A DNA stretch of 64,000 bases, from contig JAHLWZ010000663.1 in NCBI GenBank assembly GCA_020536535.1, positions 45,912 through 109,911 of the forward strand, given 5' to 3'. The position numbers and the translations under genes are program-made. Source of the stretch: Pelomyxa schiedti. Lineage: Eukaryota > Protista > Evosea. The notes below the pieces were generated by a model that saw only the letters and a program-made list of their open reading frames with translations, ran no database searches and was not told the origin of the DNA. Positions 1-64,000 of this stretch are shown in pieces. Positions within the stretch are counted from its first letter, which is position 1. The number at the start of each line of letters is the position of its first letter.

Positions 1-397
1 TCCAATAGATATTCCCAGGCTAACGTAACAGGCCACAGATAATCAAGTACTATTCCGCATACACAAGTCCCCAGTGGTGATTGGCCGATCCGGAAAGGGT
101 GCAGACCCCGATTTCAACCTTGGGCAGCACACTGTATCCCGCTCTATCAGCCACGCACATGCATGGATTACCTTTTCCACCCCAAACACACAGTTCCGGA
201 TCAAAAACTCAGGCCGGAACGGCACCCTACTTCACAGAAGAGGCCCCGCTGGCACCACAGACACCTACGCACTCACTGACCCCCATAATGGTGCAGAAAT
301 GGACCTGCTCCCTGGTGATGTACTGGAAATAGGCCATTTCCGGTTTTACTTCATCCAACCCTATAACTACACTCCTCCCACAGTCTCCACTGGCTAA
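1..397 (+). CDS. 3' end of an FHA-domain protein (5' truncated by the window edge)
   Basis: VIGRS...SRSISHAHAWI...IKNSGRNGT carries the FHA GR / SxxH / NG motifs. Stop is at 395-397. Confidence 0.75.
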
Positions 398-1087
398 CAA
401 ACCAAAAACGAATCAATGCCAGAGGTTGGAACCAACCCGAAAAAGAGATCGGGGGGTAACTTTTTTTTTCCTCTTCACTTGAGAAACTGTGACGTTCTCA
501 AAGTGGCAACTTTGACTTTGGTCATTCGGAGATCAGAGATCAAAGGCTGAAAATAGTCTTCGTTCTTTCCGCAAGTATCGGAAAACCAAATGAAAACGAA
601 AAAAAAAAAACCAACAGTACCGTTGTCCCGTTTTGTGGCCACCGGATCTGCGATACGTTGTTTAGAAGACAACCAATATGTGTTCAGCCTTAAGTGTACA
701 CAGCCAAGACTACGGCACCTCAAGATCTACGGATCCTCTTGTGCGGGAACAGCCGTGGGACTTTTTAGCGCGCCAGCAACTTCAGGTCCTGGTAGATCAG
801 GGTGTAAAAACCACACACTCTTTTGAAACTATGGGTGACGTAAAGGCTGACTCTATGTGGCCTGGAATTTCCTTGGGGAACCAACCCGATTTTTACCGGT
901 TAGTTTTTTGTTTTATTATTTCCCTCTCTTTGTCGTCTATGTCTTGACTGTTTTTTTCCCCTCCTTTTTATTAGAGACAGCTCCTTGGATGCCTTATCGC
1001 CATTTTTTTCCGAGTACTCTTTTGCAGGTGACAATTCTTTTTTTCACCTTTAAAAAATACCTGCCTTATCTCTTAAAAGCCAGCAAT

Positions 1088-4000
1088 ATGGTAACGGAAA
1101 CGGGAACACAACCACAGACATCTCCAAGCAGAACGCCTCAGGGTTCTAATACATCTTCTCCTACTACCAGTGTGGGCAGTGAGGGTCAGCAATATGTAAA
1201 TACTGCCTCACTAGCTCCACTGGGCGAACAAAATTCACAGTTACCACCCGCCTCACAAAGCCACACCGTTTCTACCCCCTTTGTACCTCAAGTGTCACCG
1301 TCTATTGTAGCTTTAGGCCTAAATCACACAATATCCCCACCTCCTCAACTGCCTATTCCAGATTTCCATCTTATTTCCTCACAGTCAAATGTATCACCAA
1401 GCAGCAACTCATCTGACAGTGACAGTTGTGGAACTTCAACAGAAAGCAGTTCTTCTCGCCCTGCGACCGCCAATAGCTCCAGACGGGGCAGCGCGGAAGA
1501 CAGTGACAACAGTGGGAGTAACAGTGATAATCCGAAGCCTGCCCACCCACCTAAGCTTGCCAGACATCGTGGTTCCAAACCCATTGTACTATCACTTCCA
1601 CCTATGAGTGCACGCAATAATACTCCTGCAACTCCCATGACTCCACTACACCTCAAGATCCCTCCATGCCTACAAATAGCCCCAACTCCAGTACCCCTAT
1701 CTACCCCGATCCCCCAAACCCCCAAGTGGAGCAACACGACTGAGGAATGTTCTTTAGGTAAAACTTCCTTCAAAGTTAAAAAAACTGATTCTTTGTTCAG
1801 CTGGCACACATCGAAAACACCCAAGCACGGAAAACTTGACAGAAAACACACAATTGCGGACCACAAGCATAAGTGAATATTCAAGTAATAGAAATATACT
1901 CTGGCACAATATGAAAGTGGAGGAGGTGGTTATTTTGGACTCAGAGTTTTCTCCCATGTACGTCTGCTTAGCAAACGCACACGTTTACTCATTTCTGTAG
2001 AACTTGTACCCTCGAAATCGAGGCTTCTGGGTACCAATATAGCAACGAAGTGAATGCGTTCATTCACTACAGACGTAATCAACTGAGGGTCTGTTGTACT
2101 TTTTCTAGTCCAACTGTACCAAAGTTTGTTACCATATTCCGTATAACTCCCATTTGAATTGCTTGCCTCTAGGTTTGTTTCTTACCGTGGAAGCACCCAA
2201 AGTATAGATTCATTTTCATATAAAATTGTTGCTATTGTGTCTGATTCATCTCCCACGAAAAATGTAGTGGAAGTTTTTTGTCCCTGTTTAACAAAAACCT
2301 AGGTTGATTTGTACTACACAACCACAACACGTGATAAAAGACAAAAGTGCCTTACAACTTTTCCCTGTTATCATACACAAAAGGTTGTCTTTTCCAAGTT
2401 ATCCCACAAACACTGATGAAAACAAGTGTAAACTCCCGAAAATATACTTTTCGAAGGCAACAGCCCATAACTCTAGTAGCAATAAAGTATTCTTAGCTCT
2501 GTTGACCGAACTATCTTAACATATGACAGGACAAACAGGAATACTTTCAACTAGTCATTACTTTGATTGCCAATACCACAGGAGGCTTCACTCCAGCACT
2601 CGCCTCATACATGTCCGACCCCATCATTGTCAGAGGCAACCACCCTGGGAAATACTTCCATTCTCGGACACCCCACGGTGCTTCTCTTGCATCCACGGTT
2701 TGTGTCACTTCTTGCGACACTGTGTCCGATCGCAGCTCTACATGCACACCCTCGACAGGTGATGAGAATTCTCAGAATGCCTCGGTCTCACCAATAGTGC
2801 ATGGATGCCCCCAACACAACAACAAAGCAATTCTGGTCTATATCTCATCTCAGTTGAAGTCTGCTAACATCGTCGCAGGTTGATGTTCTTGGTGATACTA
2901 ACCTAGAAGTAATGAAATATCCTGGTATTTTTTCCACAACGTGTGCCTTCTTTAATATTCTCTTCAAGAAAAGTCCAACCCCCGACAAGGAAGCAGACAA
3001 CCTTCTTCCTTGCAGGGAACTCAACAATCAGTGTGCTCCCAACAACCCGTTCTTAAATCTGAATCTCAAGATCTGCCATCTTCTCTACATAAATTACCCC
3101 CAGCACAACCTCAGCTGAACATTCCGCAACAAGCTGACCAAGTCCTGCCTTACCAGTCATCCCAGTCTCAACCACAACCACAACCACAACCGCAACCACA
3201 ACCACAGCCACAGCCACAGCCACAACCTCAATCTCAATCTCAGTCTCAACCGCAGTCGCAAGCACTGCCACAACCACCTAGTATTCAACAGCAACTCGAA
3301 GAGATTCAAATACAGTTACAACTGCAACGCCAGCTTCAGCAATTGGAACAGTTACAACAATTCCAACTCGAGATGACAAAACAAACACAGAAATGCACCG
3401 AGAATCAGCTCAAGCAGGCACAACCTCAACCACAACCCCCTCTCATTCCCAAGTTGCCGTCTCCAACGCTACCTTATGAGCCGCCACCACAAGTACCAGG
3501 ACCCCAACAAATTCCAGCATCAGCGCCTCAGAGTACAGTCTTTGAGGGTAAAGTTGGTATCAACACCAACCAGCCGGCTGAGGCTTTATCTGTTATTGGA
3601 AACATTTCACTGACAGGCACAATATACCAACCCTCTGGTACTTTCCTGGTTTTTCCATTATCTACTCAACCATAGTAAGATGTGAGAGTAAAAGAACAAA
3701 TCACACCGCTGGATACAAGTGACCAATTGAAGAAAATTTCACAGCTAAAACTTTATGATTACAAAATGAAGGTGTGAAATTCAGCAGTATCCACCTTTTT
3801 TCAACCCTTTTTTCAGAAAGGAATTGCTACAGGCGACGAGCACCAGCACGGGATCCTAGCCCAAGAATTACGGGAAGTCTTCCCACATGCTGTTGTTGAT
3901 ACTTCTTATACTGTGGATTTGGAGTACGATACCCAGACCACTACGATGTGATAATCTTTCCTTTTACGAAAACAGGAACGGTGAGAAGGTCGACGGTCTC

Positions 4001-4381
4001 GTCATGGTAAACAAGGATGCCCTCCTAATGGAGACAGTGGGTGCGACAGTTGAAATTGCCAAACGAATTGAGGGACTGCAACTGCTGCCCCAGCCCGCCA
4101 GTGTCAACGGAGATAGCCTTGATGTAAGCACTAGCCAAACTTACAAAAGACCAAGACCCTCAAGGAAAAGAAGAGGTACCAACACAGCACACATATTTGA
4201 TTCTCACCTTCCCGCAGTGGCGATTATTTCCGCGCTGGTTGCGTTGATTATCCTCCTTGTAATAGCTGCGGCCCTTGTACTCTTCACTCTATTTCTCTCT
4301 GGGACAACAATAGCATCATCTGACGGGCAGGCTAGTCACCACCCCAACTCACACGCCAATTCGCATGCTTGGTTTGTATGA
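1088..4381 (+). CDS. mrfA: MYRF/MrfA-like membrane-tethered transcription factor (S/P-rich N-terminus, NDT80/PhoG DNA-binding domain, Q/P-rich linker, peptidase S74 autoprocessing domain, transmembrane helix); multi-exon
   Basis: NDT80-type SDPIIVRGNHPGKY. GKVGINTNQPAEALSVIGNISLTGTIYQPS/DVRVKE is joined over intron 3638-3679. Also GILAQELREVFPHAV, VNKDALLMETVGAT and a hydrophobic helix at about 4216-4300. The start codon is approximate. Confidence 0.85.
3165..3258 (+). repeat. Coding hexanucleotide repeat (CAACCA-like) encoding (QP)n/(QS)n
   Basis: Tandem caacca/cagcca/caatct units inside the MrfA linker. Confidence 0.8.
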
Positions 4382-4815
4382 TCCTCCTGGAGTCTGTGTG
4401 TTTTGTGTATGGAGTGGGGCGAGGTGTGTTGTATTTGTGGTACTGGTTGCTCGGTACCACTAATGGAAATATAAAAATCTGTCTTTGTTTTTAGCCAACC
4501 AGTTGGCTTTGTTTTTGTTTGCAAAAAAGAAGAGGGACCTACTTGTAATACTGTGGCTTGTGCTGGAAACTGTTGTAATCGAGATGCCTGAGATACATCA
4601 AGGTGTTGCAGGTTCTGTAACTGTGGCAGGTGCGTGGCGTTGGTAGGTGTAGTTACTGCAGGTGTAGGAGTGGTGGTTTCGCCGCAGGAGGGTGTTTCAG
4701 GTCCGCGCCACAAACAACGTGTTTCCACGAATTTGCAAGTGCAGCCAGTGTCCACAAACTTCAACTAAAACCAAACATTGGAACTAAATAATTTAATTAG
4801 CCAACATAACTAACA

Positions 4816-5654
4816 TGGCCGACGTGTCAGACCCCGCTCTCGTTGAGGCGTACAAGGACGTTCGCAACGACTCCACTCCCACAAATTGGTTACTTTTCTT
4901 TGGGGTTTTTTTTTTTCCCTGACTGGTGTCCGATGTAGGGTGTTGTGTGGGGCGAGGTGTGTTGTATTTGTGGTACTGGTTGCTCGGTACCACTAATGGA
5001 AATATAAAAATCTGTCTTTGTTTTTAGCCAACCAGTTGGCTTTGTTTTTGTTTGCAAAAAAGAAGAGNNNNNNNNNNNNNNNNNNNNNNNNNNNNNNNNN
5101 NNNNNNNNNNNNNNNNNNNNNNNNNNNNNNNNNNNNNNNNNNNNNNNNNNNNNNNNNNNNNNNNNNNTAGAGGACGAGGAGTCTGCAGTTGTAGTAGCGG
5201 CCGCGGTTGGAGTTGCTTCCGGAGTTGTTTCGGGGGTGCTGTTTGACACGGGAGTGGGCGTGACAGTTGGAGTAGAATTCACTGTGGCCTATTTGATAAC
5301 CCCGAAGGTATCCTAAACCCAAATCACATTTAGTGTAACTGGTGACGCAGAGAGCAAACGAGCCAAGTTCGTTTTCATCTCGTGGGTTGGTGAGCGCGTA
5401 TCAGCCATCAAGCGAGCCAAAGTCAGTGTACACAAACCAAGCCTCCAGACTGTTTTTGCCGTACGTATTCTTTTCTTGGCGTGGTTCTTATTTGGAACCC
5501 CTCCTTTTTTTTCTTTTTCTTACCTCTACCACCTTAGAACTTTGCTTTGGCCGTTCATGGTGCCGTAGTTGATGATCTGCTTGAGGACAAAATCCGTGCT
5601 GCTCTGATTAAGGCAGGCGGTGCCAACTACTCTGGAAACGTGATGGGCCATTAG
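4816..5654 (+). CDS. coaA: Coactosin (ADF-H domain actin-binding protein); middle exon replaced by a gap and chimeric sequence
   Basis: Exon 1 is MADVSDPALVEAYKDVRNDSTPTNW. Later exons are VTGDAESKRAKFVFISWVGERVSAIKRAKVSVHKPSLQTVF and NFALAVHGAVVDDLLEDKIRAALIKAGGANYSGNVMGH*. These closely resemble amoebozoan coactosin. Confidence 0.85.
4947..5324. repeat. Patchwork of local duplications flanking an assembly gap (N 5068-5167)
   Basis: 4947-5067 = 4414-4534 (direct). 5168-5287 = 6022-6141 (direct). 5284-5324 = reverse complement of 5826-5866. Confidence 0.9.
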
Positions 5655-5743
5655 ATCGTTCTCACATAGAGGCCACTTTGCCAAAAATCAAAAAAAAACA
5701 CAAAAAAAGAAAAAGAGCTTTGCTTCTGATTTTTATTTTTAAG

Positions 5744-7604
5744 CTAAGAAAACAAGGTGTCAACAAGGTCGTGATCCTTCTTTGGGGTCCCTCCAAAGAG
5801 CTCTAATGAGAGTGAATATAATGTTATTTGGGTTTAGGATACCTTCGGGGTTATCAAATAGGCCACTGGAAGCAGCCGTAACTGGAATTATTTAGTGTAC
5901 AAGCATGGGAAATGGGGAAGAGGGACTGTACCTTTTGGTGCTGTAGAAACTGGGGTTACAGTGGTTGGTTCCGTTGTAGTACTTTGTGAGGTGCTTGTTG
6001 TTGTTGAATCAGAAGTGGTACTAGAGGACGAGGAGTCTGCAGTTGTAGTAGCGGCCGCGGTTGGAGTTGCTTCCGGAGTTGTTTCGGGGGTGCTGTTTGA
6101 CACGGGAGTGGGCGTGACAGTTGGAGTAGAATTCACTGTGGGAGTAGGTGTCACTATTGGAGTAGGTGCCAGGACCAGGGTAGGGGTAATTATAGGGGTT
6201 GGTGCCATAGTTGTGGTTGTAGGAGTTGTTGGTGCAACGACGGTGGTTGTAGGCGGTGCAGTCACGGACTCTGATGGAAGGGCGTCTAGTGTGAAGATAG
6301 GTATAAGAAAAGTTTGAACTGCAGTGGCTCTACCTGAAGTTTTTCCTTCAAAAGGTGCGAACTCCAAAGGTGTTGGCCCAGTGGCAGTTGGGTTGCGGGT
6401 AGCTTCAATGAACTCCTGTAAGTCAGCTGACCAACTGAGATCGTTGACGACAGTATTCATTGTATCATTTGCCGCTGTGTGTTCTGGGGGAAAGTCCTGG
6501 CAAGAAAAAAGAACAAAACTAAGGCCCAAATTGAACAGGTACAGAAAAGTACCTTCTGCATGGCGAGGAATGTTTTTGCAGATTGTTCCATACAAGCAAA
6601 TTGATATTGGATAACCTTTTGGAGATCAGCAAGCACAACAGGCATCTCTTCCATGTACAGCTTTTTTTGAGCTTCATTGGAAGCTGTTATACTAGTCTAT
6701 ATTCTCGATAAGAAACCTAAAGAGTAGGAAAATGGTAACAACCTTGTAGGCCACCTCCATCTGCGATGCCTTTTCAATGCACTGAGATCGTTTTTGCAAG
6801 AACTTCGAATTTTCAGGTGAAGTATTAGAGTTGCAGTTGTTTACCTTTGGAAGACCTTGAACAAGTTTGGTCTTCTTAGGTTCAGGTGTAGCCTTAATTT
6901 CCGCCTCAGCCCTAAAATACTGGTCCTTTGCTACTTCAGAGTCTTTTGAGGCTTTGATATACACCTCGTGGGCCTGGGGGTATGAATTGCAAAAAAAAGA
7001 GTGTAAGGAGTTAACCTTGGTGACTGCCGCAACTGTATCCATGTAAATTTTTATTTTTCGAGTCCCGTCAGTAAATATCTGAAACAGAGAGGCTAAATTT
7101 TGCAGATAGAATTCAACTACTTTATACCCTCTTTTTGTCCAAGTCGCTTTGCTTAATGCAAGCCTCAATTGGCTTGACTATTTCATTGGTGATCCTAGCT
7201 GAGATATCTGTGTGTTTCAATGCAATCCTTTGACCACTATCAGAGACTGTGATAAGGGCTTCCCTCATAGTCCTATGGTGGAAGTTGAAATAAGCCTTTG
7301 ACAAAAAACAACAACAAAAAAAAAAAAAAACTAACTTTTCCATTTTCTCCACAGCAGGGGTTTTTCCACCAGGGTGTGTTTTACACAATTCCAGCAACTC
7401 TTTTCCATAGTCACGTTCCACACGAGCACGTTTGTTCCAGAAATCGAAGTACTCCTTCATAGTGCGCATGTTCAAGTCCACCTTGGCAACCGTCTTATCA
7501 AATCCATCCTTTTGTCGGTTGGATTTAAAATGTTTTTAAAATTCATTCAGCACACGACAACGCAAAAGTAAACCCACCCACAAAAGTTCCGCTATGGACG
7601 CCAT
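5744..7604 (-). CDS. FCH/F-BAR domain protein with a Thr/Pro-rich C-terminal tail; multi-exon
   Basis: MASIAELLW/DGFDKTVAKVDLNMRTMKEYFDFWNKRARVERDYGKELLELCK is a typical FCH N-terminus, followed by helical coiled-coil exons and a low-complexity T/P tail. Confidence 0.8.
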
Positions 7605-7802
7605 CCCTTGTTTTTGAAAGCTTTTCTTTTAGTTTTCGGGTTTAGTTTGACCGATAGGCAGACGCTGTTCAGTTTTTTCTCGTTCTCGGAGATGATTGAG
7701 ATCTCAGCGAAAACACGAATTTCTTTTTGAGAGGAAGGGCGCAGCAAGGCAGAATCGTTTTTTTCCCAATTAACATTTTATGGATGTAGGTAGGTAGGTG
7801 TA

Positions 7803-10066
7803 TCAGGATTTGTTGAGCATTTTGTCAATGCGGCCGTCTTGGTTTGTTATGCGCTCATTGGCTGACTCGGCACGCTTGGTTACACGTTCTATTTGGGTAA
7901 TTTGGTCGTCAATGGCTACGGTCTGTGGTGTAGCAGTCAGTGTCAAGATTGGAGAAAAGTAAAGCTATACCATGCCAGAGGCCATTCCATGGAGGTCCCC
8001 AAGCACGTCGTTGATTTGATCAAGGTCCCTATCTTGCTCAAGAAGTTGGGCTTGAAGGTGCGAAGGAGCCTTGGCAATGAGTGGGTCGACTCCCTGTGGT
8101 ACGTTTGATTTGGTTTGGTTTGTTTGGAAGTTCAGAATAATAAAAAAAAACCTTCGGGGCAGTGCCAATGGGAGTGTCAGACCCTGGCTTCTTCTTCCTA
8201 AAGGATAAACTCAGACTTGATTATTAGAAAACCTTCCTACCTCTGTAGTTTGCATGCTGCAAGAACAAACTGGTCTTTGTAATCAAAGCGGGGGGCATTA
8301 GGCTGGAAATCGACAGAAGCAGTGGGGGCGCGGACATGGAACTCACTTAATATCCACTGCATGTACCTGGGAAAGATGAGCATTAAGATAAACGATGGAA
8401 AACGGAATACGCTGTGCATATTTTGACGGGCTCTCCTTTTCCTTCTCTGAATCTGTAGTTGATACGAATGAGTAAAGAAATTTACAATGGAAAGGAGCCA
8501 CTTTATTTCCATGTGCTGAGGACGGCTGCAAACGACGATCTGTTGTAGAGAATCGTATGGGAAGACTTTCGAAGGAGGAGCAGAGGTTGCTGCTGTAGGC
8601 GTTGGTTTGGTGGTGGCCGAAGGTGAGGAGGGTGTAGTAGCAGTTACAGTGCCAACGATAATGGAGAAACCATCAGGAGTCAAGCGAAGAGTAGAGGGCA
8701 CAACTGCAACTGGTAAGACTGCACAAAGGGAAAAAAAAATACTTACAATCTCCCTTGTGCATTTTTTGTAGAAGATCAATTTCTTCAGTTACATCTCGTG
8801 CCTTGGCAACAATCTAGGAGAAATGAATACCTAGACAGAGGGAGGAGAAGTAACTCACAGTGTGATCTTTCTTGACCATTGGGCCAAGGTCCTTCGGGTC
8901 ATGTGAAAGTTTGTTCTTAATGTGACCAACAACAGACTCAGTTCCCCTGATGTGTCTCTGGCCATGGTCCAAGTCATTGTGAATAGATTCAACGTTGTAC
9001 TCTATCTGATCAAGCACCTCTAGTAGCCATCAAATAAGATAACTACGACAAAGGACTACCTCCTTGGGCAGAGAGCTCTGCCATTGTTTTGGCACTGATG
9101 TCCCGGCATTCCAATGCAGTTTTAAGTGCAGCCTTGGAGGCAGATGTATCGACCTAAGGCGGAAAAAAGACGTGAACACAGTCCAGAGGGGAAGGCATCA
9201 TACTTGAACATCAAGTAGCTGATCTTCCCCATCATCCCATGAAGCTGAGGATGTTGTTGTTGTGCTTGAGGTAGCAGGTGTTCTGTAAAACCAACCAATC
9301 AGAACTCGAAAATTTACTGAAAAACGCACTTCGCGGCAGTTCCGTCATCCCAGGATGCAGATGTACTCACTGCTGCCTACATTAATTTAGAAGGTATACC
9401 AATCCGCATGAAGGAAACCTTGGGGGTACTGTCTGCGGGCGGAGGTTTGGTATAAGTAACTGGGTTTTTCCACAGATGATTTACTAGAGCCCAGGCTTTA
9501 CTGAAGTTCATAAACGATCCAAAGGAGTACTGCGGATATTAAGAATGGAGGTTGATGAATAGAAAACCTTACAGCCATTTCTGCTGTCTGAACTACCATA
9601 GACTTAGTTACATGGTCTTCCAGAACTATGGACTTCACCTTTACGAATGGAATACTTTCCTTCAAGAAAGGATTAGGAAGGAAGGAAGTTATGATGGAGA
9701 AGTACGTGTGATGAGGTGAGTTTGCTTTTCCATAAAATATAATTCTGCGTAACGAACATAGTTCCCCTTGTATGATGAGAACTGATTTTGCAAACATAGT
9801 CTTGAAAGGTTTTTTTTTATGTTAGAAATCGAGCGTTATTTGTTTACAAACAAACAAAAAAACCTTGTATGACAGACTCTGTTGAAGGCCTGAAGGAAAA
9901 AAAGTTAGCTGTGCCAAAGAAATAGAAACAGTGATGCGTACAAGCTGAAAATTCCTCGGACCTCATCCGTGAGTGCCTTAAGCTCCGCCGACTTTTTATC
10001 CTTTGTTTTTTTTTTTAAGTTTGTGAACAAAACAAAGCAGAATAACATGGATCTCACCTTCGACAT
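7803..10066 (-). CDS. SNAP-25-family Qbc-SNARE with an N-terminal GRAM-like domain and a folded PH-like linker; multi-exon
   Basis: Qb motif TMAELSAQG/EVLDQIEYNVESIHNDLDHGQRHIRG. Qc motif QDRDLDQINDVLGDLHGMASGM/TVAIDDQITQIERVTKRAESANERI. The N-terminal IPFVKVKSI...YSFGSFMNFSKAWALVNHLW is GRAM-like. Confidence 0.75.
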
Positions 10067-10408
10067 GCTGCCGGTTGCGACGGGGTTTTTTTTAATTGTT
10101 TTGGGTTTGTTGGTTCTTTGTCTTGTTTTAATTCTGTCTTTTGATTTTTGTGAGAAGCACTTCCCCACTTCGACTTCTCCGAAATCCTTTTCATAGGGAA
10201 ATCGGCACGCCAGTGGCTTGGGCGATCTGTTGCGGATGGCCTCAGCCTCTCCCATCACACTCTATTCGACCAGATTCTCTTCTCTGAGCAGAGAGCGAGA
10301 GCTGTTATCTCCAATCTTGGGCAAGCCTTCGTTCCAAGGAGAGTTTGTTTTTCCGGAAACCCAAACTCTCAAGAGAACAGATACGAAGGACAGTTTATTG
10401 TGGGCGAG

Positions 10409-13400
10409 ATGAGTGTCAGTGGCAGAGACCGTGTGCTAGTTTGTGTTCGCGTGAGACCACAGTCCCGTACCGAGACGGTTTTCTTTTTTTTTTCTTTTTT
10501 TCCCCTGTTTTTCTTTTCATTTTGTATATTTCTTTTGCACTTTTCACTACGCAACTCTCTGGGGTTATTATGCGAGATTTGCGTGTTTTTTTCTTCTTTT
10601 GTTCACCTTGCCCTCTAAACAAAACAAGGTTAAAGGGCACAGGTCAGTCGTGGGTGTGAATACAGAGACAAATGAGATCATTCTTGATCAGATGTCTGCT
10701 CAAAAAAGATTTCCTTTTGACTACGTTGCTGGTCCTGATACATCTCAGGTACTTGTTCTTTTTAGTTTGTGGGTCTGGTTGATTTCTAATTGCGATGGTT
10801 ACTTTCCCCCCCTTTTCTTGCCATTGTTAGAGAGAAATATTTGAAGTCATGGGGAAGCCTTTGACCTCTCAGTGCTTTCAGGGTTATAATGGAACTTTGT
10901 TAGCCTACGGGCAAACTGGGAGTGGGAAAACCTTTACAATTTTAGGTTTGAGGAAGGAAGGGTTTCCTCACCTTATAAGTTTCTAGGCGGAGTCAATGAG
11001 CAGGGGGAGGAAAATTTTGAAGACCGAGGTATATGTCCAAGGGCTCTGCAACACTTGTTTGGCCTTCTTGAGTCACAACCATCAAACTCTGTACACTTTT
11101 CCTACATGACTGCTTTTTACTTGACTTTTTCCCTAGGATGGGAAACCAAACTTCTTATGTAAGTGCACAATGATCGAGATTTATAATGAAAATATCAAGG
11201 ACTTATTTGATCCCTCTTCTGGGCTACTGCGTATTTAAAATCGTGGTCTTTCGAGACAATAACTTATTAAGGACTAAGAGAAGACCAAAAACTGGGAGTA
11301 CATATCGAGGGTGTATCAGAGAAGGTGATCACAACCTGGGAGGAGGTACCACAGTGTTTGCCCAAAACACACTTATATCTTCAGGCATACATTTTTTTAA
11401 AAAAAGGAAGCCGGAGTAGAACTGTTGGTAGAACTGACATGAATGAGAACTCTAGTAGATCTCACTGTGTTTTTACTATTGATACAAAATTCCGAGTAAA
11501 CAATTTCTTCCTTCAAAAAAGTTATGAATGGATTTTCAGGTGATGAAAAATAATGTTGAATCCTGGCGTTACACCAAACTACACATTGTTGACCTTGCTG
11601 TGTGTAATGAACTAATTCACTTTTTCTGAAGTCACATAGGGATCTGAACGTCAAAAATCAACTGGTGCAACAGGAAGTCGACTTAGAGAGGCTTCTAGTA
11701 ATATCCCTGCTATAAACCACATTTTTTCACTGATATCCCTTCAGACATTAATAATTCCCTTTCTGTACTTGGGAGTGTGATTCGCACACTCTCAATGTCT
11801 GGGGCAAAACAGTTTATAAGATACAGAGACTCAAAACTCACGTTTCTGTTGAAGGTAAATGATTCCATGTTTTCTGTAGTGACAAATAAACTAGGATTCG
11901 CTAGGCGGAAACAGTAAAACATCTATTGTCGCAACAGTCTCTCCAATTGATGCATCCATGTGTATGCTTTATGATCCCCAGAATCGTTTTTAACTCTGCA
12001 TCACAAAGCCGAAACATTTTCTACTCTCACGTTTGCAACAAGAGCAAAGTCCATAAGGAATAAGGTCAAACACCCTCCTTTTTTTACCAAGTTAAATGCA
12101 ATTTCCCTAAAATAGGCCCTTTTGAATGAAGATGCCAGTGGAAGTGTTGCTGATCTTCAGGCTGAAATCAAGCGACTAAAGATGCAATTATGCCAACTTT
12201 CTCTTTCACCGCAATTTGCACCATCATCACCTGTTGACCCAGGTGTCTGTGAACTCAATAAAAAGCCTCCTTCGTTTTAATCCAACCTCAGACCAAATAA
12301 CAAGGTTGGAGACCACTATAGCCTCACAATTGGAAAGAGAGGCCGAACTTGTGGATCAATTGTCAAAACAAGATGAAATTTTGAAACAGCTCTTAGCTGT
12401 ACAGAATGCTACAGATTCTTCACTGGAGGTTCGCTGTTCACTATTAATTGCTATACCTACAGTTTCTTACTTTTTCTCATCCCTGCACATACTTTTAATT
12501 CAGCGGAGCAAGGCACTCATTAAAATAAAAGATGCCAGGATTGACTTATTGTCTTGTGGTGGTACAAGTGATACCAGCCTCACCGTAATGCAGTATGTCC
12601 CCGTCGAGTGAAACTGAGTAACTTAGACAAAATAAAGAAAAGAAATTTCCCTCCTGAAAGAAATGGCTGCCAATCCCCCAGAAGTTGCCTTTCTTCGTAC
12701 AGAAAATGAGAAACTTCAAGGTAGGAAAAAGAACAGATAGAAAATGTTTGATACCCTGGACAGCAAAACTTCAAGCCTTCTATGATCTGGAGGCAGGCTC
12801 CAGTAGAGAGGAGATGGAACATGGGTTGGATGACAATAATGTTAGTACCTCTGAATCCCGCGTTTCCCAACTTGAATCGGAACTACAAATACTGCAAGAA
12901 GAAAATTCCTCTCTCAATACAGCACTACAAACGATCATAGCTCAGAACATGGGAGATTCAGTGAGAAATGAGGGACCAGGCAAACCATCACTCGCCTCAA
13001 CTTCCACTGCAATGGAGGCTCTTAAAGAAAAATATGAGAAGGCACAGTGAAAACCATTAAAATGGAATCTAATAAAGTAGATGATAGAAGAGATACAATT
13101 CAGTGCCCAGAAGGAAATTGAAACACTGAAAGTTGAGCTGTCTGCAGAAAAAACCCACTCATCCAACTTGTCATGCCTACTAAACTGTAATTCATATACA
13201 CTTCTTGCCACTCTGATGACCCTTCTAAAATAGCAAGACAGGGTACGCAGAAGCCAGAGAAACACGCAAATACATCTCGTTCTAATACTTCATTAAATCT
13301 GGAAGAGTGCCTTGCGGAATTGGATTTCAGAGATGCAAAAATCCAGCAACTTGAGGTAGTCCTTTCTCATAACCTTGGGGCTAAGGGGGTTATCTATCTA

Positions 13401-14472
13401 GGCGGAACTGAAATTAAAGGAACTAGCTGCAGAGGAGTCGCACCTGTATGCAGAACACATGAGACAAGTTGGTTAATTTTTAATTTCTTTTTCTCTTTTC
13501 ATGAGGGACTCTTAAGGGAATGAACAAACTTGTATCTAGTCCGAGAAAACCTGTTCATCATTCATCGTTGTTTCCTGAATTTTTTCTCCCCCTAACATTA
13601 AATCAAGTATGGACTCCTCTGTGCAAAGTCTACAAAGACAGGTATATTTATACTGTGACTGCAAAAAGTCAACGCTAGTGCTGTCACACACTAGAAAGAA
13701 AAATTAGAGGATGATGTGGGGAGATTACAAGAACAAATATACCAAAAAGACTCTGAAATCCGGGATGTATGCTTCAACATTTAGCCATCATTAGTAAGAG
13801 TATAAAGCTTCAAGATGAACTGATGGACCACTTGGATGACCTAGAATCGCTGCGGCAGCAGTCACAGTATTATCAGGCTCAAACAGAAATACTGTACAGT
13901 CTCAGAACTTTAATATACACTCTTATAATTTTTTATTTAGCACAGCCACTAAAGGAGAACACATGGAACTAGTATGCTGCTGCTTATGTAAAGGGTATTA
14001 ACCAAGAAACAGGAAAACCGGCTTGAATATGCACAGGCTAAACTAACACAATACAACATGCAACTTAGCAGTGCAAGTGAGGAAATAGAAATTCTACAGA
14101 AAATGCTATTGGAGGCGGGAATAGAACCGCCACTATTTTCTTTACCTGCACCTGAACCTGAAACTTTACTGTCACCTGACCAAGAGAGGTCAAACACCAG
14201 GTAACATGGTCGTGGGAAGTTTATTGAGTAACACCGCTATAGCACCTCCCAAGAAACCGGGTTGATAAGTCCTTCTTATGAAGAGCTCTCTCAAGTACTA
14301 ACTTCCCTCTAATATGTGTCACTAAAAGTAGCAGACAGAGGACATTGCACAATACAGCAGTAGTACTGTAAATGAAAATGAAAAGTACAGTTTTTCATCA
14401 GCGCAAAATAACGACAGTGAACATGAAGATACCCACTGTGGGGGAAAACTAAACTTTGAGGAAGATGTCTGA
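10409..14472 (+). CDS. N-terminal-motor kinesin with a long coiled-coil tail (kinesin-12/KIF15-like); multi-exon
   Basis: VCVRVRP, GYNGTLLAYGQTGSGKTFT (P-loop), NENSSRSHCVF (switch I), VDLA/GSER (switch II), YRDSKLTFLL. Confidence 0.9.
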
Positions 14473-14685
14473 AGGGAAAAACAATAAACTTTGTTTACAT
14501 TGTATTTAAGGCCAGACAACAAATGAAAAAAGAGGCAACCACCCAAAAGGGGCGAGCACTGCGAGCCGCTTTTGGGTGGGGTCGAAACCAACAGCAGTGT
14601 GCAGGTGGCAGAAATTATTGAGTGCTTAAGTTGTTCCATTGTGGCAGGTTCTTCACCCTCTTTTCCTATGCGTTATTAGGGGGTA

Positions 14686-14785
14686 NNNNNNNNNNNNNNN
14701 NNNNNNNNNNNNNNNNNNNNNNNNNNNNNNNNNNNNNNNNNNNNNNNNNNNNNNNNNNNNNNNNNNNNNNNNNNNNNNNNNNNNN
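14686..14785. other. Assembly gap (100 N)
   Basis: Run of N characters. Confidence 1.
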
Positions 14786-14821
14786 GATGTCATGGACAAA
14801 GTTGTATAACCATTACAACAA

Positions 14822-14894
14822 GCCTTCGTAGCACAGTTGGCAGTGCATTCGGCTGTTAACCGGAGGGTCATTGGTTCAATCCCAATCGAAGGCG
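14822..14894 (+). tRNA. tRNA-Asn (GTT)
   Basis: Acceptor stem GCCTTCG/CGAAGGC, anticodon arm TTCGG-CT-GTT-AA-CCGGA, T-loop GGTTCAATCC, and a downstream T-run terminator. Confidence 0.95.
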
Positions 14895-15034
14895 TTCATT
14901 TTTTTTCTTTCTTTCCCTTCCTTCCTCTTCTTCCTTGTGCCTTTGTTGTTGCTCTGTTTTTTTTTTTTTTACTTCCCCTGAAGGCCTTCTTTGGCTTCAT
15001 AGTGTTGCTTTGTTATGAAACTGTTATATGTAAA

Positions 15035-15106
15035 GGGCGTATAGCTCAGTGGTAGAGCATGAGACTGCAGATCTTGGGGTCGGCGGTTCAACTCCGCCTG
15101 CGCCCT
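15035..15106 (+). tRNA. tRNA-Cys (GCA)
   Basis: Acceptor stem GGGCGTA/TGCGCCC, D-arm TAGCTCAGTGGTAGAGC, anticodon loop CT-GCA-GA, T-arm GGCGG-TTCAACT-CCGCC. Confidence 0.93.
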
Positions 15107-15603
15107 TCAATTATTTCTCTAAACTTCTTCTTCTCCTCTCTGTCTCCCTCTTTCTCTAATTTTTTTCCCCTCTTGGAGGTGGTGATGTCGTGTACTTTAT
15201 CGTTTTTCCTTGGACAATTCTTTTACTGTTCTCTTTTGTTCAAAGATAAAGATATCCTCACCCTCATACATCGACACAGAGAGGTTTCTGTGTTACCAAA
15301 ATTTTTTTGTTTTTCTTTGGGGAGAACCAAAAAAAAAAAAAACAAACCAGCAGAACGAACCACAGACAAAAATAAAACCAAACCAAAACCAAAACCCAGT
15401 GTTTCTTGTGTTGGTGGTCTTGTTGTTAAAATCGAACTTGGAAGATTATTGCGCTGGAAGTTCAACATACGCAGATTCTCTACCGGAAGTTCAACAGTTC
15501 GACAGCGACTAAAACTTATCTGGCGGTTTGAACGATCTCTTTTAAACCAGAATCGAAGGGGTCCCGCAAACCAAGAAAAAAACAATCCCGAGTGTCAACG
15601 GAA

Positions 15604-17144
15604 ATGCCACCACACGGTGACCATCACAAGGCCATGTTTGAGGAGTTCATGCACGAGGCGGCATCCCACAATCACGATCGCGGGCACGACCACGATCACG
15701 GCCACGTGCACCCTCACGATCACTCCCATAATAGCGTGGAGTGGGGGCAGCCTAGGGCTTGCCCCAGAGTGCGACCGAGCCCATGGGCCACCGTGTGCGT
15801 TATGTTGTGCTTGGCGTGGATGTTGTCCTCGCCGTCGCAGTATTATGGGATTGCTCATCCATTGGTACGATGATAGCCGTTGCCGGTTTTTGATTTTTTT
15901 TTTTTTAATTCTGAAAAAAAGCAATTCTAGATACATAAATTTTTTGCTATGCATGAATAACACATCTCCCTCAAGGGAAGGGCCATTTGTAAAATAGTTA
16001 TTGTATGTGGCGCCATTGATATTTTGTGCCGGTTGGTTTTATTCAATCCTCTCTATATCATGATTCATCAGGTTCGTTGTTGGAAATTTATCTCCTCCTT
16101 ACCTTTTCACCTAGCTCGTGTACCTCCTATGTAGAGTACCTTATATCAAAATGGTACTTTACATGACCAAATTCCCTATTTTTGCTCGGTACTGGCACAA
16201 TGTATATCACTCCAAGCCAGTCACAACTGAACAAGCGAAGGTAATGCGCCTTTGACTAGTCTCAGGAAGCACTCAAACCAAATAAATCTCTGTAGCAATT
16301 CATAACACTTGAGAAAGACCTACCCCGAATTGACCTTGGTGAGAGAATCCTCCCATTCAAAGAGACACGTGAAATAGCACTGAAAGCCAATGGGCCAGTA
16401 GCCGCAGTCCCTTGTGTTTGCAGAACAATCGGACCAAGAGTTCCTGGAGTTGTGGCCAATTGTGGACCAAAGAACGTAAGGTCATTGCACCTATTAACTC
16501 ATTTTAATGATTGTGTAGGTGTGCCTTATTTTTGGAAAGCTTGCCTCCTTTGCAGTGAAAGGTGGTGGAAAAATACTGTCGAAAGAAGAGGCCATAGAAT
16601 TACTTGAAGACCAGCACAGGCGCGGTCACGTTCACAACGTCTATTTCAAGGATATGTTCAATGGGTTTTACGCACTATGTAACTGCTGGTGAGCCATCTG
16701 CAAAGTTTTGCATTCAATAACAGAAATCCAGCAAATGCTGCTGTGGTGGAATAGAGCGAATGAATGTTTCAGGTGGTTCTATGACTAGTTCTGGGTTTGT
16801 CAGTGTGGTGAGTTGAATCACTTATGATATTCCGCATTGTAACCTTCTACAACAGATAGATTCAACCAAATGTTGTGGCTGCGGAACTTGTGTCAGAACA
16901 TGCCCCTTTGGAGCAATCGAAATGAAAGATGGAAGGCCTGTTGTTGACAAAGAAAGGTACCCTTACCTATCATTAAGTTATTTATTATTATGGTAACACA
17001 AACCCGTGTTTTTTTTTACTGTGTAGGTGTCTTGGTTGCACAGCTTGTGATGGGACCTGCCCCAAAAAGGCCATTTCATTTGAGAGAGACAAGGACAAAC
17101 CAGAGCCCTTAGAAATATCCAAACTTGTAGATATGCAGTGGTGA
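15604..17144 (+). CDS. Bacterial-type 4Fe-4S dicluster ferredoxin-domain protein with a His-rich N-terminus and two hydrophobic segments; multi-exon
   Basis: The spliced product has ERILPFKETREI, PCVCR, HRRGHVHNVYFKD, CNCC/KCCCGG and two CxxCxxCxxxCP motifs (CCGCGTCVRTCP, CLGCTACDGTCP). The N-terminus is HNHDRGHDHDHGHVHPHDHSH. Confidence 0.8.
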
Positions 17145-17267
17145 GAACCACAACAAACCCGAGAGAGTGAATAGAAAACCGTGGTTTCCCATCACGTCCA
17201 CTTTCCCTGAAACGACCTTTGAAGCGTTAGTTAACTGGTAAATTAAAACCAACCGTCGAGCAAGAAC

Positions 17268-20200
17268 ATGCAGGCTCCAGACTGGAGGAAATTCATTGTT
17301 GTGTCTGGTCCCGGTGGTGTGGGTAAAGTACGTAGTAAAAAAAAACAAGAGGACGTTGTGTAGAAAATTGGCCGCCAAAGGAAACCAGAATGAGTTCGCA
17401 CCCAAAATTGATGTAACGAGCAAAAGGGGTTAGTTGCTTCCTATTAATGAGAACTGCCCAAAACTTTTTTATGTAAACAAGGCAACCTCTATGAGCTGAC
17501 CTTTAGAGGTTTCTTTACCCATTGGCCTTTTTGTTGGTTTTTCAGACTTTTATTTTTTAGATGTGGGTGCATATCAAGCATCCATGACGATATGGAACAG
17601 ATATGACCCATTCCACTCTGCAGCGATGTTTTTGCTGTGCTTTTCTGTCGATATTCCCGACTCCCTTAACCAAATTGTGAACGGGGTACTACACCTTTTC
17701 CAAAAGCAAAATCATCGTAACAAAATCTATTCAGATATACTTTCCAGAGGCTCACGTAGTCAAGCCATCAGCACCAGTTATATTGCTGGGGCTGAGGTCT
17801 GATTTCTATGTTACAGGAACTCCAAGTGAAGGGAAGGCCAGAGGACCTATTCATCAACTCATTCTAAGAAGTGAAATTGAAGATGTAGGGAGTGTCTCGT
17901 ATTGTACATCAGGAGCCAAATAAAATAACAAATATCAGGCTGGATCGAAAATGGGAGTGCATGCAATCATTCAAATTGGCAACACTACTGATGTCCAAGA
18001 CCTGATAACTCTCATTTCCCACATATTTGACGAATATCCCCCAGCTGAAGAGCCACCCAGTTACCGACACACCATTCTACCTAAAATGTGAGTTATCATA
18101 GAAGGAATTCTCTCAAGACTTTTGGGGAAGAAGCCGACAAAACCCAAGGGGAGCTTAATTTGTGCCGCTCTTCCACCAGACAAGCCATCAGAAACTTATT
18201 CCACCACAATGGAGATTAAGCAGCTTTTTGGGGGTACAACGGGAGTACCCGCTTTTACAAGGTAACCCTACCCAGACAATCATTCAAATCAAGTATACCT
18301 AGCTATGGACAAACCTGCGCAGTTCACAGGCACTACATTCTGTTCTTTGGCGGAATTGGATTGGACCAGCAATATAAGCAATCACCGCAAGTGTTGGATC
18401 TTTCTCACTCCACTCCACGATGGCAGTTACCCCTGTCTGACTCCATACCTAGCGAACATTTACCTGCACCAGAGAGATCACCACCTTCAACTCCAATCGA
18501 AGCCAGTCATAGCCACAGTTCCTGTCTCGAACTGTCAAATGGAAGTAGAACGGTAATTGGCACCTTTCCAGCAACATGCTCCGGCATTGATGGAACGTTG
18601 ATCTATGTGTTTGGTGGCTCACTTGTGAGTGGACTCTCAAATCGCTTACTTGCTTTCAATGTGGAAAGGCATTTGTGGATAACACTACTTGATGAGGACA
18701 ATTCTGAACTTGCACCGTTTCCTTCTTATGGCTCCTCTCTTGTGCAGTTGCGTCTACCATGTTTTTCTTTTTGCAAGTTGTTTACCATGCTTCTGCTCAT
18801 AAACAGGATTGAAAACCACTTGTATTTATTTGGTGGGTGCACAACCGAAGGCCCATGTTCTCAATTTTTTGGTTTTCAGTACTCTCCCAAAAATGTAGTA
18901 ATAGTTCAACAGAATTCTCACTTGAGTCAAATACTTGGCACAGTATTGGGTCCTCAGATAGTGCGCCTCCCCCTCGTTATCACCATAACACCTTCGTTGA
19001 TGGAAGGTTTCCTATTTCCCGACTAGTACATATCTTTTTAATTAAACAGTAGAACAATGTATGTATACGGAGGACTTGGAGCCAAAAACGTAAAGCTGAG
19101 TGATTTGTGGGCAATTGAACCATATACAGGAGACTCGTCACCTTCAAAAAATACCCTCACAGAGGGAACCGAATTTCACCAAGCTAAGTGGAGAAAGATG
19201 ATAACACTGGGAAGTGTCCAACCAACCCCACAACGTGGACATGTGGGCTGCTTTTGGCGTACCATAAACTGCTTCATATTAGTTGGGTCCTCCAATCAAA
19301 ACCCCCTTTGCGAGATTTTCAGGTGAACATTCACTAATTTCCTCTTTTGAACCTTGCGATTTATCACAAGTTTATCACAGCTTGGATCTCAGAAACTTCA
19401 TGTGGACAAAAATTTCTTGCCTTCATCTTCCTGCTGCGCGTGAGGTCAATTTTAATTCAGAATTTGCCCACGAATCTTATGCCTTTTAGTTCCACAGTGT
19501 AATACCCACGACAGAAGGTTCTCTACTTATTGCTTGTGGGATGTGGCGCAGGCAAGATGGGGGACTCCTTGGTGATGGGTATCTTTTATCTCAAATTCAG
19601 CCACTTGTGACTCGGATACCAAATCCTGTGTGGATAATGGTGCTATCATTTTTGGGTCCAGCGGATTTGTGCCGACTTGCACATGTTTCATTCCATTATT
19701 CTTCGTTTTTTAAATCGTTTTACGTGACTCTATTACCAATGCAAAGGTCTGCCGGAATTTCCGTAACCTCTGTGGAACTGATGAAGTGTGGCGGAACCAC
19801 GTTCCCGAATCTTAAGGGATCAACCAAACCTGAGGACAAAATGTCTTTTGTAATGTACATTCCTTTCTCTATCCTCACTCTTTGGCAGTTTTGAAGGGAC
19901 AATTACTCTGGATAAACCCAACTCCCACTGTTTTGAAGTATGAACCACATCCGTTTAAGGCATTGTTCCCAATACCAATTTTCTTTTTTTTGTTGTTGTT
20001 GGTTTTAATCCTTTCATTTCAGGAGCCATATCCAGTTCAATATGAATGCTTTCTGGGTGATGCACAAGTGTTGATGGCAGATTTGTCTATAAAGTAAGTT
20101 CCGAGATGTGAAACCAAATCTTTCTTTCCAAATTGTGAAAAAAAAGCTAGGCGAGTGGATCAAATTGGAATTGGGGACTCAGTGATTACAGAGTTGCTTA

Positions 20201-20709
20201 AACCAAGGAAGATAAGGGATATTCATTCCAAGAAAGTGGAAAGAATGTTCAGGTTTCTAATTGAAAACGAGGGAATCTCTTAATGCCTCAATCAGGATGG
20301 TTTTTTTGAATGGTGTAGGACTCACTACAGGACACCCAGTTCTCATCAATAATAAGTGGGAACGAAGCTCAGATGTAGCGAGCCCAGTTGAAGTTGCAGA
20401 CAAATCATTCATGATTTACAACTTTGTGTTGGAAGGAGGCCCTGAGGTAATACTAACTCCTTGATTCATTAACCCGATTCCGCTCCATTTCCCCAAAAAT
20501 GGAACAACTACAGGTCGATGATCACAGCATTATTCTGAACGGACTTGTTGTGTGTACTCTTGGGAAATACTGTGGTGATGAGTTCTGCCAGAAATACCCC
20601 AAAGCAGATAAGTTGTATGTGTTGGTTCCCTTTCACTCTTGTTTCTAATTCCACCTTCCTCCGTTGCCATTAAACAAGGTATGGCTCTGGTTTTTGGAAG
20701 ACTACATAA
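17268..20709 (+). CDS. Multidomain protein: degenerate Rho-like GTPase, Kelch repeats, F-box, Vint-type Hint domain; multi-exon
   Basis: GTPase: VSGPGGVGK, ELTFR/DVG, LLCFSVD, PVILLGLRSD. Kelch: ILFFGG, IYVFGG, LYLFGG, MYVYGG. F-box: IPNPVWIMVLSFLGPADLCRLAH/VCRNFRNLCGTDEVW. Hint: CFLGDAQVLMAD...GD.V...LTTGHP...IYNFVLEGG/..DHSIILNGLVVCTLG. The F-box-to-Hint junction near 19790-19835 needs a frame correction. Confidence 0.7.
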
Positions 20710-21029
20710 GCATTATGAGGCCACAATGCTGACACACAAAACGTAACGCGTAGAAAAATATCTCGAGATAAAGATATCGGAGCCAAATACCGGCGCATTT
20801 CTATTGCTCTTTTCTCTCTCTGGCTGTTTCCGCTAAAAAATCCAAACAACAAACCCACGGAAGACCAAAAAAAAACCAAGGACAAGAAACAACAAAAACA
20901 AACGAAACGAGGAGGTGATAGTGGTGCACGTACTCAAAAAAAAAGGAGCAAGTGACCGACCGAGAGACCGAGAGATCTAGAGATTTGGTTTTGTTTGATT
21001 GATTGGTTGGTTCGTTGGTTGTGTGAGTG

Positions 21030-24000
21030 ATGCTGAAGCACATTGGGAAAGAGAAGCAGAGTATTGACGTGACTGTTGTTGTTCACAGTGTTGTCAATCT
21101 GGGGCAATATGCCGGAACGTCTGTTTTCTTCTCTTGGAAAAGAGGTTTGTTGTTGCTTTTTATTCTTTACCTTTTTTACTTTTGTGCTGCTGGAGAAGGT
21201 TTTTTTTTGTTGTTGTTGCTGATGCAATTTTTTTTTAACAAAAAAAAATTAAATAAAAACCCAGGTAACAACAAAAAGTCTGGAACAACTCAAAATGTTG
21301 TTGTGAGTATTCATGGGGAGGCGGACTTCAGGGGAGAGATGATCAAATTCACCAGTAACTTTTATTGTGATGCCCAGCCTTTATTGCAGCACCAACAGCC
21401 TCAACATCGGCACTCAAACAGCAGTATTGGGTTTGGTACTCCTACTTGCATGTGCATGTTTACAACAAAGAATTCAAATGCCGTCTGCCCCCATCACTCT
21501 TCTCCGGCAATTGCATTCTCTGGGTCACCACCTTCCTCTTCACCAACATCCCCGAGAAACGGCCTGTCCCAATCCATGACTCAACCTTCTCCATTTAGTA
21601 CCAATGCAGGTGTGATTGGAGCTGCTTTTGCAAACATTGGGAGTGTCTCCATGGAAAAGAAGATTCTGGAAATGACTTTAATGCAGAATGTACCAAGTAA
21701 AAATAAGCCTCGGGCAGTCGGCCGGCTCATAATTAATATTGGAGATTATGCCAACAAGACCACAACCCAACCAACACGATTCTCTTTCAGCTCATGGAAA
21801 TCCCTGCCAAAACCTGATGTCCTTGTGCGCGGAACATTCTGCATTTTAATTGTGCTAACTTGCTCCTAGCTATCATTTAAATGTTTGCTCGCGCCATCTT
21901 CCAAAAGCAACAGGTAGTTATATCACTTTTTAAACCCTATGCACACTTGTGAAATACACTAGACCGCAAACTGACGGATCTCCAGTAACTTCTGGAGTGG
22001 GTTTGGAGACCCAAGTAGAATCAGACGATTCAACATCTGATGGGAGCTTGGACTCTGCTGGCCATCTTGATATGGTAGACCACAACGGTTTGACGCACAA
22101 CTAACTACTCGTCTCTGTAAAGAATGAGAAACGTCAGAGACATCTGTCCCTTCCTCAGACATATTCTTCCAGCTATGCACCTGAATATAGAACAGTATAC
22201 CTCCATCACGAGCACAAGACCTCCAACTCTTCACAAATTCAATCAATGTCATCACAACACAATCGCATGCCATCATCAGACTCACTCGAACCAATGGGAC
22301 CACAGAACCTGGAAGATTCTATCAAAACACTAGTATGAGTTGTCTTTGGTGCAATACAAATTTAAAAAAATATCTATATCATTAGGCTGCTGAAAACCAG
22401 TCCCTCCTTAGTGTTCTAGAGGACACAAAGAAAGAACTACAAAAGTACCCCAATGTCTCCTTGAAGCTTCCTGAAATGAGTATTTAATTTCCACATTTGA
22501 AGTGATGTACTAATATTCATTTGAAATACAACTTTGTTCCCTCAGTTAGCCGAGTGAGGACTTCAGGCAAGACAGTCCAGGTTGCCCGAATATTTTTCTC
22601 TGTGTGCTGATTTAAGGTAGAATAACAATGAAATGGAGACTAGAGAGAAGGCTATGCGTTTAGCTTTCCTGGAACAGGTTTTTTTTTCTGTGGCCCACTG
22701 TGGAGGTAATCTCACTTGGGAACCCCAAGGAAAGAGAGAAGTTCTTATTTATTGAGAAAGAGATCTATTTAGTGAACCCAGCGATCATAAATGGAGTTCC
22801 TTCCTCATCTAAAATAGTACTTCCTCCCAGCTGAGAGGTTTTTACCAAGGAAAAAAACCAGATTTTCAATCAGTTATCTCACTGGAACGCATTTTCAGAA
22901 AACAATTTTCAGTTGCTTGATCAAGTGGCAGATGCAATTGAAAATACATGCATGGTGTGCATCCGATCACGTTTTTCGGCTTAGTTCTTTCCCAGAGAGA
23001 TTTCACATCTTCCAGCCAACTTTGCTTCTGGCTCTCAAGTGTTTGTGGACTTCTATCGTATGCTCGACATCCATCCAGTCCCCCCAGCCATGACCGCGTT
23101 GAGGAATCGAGTAGTCGCGAAACCATTTCATCAACTCCGACATATACTACCACACCAAACTCCAAAGCAAAAACACCTTACTGTCCGAGAGGACCTGGTT
23201 CCCCTGATCATACTCTCCCTTTAAGGAATTCAGGCACAATAACTACACTGCCCACGGCAACAACAACCACCACAACAAATGTAACTACAGCCACTACCTC
23301 TCAACCAAATTCGTACATTACAACATCTCAAACAATACCTCCTCCAACACAGCTTGTCTCATTAACCTATTTTGACACTAGACTTGTGAGTGTAGCATTT
23401 AAAATTTTTTCACTTATTCTCGAACTCACAACAACGGTTTGTTACTGAATTAGGGATGCATCACCTAACTCATTATGCAGGAAATTGAGCCACATATTAT
23501 TCCAATTTTACTCTATAGTAGCACTTTCCCTGAGAGGTTTATCTACCCGAAAAAACTTTCTTAAAGCGACTTTCCTGTAGTTCGAAAACTCGGCAACGAA
23601 TCCTGCGCACTGAAGAAATGTTAACAAGACCCCTTGGCAACACTTTTATATCCATGAGGAATTGGGCAGTACCGGAACCCATTCTAGTTCAGTTTTTTTT
23701 CCATGTCATGCATTTTATCAGTGCCACACTCTTCAACTACCTTATTTCGCATAAGTACTGCATACCTCTGTTCCTGTAAACATTCAATGTATTCAGAGAG
23801 GAGTGCATGGCCAACTCTGGCTTACAACTAAAAATGTCATTGTCTAAAATCACAGACTGGTTAGCTGCTAACCACCTTGACATGAAGGTTATGTATGTAG
23901 ATCCTCCAAATCAATTCGGAAATTTATTTTCGAAAAAAAAGTGTCCCAGGACTTAACCCTATAAAGGAGGTCTCATCACTATTTCTCATGAATAAGGTAA

Positions 24001-24415
24001 GATACCACTGCCAATTGAACAAACAACAACCGCGAAAATAAAAAGGTGCTGCTCGTGGAGGAAGACACACTCAAATACATATTTCCGTCACTCAGACCAC
24101 GTCAAGTGTATCACTTACTCAAACTATTCGATCCACCAGCGTAAGTACCCCCACTCTTTTCTGAGATAATCCAGGGCCATCCTTAGTCAATAATCTTTAC
24201 AAAAAACAACCACCCACAGACCACCAGATGTACTTTTGAGGTTACAATCTTTTATCACCGCATCATCAGCCACACCACAATCAACTACGGCAACAGCAAC
24301 AGCAACAGCAACAGCAACGACGACGCCGTCAACAAGTCACATTCCATCAACAGAGGATGATTCCGTTGAAATGCCACCACTGCCACCACCTCAACTCTCA
24401 TTCACCTTTTTGTAA
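21030..24415 (+). CDS. NT-C2 (EEIG1/EHBP1-type C2) plus Dilute (DIL) domain protein; multi-exon
   Basis: NT-C2: VVVHSV...FSWKRG/NNKKSGTT...VGRLIINIGDYA. DIL: QFFFHVMHFISATLFNYLI...SGLQLKMSLSKITDWL...FPSLRPRQVYHLLKLF. Confidence 0.7.
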
Positions 24416-24677
24416 ATGATTACATTAGCGAACGACACACCACAATACAAAAGCCAGGCCCACAATCCGTTTTTCGGTAGAAAACAACATTCCTCAAAAC
24501 GGTACGCGGAAACGTGATTGAGCCGAGCTTTACCACATGATGAAAAATCCATGAGTTACTTCTCATACTCTCAAACTGGTGATAAATTCGTCGCTATCCT
24601 GATTTTTTTTTGTTTGTTTGTTTTCCACGCACACTATTCGCCGGCGTTGTCGACGATACGACCCGTAGGTTCCCTTG

Positions 24678-25817
24678 ATGCTTGTCTACCAAAGAAACAC
24701 AAATGTCGTCGGCCTCCCACAAGGAAACACCAGGCGGGCATCGATTGTGGGTCGCATTCGAGCTCGGGACCAGTTCGTCGCCCTGGCGGCTGGCGCCCTC
24801 GTCGAGAGGTGCGGGCGAAACAGCCCTGTCAGGGGCGCGTTGCCTCAGTCCTTCTGGTGTGAGTTTGGCAGGTCTTGGGTGCTGTCTGTGGCCAGGCAAT
24901 TCGGCACGATTCTGGAGTTGGAACTCCCGGGAGATCGCGGAGCAACCCACAGGGTCAATGTCTGGGTGGATGTGTCGCCAACAGGAGGCACGTTGGCGTG
25001 CGGGTGCTGCGATTACCGGAGGGAGTCGTACTCCAGCTACGGCGCCATTGTGGGATGCATTGGCGGGGGAATGCACGTGACCAAGTGGGACTGGCGCACA
25101 ATCCGAGTCGTCGACGGCGAGATGCGGACTGTCATGTCTCATTCGTGGCCTGAAAAGAGTGTATCTTCCATAATCGCGTGCAGCAATCGCTGGATCGTGG
25201 TTGTTGTGACTGATTGCGGGGATGAGAATCAAATCATGGAGGTGTGGAGGGTGGGAATGAATGGCAAACCGGTGGGGGATTCGGATTCTGTCAGAGTCAT
25301 TCCAAGGCTGGCTCGCAGCTTCCTGTGGGGACGGCACTGCTGTTTGCAGGGTGACACTTTGGTTGTTGTGGGCTCCCGTGAAGTTTGGTTCATTGACTTG
25401 GTCAGGTCAACCCACGAGAACGCACTGGCGATTTCCAGGAAACAGCAGTTTCCTCCCAGCGTCGAAATCATTTTGAGCAATCCCATAACCACCACACAGC
25501 CGGAAAAAGACGACGACGACTATGTCAGGCTGACCAGTGGCGGCGTCTCTGCCGTTTTCAACAGATGCTGGGAAATAAGTTACATCGCCGAGGACCTGAT
25601 CTGCACCCACGTCGATTTTCCCATGAAGATTAACCGCTACTACCAGCTTCCAAACTTGGCGAAGCCTGTGCTCTCGGTTCCCTGTGGTGATATTATTGAA
25701 ACAGTACCAAAAGAACCAAGGCCCGGCGTAGTCGCTGTTATATCTGGTGATGACCCCTCACGGATATCAATCATTGATGTGGCCTCTGCTTCTGTGCTTG
25801 CTTTTGTCTCTATTTAG
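24678..25817 (+). CDS. Intronless hypothetical protein (ARDQFVALA-type N-terminal motif, beta-rich C-terminal region)
   Basis: Single ORF of about 380 aa, more GC-rich than neighbouring genes, with no introns needed. Confidence 0.65.
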   Translation: MLVYQRNTNVVGLPQGNTRRASIVGRIRARDQFVALAAGALVERCGRNSPVRGALPQSFWCEFGRSWVLSVARQFGTILELELPGDRGATHRVNVWVDVSPTGGTLACGCCDYRRESYSSYGAIVGCIGGGMHVTKWDWRTIRVVDGEMRTVMSHSWPEKSVSSIIACSNRWIVVVVTDCGDENQIMEVWRVGMNGKPVGDSDSVRVIPRLARSFLWGRHCCLQGDTLVVVGSREVWFIDLVRSTHENALAISRKQQFPPSVEIILSNPITTTQPEKDDDDYVRLTSGGVSAVFNRCWEISYIAEDLICTHVDFPMKINRYYQLPNLAKPVLSVPCGDIIETVPKEPRPGVVAVISGDDPSRISIIDVASASVLAFVSI

Positions 25818-25962
25818 AGGTAGGTTTCTTTTAGTTGACGTGCGCCAAGTGGGAAGGAGGATAAAATAAACGCTAGACACGGCGGCACTTTAGGCAGTGT
25901 ACCAAATAGAGGAATTTTGTATGTATTATAAAAACAACAGTTAGTATGTGCATCGGAATATT

Positions 25963-28513
<2,551 letters not shown>

Positions 28514-28853
28514 GTCAAACACCTTTGGCCGTAAAAAGTGATGATGGGAGTGTCTCAAGGCGAAATGTCTCGTGGGAAGTCCGTGGATTTTTTTTTCCCG
28601 TGTCTTCGTTCGTTCAGTAATTTCACTCTAGCTGAATCTGATCTCTTCCCATCAAATCCAGATTCTGGGACACTCTACCACAACAGAGCTCTCAACATAA
28701 AAAAGAAGAAAGGAGCTCTGTGAGAACACTCTGAGAGTGTGCCCAGCTCTGTTCGCGGATTCAAATCAACTTTCCTTTCGTTCTATCGGATAGAAACACA
28801 ATACGAAGTGGGAGACGTTTGTCGTTTGGTGCACAAAGGGAAATAGCTAAGGA

Positions 28854-31800
28854 ATGAGTGGTCCACCTCAGACACCACCAATCTCAGTCTCCAGGCCCTT
28901 GCCCCCTCCTCAAGTGCACACAAACACCCCCAAGTACCCGCCATTACCAGGCCCAACGAATCCCATAACTGCAGACAGACTGTCTCCCCAAGCAGCGGTG
29001 CCGCCAACCGCTACGCCCGTCGTTTTGCCGGGCACCGCGGCGACAGCACCTGCCTCCCCGACCGAAGGGATTATGGGAGGGACTGGAGATGCAGTTTTGG
29101 ACGACGCGTATTTTTGCTATGGAGCCGGGGGTCTCGGAATGGACGACGACCCTTATTCCGTTTCAGCCTACGGGTCGCCGGTTCAACTCCCGCCGGCTCC
29201 AGAGGTACAAACTGGCACCGTGGAATGCCATGCACCCACACACACCACAAACACGCCGGCAGCTTCTACTTCCCCTTTGCATTCTCCTCCCACAATTACA
29301 ACTAACAGCACTACTACCACTACAACAACAAACAACACCACCACATGCCCAAGTAAAGAACCCGCTATTGTCGGCGGGGTTCTTCACGTGAATCCTCCCC
29401 CTACATCCACTGCACCCCACAACAACACACAAGCACAGCCCGCACACGTGACGCCGGGCTCGGTCAGCCCCCCAGTCTCGCCGCCGGTCAACAGGCAACA
29501 GCTTCCAACCCACCAAACTTCCACGCCATCGAACACGAGGTCCCCGCCTCCACCGCAGGCGCGACCGGCAGTGGCCCCTCCTACGCAATCGCAACCACAA
29601 TCACCCACACAACCACAATCACAGCCGCAGCAAACTGTAAGACTACAACACCCCCCACCAATTCTACCCCAACTGCATCAAAGTGGGGCTTTGGCAGAGC
29701 AGCCCGCATCGACTGTCACTTCACAGCTTCCTAATACAACATCTAGTGCTGTATCTACAGAGTCACCAAGTGCGCCGGACACTCATCAAGTGCCCCCAGC
29801 TCCTGCCCCACCTCCCCTTAATTGGAAGCAAAGGTTATTCCTCACAAGAAACGTATATCATTAATTGTTTCAGTTTTGATAAAGGTGCCGCATCGCCTGT
29901 TTTATCACGTAGTTTGATTGGAAGAAGAGCACCACTCAACACTGTAACGATAACCCTACCCGCCACTCAATGTGATGAAAGTCATGTATCCAAAAATGTG
30001 CAGCCTCCAACAGCTGAAAAGGAGGTTTCCCCTCGACCAGCCAATACGGCATCAACAGCGGCTGTTACCACATCAACAACTTCAACTGCAAACGAGCATC
30101 CGGCATCAGTTGTAGTCGTTCTTTCTGCCTCTATAACTTCAAGTGAAACAACAGTAAAATCAGTGCCAGAAAGTACCTCTGCAAGTGCGATACCAACAAC
30201 GGTAGATGACTCAGACGAAAATCGTCGTATATTCACACCCTGTTTTTTTTGGTTTTTGGTGGGTGAGTTCAATGTCTCACAAAAGAAAAGCCCCAACTGC
30301 TGAAGAAATTGCAAAACTTGCTAGAATGAGAGCTGCATGCATTCGAGAAATTGTTACTACTGAGCAAACTTACCTGGATGATCTCAGAATTCTAGAAGAG
30401 GTTAACCTTCACCCCTTGCATGAATGTAAAATATCAGTTAGGTTTTCCTTATTCCCTTGAAATCAAGTCAAGTATTGCGTGAGGACGAAATCAATAAACT
30501 TTTTAGCAATTTTGAAATGTTGCTACCCATTCACAAAGAGGTTCTCGACAAGTTATGGGATAATACGGCAACAAATAATGGCGAATATGTTGGAGATATT
30601 TTTAAATCTATGGTTTTCCCTCCCTCTTGCCTCTCTATCTAACCTTCTTCCAGAGTCAGTATTTTAAGGTGCCCCATTTTAGCAGAATCTGATACTCAAT
30701 CTTAAGACATCTTAGATGTATACTACCTATTGTGCCAATCACGACCAAGCTCTTCTGTTGTATGACGAACTAAAAACAAACTCTGAATGGATGAAATTTC
30801 TTTCCAAGTGCCATGATGACAAGCGAGCCAAGGGCGTTCAACTGATAGGTTATATCATTAAGCCAGTTCAGAGAATATGCAAAGTTAAACTACTTTAATC
30901 ATCAAAACACTGATGTGAACACAGTACCCTTTGTTCTTCCGAGAATTAATCAAAGATACTCCCCCAGAACACCCAGATTACCCAGCACTTCTTCAGGCAC
31001 AACATCAAATCGAAGAAGTTGTTAAGTATATCAATGAAGGTAATAACCCCTCTCAATGTTAGAATTTAATCTGTACTTCCCCCTTTTCAGGCAAACGAGT
31101 ATTTGAAATGCAACAAAAAATAATGGAAATCAATAACAGTATTGAAGACTGGGAAGGCCAGGTTTGAATTAACCCACAACGCATGGGCACCATACTTCTC
31201 CCTGCTAAGAGCGCCTCTCAAAAAGGAACTGATCACCCCCACACGACGATATGTGACTGACCAGAAGATTCGGGGAATTGACAGAAGGAATGGAAAAGAG
31301 CATGAATATAAAATTTTTGTATGGCACATTGGCTCCCATAAACAACTAAATCCTCAAGGTTTTCACGGACCTTGTTGTTGTGGCAAAAATTCCAACTGGG
31401 AAAATTGAAACAACCATGCACCATAAACTTGTTTTGAAGGGTTACTTGCCAATGACACAGTGCCGAATTACTAACATCATTGACTCTGAAGGCAATTGAA
31501 AGAACAAATATGGTTCTTCATTTCTAACCTCTAAAAAAAGATGCACCTCCTCACGGGTTTCAATTGACACGACTTGATATCATGGATGAAAGAAAGCAAC
31601 CAAGATTCATTTTCTATGCTTCTTGTGGTGCAGAAAAGCAACTTCTCTTGCGGCAGATTCATGGATGGATTGTGGATACAAAAAAGAAATTCTGTCAGAC
31701 ACATAAACGTACCCCAACGAGTGTAATATTCCCCGGTGCACCGAATCTGGAGACTGTCAGTGACGATTCTATCATTACCAACACACCTCCAAGAAGAGAA

Positions 31801-32796
31801 AGTGATCCCATACCCTCTGCTACGCATTCAACACCGAATCGCGCTGCGGAAACAAATTCCAGTGCACAACATCCAGCCAACAGTACATGTACAACAACCA
31901 CCGCATCAGCAACACCAAAAGAAACACTTTCACTGGAGGATATATTCACCCCCGAATTCTTTAAGCCGCCGGGCAATTCCACACACCCGCCACCCTCCCA
32001 ATCAAATGCAGCGGCTACCTCTTCAGCCACCACATCCCCTTCTGCCTCAGCGACCTCAGCATCGCCTCTCACCCCCACACCCACACCAACCCCCACCGCT
32101 CCCACTCCCACTCCCACACCTGCTACCCCCACCGCGCCCACGACTACTCCCGCTCCGGCACCCACCCCTTCACCAAATCCCAGCGACCCAAAGGTAGCCC
32201 CGCCGAGTCCTGCGCAACTACAGCCACAACCACAGGCTACCCCCACAACACCTAACGCTCTCCCCCCAGCAACGGTACTCGCTCCCCCAGCCACCGCACC
32301 ACCCGCACCCCTGCTGCCGCCCCAGCCCCAGCCCCAGTCCCAACCACAAATGCCCCCGCCGCCCCCTTCGCTGCCTCCACCACAGCCTGCAGCAGCAGCA
32401 GCAACAGCGTCAGGAGTAGGCACCCCAGCGGCTGTCACCCCTGCATCACAGCCACCAACACAGCCACGGCCACAGCCACAACCACAACCAACAGCACAAC
32501 CGCCTGTAAAGCCTACATCCCTTCCTCTTCCAACCCCCAGCACCCCGCCGCCGGTAAGCCCCCCGCCTCCCGCGGCCACTCCTGTATCCACACCACCACC
32601 ACCACCACCACCACTACCACCAGCAAGCACCAGTCCGAGCAGCACTGGCACATCACATATCAGCATGCCGCTGACTTTCGACTTTAGCTTCAAGCCTCCT
32701 CCCAATGGCAGCAGCAACAACAACAACAACAATCCGCAACTTCCTGCATCTTCTATTCCACCGCCTTCGATCGATATTCCGCCCCCCTCTTTCTAG
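28854..32796 (+). CDS. RhoGEF (DH-PH) with Pro/Thr-rich N- and C-terminal regions; multi-exon
   Basis: RAACIREIVTTEQTYLDDLRIL, YTTYCANH, IIKPVQRICK/YPLFFRELIKDTPPEHPDY, then PH-domain exons. Confidence 0.9.
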
Positions 32797-33067
32797 GTCA
32801 CACACGTGTACCCACGCATCCCTCACTCTCGGGTCCCTCTTGTGTGTTGTTGAAATTACCAAGGAAAAGTCCGGGATCAAGTTGTCCCTTGCTTAAAAAA
32901 GCAGGAATATTTGAAATTAGTTGATTATGGCACTTCAACTAAACCGAACTCCCATACAAAGTGAATGTGGAAAAAAATCTCATCTACCGGAGCAGAAAAG
33001 AAGAAAAACCAAGCAGCAGCACTTCAACAAACAAATAATAAATCTTTTTATTTGCTGTTATTTTGTG

Positions 33068-35728
33068 ATGATCAACACTCGGCAGCAACAACAACAACAA
33101 GCGGCGCCCCTGCCACCGCACACGCCACCGCACGCGATGACGTCATCTGCAACTGCACCCTTTGGTCGCATGGGCGGCGGTGCGGTCAGCCTGAACGCCA
33201 TCAACATCAACGGGGGGCCGCCGTCAATCTCGTCGGTCGGTGGTGCAAATGGAGGCGTTGTGGGAGGGGGCATGTCTCCCCTGAGTGGCGTGGGTTCGAA
33301 CCCGGGCGGAGGCGGCACTTTGAATTCGCGGCTGGCCGCTGCAAATGAACAAACATGGCTCAAATTAGGTCACTTTTGGTGCCACTTGAATATTGCTTAT
33401 TTTCCCTATTGGGGTGGCCAATAATAACAACAATAATAAAATCCATCTGCAGCCCTTCTGTATTGAGATATTTAAGTCTAACCATTTCAAAGGCACAATG
33501 AATGAAGCTTTGAATGAAACTGACAGGGCAATGGAGTGCTATGAAAACGTATTGAAGCATAACTCAAGGAATACGAAGGCTCTGGCTTATATTGCATTCA
33601 TTTTTAGACAAAGGGAACAGTACCCAAAAGTGAGGGCCCCCGACAATTCTCCAATATCATAATTTCCTTGACTTAGGCGGCTGAGTACTTCCAGCGTATT
33701 CTTAACATTGATATCACAAATGGAGAGATTTGGGGCGCCCTTGGACATGTGCACCTTCTTCAGGATGAACTACAAAAGGCCTATGCTGCTTATCAACAAG
33801 CTTTGTACCACCTTGCAAACCCCAAGGTACAATAATTCCCAGAAGGAATCTCCTTTTTCATTTTTTTAAGGATCCGAACCTTTGGTATGGAATTGGCATC
33901 TTATATGAAAGATTTGGTTCAAATGAGCATGCTGAGGAAGCTTTCATGGCCGTGCTCAAAATGGACCCAGAATTCGAAAAAGCATCCGAAATTCACTACA
34001 GACTTGGAATGTTGTACAAACAGCAACCCACGAAACTAGCACAAGCACTTGAGGTTGTAGTCTATTTTTAACTGTACTCCTCCTAACACCCCTAGTCATT
34101 CCAACAAGTATGTACTAAACCACCACACCCCTTGTCAAAAGTGGATATTTGGACACATATTGGAAATGTATATGAGCTCCAGAAAGAGGCATTCCGCATC
34201 TATTCGCCAATTGTTGCTAACTTATAGCCAGTTTGAAATGGCCAAGGATTCCTACGAGCATGCCCTTAAGGAGAACCCGAGCTCTCCAAAACAGATACAA
34301 CAGCTTATGGTACTGCTTGGCTGGCTAAATCACTACGCCTTCAGTAAGACCGATGAAGCCATCGACTTGCTAACCAAAGCAACCCAGCAAGGTAAACCCC
34401 TGGCACAGTGCCATACAATCCAAGTGTTAACAGTGCACCACAGAATCGAATGATTCACAGTCTTCTGGTCAGGCGTACTACCTTCTTGGTAGATGCCATA
34501 TGTCTCAAATGAAATATCGGAAAGCTTATCAAGCGTATCAACAAGCTGTGTATGCGCAAAACCGTTAAAAACCAACGGTACACTCAAATCCTGTAGGTAT
34601 CAAGATGCCAAAAGCCCTTCCTATTGGTGCTCAATTGGAATTCTCTATTACAGGATTTCTCAAGTATTCGACCACTCCCTAAGATACTGACTGACTCTTT
34701 AAGTACCGAGATGCACTTGATGCCTACACTAAGTCTATCAAGCTTGGGCCCGCATTGAGTGAAGTGTGGTACAATCTCTGTACATTGTATGAGGCCTGTA
34801 ACCAGGTAACATTTACTTCTTTTTCTTCGCGGTTTAATTTCTGCCTTCAGATACCTGATGCTATTGATGCGTGCAGAAGAGCAGCTGAGATAGACCCAAA
34901 TTCCAAGCACATTCACCAACGACTTGCAATGTTGAAGAGCGGGTTTGTAAACCTTTTGTAGCCACTTGATTAATGCCTACTTCGTAACACCTCTTAGAGA
35001 AAAAAGGGAGTCACTTGAAGAAAATAATAAACCACCCCTCGTCATAGAACCTGTATTTAATATCTGTTGTGCTCATAACGCATCCACAAAGAGTGTAACC
35101 AGAACAACCTCTTCAACAAATTCTACAACTACCACTTCCACAAACGCTAGTTCCGCTAGTGCGAATGCCACTGGCGGCATTCCTAGCACACCCACCAACT
35201 CATCTTCTGCCACATCCACTTCAGCTTCGTTTTCTCTAAAAAGGTACCTCTTAGAAAGTGCATATTACTCCTAACAAATACTACTGTAGAGATGAAGAAG
35301 AAAACATAGACATAACGGAAACCAAAGGTGTGAAGTTAATTCTCCATTCCATGGAATATTAACCGACAATTTCAGCTTTGCACCCAGTGGAAGTACCCGA
35401 GCTGCCAGCAAGTGAACATACCACAAACGAGGAGACAGCACCCTCCCCGTCAACAATTCCCAATCACCAACAACAACAACAAAATGCCAACTCACCACCA
35501 CCTCCACAGATACTCCCCGGAAACACACCACCGGGGACACTAAGCAACAACAGCAACGGCAATAACAGCCAACAATCCCAACAACCAATACCCCCAATCA
35601 CAACAACAAACCCCACAACAACAACAACAACAACAGGAAACTCACCGGATGACCTTTCTAGGAAAAGACAACATCACGGCACCGCCAAACACACATCGAA
35701 ACGTTCCAAAGTGCAAGGAGACCTCTGA
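33068..35728 (+). CDS. CYC8: Ssn6/Cyc8 (TrfA-like) TPR transcriptional co-repressor; multi-exon
   Basis: LAAANEQTWLKLG, NGEIWGALGH...LQKAYAAYQQALYHLANPK/DPNLWYGIGILYERFGS, YWCSIGILYY, SEVWYNL. The start could instead be 33137. Confidence 0.88.
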
Positions 35729-35936
35729 AGGGAACGTTCCCAAAAGCAACCAAATTGAATCATCAAATCATTTCATAGAAACCGTAAAAAAACAACAAAG
35801 ACAGAATTCAAAAAACACTACGAATAATGGCGGCCGCCGACGATCAATACCATTAGTTTCGTTTTGTTTCGTTCCGTTCTATTTGGCTTCTTCTCTCTTT
35901 CTCTTTGGGGGGGTTTTTTTCCCTTTACTGACCACT

Positions 35937-37045
35937 ATGTCTCTCCATGAAGTAAGTTGCTGATATTGGGTAAGACAACCCTGCCAATGTTCGTTTTCCT
36001 TCTGACATTGTTCCCACAGGTGACTCTGGTGTAGGCAAAAGTAAGTTCTAAGTCTATGCATGGCATTTTTCTAATCCAAAAACGCTCAGCAAGCTTATTA
36101 TTTAGAATGGTGGTAGGTTCCTTTCCCTTCTTCCCCCCATCCATTACCACTTCTTAGGACAATCAATTCCATGAATCCCCTCCTGACTTAGGTGGGGCTG
36201 ACTATGTACTTTCACCTCGATAATCAATTTCCTGTTAATTCATACTATTCAAGCGAACGAAACAAACTACTGTGGGAACTGATAACGTTCGAATGGATAT
36301 TGTAGCGACATTTTTTTTATCATTGTTTTGTTAATATTATTTATGGACTAGTGGGACACCGCCGGGCAGGAAAGATTTAGAACAATTACGAGCTCATGTG
36401 AGTTTTAGAACTTTTTGTTTGCCAAAATAAACTTACACTGAATCACTAAAGACTACAAAAATGCACATGGCGTTGTTATTGTTTAGTATGTCCCTTCTCC
36501 TCTTTCTTGGAGCCAAAATAGAAAGAAGCTTATCATTTGTCTAGTGATGCTACTGACCCACAGTCTTTCGAAAATGTTACGCAATGGGCAACTGACATCC
36601 AACACTATGCCAGTGAAGCTATAAAAATTCTTGTGGCAACTAAAGTTGGACATTGTTTCCTAGTGACAGCAGACTAAACTCAACACCAACAAATCCACAG
36701 ACCGATTTGCCTGTCAAAGTGGAAACAGAAAAGGGGAAACAATTCGCGGATGATTGGAGCCTACCCTTCATGTACTCTCCCCACCCCCCTTTCACCTGTA
36801 TTCTTCTAATAATTGCTACTCCAGGGAAGTCAGTGCAAAGACAGGAGCTGGTGTGGATCAACTGGCTCAAACTATTTCGCAGGAGGTGCATTCCAGGTAT
36901 CTGCCACATACAACAAACATAACACTCTCATGTAGCGGGCTAATAAAAACACAGATGGGGGTCAAAGCCAAAACCGGATATAAGTTCAATTAAACTCACT
37001 ACGGACAGAAAGGTGAAAAAGGGAGAGAAGGGTTGTTGTAATTAA
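35937..37045 (+). CDS. Rab-family small GTPase (Rab1-like switch II); multi-exon
   Basis: GDSGVGKS, WDTAGQERFRTITSS/YYKNAHG, EVSAKTG, C-terminal KGCCN*. Confidence 0.85.
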
Positions 37046-37115
37046 GTATGTGTGACGAGAAATAGAAAATTTTCCTTGTTTGTTGTGCTTCTAGGGTTGT
37101 TTGGTGGAACGGTTT

Positions 37116-38971
37116 TCATTGAATCTCACTCAACCATGCTGGAATCTTCTTCTTCTTGGGTACTTTGGGTTTCTTTCCCTTCTTGGGTTTCACTAAGCCT
37201 AGCTCAACCAGTTGCTTTGCTGTCCGCCTTTGCTCTTGGTAGGCCTCTAAATCCATAAAATGAGCTATCTGGCGCTCGGCTCTATCAGAAGGGAGTACTT
37301 TCCCTGGCAAGGTTTAGTGGGGGGAAAAGGATGGCAACAATACAACCTACAGGAGACAAGTCACTTGATTGGGCCTGGAACCGTCCGGTGCGGGTGTTGA
37401 ACTGAGCCACCTGAGTGTAGGATTCAGGCCCTAGTCCTCGAGCCATAGCTAAAAAGGAATCAGGTTTGATGAAAATAGTAGGTGCATGCCTTGTGCTGTG
37501 TGGTTGGAGAAGCAAGGAAAGAAGAAAGAAAAAGAACAGAAAGGGAAGAATGGAGTGTTGTCATAAGACCCAAGTAGATTCTTCATGATTACCATCAGAA
37601 GGTACCAGGAATGAATATGAAGCAGAGAATGCATTGAATGGATAGTTTAGAGCGGAAGCTGAGGAGAAGGGTTTTCCAACATCGGCTGAAGGGAACATCT
37701 GGTTTGCTACCTATTCAAAGGTAAGCTAAAATATAGTAGGCCTAACAACCTCTTGCCGAAAGAAAATTGCGAATTCTGGAAGTTCAGAAAGAAGTTGAAA
37801 CTTCTTATCAGGTTTTGCAGGAGTGGCGGTTGCCGTTGTGGTAGCAGCTGCTGTTGAGCTGGAAGCTGATGTAGAGGTAGATGTTGATGTTGATGTAGAT
37901 GTTGAATGGGTGTCTGCTGGGGTTGTTGTCGCTTTTGCAGAAGCAGTTCCAGTGGGTGGAGGAGGGAACGTTCGAGTGATTTGTAAGTCGCCATTAAAAT
38001 ACTTAGCTCCACACCAGGAACACATTTGCTCATAGGAAAAAGGTCCATGCTCCGCATTGTCAAGATCTTTGTAGATATACTGGGGAGCAGGTGTAGGCTC
38101 TGCAATGTAGGGAATTGAGATATATTTCAGTGCGAACGTGTGAGAAGACACAAACCTTGTGCGCCGGGTTGTTCTGTTTTGGCATCTGCAGTCCGTGAAG
38201 TACTTGATGCAGGTGCTGCAGAACGGGCACCTACTGAATTAGGTTGAGAAGGAGTAGTAGAGGCTGTTGGAGTGGACGATTTTGTGGTTTCATCTTCATC
38301 ATCGCTACTGTCAGTGGTACTAGTAGCACGTTTGTTGTCTAACGGGTCCCCATTAGGATCTCGCTCTGGTTCATCCTTTGCTCTGGCTTTTTCGGCAGCT
38401 TCAACAACGGTGCTGGGAAGAACGATTGTATAAACCTCTTTAGCCGGAAACTCAGGGCGCTCTTTAGTTTGTGAGGCGAAGAAATGCAAGGAATAGTGCG
38501 CCTACCAGAAATTGGAGTGAACTCTGTTTCTCCTACAATGCGTACTTGAACTTTGGCGTCCAGATGTCCTGCCATCCACCAGTGATACTAGCAAAATAAC
38601 GTAAGAATAATGTAAGCATGTACATTTCATTACCTTCCCACATATCAAATGCAAAGTGTGGTGTTGCAACACTGTAACAAAAACTTACCAACTATGATTT
38701 TTTGCACAAGGCACATGGTGCGTGGTTGCCACTTACAACGACGTAGTGTAATTAATTAAAACAATACGACTCTTTAATAAAAAAAAGAAAAAAATGTCAC
38801 CATATGAGCGAACGAAAAAGGCCCAAAAGTAGCCCCAGCCAGATCTCGATAGTGGTAATACAAGGAACATTGCGGCAACGCACCCGCACTCGAAGTAGTG
38901 GCGGTAGATGCGGCTGACGATGTCGTTGACGTGGTTGCGGTAGTCGTTGGCGCAGCACCTGTTTTGCTCAT
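37116..38971 (-). CDS. Protein with two GYF-like domains and a basic C-terminus; multi-exon
   Basis: YHYRDLAGATFGPFSFAHM/..WWMAGHL and YIYKDLDNAEHGPFSYEQMCSWCGAKYF. The C-terminus has YTQVAQFNTRTGRFQ...DRAERQIAHFMD. Confidence 0.7.
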
Positions 38972-39205
38972 TTTTTTGTTGTTTTTATACAAAGGCGGAA
39001 ATCAATTAATCAAATGCCAGGATCTGCTTAAGAGGAACAAAATACTAAGATCCAATTCTTTTTGGCAGTATGTAATTTCTTCGTGGGCGAAACTCTCCCA
39101 GAAAATACATAAAAATAAAAAAAACAAACAAACACAACTACCTACCAACCAACACCAACAAGGCACAGAACCAAAGCTGCTGCGTGTAGCTGTTGCGTAG
39201 ATCTC

Positions 39206-40005
39206 ATGTCTGACGACATCAGAGTGGAGTTGATGGTGTTGGGCGAATTTGGTGTGGGGAAAACCTCAGTTGTGCAGTGCTTTTTGAACGACTTTAAGCC
39301 GTGCGTCGTTGGAGGAGTTGGTGGCGGTGGCGTAGAAACGGCCACGTTTGAGGACAGGGAACCGGACGGCTTCTTCAAGAGATCTTGGAAGATCGGGAAA
39401 AAAACTATCACAGTCAGAGTGAGCTTTTCCCCCTCTCTACGCATGTAGTAGTACTAACTTCCTTTAGATCTGGGATTCCACTGGAGAGGAGAAATTCTCC
39501 CACGTGACAACCTCCATTTTCAAAGTCTGCAAAGGTTGTGACTCACCCGGTTCCAGATACATTACTGAGCTGCCAAAAAACAGGAACCCTGATTGTATAC
39601 GATCTCACTGAACCAGATACTCTGCTTGGTGCCAAAGGATGGTACAATCAGCTCACCAGGTTCAGTGAGGTTGACAGTAATTCGGTGGTGTACCTGGTGG
39701 GAAATAAGAAGGACCTCCCACGCAAAGTCGTCAAAAGTGAAGCTGAAACCTTGAGTGCTAACATGCACGCAGAGCACTACGAGGTAGTCCTTCCTCACAA
39801 TATCTTTGAGTAACGAACTTCTCAGGTCTCGGCGGCCACCGGAGAAATGATCCAGGAATGCTTGGATTCCATGATTGAAACAGTCTATAAAAACCTATCT
39901 GCCGCGGCAGCCGCTACGGCAAAACACCCTCCGAGGGCGAGAGCAAAAGGACCGCGGTCCATTAAAAAAGCTGAGCCCAAGAAAGGTGGATGCCTACTGA
40001 TGTGA
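39206..40005 (+). CDS. Divergent Rab-like small GTPase with a CaaX terminus; multi-exon
   Basis: GEFGVGKTS, IWDSTGEEKF, LIVYDLT, VGNKKD, E/VSAATG, KKGGCLLM*. Confidence 0.85.
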
Positions 40006-40105
40006 CAATATTATTATCCGTGTCAATAAATATTTTTGTGAATAAAAAGAAACCCAAAATGCGTGTTTCTAATGAAACAATCATGGAATTCTTAGTAGTT
40101 TCCCT

Positions 40106-43100
40106 TTAGTGCTTTCCCTTTTTTGTGTGTTTTGTTTTCCCCTTGTCGTCAGAGTCACTGGAAGAAGAAGAGGAACTAGACTTTGAGCTTCCATCACTAC
40201 TGGTGTCTTTTCCTTTCTTCTTGTTGCTTGGATTTTTGCCTTTATCGTGAGCGTCTTTCTTCTTGGTCTTGGATTTGTCTTTGGATTTCGTTTTTGCTTT
40301 GGTTTTGTCCTTGCTCTTGCTCTTGCTCTTGCTCTTGCTCTTGCTTTTGCTTTTGCTTTTGCTTTTCCCCTTTCCTTTACCATTGCCCTTTCCTTTCTTC
40401 CTCCCCTCAGATTCTTCCTCTTCTGATTTACTTTCACTTGCACTTTCCTCATGACGTGCAGGAACGACGGCGGGTGTTTGAGGAAGGGGGGTCTCTTCTT
40501 TACTTGAGACGGCGGCATCAAAGTCAAGTTTAGGTAGGGGTGCTAAATTGGATTAGCTCGAGAACAATGAATGAATGAAACGCACAATCCAATTTTGTGG
40601 ACTTTGTCTTTGGTGCACTTTTTCCTTTCTTTGTTTTTCCTTTTGTAGTTCTTGCACGAGTCTCTTTCTTAAATATTGGTTGGGGCAGTACTCGGTACTT
40701 ATGATGTAATTGCTTACTTCAGGGAGCTTGGAGTTCAAAGACTCTTCAAACCGGAAGTAATGACTATGATCAGCCTTGTCAGGATCTAGCTTCGTTTCCA
40801 AGTCGTAGTCAGTTGCTTTAGATTGCAGTACTTCAAGGCTGTCTCCGTTGTTAGACAAAGGTCCGCATATTGGGGACGTACAGGGATACAGCATCTTTGG
40901 GTCTGATACGTGCAACAAAGTGTGAGAGGCAAAGAGTGAGAAAACTTAACCGAGGGAAGCCCCCATTTATTTCTTCGATACTCCACAACATCCCTTGCTA
41001 GGATGTGATAGTGAGTGCTGAAAGCAAATAGTATGGTACATACATGAACAAGGTTAAAGACACTTGTATAAAGATCCTTTTGGGGAACAAGACCGTAAGA
41101 CAACCTAAAAAACCTAGCTAGCTTCTTTAGCTCATCTCCACTAGTAATGTAGGTGCTAGAGGTGGTTGCTGCCGCAGTTGTTGAATCTGAGTCCGACATT
41201 GCATCTTGTTCTGATATGCTGGAGAAACATTGCTCAAGGGTGTATAATACAATTTTCCAGTCTTCTTTTGGATTAGAAGCCCGTAATTTATGGAGAAGTG
41301 CCCTAGCTACTTCATGTACCCCTCCTGGTGCTCTTTTGGTTCATTTTTAGATTGTTTCTTTTCTTTTAGAAATGTACCTGGAACAAAATTGAAGCAATGT
41401 AGTGGCATGCTCCCTTCCAATAGCTTGAAAGAAAACCATCTACAGGGGAAAAAAGGTGAGAAATGCTGTTCACATTTACCTGACACAAACCTTTGCAAAT
41501 GCAATAGCCAGTGCTTTTAGAGGCTGGTAGCCACTGTCTTCTACATCAGCTTTTTCAGTGGTTTGTAGTTCGTCTTCTTCCTCTTGGTCCTCTCCCCCCT
41601 TATCTTTGCCTTTTTTTTTCCCTTTCTTCTTCCCCTTCCCTTTTTTGTGTTTTTTTGATTTATCCTTTCCTTTGCTTTTCTCTTTTCCGCCATCAGTGTT
41701 CTTAGGTTTTTCTTTTGGTTCGCTTGCTATCTGATCTGGAGTTCATTACAGTCAGCTCAAAAGATAAACAAAATTACCGGCAATCCTCTGTTGTAAGAAG
41801 CGAGCAAGCTTAACTTGACTTGTAGGCGGGAACTCGAAAGCTAGGCGTGACCTGACCCCTCTGCCTTTCTTCATGAGAGGTGAAAGGAGTACAGAAAGGT
41901 CAGACAGAGTGATGAAAGCCTTGATGGGATGAGTTAAATGTTGGGAAAAAAAGGTGCAACCTTGTCCGCAATTTTTCGTGATTTGTGTGTTAAGAGACTT
42001 TCGAGAGACAACAGTAGCGAGTCTCTTTCTTCTGCAACTACTCCCACACTAACACCAGCTGTAACAGCTGCACAAGAGCGTCTGGTCTGAGCCTGTGGGG
42101 TAGGCGGAGGCAGAGCTGATTGCTGGTCTGATATAGGAGACGATGGCGCTTGAGACGATTGGGATTCACTGTTATCAACATTGCTTGAACGTGGCTCCAT
42201 ATTAGTGTCCACAGGTGGTTCCATAGAGTATAGAGACCAAAGCAAGTGCTGGTAATTGATCCCAATAGCTGCCACAATCACCTGAGGGTATGTTTAAGCA
42301 ATAGTACTTGATGGTGAGCATATTACATCTTCATCTACAGGATTCCCGACAATGGCCGATTGTAGGAGAGGATCAGTTATACTGTCAAGCTCGAAGTTGG
42401 GAATGTTGTGTTTTGTGTATAAGCAGTGCAATCTCATTAAATTCACTCTTTGGGAAAATCTAGCATCATCAGTCAGCTTGGGAGGTGTTGTTGAAGTCTG
42501 TGGGGATGCTGCAGCTGATTCGGAGGCAGGTGCCTCATGGCTCAGTGGGGTACTGTTTTCTGGTTTATCTGTGCTAGTTATTGTAGCCTGCTGTTTTGGG
42601 AAAAGTGAGTAATGAATAATTTAGAGTTGCGCATACAAGTGAATGAAAAATGTCTGTAGCTAGTTGTGCCACTGCGGCACGTACTTCCGCTCTTTGCTTG
42701 TGTTCAAGTGAAGATAAGCAGTAGAGAGATGTGGCACAACTCTCAAGGAAATCGGGATTGTGGTGTTGCATAAAAGCTGAACAAAGCTTTACAATTACAC
42801 TACTGAGGTACTTTTTGTATAAGTCAGAGAGATAACAAAACTACAGAGAAGGTACTTTTTCCAACCGAAGAAGGGAAATAGATTGCATAGAAAAAAATTG
42901 TGGAATTTCGACAAGGTACTCCATTTTATCTTGATCATCTTTGAACGTCTCCAAAAGGGTAGGAAGCGATTTAATAATGACCATGGTCATCTGATCATGA
43001 TCAGTTTTATCTGTTTCCTGTGAAATAGTTCCCTGTTAAAATCTGCCGCACACAACACTTGCATACAGAGAGGGATTGGAGCTTTGAGCAGTCAGAGGGA

Positions 43101-45759
43101 CTGAGAGCACTCAAAGGCCGGCCAGATATTCGTTTACAGCAGGAGTGTATTACACCAACAAGTGCTGTAAGTTCTGCATCTGACAGATTGGGATTTGGCT
43201 CTGTCCCGTCCACTAGATGTGCTAGTAATGCTTTCCAGTTCTTATCCATTATGTTATCGTAGTAAATACTGTGTAAATTCGCACCCTGAGACACTCGGAG
43301 GTGTGTCGATTATCCCATAACGCTTCAACGACATAATTCGGCATCTTTGGTAGAGCAGCGTGATTAAGAATAAATTCGAACAGACAGTCAAGTTGACTTT
43401 TGGTTCTACTGGTCTCTGTGGGGAGTGCATGTATTTGAATGAGGGAAAGGGAATCTGTGACTAACCATCTCTTTCTTCCTCGATGGATGGGAAGTTAACA
43501 GAAACCATAAAATTCCCCACTGCCTTGCGGATTATTGGAGAATTGTCACTAACAAGTGAATAAATAGTTCTCAAATGTCCTTCTTTAAGAAGCTTTTGCC
43601 TTTGTTGTGAAGGTAAATGGTCAAAGAAACAAATGATGTAATACTTCGCAAGTTTTTCAAGAGTCCTCATTGCCTCAACGGCAACATTGACATCTTTATC
43701 CTTGGTCATTTCCACTATCCTATCCTGAGTCATGTGAGAACTAAGACATTGAAGATGAACAAAACCAGAAATCTTTTGGTAAATTCATGGAGTTTGGTTG
43801 TTCGTTCAGGGTCTTTGAAAATTTTTCTGAGTGATATAAGTGCAGTTTTTCTGACATCTGCTACCTGTGGAAGAAAAGGTGAGATAACATCATGTGATTT
43901 TTCGGTACTCTATCATTGAGGGACCAGCCCAAATACTTAAGCCAACTATCATAGAGGAATAGGCGAGGATGATTGCGTATGTATGATCCAAGTTCTTTGA
44001 TACACATTGATCTAATATCATAGTCAATGTCACGATATCTGATCACAACAATACTGTCAAACATGTATAAGTAAAGAGACAGTGTTTGGAGGGAAGAACA
44101 CTTTTTAGCAATAGAAGTCATTTGTTTGTTTAAGACTTTCAAGTTCTCAGTTAGAGTTGATATTTTGCTGACAAGACTTTGATATTTGCGGGAGTTGGTA
44201 TTCTTTCCCTTTTTGTCCTCTAGTAATAGAGGTGATGCAATACTCAATAAAGATGGGAGTTTCTGTACCTATTGCCTTATGTTGTTTCAGAACTTCCAGG
44301 TCGCCAAGTACAGTTCGTGCGATTTTGATAAGTGAATGAATCAGTTTCAATGCAACGAGTGTTGTGGTGTGTCTAAAAGGCCTTGCTCCAGAACTGTGAC
44401 AGGTACTTTGTTAGGATGAATAATACTGCTAGAGCACATACGCAGACATCGCCGAGAGCCAACATATGAGCCCCTCCAGAAGATATTTATCATACACAAC
44501 ACTGCTTTCACATGCTTCCATGAGCTTATTCCAAAAATCAAGGAAATTGCGACGGAAGTGAGTATATTCTCGATCTTTGGAAACAAGAGGGTAGGAGTCT
44601 TGTGCTTTCTGTGTACAGTTTAACAGGGATTTTGAAAGTGATTGTCCCACTACTTGCCTCTCTGTAACTGGGAGAAATGAGCCGTGAAAGTACAATATCT
44701 ACATCATCGGATTCGTGTTCTTTCTCTGTTACGGCGCCGGGGCATCCACATGCCTGTTATGGTGGCAGATTAGTGTGGACAGGAAAAAGAGAAAGTGGAA
44801 AAAAGCCCACCTGTATAAGGAAGTTGACAAGTTGCACAATGCCTGCAGATGGATTGGATTCGTACCCCTTCATCCAGTCACTGATAAGAGTGGCATCTGA
44901 ACCTCGTAAAACACGCACTGCAGAATATGTTGACAATGTGCCAGAATGACATCATTAACATACGGAAAATATCACCACGTTCCATTGCATCAGCCTTTCT
45001 TCTCTTCTTTTTTGATGGTTGAGTCACAGTTTTAGTCTTTCCTTTTTTCGGTTTCGTGGATTTCTTGTTCGTTTTCTTTGTTTTGTCATCATAGTCCTCA
45101 TCACTCTCATGAGCCTTGCTCTTTCTACGTTTTTTGGGTGCCACATTTTCGTCATCACTGGAGGCCTCTTCCCTGTGAGAATGAGAATCCGAGTCCAAGT
45201 CCGAGCTCGACTCCGATCCCCCTTTCTCTTTCCCTTTCCCTTTCCCTTTGCCTTTGCCTTTGCCTTTGCTGTTCTCCCCACCTTCTTCAATCTCCTTCGT
45301 TTTCTTCGTAGTTTCCTTTCCCCCCTTTCCCGCGCCCTCTTCCTCAGCCCCCGCCGCCTTCCCCTTCGCCTTCTCGCTGTCGCCATCTCTATCTCGGCCA
45401 CGATCACGATCACGATCACGATCACGATCGCGAGCCTCCGCCATTTCGGCGTCGTGGTCCTTGCCATCAGCAGCCGCCTCGCCGCGGTCGTGGCCCCTGC
45501 CGCCCCCCGCTTCCTCTGGCTGCTTCGCGGAAGGCGACGGCGGCGACGGAGGAGACGGCTGCGACTCCGAGGGCGCGCCTTTTCCTTCGTCGTTGGCGCC
45601 GCTGCTGCCGCCGTCGCCGCCGTGGCTCACGGTTACGCCTCCGTCGTCGTCGCCGCCGCCGCCGCCGACGCCATCGTCGACGTGGCTGTCGGCACTTGCG
45701 TGGCTGGTCGTGTCTACTTGCGACAGTAGGATCTGGCTCTGTGCGTCGCTCGGCTCCAT
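40106..45759 (-). CDS. SCC3: Cohesin subunit SCC3/STAG (stromalin); multi-exon
   Basis: YPLVSKD...FRRNFLDFW, RPFRHTTTLVAL, RYRDIDYDIRSMCIKELGSYI...LKYLGWSLND, ELKKLARFFRLSYG. The ORF at 40786-41199 is open upstream and belongs to this gene. Confidence 0.88.
40311..40366. repeat. Hexanucleotide repeat (CTCTTG/CTTTTG) encoding a (KS)n tail in SCC3
   Basis: Tandem ttgctc/ttgctt units. Confidence 0.8.
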
Positions 45760-45982
45760 GTTAGTTCTGCCGATCTGCTAGGCGCTGGTGAGAGACCCTG
45801 GAGGTGGTGTGATTGAGGGGGGTGTCTGAGGGGCTGTGATACTACGCATGGGGTTGCTTTGCAAGGCTGTCAGATTCTGGATTCTGAGCCCTGTGGAGAT
45901 TTGTGAGAAATGCTCATGAAGAAAATACCCAGAAAGCGAAACGGCGAAAAAAAATATTGGTTGCGAGACACACAAAAAAAAA

Positions 45983-46977
45983 ATGGCAACCACACATCCG
46001 TCGCGCACCACCCCGATAAACGAGCCCTTGTTCGTAGTTATTTCAGGTCCTAGTGGCTGTGGAAAGACTTGCATCATCAATGAGTTTGAGCTTTTTTTTT
46101 TTCCCCCGTTTTTTTTTTTTTTTTTTGTTTGTTTGTTTGTTTGTTTGTTTGTTTGTTTGTTTGTTTGTTTGTTTGTTTGTTTGTTTGTTTGTTTGTTTGT
46201 TTGTTGGATATCGATAGACTCAATTTACCTTCTTTTTTACATAGGTTTATGTCCAAGCACTCCGATTTCGTAAGGTGCCTGAGTGTAACCACTCGTGCGC
46301 CCCGAGGCACGGAGAAAGACGGAGGTAGTATCTTTCTTCTATACGATCACATCAAAGTGAATATTGTGTAGTTGATTACTGGTTTGTCTCTGAGGAAGAG
46401 TTCCAAAGGAGAATTGACACGAACGCGTTTTTGGAATACGCCAAGGTACCCTCGTCTGCGCTGTGCTAACATGAAGTTTTTGCCTTTTAATTCGAAATCA
46501 GGTGTTTGGGCGCAACAACTACGGCACTCCTAGGGACTTTGTTGAGTCCAACCTTGCTGCTGGCAGAAGTGTCATAAAAGACATGGATGTGCAAGGTGCA
46601 CTCCAAGTGAAGCGCAACTTCCCAAAGGCCATGTTGGTGTTTGTCAACACTCCAACCAGGGAAATTCTTGAAGAGCGCTTACGAGGCCGTGGCACAGAAG
46701 CCGAAGAGGTATCATTTTCCCAAACCCATTTTAACACAATGCCCCAACAACAACAATAGCACTCACAAATCAACCAAAAAGGTTGTCCAAAGGAGGTTGG
46801 CTGAAGCCAACTCAGAAATTGCACGCTGGAAGGAGTACGACTACTACCTCGTGAACCACGATTTCCACACGGTAAACACCAAACCAACATTCAACACACT
46901 AACACAAAAAATTGCAGTCTGCCGATGCCCTCGCCTGCCTCACACGGGCTGAACAATTCCGTGTAAACCGCGTATAA
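45983..46977 (+). CDS. gmk: Guanylate kinase, bacterial-like; multi-exon
   Basis: VISGPSGCGKT, SVTTRAPRGTEKDG/VDYWFVSEEEF, FLEYAK/VFGRNNYGTP, DMDVQGALQVK, LEERLRGRGTE. Confidence 0.92.
46127..46202 (+). repeat. (GTTT)n microsatellite of about 19 units in gmk intron 1
   Basis: Perfect tandem GTTT run preceded by poly-T. Confidence 0.95.
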
Positions 46978-47153
46978 TCAAAGGCCCGTGGTCTGACCAA
47001 CCAGGAAACACGAGGGAAAAAAGTTAAAGTTGTTGTTTTGGGAACGTGCATTTTCTTTGCGTTTTCTTTTTGGCGTTGCGTGACACGAAAACCCGGACAG
47101 GAAAAAGATCTGCAATTTAAATTAATAATAAATTTAAATCCCGACCAAACAAA

Positions 47154-48985
47154 ATGCAGTCGCGCGCAGCAGCGGTTGTTGTCTTACTTGGGTGTTTTGT
47201 CGCATGTGGGCTGGGGATTATATGCGACCCAGATCCCGGAACACCAGCGAACACGCCAATTGGTGTCGCCAAGGGAATGTACCCTGGCCGCGTTGTGTGG
47301 CAGTATGAGCCTGACGCTTGCACTTGGGACGGTGCTACTGGGTACTGGTGGGAAGACCAGTTGCGTAAAACTTCGCCTATTTAGTTTTTTTAGTTTCCAC
47401 CCTTTAGTGTTCGTTATTAAGTTTCTCCTTACGCAAGTAAAAACCTAGGTACGTCAACTTGAGTATGGTTGAATCTATGCTTCTGAACTCTCTCACTAAA
47501 TTGACAAGCACAACTACCGCTGCTGATGCGTGGAAGACCCTCTTCACGTACGTGGAGCCACCTGATCGTTTTTCCTGTAAAAATAATCTTTTTTAGATAC
47601 TACAACAAAGTCCATTCGAACACTTATAAAGGATACGACAAGACCCAAAAGGTTGCTGTGAAAATCAACCTCAATGGTGATTACGACGGTTATGTGGACA
47701 TCGTCGGCAATGGAGTACGTTAGCCCTTAATCTTTCAACAATCAATTTACGTGTTTGTTGCAGCTCAGTCCCCAATACTTCAAAGCTCTCCTAAGGACAC
47801 TCACCCGCGATGCCGGCATCCCACAAGACATGATCTATGTCTACGATGCCGCTCGATATATTCCTCCGAATCTCTTCGATGGCCCAACAGGGTCTTTCTC
47901 TGAGTTCCCTGACGTGCATTACGTTGATAATGCGGTAATATCTTCTTATTTTTTTTTTTTTCGCCCCTTCTTTTTCCTCATTGGACTCCCAGGGAGAACA
48001 AGGTCGTGAACTGGTGCAACCAGATCCCAATACTGTCTTCTTCTTCAGTGACACAAAGCTTTCCAACTGGAACGTGACACAGTTACCAACTATCGTAACT
48101 GCTGTGAGTTACAAATCTTGAGCCAAATTATCATATTAACGGTCGCTCCAGGCTGACTACATGATCGTGGTGGACAACCTGAGAGGTCACGATTTGGCTG
48201 GTGTAACTCTTAGTGCCAAGAACTGGTTTGGTTCTATTTGGAGGTACTTCCTGTCGTTCTTTTCTTCGTTTCTTAGTGTTGTAAATTACAGGTTGTGCTG
48301 CCCAGACCCATACTGTGGCTGGGAAGTGGGGTAAGACGACTGCTCTTATTTTTAATAAACACTCATTTTACACTAGAACTGAATGTGTCTGCAACACAGC
48401 AGGCCATTGGTGTCCTGCATCTCTGCACGAATGGGTTGATGTTAGTTCCATGCCAATGAATAGCTATACTCCTTTAGTTGACTTGCTTGGACACAGTCAA
48501 CTTGGAGGAAATGCTGTTGTTTTCTTGATGGACGGACTTTACAGTGGCCCCAACGAGCAACCCGATACCTTGCCATGTGAGTTCCAGAGCACACCCTTCA
48601 ACAACCACTGGTCATGCAGTGTTCTTGCCTCTCAGGACCCAGTCGCCCTCGACTCCGTTGCCTTTGACATTCTCCGCAATGAACCCTGCCAGATATATGC
48701 CTCCTCAGGATGCGTTGACAATTGTAAGTAACCACTCTACTACTTCACTAGGTCCTAACTCCTCCAGATATGCACGAAGCAGCACTTGCACATGCCCCTC
48801 CTTCTGGCACTGTCTACAACCCAACAGGGTGAGCACCTCTTCCATTCTATTTAACATACTAACAAAAGCCAAGAACCAAGCAACTTAGCAGCCTTGGTGT
48901 ACATGAACACTGGAATAGCAACACCAAGAGACAGTACACACGAAACTTGCAGACCGGAGGTGGTATTGAATTACTTGAGATTTAA
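47154..48985 (+). CDS. Secreted DUF362-like protein of bacterial type; multi-exon
   Basis: Signal peptide MQSRAAAVVVLLGCFVACGLG. Motifs PIGVAKGMYPGRVVW, KVAVKINLN, NLRGHDLAGVTLSAKNWFGS, ASQDPVALDSVAFD, VDN/YMHEAALA, SLGVHEHWN. Confidence 0.75.
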
Positions 48986-49043
48986 AAGTATTCATTTCAT
49001 TCTTCCAACAACTATCTTCCACAAAATAAATATTATATGGTTT

Positions 49044-52000
49044 TCACAAAGCGGCCTTTCTACTGTGAGGTTGTTAGAGGGAAAAAGGCTTTTTTGGGGA
49101 GGTACATGGCTTCTTCCCACTCAGTCCGCGCCGCTGCTGTTTTGAACTCGAGGGTCCAGTGAAGAACTCCCCTATGACTGGTATTTAGTGGTTGGGGTGG
49201 AAAAAGAAGTAGATATACTCTGAGTTCACTCGGAGTTTGAAGGACTCGCTCTTCTCCAAGTCGAATAGTACAAATGGTGCATTGCACTGAGTGATGAGTG
49301 TGTACGGCTTCTCGTCGGATTGTGGTGACTTCTTTTTTTTGTCAACGAGAACAAGAACGTCTGATATTGGGTTAGGTAAAATGCAGGAATAGGGTGGATA
49401 AAACCGTTGAACAGGAACAAATAGTGATTTGATTTCTTCAAAATGTTGAACCTGTGAGAAACTGAATGATTTTACACCAACCACATTTAGCACTTTCTCT
49501 CTTACCTTGAGGTGGATTTTTCTCGTTTGACATCAACTTTAACAGGGCCTTCTTTGAGGAATTTTCTATTAGGAACAATTAAACTCTATTTTGTGTTAGA
49601 AAGAAAAAAAGACGTTTGGGTGTGAACCTTCATTCCCTCGGCCCCGTTAATGGATGCCGATAATGAAATTAGTTTGTGAGCATTCTCCGCGAGAGATTGG
49701 TCAATGGAAGTATTGATTGCTGTTATAACTGTTCCAGTTTTATCTTTAGCTTTTTTAAGAAGAGCGTGGTCAGGGTGCCAATTTCCTGTGTATTTGAGAA
49801 GGTCACTAATGAGAAGCATGTAGCGTGGAAGTCTGAAAAGAATGAGATTCGAACTTCGGGAAAAATTGCACCTTTGAATGGGCATGATAAGAAAGGAGTC
49901 CAAATTAAGTGGATTCGCAGTTTGCTGAAGAGCTTTTTCAAACCCCTAGCAGATAGTGTGAGAGTCAATAGAAGATGCAGTGTAGAAACCAAAATCATCT
50001 CCTTAAAGCGGGGTCGAGTATTCATGAAGTATGTCACAGCCACATTTGATATATCAAAGTTTCTTAAGTACGCTCCATACTGGCCAAAGAACTCCGCCTA
50101 TGAAGAGGTTGCTATTTACTATGTTACTCCGCCTGTAGGAATACCTCGGTTAAAAAGATATCACCAATAGTGGTGGTTGAGTCTGCCCATGTATCCATTT
50201 TCTTGTTGAGAGAGGACAGGAATTTATGATGATGACATAGGAGCTCATTAACATTTGAGAAGATTTGGTAGAATTCTGAAGCAGAGAGAACTGGAGTTCC
50301 ATGCTTCTCGTTACTAAAAAAGAGTTAATACAAGTCTTTTCCTCCGATTCCCATATTTTTGTTTTGGTGCTGATAGCAATCACTAACTTTAAAAGCGGGT
50401 TTATAAGCTTGTCCACCAAAATATCTAAGCTCTCCACATAACACTGCTCGGTGCTTAAGAGCTCTTTTGCTACACGTTGCCTTACAACGCTCTGTGCCTT
50501 TTGTACACGCTCCTCTTTTTGTGTTAGTGAATGTTGAAAACCTAAATATACCTTGAGGAGTCAATTTTTTGTCTACACTCACTGGTGGTGATTGGGTGGT
50601 ACTTGATGTTGGTTGGCTGCCCTCTTGTGGTGTGTGATGGTCTTCAGGTGTAACCTCCGGTTTGGGAATTGGGACAATATCGGGGGATTCTTCCTTGTGT
50701 TTATTACCGTGTGTCGTCTGATCGGATGAAGGGGGGGTTGAGGGTGTCTGGTCACTTTCCTCAGTTTTGTGATGGCGTTTGTGTGTTTTTGATTGGTGAT
50801 CACCACGTGGTGACACAGATTTTCTATCCCTTGAGGTGTTTGCCTCCATTTCCACTGTTGTTGGTGTCATATCTTTTAGGTGTGTAGAATTGGGTTCTTG
50901 ACTTCCATCTAAGGGAAGCCCCTCAGGTTTGAGTTTGGATTTTCGTTTTGAATGGCTTCGTGACTCCGTTTCCGTAGGGGTTTGTGATTCTTCCCTTTGA
51001 GCTGTCATTGTGACCTTTTCATTGGTGGATTTGCTACTGGGTGTACTTTTCGGCTCAGATGCTGCTTTTTTACGCGGTTCTTCAACTTTCGCGTCCGTTT
51101 GGGGTTCAGATTGGGAGGTATCTTTAGGTTTTGTTTTACCTCTTGATTTTCCTTCCACTGTTGTTTCCGTCCTTTCCTCTGCTTGTGGGTTGGCATCTTC
51201 CTTATGTTTAGTTTTGTGTTCTCTTTCTGGAGGTTCATCCATTTTCACAGATGAAACATGCTCCTCAACAGATGTCTGTTGAAGTTCGACAGCTTTGTTG
51301 TTTTTGTGATGTCGATGTTTGTGTGTGTGCTCAACCTCAGCTAGAGGTTGAGTTGGTTCTTCAGAACCTGTGCCATCCTCTGGTGAAGCTTTCGCACTTC
51401 TGTGTCGGTGTTTGTGTTGATGTGACTCACTTTCATGTGTTCCCGTACCCAACACCACCGGCTGCTCTGTATCTCTTTGAGGCGCTTGCGCTTGTTCCCC
51501 AAATGACGACTCAGATGTGAGTGGAGTCTGTACAGGCACTCCTGTGGACTCTGTGGCTGAGATGTGAGTACCAGTCACTGCTTTGGTTGGTGATGTGTGT
51601 TCCTGGGGTAAATTGTGTGTGTGTTGGTGTCTAGAAGTTTCGCAGTGCTCCTGGCTAGAAGCAACGGGACTATTAGAATGACCAGGTGATACGACAGTAA
51701 TTTTGGTTCCAATTGCAGTGGGAAGAGTAGTATTAGAGATGGATACTTCTGCTGAAAGACCTTTGGTTGATATTTGTGTAGTTTGTTGTGCTGGAGTTCC
51801 TGTTGGGAGTGCAGAACCTGAATTTGAACCACTCCCAAGATCTTTCAAAACCTGTCTAAAGGGTTGGATTTATTGCTTAGTGGGAAGGGAAAAACCGATT
51901 GGAACAAATATTCCAAATCATATTTCTCTCGCAAATATTGCAGGAGAGCTTTTATTTTTTCTGTATTTCCTTGCACAATATCTGGAACTTAATTAGAAAA

Positions 52001-54357
52001 GATCATCTCATTCCCTCCTGTACCATGAGGTGTGCAAAAGGTGATTTTGGAGAAATTAAGCTCGGATACAAATTTTATGAGGAACAATGCGTTTTGCATG
52101 CATTGCCATAGCGTTCGGGGATTTTCTACAACATTCATACGTGAAGGTGTCCCACTAAGGATCTAAGTGATGAATAGAACAATAAGAGCGAGGATTTTCC
52201 CCATTTTTTAGAAATCTCATTTTAGAAAGAAAAGAAAAACCTGGACACACCTCAACAAGAATAAGGAGAGCTACGCCATTCCGTAGATCAGTCCCAAGAT
52301 TTGATACTTTCTTAGCGGAAGGCTTCAGTGAAAGTTTTTCATTAATCTAATTGAATTAGAAGGGCAGACAAAAAAACAAAAAAATACCCATGAAACCAGT
52401 TCTGCATCTTCACTTGAAAGAGTAGAAGGGAGAGTCTCACTTTGGTGAGCATCCAAGTCAACTTCAATAAGGGCTTGAGAAAGGAGAGTTCGCACATGGG
52501 AAGTATCCTGAGGAAAGTTACGTAACTTCCACATTGAACAATTGTCTACTTTCATAATTGGACCTGCATATGATTTAGTCCTTGCCATCATTTGTGCCAG
52601 AGTGTGGAGGCTATTGATAACCTATAGTTTGTTTTCGTTATTTATTATCATGCCCTTAAGGTTCTCACCAAGGGAATATCTTTCTCTTCATACAGATCAG
52701 GTGTATTAAACATGTCACTTGATGTCATTCCTAGTCTCCTTACGGCTTGTAAATAAAGTCCAATATTTTCCTGGATTTGTGAAATGTAAATTAGAGTTCA
52801 ACCAAAAGACTAACCATTTGCCGGAATGGGATAGGTCCTTCATAAATCTTGGTTGGTGGCACAGAATCCGGTAATAATACATTGGCAAGCCTGTTTTCTC
52901 CCTTCACTAGACGAAAATTCATGGTTTCACTTACTGGCAGAGTATAACTCCCGATTTTAGAGTACTGGCCAGATTTTTTCCAGTGAATAGGTCAGGTTTT
53001 CCCATTACTCCGGATATCCAGTCTGTTATATGTCTGAATTTGGGTTGGTGTATTTAGGAAACTCTTGGTTTTAAATGTCAGAAGGGGGTCTATACTTTTC
53101 CAGTTCTGAACTGTATTTAAATTCATTCTTAGTTTTTATATCATCTTCCAGGCTTGTGACTGTTGGTGCTGGGGGAGGCCCAGAAAAATACATTGAATTT
53201 GTATGAGTAAGAGGTGGGTGAGGTTTTTGGTGTTCCAACTGTGGTGGAGGAGAAGCAGAGCGATGGCGAACGTGTTTAGTTTCTTTGTTGGGTTCAATAC
53301 ATGTCGGACTTGATGCACATGAATTTGCAGAGCAGCTGAGAACAGTCGAGTAATTTGGTATTTGCATGGACAATGGCCGCCTTCCTGTTGATGGACTTTT
53401 ATTTGTGGGGGTTGATGCTTTTAAGTTTGATGAAGGGTGTGAATTCATCCGACTAGGAGAAGATGGCAATCGGTTAGACTGCGGCGATAGGCTAGGGGAT
53501 GAAGACGCGGAATTAAAGTGTGGTTGAGATGAAGATAAAGTGGGAGAGGAAGGTGGAGAGGTTGAAGGCAGGAGCAAACGATGAGGGGAAGGATTACGCA
53601 GTGCAGTTAATGGGAGTGAAGCGGATTTCATTAAATCGCCACGGTTTTGGTTCCCAGGTGTGCTGGAATTTACACTGCTGCGTTGAATGAATTGATGCAA
53701 GCTGTTCAGTGATACTATGACCTGAAAAAAAAAAGTGTGAATTGACTGTTTCTGGTAGTTTTTAATTTACAACTTCAGATATCATACAGCATTGGGATCC
53801 TTTCGTTCATAAAGGTCAGGTGTCCTAAACAAATGCGAGATACCTATCCCTTCACACGCCCTCACAAACGTGGTAATGTTTTCCTAGAAAACCAAAGAAT
53901 TTTAGTTAATAATAAAGGAGAGACACGCACATACTATCTGCAAAAATCCTATGAGTGGTTGTTTGCGGTTCACACGTGAAACCCAAAGTGGTGCCACCTT
54001 GAGCATCAAATCACACAGAAGAATGCCGTCTCTCAGTAGCTCATAAAGCCTTCCATGCACACCACTTTTGTGCTCAGATAACCTACCCTCTCTTCCCTCC
54101 TGCAATAACACAATTGAAGAGAAGAGTCAAATGTACTGGGAAAAAAAAGGGGGAAGAAAAAAAAAAAGAATGGGAAGCCAGCAACATACCGTTTGAGGAA
54201 TCGAACATTTGCAGCAAGAGCAACACAACCTAGGGTGGTTTCCCAACAAATTGCACATCCACTCCCTCACAGAGATCTCTACCTCCGCATTCGAGTCGTA
54301 CTTCTCCTGCATTGCCTTAGGCAGCTCATCTTCATCGACACAACCTCCACCGCTCAT
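49044..54357 (-). CDS. RhoGEF (DH-PH) with three calponin-homology domains; multi-exon
   Basis: CH1 LRDGILLCDLM...ENITTF, CH2 LKSGVILCQ...ENIGLYL...DLYEEKD, CH3 DLRNGVALLILVE. DH: LDSFLIMPIQR/LPRYMLLISDLLKYT...HPD. Confidence 0.85.
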
Positions 54358-54673
54358 CTTCTGCTTTTTTTTTTTTTTTAAACTAAAATGTGCAATGTTG
54401 CACGCGGCGTGTCGCGGCAAAGCCCCGGCTTTCTCACTTTTTTTGGCAGTCGGTTCTTCCCCGAAGAACGAAAGCCAAAAACTTCAGGCCCAGAGATGTT
54501 TTTTCTTTTTTGCAGATGGAGTCAGTGCCGAGCCTTCTGCTCGGAACACCCGGTTTCGTGCCTCCAGAGTCTCTTCTCCGAGACCCTGCATCTCAGTTTC
54601 CAAAATTGAACAGTGATCCGTTGTTTTCCTTTGAAGAATTTCCCAACCAAATTACTTCAAAAAAAGAAAACAA

Positions 54674-56000
54674 ATGAGCAACACAACCACACAGCCTACG
54701 GCACCTACGTCAAGATCTGCATGTGGGACACCAGTGCAGCAAGATCTTGGAACCAACAGACCGTATGATAGGGATGACTACTTCAGGGTGGACAGGTGGT
54801 ACAATGACATAAGGGCGGAGACGTTCCCTACGGAGTTGTTGGATATAAACCTTGACGAGGGCAGGGTCATTGCAAAGGCTTATCAAAATACAAGATTTGT
54901 AAAGTGTGTTCCGCTCATTTGCATACCATCGTTATCCTATTTCTCGTTTTGACCTCTCTTCTCAGTCAAGTTCTGGAATGGGCAAACACCCCAGAGGAGC
55001 TTAAACAAGCGGAAGAATCAGCAGCCAAAGTGAGAATACTGAAACCAGCAGAGAAACTTATACTCGACAATCTCGTTGCCAGGGTTGATGTTCTTGTGAA
55101 GAAGTGCCCACACGGCGCTTGTGTCAAATTCTGTACGTGCTCAAATCCCTAAATATTGTGCTGAACGCACACCAACAACTTTGTTTTCCAGCAACAAGGA
55201 GCCCAAAGGATGCCGTGCTCAAATCAGATGCATTACAGAGATACCTTCAGCAGGCCTTGTCCACACGCGAAGCACTTTTAACCAGTGGTATGGACTGGAA
55301 ACAGCTTGCAGTACTTGCTTTTATACGCGGTGCAAGTCTATCACTTAGGGTATCCAGTGGTGCCGAGGCGATGAAATATGCAACAGGCAGCCAGCGAGTG
55401 CATGCTGATATTTCAAATATGGAATTGCAGCACTCTGATAACCCATTCAATCTGCAGGTTGCCATCAGGGCATGGGATACTAGGGTGGAGCCCGAGTGGG
55501 AATTCCGAATGTTTGTATATAATCATGTACCAACTGCGGCAACACAATACTCGCGTCTTGTCTATGTTCCCGAGCTAGCAGCGCAACGAGAAAAAGTTTC
55601 CAGAGCGTTACTGGACTACCACAATAGAGTCAAGCACCTAATTCCACTTCCCAACTACACACTGGACATATCCACCGACTCCAAACTGTCCCACTTTGTA
55701 ATTGTGGAGCTCAATCATCTTCCACCCATTGCCGGGACTTCCTTGTTTAACTGGGATGACCCCACAGACCGAAATATTGTGGAAAACGGGCCATTCACCC
55801 TGAGGGTCAACACAGCGCTATCACCAACGGCCTTCCAGGAAATATGTGCATTGGAGCCAAAGGTGGCAAAAACACTGAAAGAAATGAGGGCACTCTCTTC
55901 GCAGACAAGAAAGAGAAGGAAACACATGCAGCGTTTTGCTTGTATAGCCTTGGTTTCAGCCATCCTTTTAGGGCTTGTGTTGTCTTGGTGGTTCAAATAA
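54674..56000 (+). CDS. Cdc123/D123-like (R2K) ATP-grasp protein with a C-terminal transmembrane anchor; 3 exons
   Basis: TRSPKDA, SQRVHADI, IRAW...EWEFRMFV...ATQY, IVELN...GTSLFNW...D...GPF. The C-terminal FACIALVSAILLGLVLSWWFK is hydrophobic. Confidence 0.8.
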
Positions 56001-56066
56001 ACAGAAGACAAACTCTCTTCTCTCTCAATTTTTTCGTTCGTCGGGGAGCAAAAAAAAAAACCAAAA

Positions 56067-57256
56067 ATGCAGTTCGTGAAGATGCACGGGTGCGGGAACG
56101 ACTACGTGTTCATCGACGGGTGGAGGGAACCCATCAGCGGCCTCCATGACATCCCCAGCCTCGCCAGGCGACTCAGCCACAGGCACTTTGGCGTGGGCTC
56201 CGACGGCCTCATCATTGTGGCCCCTCCCCTCGACCCCAGTAACCCCACCACTTTGCCTTTCGTCCTCCCCTCTCTCTCTCTTCTTCCCTTTCGATTGCTC
56301 CTAGTGTGGTAGTGGTGGTGGTGGTTGTTGTTGGCGGCGGTGTGTTCTAACCCACAGGCGTTGCGGACGCCAGGATGTTGATGTGGAACGCGGACGGCAG
56401 CGAGGCCGAGATGTGTGGAAACGGCATACGCTGCGCGGCCAAGTTGGTGTGGGACCGCCGCCACGCCCCCAGTGCCACGCCCATAATTGTGCACCAGCGG
56501 CAGGAGGAGGGAGAGGAGAAGGGGCAGGCAGTTTTGAGGATATCAACTGGGGCGGGGGTGCTGGCGGCTAGGCTGAGACTGAGCCCTGAGGGGGTGTGTG
56601 AGGGGGCCACGGTGTGCATGGGGAGGCCCAGGCTGGTGCCACGTGAGGTGCCGGTGATTTCTGGGAATCTGGTGTGTGCCAGATATGGCTATTCACCCTT
56701 TTTCTGTGTGGGTTGCATGGGGGTGGATTTATGGCAAATTGTTGACGGCTAATCCCTGATTGTTTCTATTTGCGTGGGCATTTTGTTAGCACCCAACTCA
56801 CTCATTTTTTTTTAGGTATTGACTGTTCCATTGGCTGTGCCATCCGTTCCCGAGTTAAGGCTGAGAGCGGTTGGTATGGGGAACCCCCACGCAGTGGCCA
56901 TAGTAGGTGATATTGACCAGTTCCCGGTTGCTGTGGTTGGCCCTCTCATCGAGAACAACCCACTGTTCCCAAACAGAGTCAATGTAGAGTTCACCAGTGC
57001 CATACCGACCCCCAAAGGACACATTCCAATCATCCGGCAACGCACCTGGGAACGTGGAAGCGGCATAACACAAGCCTGCGGAACTGGTGCCTGCGCCACT
57101 GTTGTTGCATGGATCCTTGATGGACTTCTGCCTGAACGCGAGGCAATTGTGAGGCTGGATGGTGGTGACTTACACATACATTGGCCAACTCCAGACTCTG
57201 AAGTTTTCATGGAAGGTGATGCTGTCAAGGTGTTTGAGGGGACTGCTAGACTCTGA
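56067..57256 (+). CDS. dapF: Diaminopimelate epimerase; 3 exons
   Basis: [69 protein letters not shown]. Both catalytic cysteines are present. Confidence 0.95.
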
Positions 57257-57353
57257 AAATGACACATGGCCATTTAAAAAAAAACACCCAAGAAGAATTT
57301 CATTGAGTGAACTGTTGTATTTTCTTTTTAAGCTTGAAATAGCTTCAGCTGTA

Positions 57354-60300
57354 TCAGTCATCACTGTCACAGGACTCGTCGTCATCGTCCTCGTCCTTGT
57401 CCTTGTCCTTGTCCGTATGAAAGCCGCGCAGATATTCACCTGAAGTTGTGTGCCTGTCTTCCGTGGCCTGCCGCACTTGTTCCATTCTCATATGTAACTG
57501 AGGCGCTTTTTCCTCATCGCTGTCATCGCTGACGTAACTACCGTCGCTGTCCTCGCTGTCTGAATCCGACTTTGGGCCCCCCCTTCCGCTGCTATCGTCG
57601 TCGTCGTCATCGTCGTGGTCTTCGTCATCGCTGTGGACGGGCGCGAGGGGGTCGAACGCCCGGAACTTAGGACAGCACCCCACGTGCGTAACCAAAGCGC
57701 ACTTTGTGCACTTGTAGTGCTGCTCCTCCGCGATCGGCCTGTAGCACTTGTCACACCGCACCGCGCGCTCGTCGTCGCCGTCGCCGTCGGCGCCTTCTGG
57801 CTTGGGCGAGGCCGCCTCCTCGAGGGCCAGGGGGTCCTTGTGCTTCTTGATCTTGATCATCGGCGGCGGCGGGACCCAGCCAGCCGTGCACTTGACGTGG
57901 CACCAGTCGTTGCAGCTCTCGCAGAAGTAGACGTACACCTGCGCATCTTTGTCGCCGTCACTGCCGCATACACAGCAGTTGTGTTTGAGGTATCCTGGGT
58001 TATTGCCGAACTGGAGCGGGTGCTTGTGCTCGTTGTTGAGGATGATCCACTTCTGTGGGTTCTGCGGATTCTCGAGGCACTCGATGTGGAAGAACACGTT
58101 CTCGGTGTGGCACTTGTACGCCCACGCGGGTCCCGGTTTTGGCTTGTTGCAGTGGTGGCACGTGAACTCGCCGCTGCTCAGGACCAGCTGCACTGGGTGT
58201 GTGTCTTGGTTGCACTTCTTCCACGTCAGTGGCTTCCCCTCGACGTCGGGAAGTTCCGTGGCTGACAGACAACATCTCACGTGAAGGCCGTATTCATCGA
58301 GCTTGCAATAATAAAACTGCTGGCCAATTTTGATCTCACCATCACATTTGGAACACTCACTTTCACAATACCCAGAAGCCGACGTCAGGGCCAGTGGATG
58401 AGGGTGTGCTCTCTCACCTGAGTCGAGGACCAGATTTGGAAGTTCACGAGGCTTTCCAGCACACTGTGGGTGGAAATAAACACCTTCTGGTTTGCACACT
58501 TTGCACTCAAGTGCCCAGCATGATCCCGGTTTGTCACAGCGGCAACAGTGGAAGTCCTTCACGAACACCATTTTCAACGGGTGTGGGTCTTCAGCGAATT
58601 TCTTCCAGCTGTTTGGCTCTGCCTCGGGATCGGGAAGTGCTTCACAGGGTTGTGTCAGAGTGCATTCAACATCCACGTAGAACGGAGGCTTTTCACAGTC
58701 AACGCAGGTGTAATACGAGTCGGGGCAAGGTTGCTTGCAGAGACCGCACCGAAGCTCACGCAAGCCCCATACTTTCTCAGCGAGTTTGACAGGATGTGGG
58801 TGACATTCGAGGTTCAGCCATTTGGATAACGGGCGGGGATCACCGAGGCAGGAAGGCTCGAAGTCAAGGTCCCTCTTGGGGCAGTGATAAACCCAGCCCC
58901 CTTCTTCTTTTTCCTTTTTGCACTGCTCGCACTGATAAGAACCGCTCTTGAAGACCAGTTGAAGTGGTGTCTCCTGTGCCTCAAACATGCTCCATGAGAA
59001 TATTGTGTTTGGTTTTGGTGGTGGATCTATCTTTTTCTGTTTGAGGCACTTTGTAATTTCAACATTGTGCCAGCACTTTTCGCAGTGATATACAGGGGGG
59101 GAACTCCTCTGGTCCAGACAAACTGGGTGCTCATGACCTTTGTATGTAATCCAGTCTGGCAACTCAGAGGCACCTGACGTGCACCGTGGATGGAAGTCCT
59201 GACTCTCTAAATGGCAGTGATATGCCAATCCCGATCCACCCTCTTCACATTTTGAACAGACAAACTCTGGAGTCGACAGCAACTCGAGAGGGTGTTTGTG
59301 AGACTCGAACTTCATCCACTTGTAAGAGTCGACGGACCATGGGAATTTGAGGTGGGCAAAATCTTTGAAGAGAACATGAACCGAATGTTTGGAAACCATC
59401 TCCCCTGATTGGTTCAGAACCACGATCGTGGGTTCGGCTGTTTGAAGAGAGAGAAAGAAAAAAAATGTAAAAAGAAAAAAAGGGACAAAAGAATCTGGAG
59501 GACAACACACATGGAGTGACATCAAACAGATCCACGAGAGTCTCTTGCAATTCCCTTTCGTCAAACGGAAGATGTGACCAGCCATTGATATCCTTTCGTG
59601 CATTGTTCTTGAACAGTCTTGCAGAGCGATCACAGGAGATCTCAATGATAGCGAACGTGTTCTTTGGTTGTTCTCGAATGAGAGATTCATAGTTTTCTGC
59701 AAGGTGAGCTGTGCACTTCTTGCTTCTTGGATTTGAGTAATTCGAGAAAAACAAACCCAGGAACTTGGGCATCTGCTTTGGTTTTTGTGCTGAAGTCCAC
59801 ACTTTCGTCTTCAGTTTATCCACCTGTGGTTGAACAACCTTTGTATCCACCTCCCTCTCTGTTGTGATTGCTCCAATGATTGCACGTGACTTCAGAAGGC
59901 TTTTGTTTTCCACAGTGAGGCCTTTGACTGTTTGCACGGTTGCATTAGCCGCAACAAGTGGCTGCATCGTGTGGCCTGTTCTGTGAACCAATGTTGCAAT
60001 GAGTCCTTCACCGTTAGGCTTTCTTTCCACACGAATGTAGTGGATATCTCTTCCAGCAACAACAACAAGAATGTTGTCACCAGATGCCGTCACTGAGAAT
60101 ATGTGTCCTGAAAATGGACCCAAAGTGAGGATGCACCTCTTTGGCCAGACCAATTGCCAGAGTAAAATCGTTGACTTGGTTGTGGCGATGGCGGCCACTT
60201 CCCCCTTAAAAAACAGGCACCACGGTCCACCTTGCACAGTGGCACCCATCTTGTGCTGGAGGAAACCTTGTTCTTGCCTGGTGGAATTCTCCCAAGCCTC

Positions 60301-63300
60301 GTAGAGATTCTTTTTTTCTGGGTCACTCTCTGGCAGGTCACTCACCAAGGCAGCGCACTCAAGCAGGTTAAGGTCCAGGGCAACTACAGTGTCTTCGACC
60401 AAGAATAAAAGGTGTCGATCTTCACTTGCACTGTCTGATGCACAACCTTTATCAGCAAGCAGTTTACGGCCCTTTTCTGTCAGCAGCTTTCTGTTGGAAT
60501 CATATTCTGGACTGTATTCGAAAATTGAAGAGTTGCATTCTTTGGTTGTAACTCCTGGGAAAATAAAACCGGGTGAGGGAAACGGAAACGATGGCGTTTT
60601 CGTGATTGTGTGTGTCTCCTGGTCAATGAATACTGCGATATTCCGCCTCTTATGTTTTGTCATGAGCACCATTACTGATTTCCAAGATGGAGACACAACC
60701 ACGGTGTCCCAAAGTACGCTTGCTAGTGGAAGCTTGATTGGTTCCTCCAAGATCAAGCTTGGCGTTGAAAATACTTGTGGAGTCGAGGCTGTGGAACATG
60801 ATGACACCCGAGTATCAGTGGAAACCACAGTCGTTTCTCCACTCATCACTTTCCACACACAGAACATATTGTTGGGATCTTTTGGGATGTCTTTGTCACA
60901 AAAAACCTTGAAATCCTCACTCCCTGGCTCTGGGGTATCATCACCAGCGATATCTCTGTAAATCTCATCGCTGTCGCATTGATCTTCCTTTTCTTTTTCT
61001 CTTACATCATCTCCAACTTTCTTTCTTGTGAGAGCCACACCGAACTTCGCATGTTCACCTTCCTTTGCCGGGAAGAACGACCAAGCCTTGAACTCAAAAT
61101 CGGTTAGTGTGTTGTTGTGTTGGACCATGGTGCCACTGCTCAAATCCCACAAGAACACCGTCGAGGCATCACACCCAGCGACGTACTTCCCATCAGATGA
61201 GAAACAAGGACGCAGATTCTTCTTGTTTGCCTCGTCGAAGTCATGTGGAAGTGGCAATTGTTTGAGACCATCACTTGTCCACATCTCATGCACAAGAACC
61301 CACTTGGAGGATTGGTTTGCATGTTCTTGTGGTGGATTGCTCCCGGAGGAAGAAGCGGCACTCGTCTTCTTCGATTCGGCTGTGTGCTTCTTACTGTCAG
61401 TTTCCTTTGGTTCTGCTGGTCTCCTTGTGACGGTAAGCACTTTGGAGCCACAAGTAGCAACACAACGGCAGGGCCAACTCTCAGTGACCCGCATGTTCCC
61501 AGACGAAGCTTTGACCTCATAAATCTGGGAGTCTCCCAAATAACCAAGTGTGTCTTCACCAGTGAAGAAGCACTTTTGTGCCACGTCGCAGTTCACGTTC
61601 TGTGTCTCGACGTGCAGCAACTGTGTCCCAGCAAGAAGCCATGTCCCTTTGGGTGAGAAATAGAGGACAGAGAGTCCGGAGAACCCACCCTGTGGATCAC
61701 TGACTTGGTGCTCAAAAAGGATACGGAATTCACGCAAGTTCTTCTCAGAGAACTCCCACACCGTCACCTTTCCTGTAGCTTTGGAGAATCCGGCCAGTTT
61801 GTTTCTTGTTGGTGACAATGCAAACATCGAAATGTCGCTCCCAATGTTGGTTGGTGGGTCTTTTGGTGGCGGTGGGGTGCTCGTGGGATCCCCTATTTTT
61901 TCAGCAGTGGGCACCTCCCAGAAAGTGTGGTGATTGTCGGGGGTGTTGGTTGATGTTACTAAAAGAGAAGACTTGATGAAAAAGTGACCAACACAGTCGT
62001 TGAGCGTATGTTGTGGGTGGACTGCTTCTGTTCCTGTGGTTTTTGGGCTCTCTGGCTGTTGCAAGGCAGAAGAAGGGGGAGTCGATGTCGCGGTTGGAGT
62101 GGCAGTGGCAGAGGTCAGGGAATATATGAATGTGTCAAAACCATCCCGGCCTTCTTTGGAAACGGAAATGGCGAGAACGGTGGAATCTTCTGAGAAGCAA
62201 ATGCTTTTGATTGTGGCAGAAGACGACGAGTTGGACACAGCTGTGGACATTCCACCAATCTTGGACGCAGCTGTAGAGGGTTTTTCTTTTTTCCCATCTG
62301 TAGACTTTGGAAAATCAACGTCGACCCAGGTGTTGGGGTGAATGTCCAGAACCAACACAGACTGATCTCCAGACATGACGAAACATATTTTCTTCCCATT
62401 TGGAGAGAACTTGCACTGATTGCACTGAACCTCGGGGCCAACTTCCTTAAGTTCATGGTCCTCGTCAGTGATGTCACACAACAGTGGGAGGCCTTTGTTG
62501 CGTGGGCATGCACAAAGCCTCTTCCCGTCAGCAGAAACATCGACGCACGCAAGACCAACACCAAAATCGAAGGCAACCCTCTCGTTGAAGCTCACACCGG
62601 TCATGTTGCAGTGTGCCAAGTCAGCTCCACACAACCACACCTGCTGCATTTTGCAGTCACTGAAATCAGCATTCACCATACTGGCACCACCAAATATCCC
62701 ACCACTCAGGTCTGCACTGTTGATGTGGATGTGCCTCAAATCCGCGTTGGAGAAGTTGTGTTTTCCTTGAAGAAGAAGCGTCATCGCAGTTGATGCAGCT
62801 CTATCAGCTCTGTGAACCCTCACTTTGCTGCTGTGGGATTCTGTTGCACAACCTTCAATTTTTCTGTTTGTCCACTTGGAATTCTCAACGAGGAGAAGGA
62901 GTGATTTTCTCAGACTGAATGTGTCCTTGTTGCTCGCATCTTCTGGTGTTTCCAATGCATCGTCCCTCCTCATCATCTCCAACAAAAAGCTTACAACATC
63001 GTGGACTTTTACGAGAGAGGACTGGTTCACAACAAGCTCTTGTGGGTACTTCACAACCTTTGTTCTTTTTCCCTTCTCTTTTGCAGCTTGCATCTTCCTC
63101 AGCCTCCTTCGGAGATCGATCACAACCCCCAAACTTGGTCTGAAGTTGTTTTTTGTGATTGTGTACTCAACTTCTTCTTCAAGGTGCAACTCGGGCTTCA
63201 GTGTTTGCGAGAGAACAGAATCACAAGCCTCTTTCACACTGTGCCTACTAGAGTTCATACTGTGCAGGATGTCAGCTATGACTTTTTCCTTGTCAATAGA

Positions 63301-64000
63301 GCATCCCTGAGAGGATTGTGCTTGACAATGCAAGTGTGCCTCTTTTATTTTATGCATCAATTTATCAATACGCGGCCTCATCCCAATAATAAAAAAGAGC
63401 TTCTCAAATAGTCCTCTGAGTCTCTGGAAGTTTGCTTCCTGTTGTTTTTCTGCTGGTACAATAGCGGTGGAGGTGGAAGGCACTGCGGGTGTGGTTGCAG
63501 CCTTGGCAGAAGAAGTGCTTGGAACTGGTGCTGTTTGTTGCTTTTCAGGCACAGTGCTTGGTAGCAACACCCGGAACTTCAAAATACAGTTCTTGCACAG
63601 GTCAAAGTTGCATTTGTAACAATGCCAACGATCGTCATCAGGAGTGGTCAAATCACCCACACTGCTACAGATGTCACATCTCCACCCCCTGTAATCCACA
63701 TATGGGCAGTCCAAGCTCATTCCGTGCTGGCGTTCCAACTTGTGATTGTGGTTTGAAACCTCAGCCAGTTCAAGAGGAGGCGGATCGTCCATTGCAAGGA
63801 AACGGTCTTTGTACTTCAGAAACATATCCGTAATTTCATTACATTCATCTTCATCAACTTCGGCAAAGGGACCCATCATGGAGAACGACCTGAAGTCCTC
63901 GATGATGTCACCACCAACCTGGAAGTTGAACTTGACCTCCTCGACGTCGTCGGTGAGGTGCTGAGTGCACTGTGCCATCCTCTCTGGTGTGATCTTCGAC
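57354..64000 (-). CDS. Very large 5'-truncated protein: ZZ/DC1-like finger, pentapeptide repeats, WD40-like propeller, inactive nucleoredoxin-type thioredoxin, about 9 DC1/C1-like zinc fingers
   Basis: ORF 59245-63978 is open to the window edge. A GT-AG intron at 59438-59510 joins it in frame (TP-S-EPT) to ORF 57354-59702. Motifs: CDIC...WHCYKCNFDLCKNC, FSNADLRHIHINSADLSGG, CKFSPNGKK, FSPKG, FSSDGKY, LGLFFSNYSNPRS...FPWS, and repeated HxHP...CxxC...YxC...HxxC. Confidence 0.8.

Follow-up and report, generated by a model that had tools for sequence, protein, structure and literature searches.

A contig of the anaerobic amoeba Pelomyxa schiedti ends within a gene annotated in GenBank as "hypothetical protein Pelo_8394", and the locus raises the question of what kind of protein is encoded there and how a thioredoxin fold with a replaced active site came to lie near its C-terminus. 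The gene occupies positions 57354-64000 on the minus strand of the window, which is the whole 64,000-nucleotide stretch of DNA analyzed here. Its 5' end is missing, cut off by the contig end, which is also the window edge. The gene model consists of two exons and one GT-AG intron. From position 63999 to the splice donor at 59511 the frame contains no stop codon, and at its 5' side it continues beyond the edge of window and contig. All features proposed by an earlier sequence-only reading were recovered on the minus strand at or near the positions it gave (Table 1), and its assignment to an amoebal host was correct. The intron it predicted is supported as well: the splice is identical to that in GenBank protein P0002, and the same intron is kept in two paralogs, with a length of 62 nt in C381a and 72 nt in C381b. 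Searches were run with single-exon sequences or with the database protein P0002, which is already spliced. RNA-library contigs match positions 58708-59370 without a mismatch, in a library that may contain carried-over DNA; none of these contigs crosses the intron or joins the NACHT domain to the tail. We propose that the gene is one of four copies in a Pelomyxa-specific subfamily of giant STAND NTPases (~3,500 aa), with its 3' two thirds inside the window, an explanation that, taken as a whole, we rate somewhat better than even. The public annotation is corrected here: the Pelo_8394 model stands for a protein of ~3,500 residues and is truncated at its 5' end.

Table 1. Features of the gene in window coordinates, ordered from the 3' to the 5' end of the gene.
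Feature	Position	Strand	Details
Acidic low-complexity tail and stop codon	57354..57674	minus	
Exon 2	57357-59437	minus	stop codon 57354-57356
Nine DC1 (C1_2) units	57675..59300	minus	P0002 aa 1536-2077
Thioredoxin_8, exon 2 part, to the 'FPW' motif	59334..59437	minus	
Only intron seen	59438..59510	minus	73 nt, GT..AG, phase 1, within the Trx domain
Thioredoxin_8 (nucleoredoxin/tryparedoxin-type), exon 1 part	59511..59766	minus	
Predicted dead active site	59722..59736	minus	S-N-P-R-S where W-C-(G/P)-P-C is expected
Degenerate WD40-type beta-propeller region, interspersed with low-complexity inserts	59812..62538	minus	P0002 aa 481-1389
Fast-evolving block within the propeller	60112..61050	minus	P0002 aa 977-1289; dN 0.25-0.36, omega up to 0.9 vs C381a
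Pentapeptide-repeat beta-helix	62539..62781	minus	P0002 aa 400-480
Conserved linker, no Pfam family	62812..63441	minus	P0002 aa 180-389
Cys-rich ZZ/DC1-like zinc finger	63586..63747	minus	P0002 aa 78-131; common to all four paralogs
453-nt deletion junction	63879..63880	minus	winged-helix 'FMFLHKSLQEYF' segment removed
NACHT module, final helical stretch	63880..64000	minus	121 nt, 100% identical to both C381 paralogs

From the N-terminus, the window copy presents a ZZ/DC1-like finger, pentapeptide repeats, a degenerate WD40-type propeller region, a Thioredoxin_8 domain, nine DC1 units and an acidic tail. The finger had been described as an inserted ZZ/DC1 domain. Its presence could be verified, at scores below the cut-off for both families (C1_2 15.8 bits; ZZ, PF00569, 14.9 bits against 21.4); the paralog C381a reaches 22.3 bits for C1_2. 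However, since all four paralogs carry the finger, it is not an insertion in the window copy. The pentapeptide repeats (PF00805) clear the 20.2-bit cut-off with 31.5 bits, and in an exhaustive representative search numerous outside relatives turned up for the pentapeptide junction alone. The same search found no relative outside the genome for the propeller or the Trx part, an NCBIfam search yielded weak pentapeptide matches and nothing else, and a word-indexed protein search with the full-length first exon of a paralog retrieved proteins of the P. schiedti genome only. On the propeller region, WD40 (PF00400) reached 24.5 bits, under the 27-bit cut-off. An hhalign comparison of this region with fungal and bacterial pentapeptide-WD40 modules gave a probability of 100% (E 2e-44, 656 columns). 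The junction matches that of NACHT proteins in endosymbiotic bacteria and Mortierellaceae fungi (PMC11291939), in line with the earlier view, which had named endosymbiotic bacteria, some fungi and protists. AlphaFold2 gave low-confidence models (pLDDT 45.8 for P0002 385-1400, all-beta; 49.8 for 1390-1700), from which the secondary-structure pattern alone was used.

An upstream NACHT domain had been predicted to lie beyond the window edge. The genome contains three full-length paralogs (C381a, C381b and C42) on two contigs other than that of the window; they share the domain order and additionally carry ARM_5 and NACHT upstream. Their amino-acid identity to the window copy is 51-79% in the aligned pentapeptide-propeller region, and their NACHT domains score 29.8-32.5 bits against the Pfam cut-off of 26.7 (PF05729). 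A family profile searched against the PDB found NLRC4 as the best solved structure, with the winged-helix 'FxHKSxQEY' motif included; a single paralog NACHT sequence gave no match in the PDB. The Walker A motif is absent from the window itself and present in all three paralogs and in contig C2320, which belongs to the only unassigned (fourth) copy and is a candidate for the N-terminal piece of the window gene. Contig C3861, which bears a Walker B motif ('LFILDGYDE'), has a 49-nt overlap, without mismatch, with the end of the window. Together with the above-cut-off paralogs, these two fragments support the prediction. The recommended survey of paralogs for variable added domains was also carried out, and the additions do differ: a sister gene on contig C1031 ends in PDEase_I (178 bits), and one on contig C231 has C2 at its N-terminus.

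With regards to the origin of the core, 168 bacterial relatives were found. A single clade unites the four Pelomyxa NACHTs, and in an unrooted tree from a quick search their sister is a gammaproteobacterial MAG (SH-aLRT 97). A contig of a Mycoavidus MAG nested among the fungi had inflated a first AU test, so the test was repeated without this contig; a Pelomyxa-plus-fungi clade was then rejected at a p-AU of 7e-4, on an unrooted tree and for a group named after the tree had been seen. The tree thus places the NACHT core with NACHT-pentapeptide-WD40 genes from uncultured Gammaproteobacteria, apart from those of Mortierellaceae and Mycoavidus. The first exon of C381a is intronless over ~8.6 kb; the Pelomyxa genome has 7.43 introns per gene (PMC8887013).

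Among described systems, the closest are the NOD-like receptors with a NACHT-pentapeptide(PPR)-WD40 order that occur in Mortierellomycota and in the endosymbiont of these fungi, Mycoavidus cysteinexigens (PMC11291939); these receptors have an N-terminal 'NLR_Helical' domain (PMC9815663). They share with the Pelomyxa family the order ARM_5 (helical), NACHT, pentapeptide and WD40, as well as Walker A, a 'DGYDE' Walker B and the winged-helix motif, at 24-29% identity over the whole NACHT module. However, the Pelomyxa genes form a clade of their own nearer to uncultured Gammaproteobacteria and differ in three ways: an additional zinc finger follows the NACHT, the propeller is far more degenerate, and domains are added at the C-terminus, in the window copy the dead Trx with nine DC1 units. 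Among the domain matches listed for the fungal and metagenomic relatives scanned, none was to Trx_8 or C1_2; on the bacterial side the scan covered one locus (L082). Within the Pelomyxa clade, the paralog KAH3742964.1 (P0003, contig C1031) has the same core (ARM_5-NACHT-pentapeptide-WD40-PDEase_I) with 35% identity around the pentapeptide junction, but carries the PDE catalytic domain in place of Trx/DC1 and has more introns.

The tail provides the second half of the answer. Thioredoxin_8 (PF13905) reaches 35.6 bits when exon 1 is searched by itself and 49.6 bits on P0002 (profile positions 2-93/94), and tryparedoxin II (1i5g) matches over the whole Trx domain (E 2.5e-7). In the alignment to 1i5g, S-N-P-R-S sits at W-C-P-P-C, and both redox cysteines are lost; C381b has SNPRG at the same positions. 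As judged from these residues, the domain is a catalytically dead nucleoredoxin module, as had been read from the window before. The approximately nine DC1 fingers expected behind it were found as well: C1_2 (PF03107) reaches 112.6 bits in seven stretches, above the cut-off, and hand alignment resolves nine units (ligands HxH...CxxC...CxxC...HxxC), about half of them with the full ligand set. Units 4, 5, 8 and 9 are almost complete, one Cys is missing from units 1, 3, 6 and 7, and unit 2 is truncated. A word-indexed protein search with the Trx/DC1 tail alone returned nothing at E <= 0.001, and the nearest ESM Atlas clusters, a weak lead with scores under 0.9, are plant nucleoredoxins.

A source for this tail lies within the same genome, which encodes two stand-alone nucleoredoxins (C802:10383-12082 and C68:77919-79578), each with three Trx_8 modules (WCPPC, degenerate, WCGPC) and one DC1. 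The tail is collinear with their last (third) Trx, 'FPW' motif, linker and DC1 at 31% identity (E 2e-20), which indicates that it was derived from the 3' end of a nucleoredoxin gene of the amoeba itself. The plant-type nucleoredoxin NRX1 likewise combines three Trx_8 modules with a C-terminal DC1. Unlike nucleoredoxins, however, the window tail has a single Trx module without catalytic cysteines (SNPRS), nine DC1 units instead of one, and a position behind a NACHT-propeller protein. Few parts of the gene are as well conserved as the dead Trx (omega ~0.19 against C381a), and the substitution pattern indicates purifying selection on the tail.

The window copy itself differs from its relatives in one respect. 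Compared with all three paralogs, it lacks 453 nt (151 aa) in frame, directly beside the zinc finger, and the winged-helix segment (FxHxSxQEY) present in the paralogs is gone. No fourth copy of this segment was found in the assembly. The deletion junction was seen only in the whole-genome-amplified DNA sample behind the assembly, where a unitig spans it by 30 nt. The winged-helix segment normally locks NACHT in the ADP-bound state, so its loss may have made the window copy an unregulated variant or a regulatory one. The earlier reading had foreseen neither this loss nor the bacterial type of the core.

In the history that we favor, the core of ARM_5, NACHT, zinc finger, pentapeptide beta-helix and WD40-type propeller is a bacterial-type architecture that diversified within Pelomyxa through added domains. 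One subfamily captured the 3' end of a nucleoredoxin (third Trx plus DC1), lost both redox cysteines and expanded DC1 to nine units. The protein would act as a nucleotide-driven switch, and the dead Trx/DC1 tail behind the repeat sensor would serve as a non-catalytic binding module, most likely as a bait reporting factors that bind or attack nucleoredoxin. A Pelomyxa STAND family with such a captured, cysteine-free and DC1-enriched tail, working as a switch with a bait, is on balance probable. The tail could instead be an output, adaptor or localization module, in which the C1-like DC1 units direct the switch to a membrane or a partner, with the dead Trx as a scaffold. With nine DC1 units, the tail resembles a device for avidity or scaffolding more than it resembles a mimic of nucleoredoxin, which has one DC1, and the incomplete ligand sets in half of the units also speak against the favored history. 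The sister genes, one ending in an enzyme domain and the other beginning with a membrane-binding C2, fit this role. An output domain of STAND proteins, where present, usually lies N-terminal to the NTPase, and ARM_5 takes this place in every member; moreover, lost catalysis with a constrained fold is typical of integrated baits. We consider such an output, adaptor or localization role rather unlikely.

The absence of the winged helix also raises the possibility that the window copy is a decaying or non-switching paralog whose open frame merely reflects recent history. Parts of the family may indeed be decaying, as C381b bears a 13-nt frameshift between Walker A and Walker B in addition to the segment lost here, and overall omega values of 0.2-0.5 are fairly relaxed. 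However, the ~6.6 kb frame is intact and the deletion kept it, the RNA-library contigs match exon 2 exactly, and the copy's own branch carries 57 nonsynonymous and 78 synonymous changes. This ratio of 0.73 is much like that of the intact sister copy and well under the ~3:1 expected for a lack of selection (a rough estimate), so that decay of this copy appears quite improbable. An artefact, either a misjoining of NACHT-WD40 and nucleoredoxin-like neighbors or a chimera of amplification or assembly, has to be considered because the genome stems from amplified single cells (PMC8887013), the contig stops inside the gene and one chimeric joint (60069 to 63089) was seen in run X2. Yet no stop separates propeller and Trx, the Trx itself is split by the intron, and the three diverged paralogs, which lie on two separate contigs, show the same junction, intron position and domain order, which makes this explanation extremely improbable.

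For the switch with a bait tail, a parallel is found in plants, where NLRs with integrated domains include RRS1-WRKY and RGA5-HMA. In rice, the NLR Pi-ta carries an integrated thioredoxin (PMC9528084). Like these, the Pelomyxa protein would be a STAND receptor with a host-derived, inactive domain after the repeat region, its host origin being indicated by the collinearity with the amoeba's own nucleoredoxins. It differs in having NACHT instead of NB-ARC and pentapeptide/WD40 instead of LRR, and its origin would be independent, from a bacterial-type core. By this analogy, an immune "integrated decoy" reading is plausible. The full scenario is unlikely: an amoebozoan would have independently reinvented the plant decoy by joining a NACHT-WD40 receptor from intracellular bacteria to a catalytically dead copy of its own nucleoredoxin, and the receptor would guard this redox hub against effectors from bacteria and archaea living in or infecting Pelomyxa.

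NACHT-pentapeptide-WD40 receptors in Mortierella fungi and their endobacteria are already known as a case of bacteria-to-eukaryote transfer, and the same core in an archamoeba extends this pattern to protists. In Pelomyxa, the core appears nearest to genes of uncultured Gammaproteobacteria and would have been rebuilt with captured host pieces, namely nucleoredoxin, phosphodiesterase and C2. The family thereby offers a natural test of the repeated origin of "integrated domain" receptors.

The window corresponds to positions 45912-109911 of contig C663 in the Pelomyxa schiedti assembly G000, and its end coincides exactly with the end of this contig. A word-indexed protein search recovered the same gene model as P0002, GenBank "hypothetical protein Pelo_8394 [Pelomyxa schiedti]" (2183 aa), which is 5'-truncated, as its start is the first Met inside the window. 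Single-exon references or P0002, in which the splice is already made, served as search queries. The single intron of the sequence-only reading was indeed seen, and its splice is supported by the Thioredoxin_8 score, which rises from 35.6 bits for exon 1 alone to 49.6 bits, with profile positions 2-93 of 94 covered. Contigs from a single-cell RNA library matched window 58708-59370 with zero mismatches, a stretch that differs in the paralogs (dN 0.05-0.13 and dS 0.25-0.54 for the closest one, C381a). None of the library contigs reached the intron, and the exon 2 match may stem from DNA carry-over.

Towards the C-terminus, the thioredoxin (Trx) domain aligned over its full length with tryparedoxin II (1i5g, E 2.5e-7), and S-N-P-R-S occupies the W-C-P-P-C position, as expected for the proposed nucleoredoxin-type fold with a replaced active site. 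The predicted array of about nine DC1 fingers follows: C1_2 scored 112.6 bits in seven Pfam stretches, and hand alignment gave nine units (four nearly complete, four whose second Cys pair lacks its second member, one truncated). The WD40 match remained sub-threshold in Pfam (24.5 bits). A pentapeptide-propeller profile of the family matched fungal and bacterial pentapeptide-WD40 modules (probability 100%, E 2e-44, 656 columns); it was built from Pelo_8394, three close paralogs and the more distant Pelomyxa relatives P0003 and P0012, whose clearer WD40 blades may drive the match. A ZZ/DC1 finger had also been proposed as an insertion; the finger-like stretch is there, but all paralogs have it.

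Features of the window, its paralogs and the nucleoredoxin loci
Feature	Location	Strand	Remarks
tRNA gene	14822-14894	plus	Rfam, 65 bits
tRNA gene	15035-15106	plus	Rfam, 65 bits
Exon 1 frame	63999-59511	minus	open throughout, running past window/contig edge
Intron	59438-59510	minus	73 nt, GT..AG, phase 1
Exon 2	from 59437 to stop codon 57354-57356	minus	
Pentapeptide repeats	Pelo_8394		Pfam 31.5 bits
Cys-rich finger	63586-63747	minus	sub-threshold for C1_2 and ZZ; shared with all paralogs
Paralog C381a	C381:87.5-98.3 kb		part order as in Pelo_8394
Paralog C381b (L017)	C381:43.6-54 kb (43602-53992)		part order as in Pelo_8394
Paralog C42	C42:5.8-14.9 kb		part order as in Pelo_8394
Nucleoredoxin L020	G000:C802:10383-12082		in an archamoeba
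Nucleoredoxin L021	G000:C68:77919-79578		in an archamoeba

Upstream, all three paralogs carry ARM_5 (PF23948) and NACHT (above cut-off for C381a and C42), with Walker A, Walker B ('LFILDGYDE') and, in the winged helix, the motif 'FMFLHKSLQEYF'; the last is included in the match of a profile built from the family to its best solved structure, NLRC4. A fourth N-terminal half is known solely from the small contigs C209, C4089, C2320 and C3861. C2320 ends just beyond an intact Walker A, and C3861, which contains Walker B, has a 49-nt overlap of identical sequence with the window end. Together with the paralog NACHTs, these contigs place the predicted NTPase upstream of the window edge, its physical join to the window being what we infer. 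C381b has lost 13 nt between its Walker A and Walker B; the resulting frameshift brings a premature stop, and the public model P0001 consequently begins out of frame within 'DGYDE'. Either C381b is a young pseudogene or the assembly is in error here. Extra DC1-array fragments, one with an in-frame TGA, lie just past the C381a stop (C381:98539-99159) and on small contig C2264, and are remnants of further copies.

An exhaustive search found no outside relatives of the propeller or Trx parts, and the remaining matches were confined to the pentapeptide junction. The best were two Pelomyxa genes, on C1031 (ARM_5-NACHT-pentapeptide-WD40-PDEase_I) and C231 (C2-ARM_5-NACHT-pentapeptide-WD40), whose PDEase_I and C2 are variable added domains, the former C-terminal as sought in the paralog survey. 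Mortierellaceae proteins with the same core came next. The 168 relatives in bacterial genomes, some also with ARM_5, were mostly from Mycoavidus cysteinexigens MAGs, the others from Coxiellaceae, Francisellaceae, Chlamydiae, Myxococcota and uncultured Gammaproteobacteria. In a quick, unrooted maximum-likelihood tree, the four Pelomyxa NACHTs formed one clade (SH-aLRT 99) with a gammaproteobacterial MAG as sister (SH-aLRT 97). A Pelomyxa-plus-fungi clade, a post hoc grouping on this unrooted tree, was rejected (p-AU 7e-4). The first exon of C381a runs for about 8.6 kb without an intron, against an average of 7.43 introns per gene in this genome (PMC8887013), which fits a bacterial origin. For Mortierellomycota, the acquisition of NACHT-PPR-WD40 receptors from Mycoavidus has been published (PMC11291939). 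One Mycoavidus MAG scaffold (L034, JASSUI010000001.1:2854962-2867966) holds a NACHT within the Mortierellaceae clade, apart from other Mycoavidus copies; either an exchange took place recently or the MAG contains host DNA. In the gammaproteobacterial MAG that is sister to the Pelomyxa clade (L082, uncultured, CAVYTG010000001.1:1286089-1299156), tandem NACHT-pentapeptide-WD40 genes adjoin a eukaryote-like RhoGAP-domain gene, which suggests a bacterium living inside eukaryotic cells.

Directly after '...DFRSFS' (window 63880), the window copy lacks 453 nt (151 aa) found in 3/3 paralogs, the winged-helix part, and no fourth copy of this segment was found in the assembly. The junction is present in reads, though only in those of run X2, the amplified sample from which the assembly itself comes, where a normal-depth unitig spans it by 30 nt. 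Despite the deletion, branch-polarised changes are alike in Pelo_8394 (57 nonsynonymous/78 synonymous) and its sister copy (50/59). The last 121 nt (63880-64000) are 100% identical in three copies, with flanks just 74-89% identical, which explains the contig break and reflects either gene conversion or a collapsed repeat. Another X2 contig joins window 60069 to 63089 with seven foreign letters between, probably a chimera from whole-genome amplification. The fastest-evolving block is propeller aa 977-1289 (window 60112-61050; dN 0.25-0.36, omega up to 0.9), with about 50% identity between paralogs vs 85-95% in the flanks; dS is raised too, and gene conversion in the flanks could explain this mosaic.

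The tail points to the host. Two stand-alone plant-type nucleoredoxins of Pelomyxa each have a single DC1 alongside three Trx_8 modules (WCPPC, degenerate, WCGPC), and the Pelo_8394 tail is collinear with the third module, 'FPW' motif, linker and DC1 (31% identity, E 2e-20). The only intron falls in this host-derived Trx part, and the dead Trx is among the protein's best-conserved stretches (omega about 0.19 vs C381a). Less probably, the tail is an output or localisation module, or this copy is decaying. The plant NLR-ID Pi-ta has an integrated thioredoxin (PMC9528084); by analogy, the dead Trx tail of Pelo_8394 is predicted to be bait-like. The architecture and history of the protein are well supported; as to mechanism, it would act as a STAND switch, in which the dead nucleoredoxin/DC1 tail may serve as the binding module of the sensor end.
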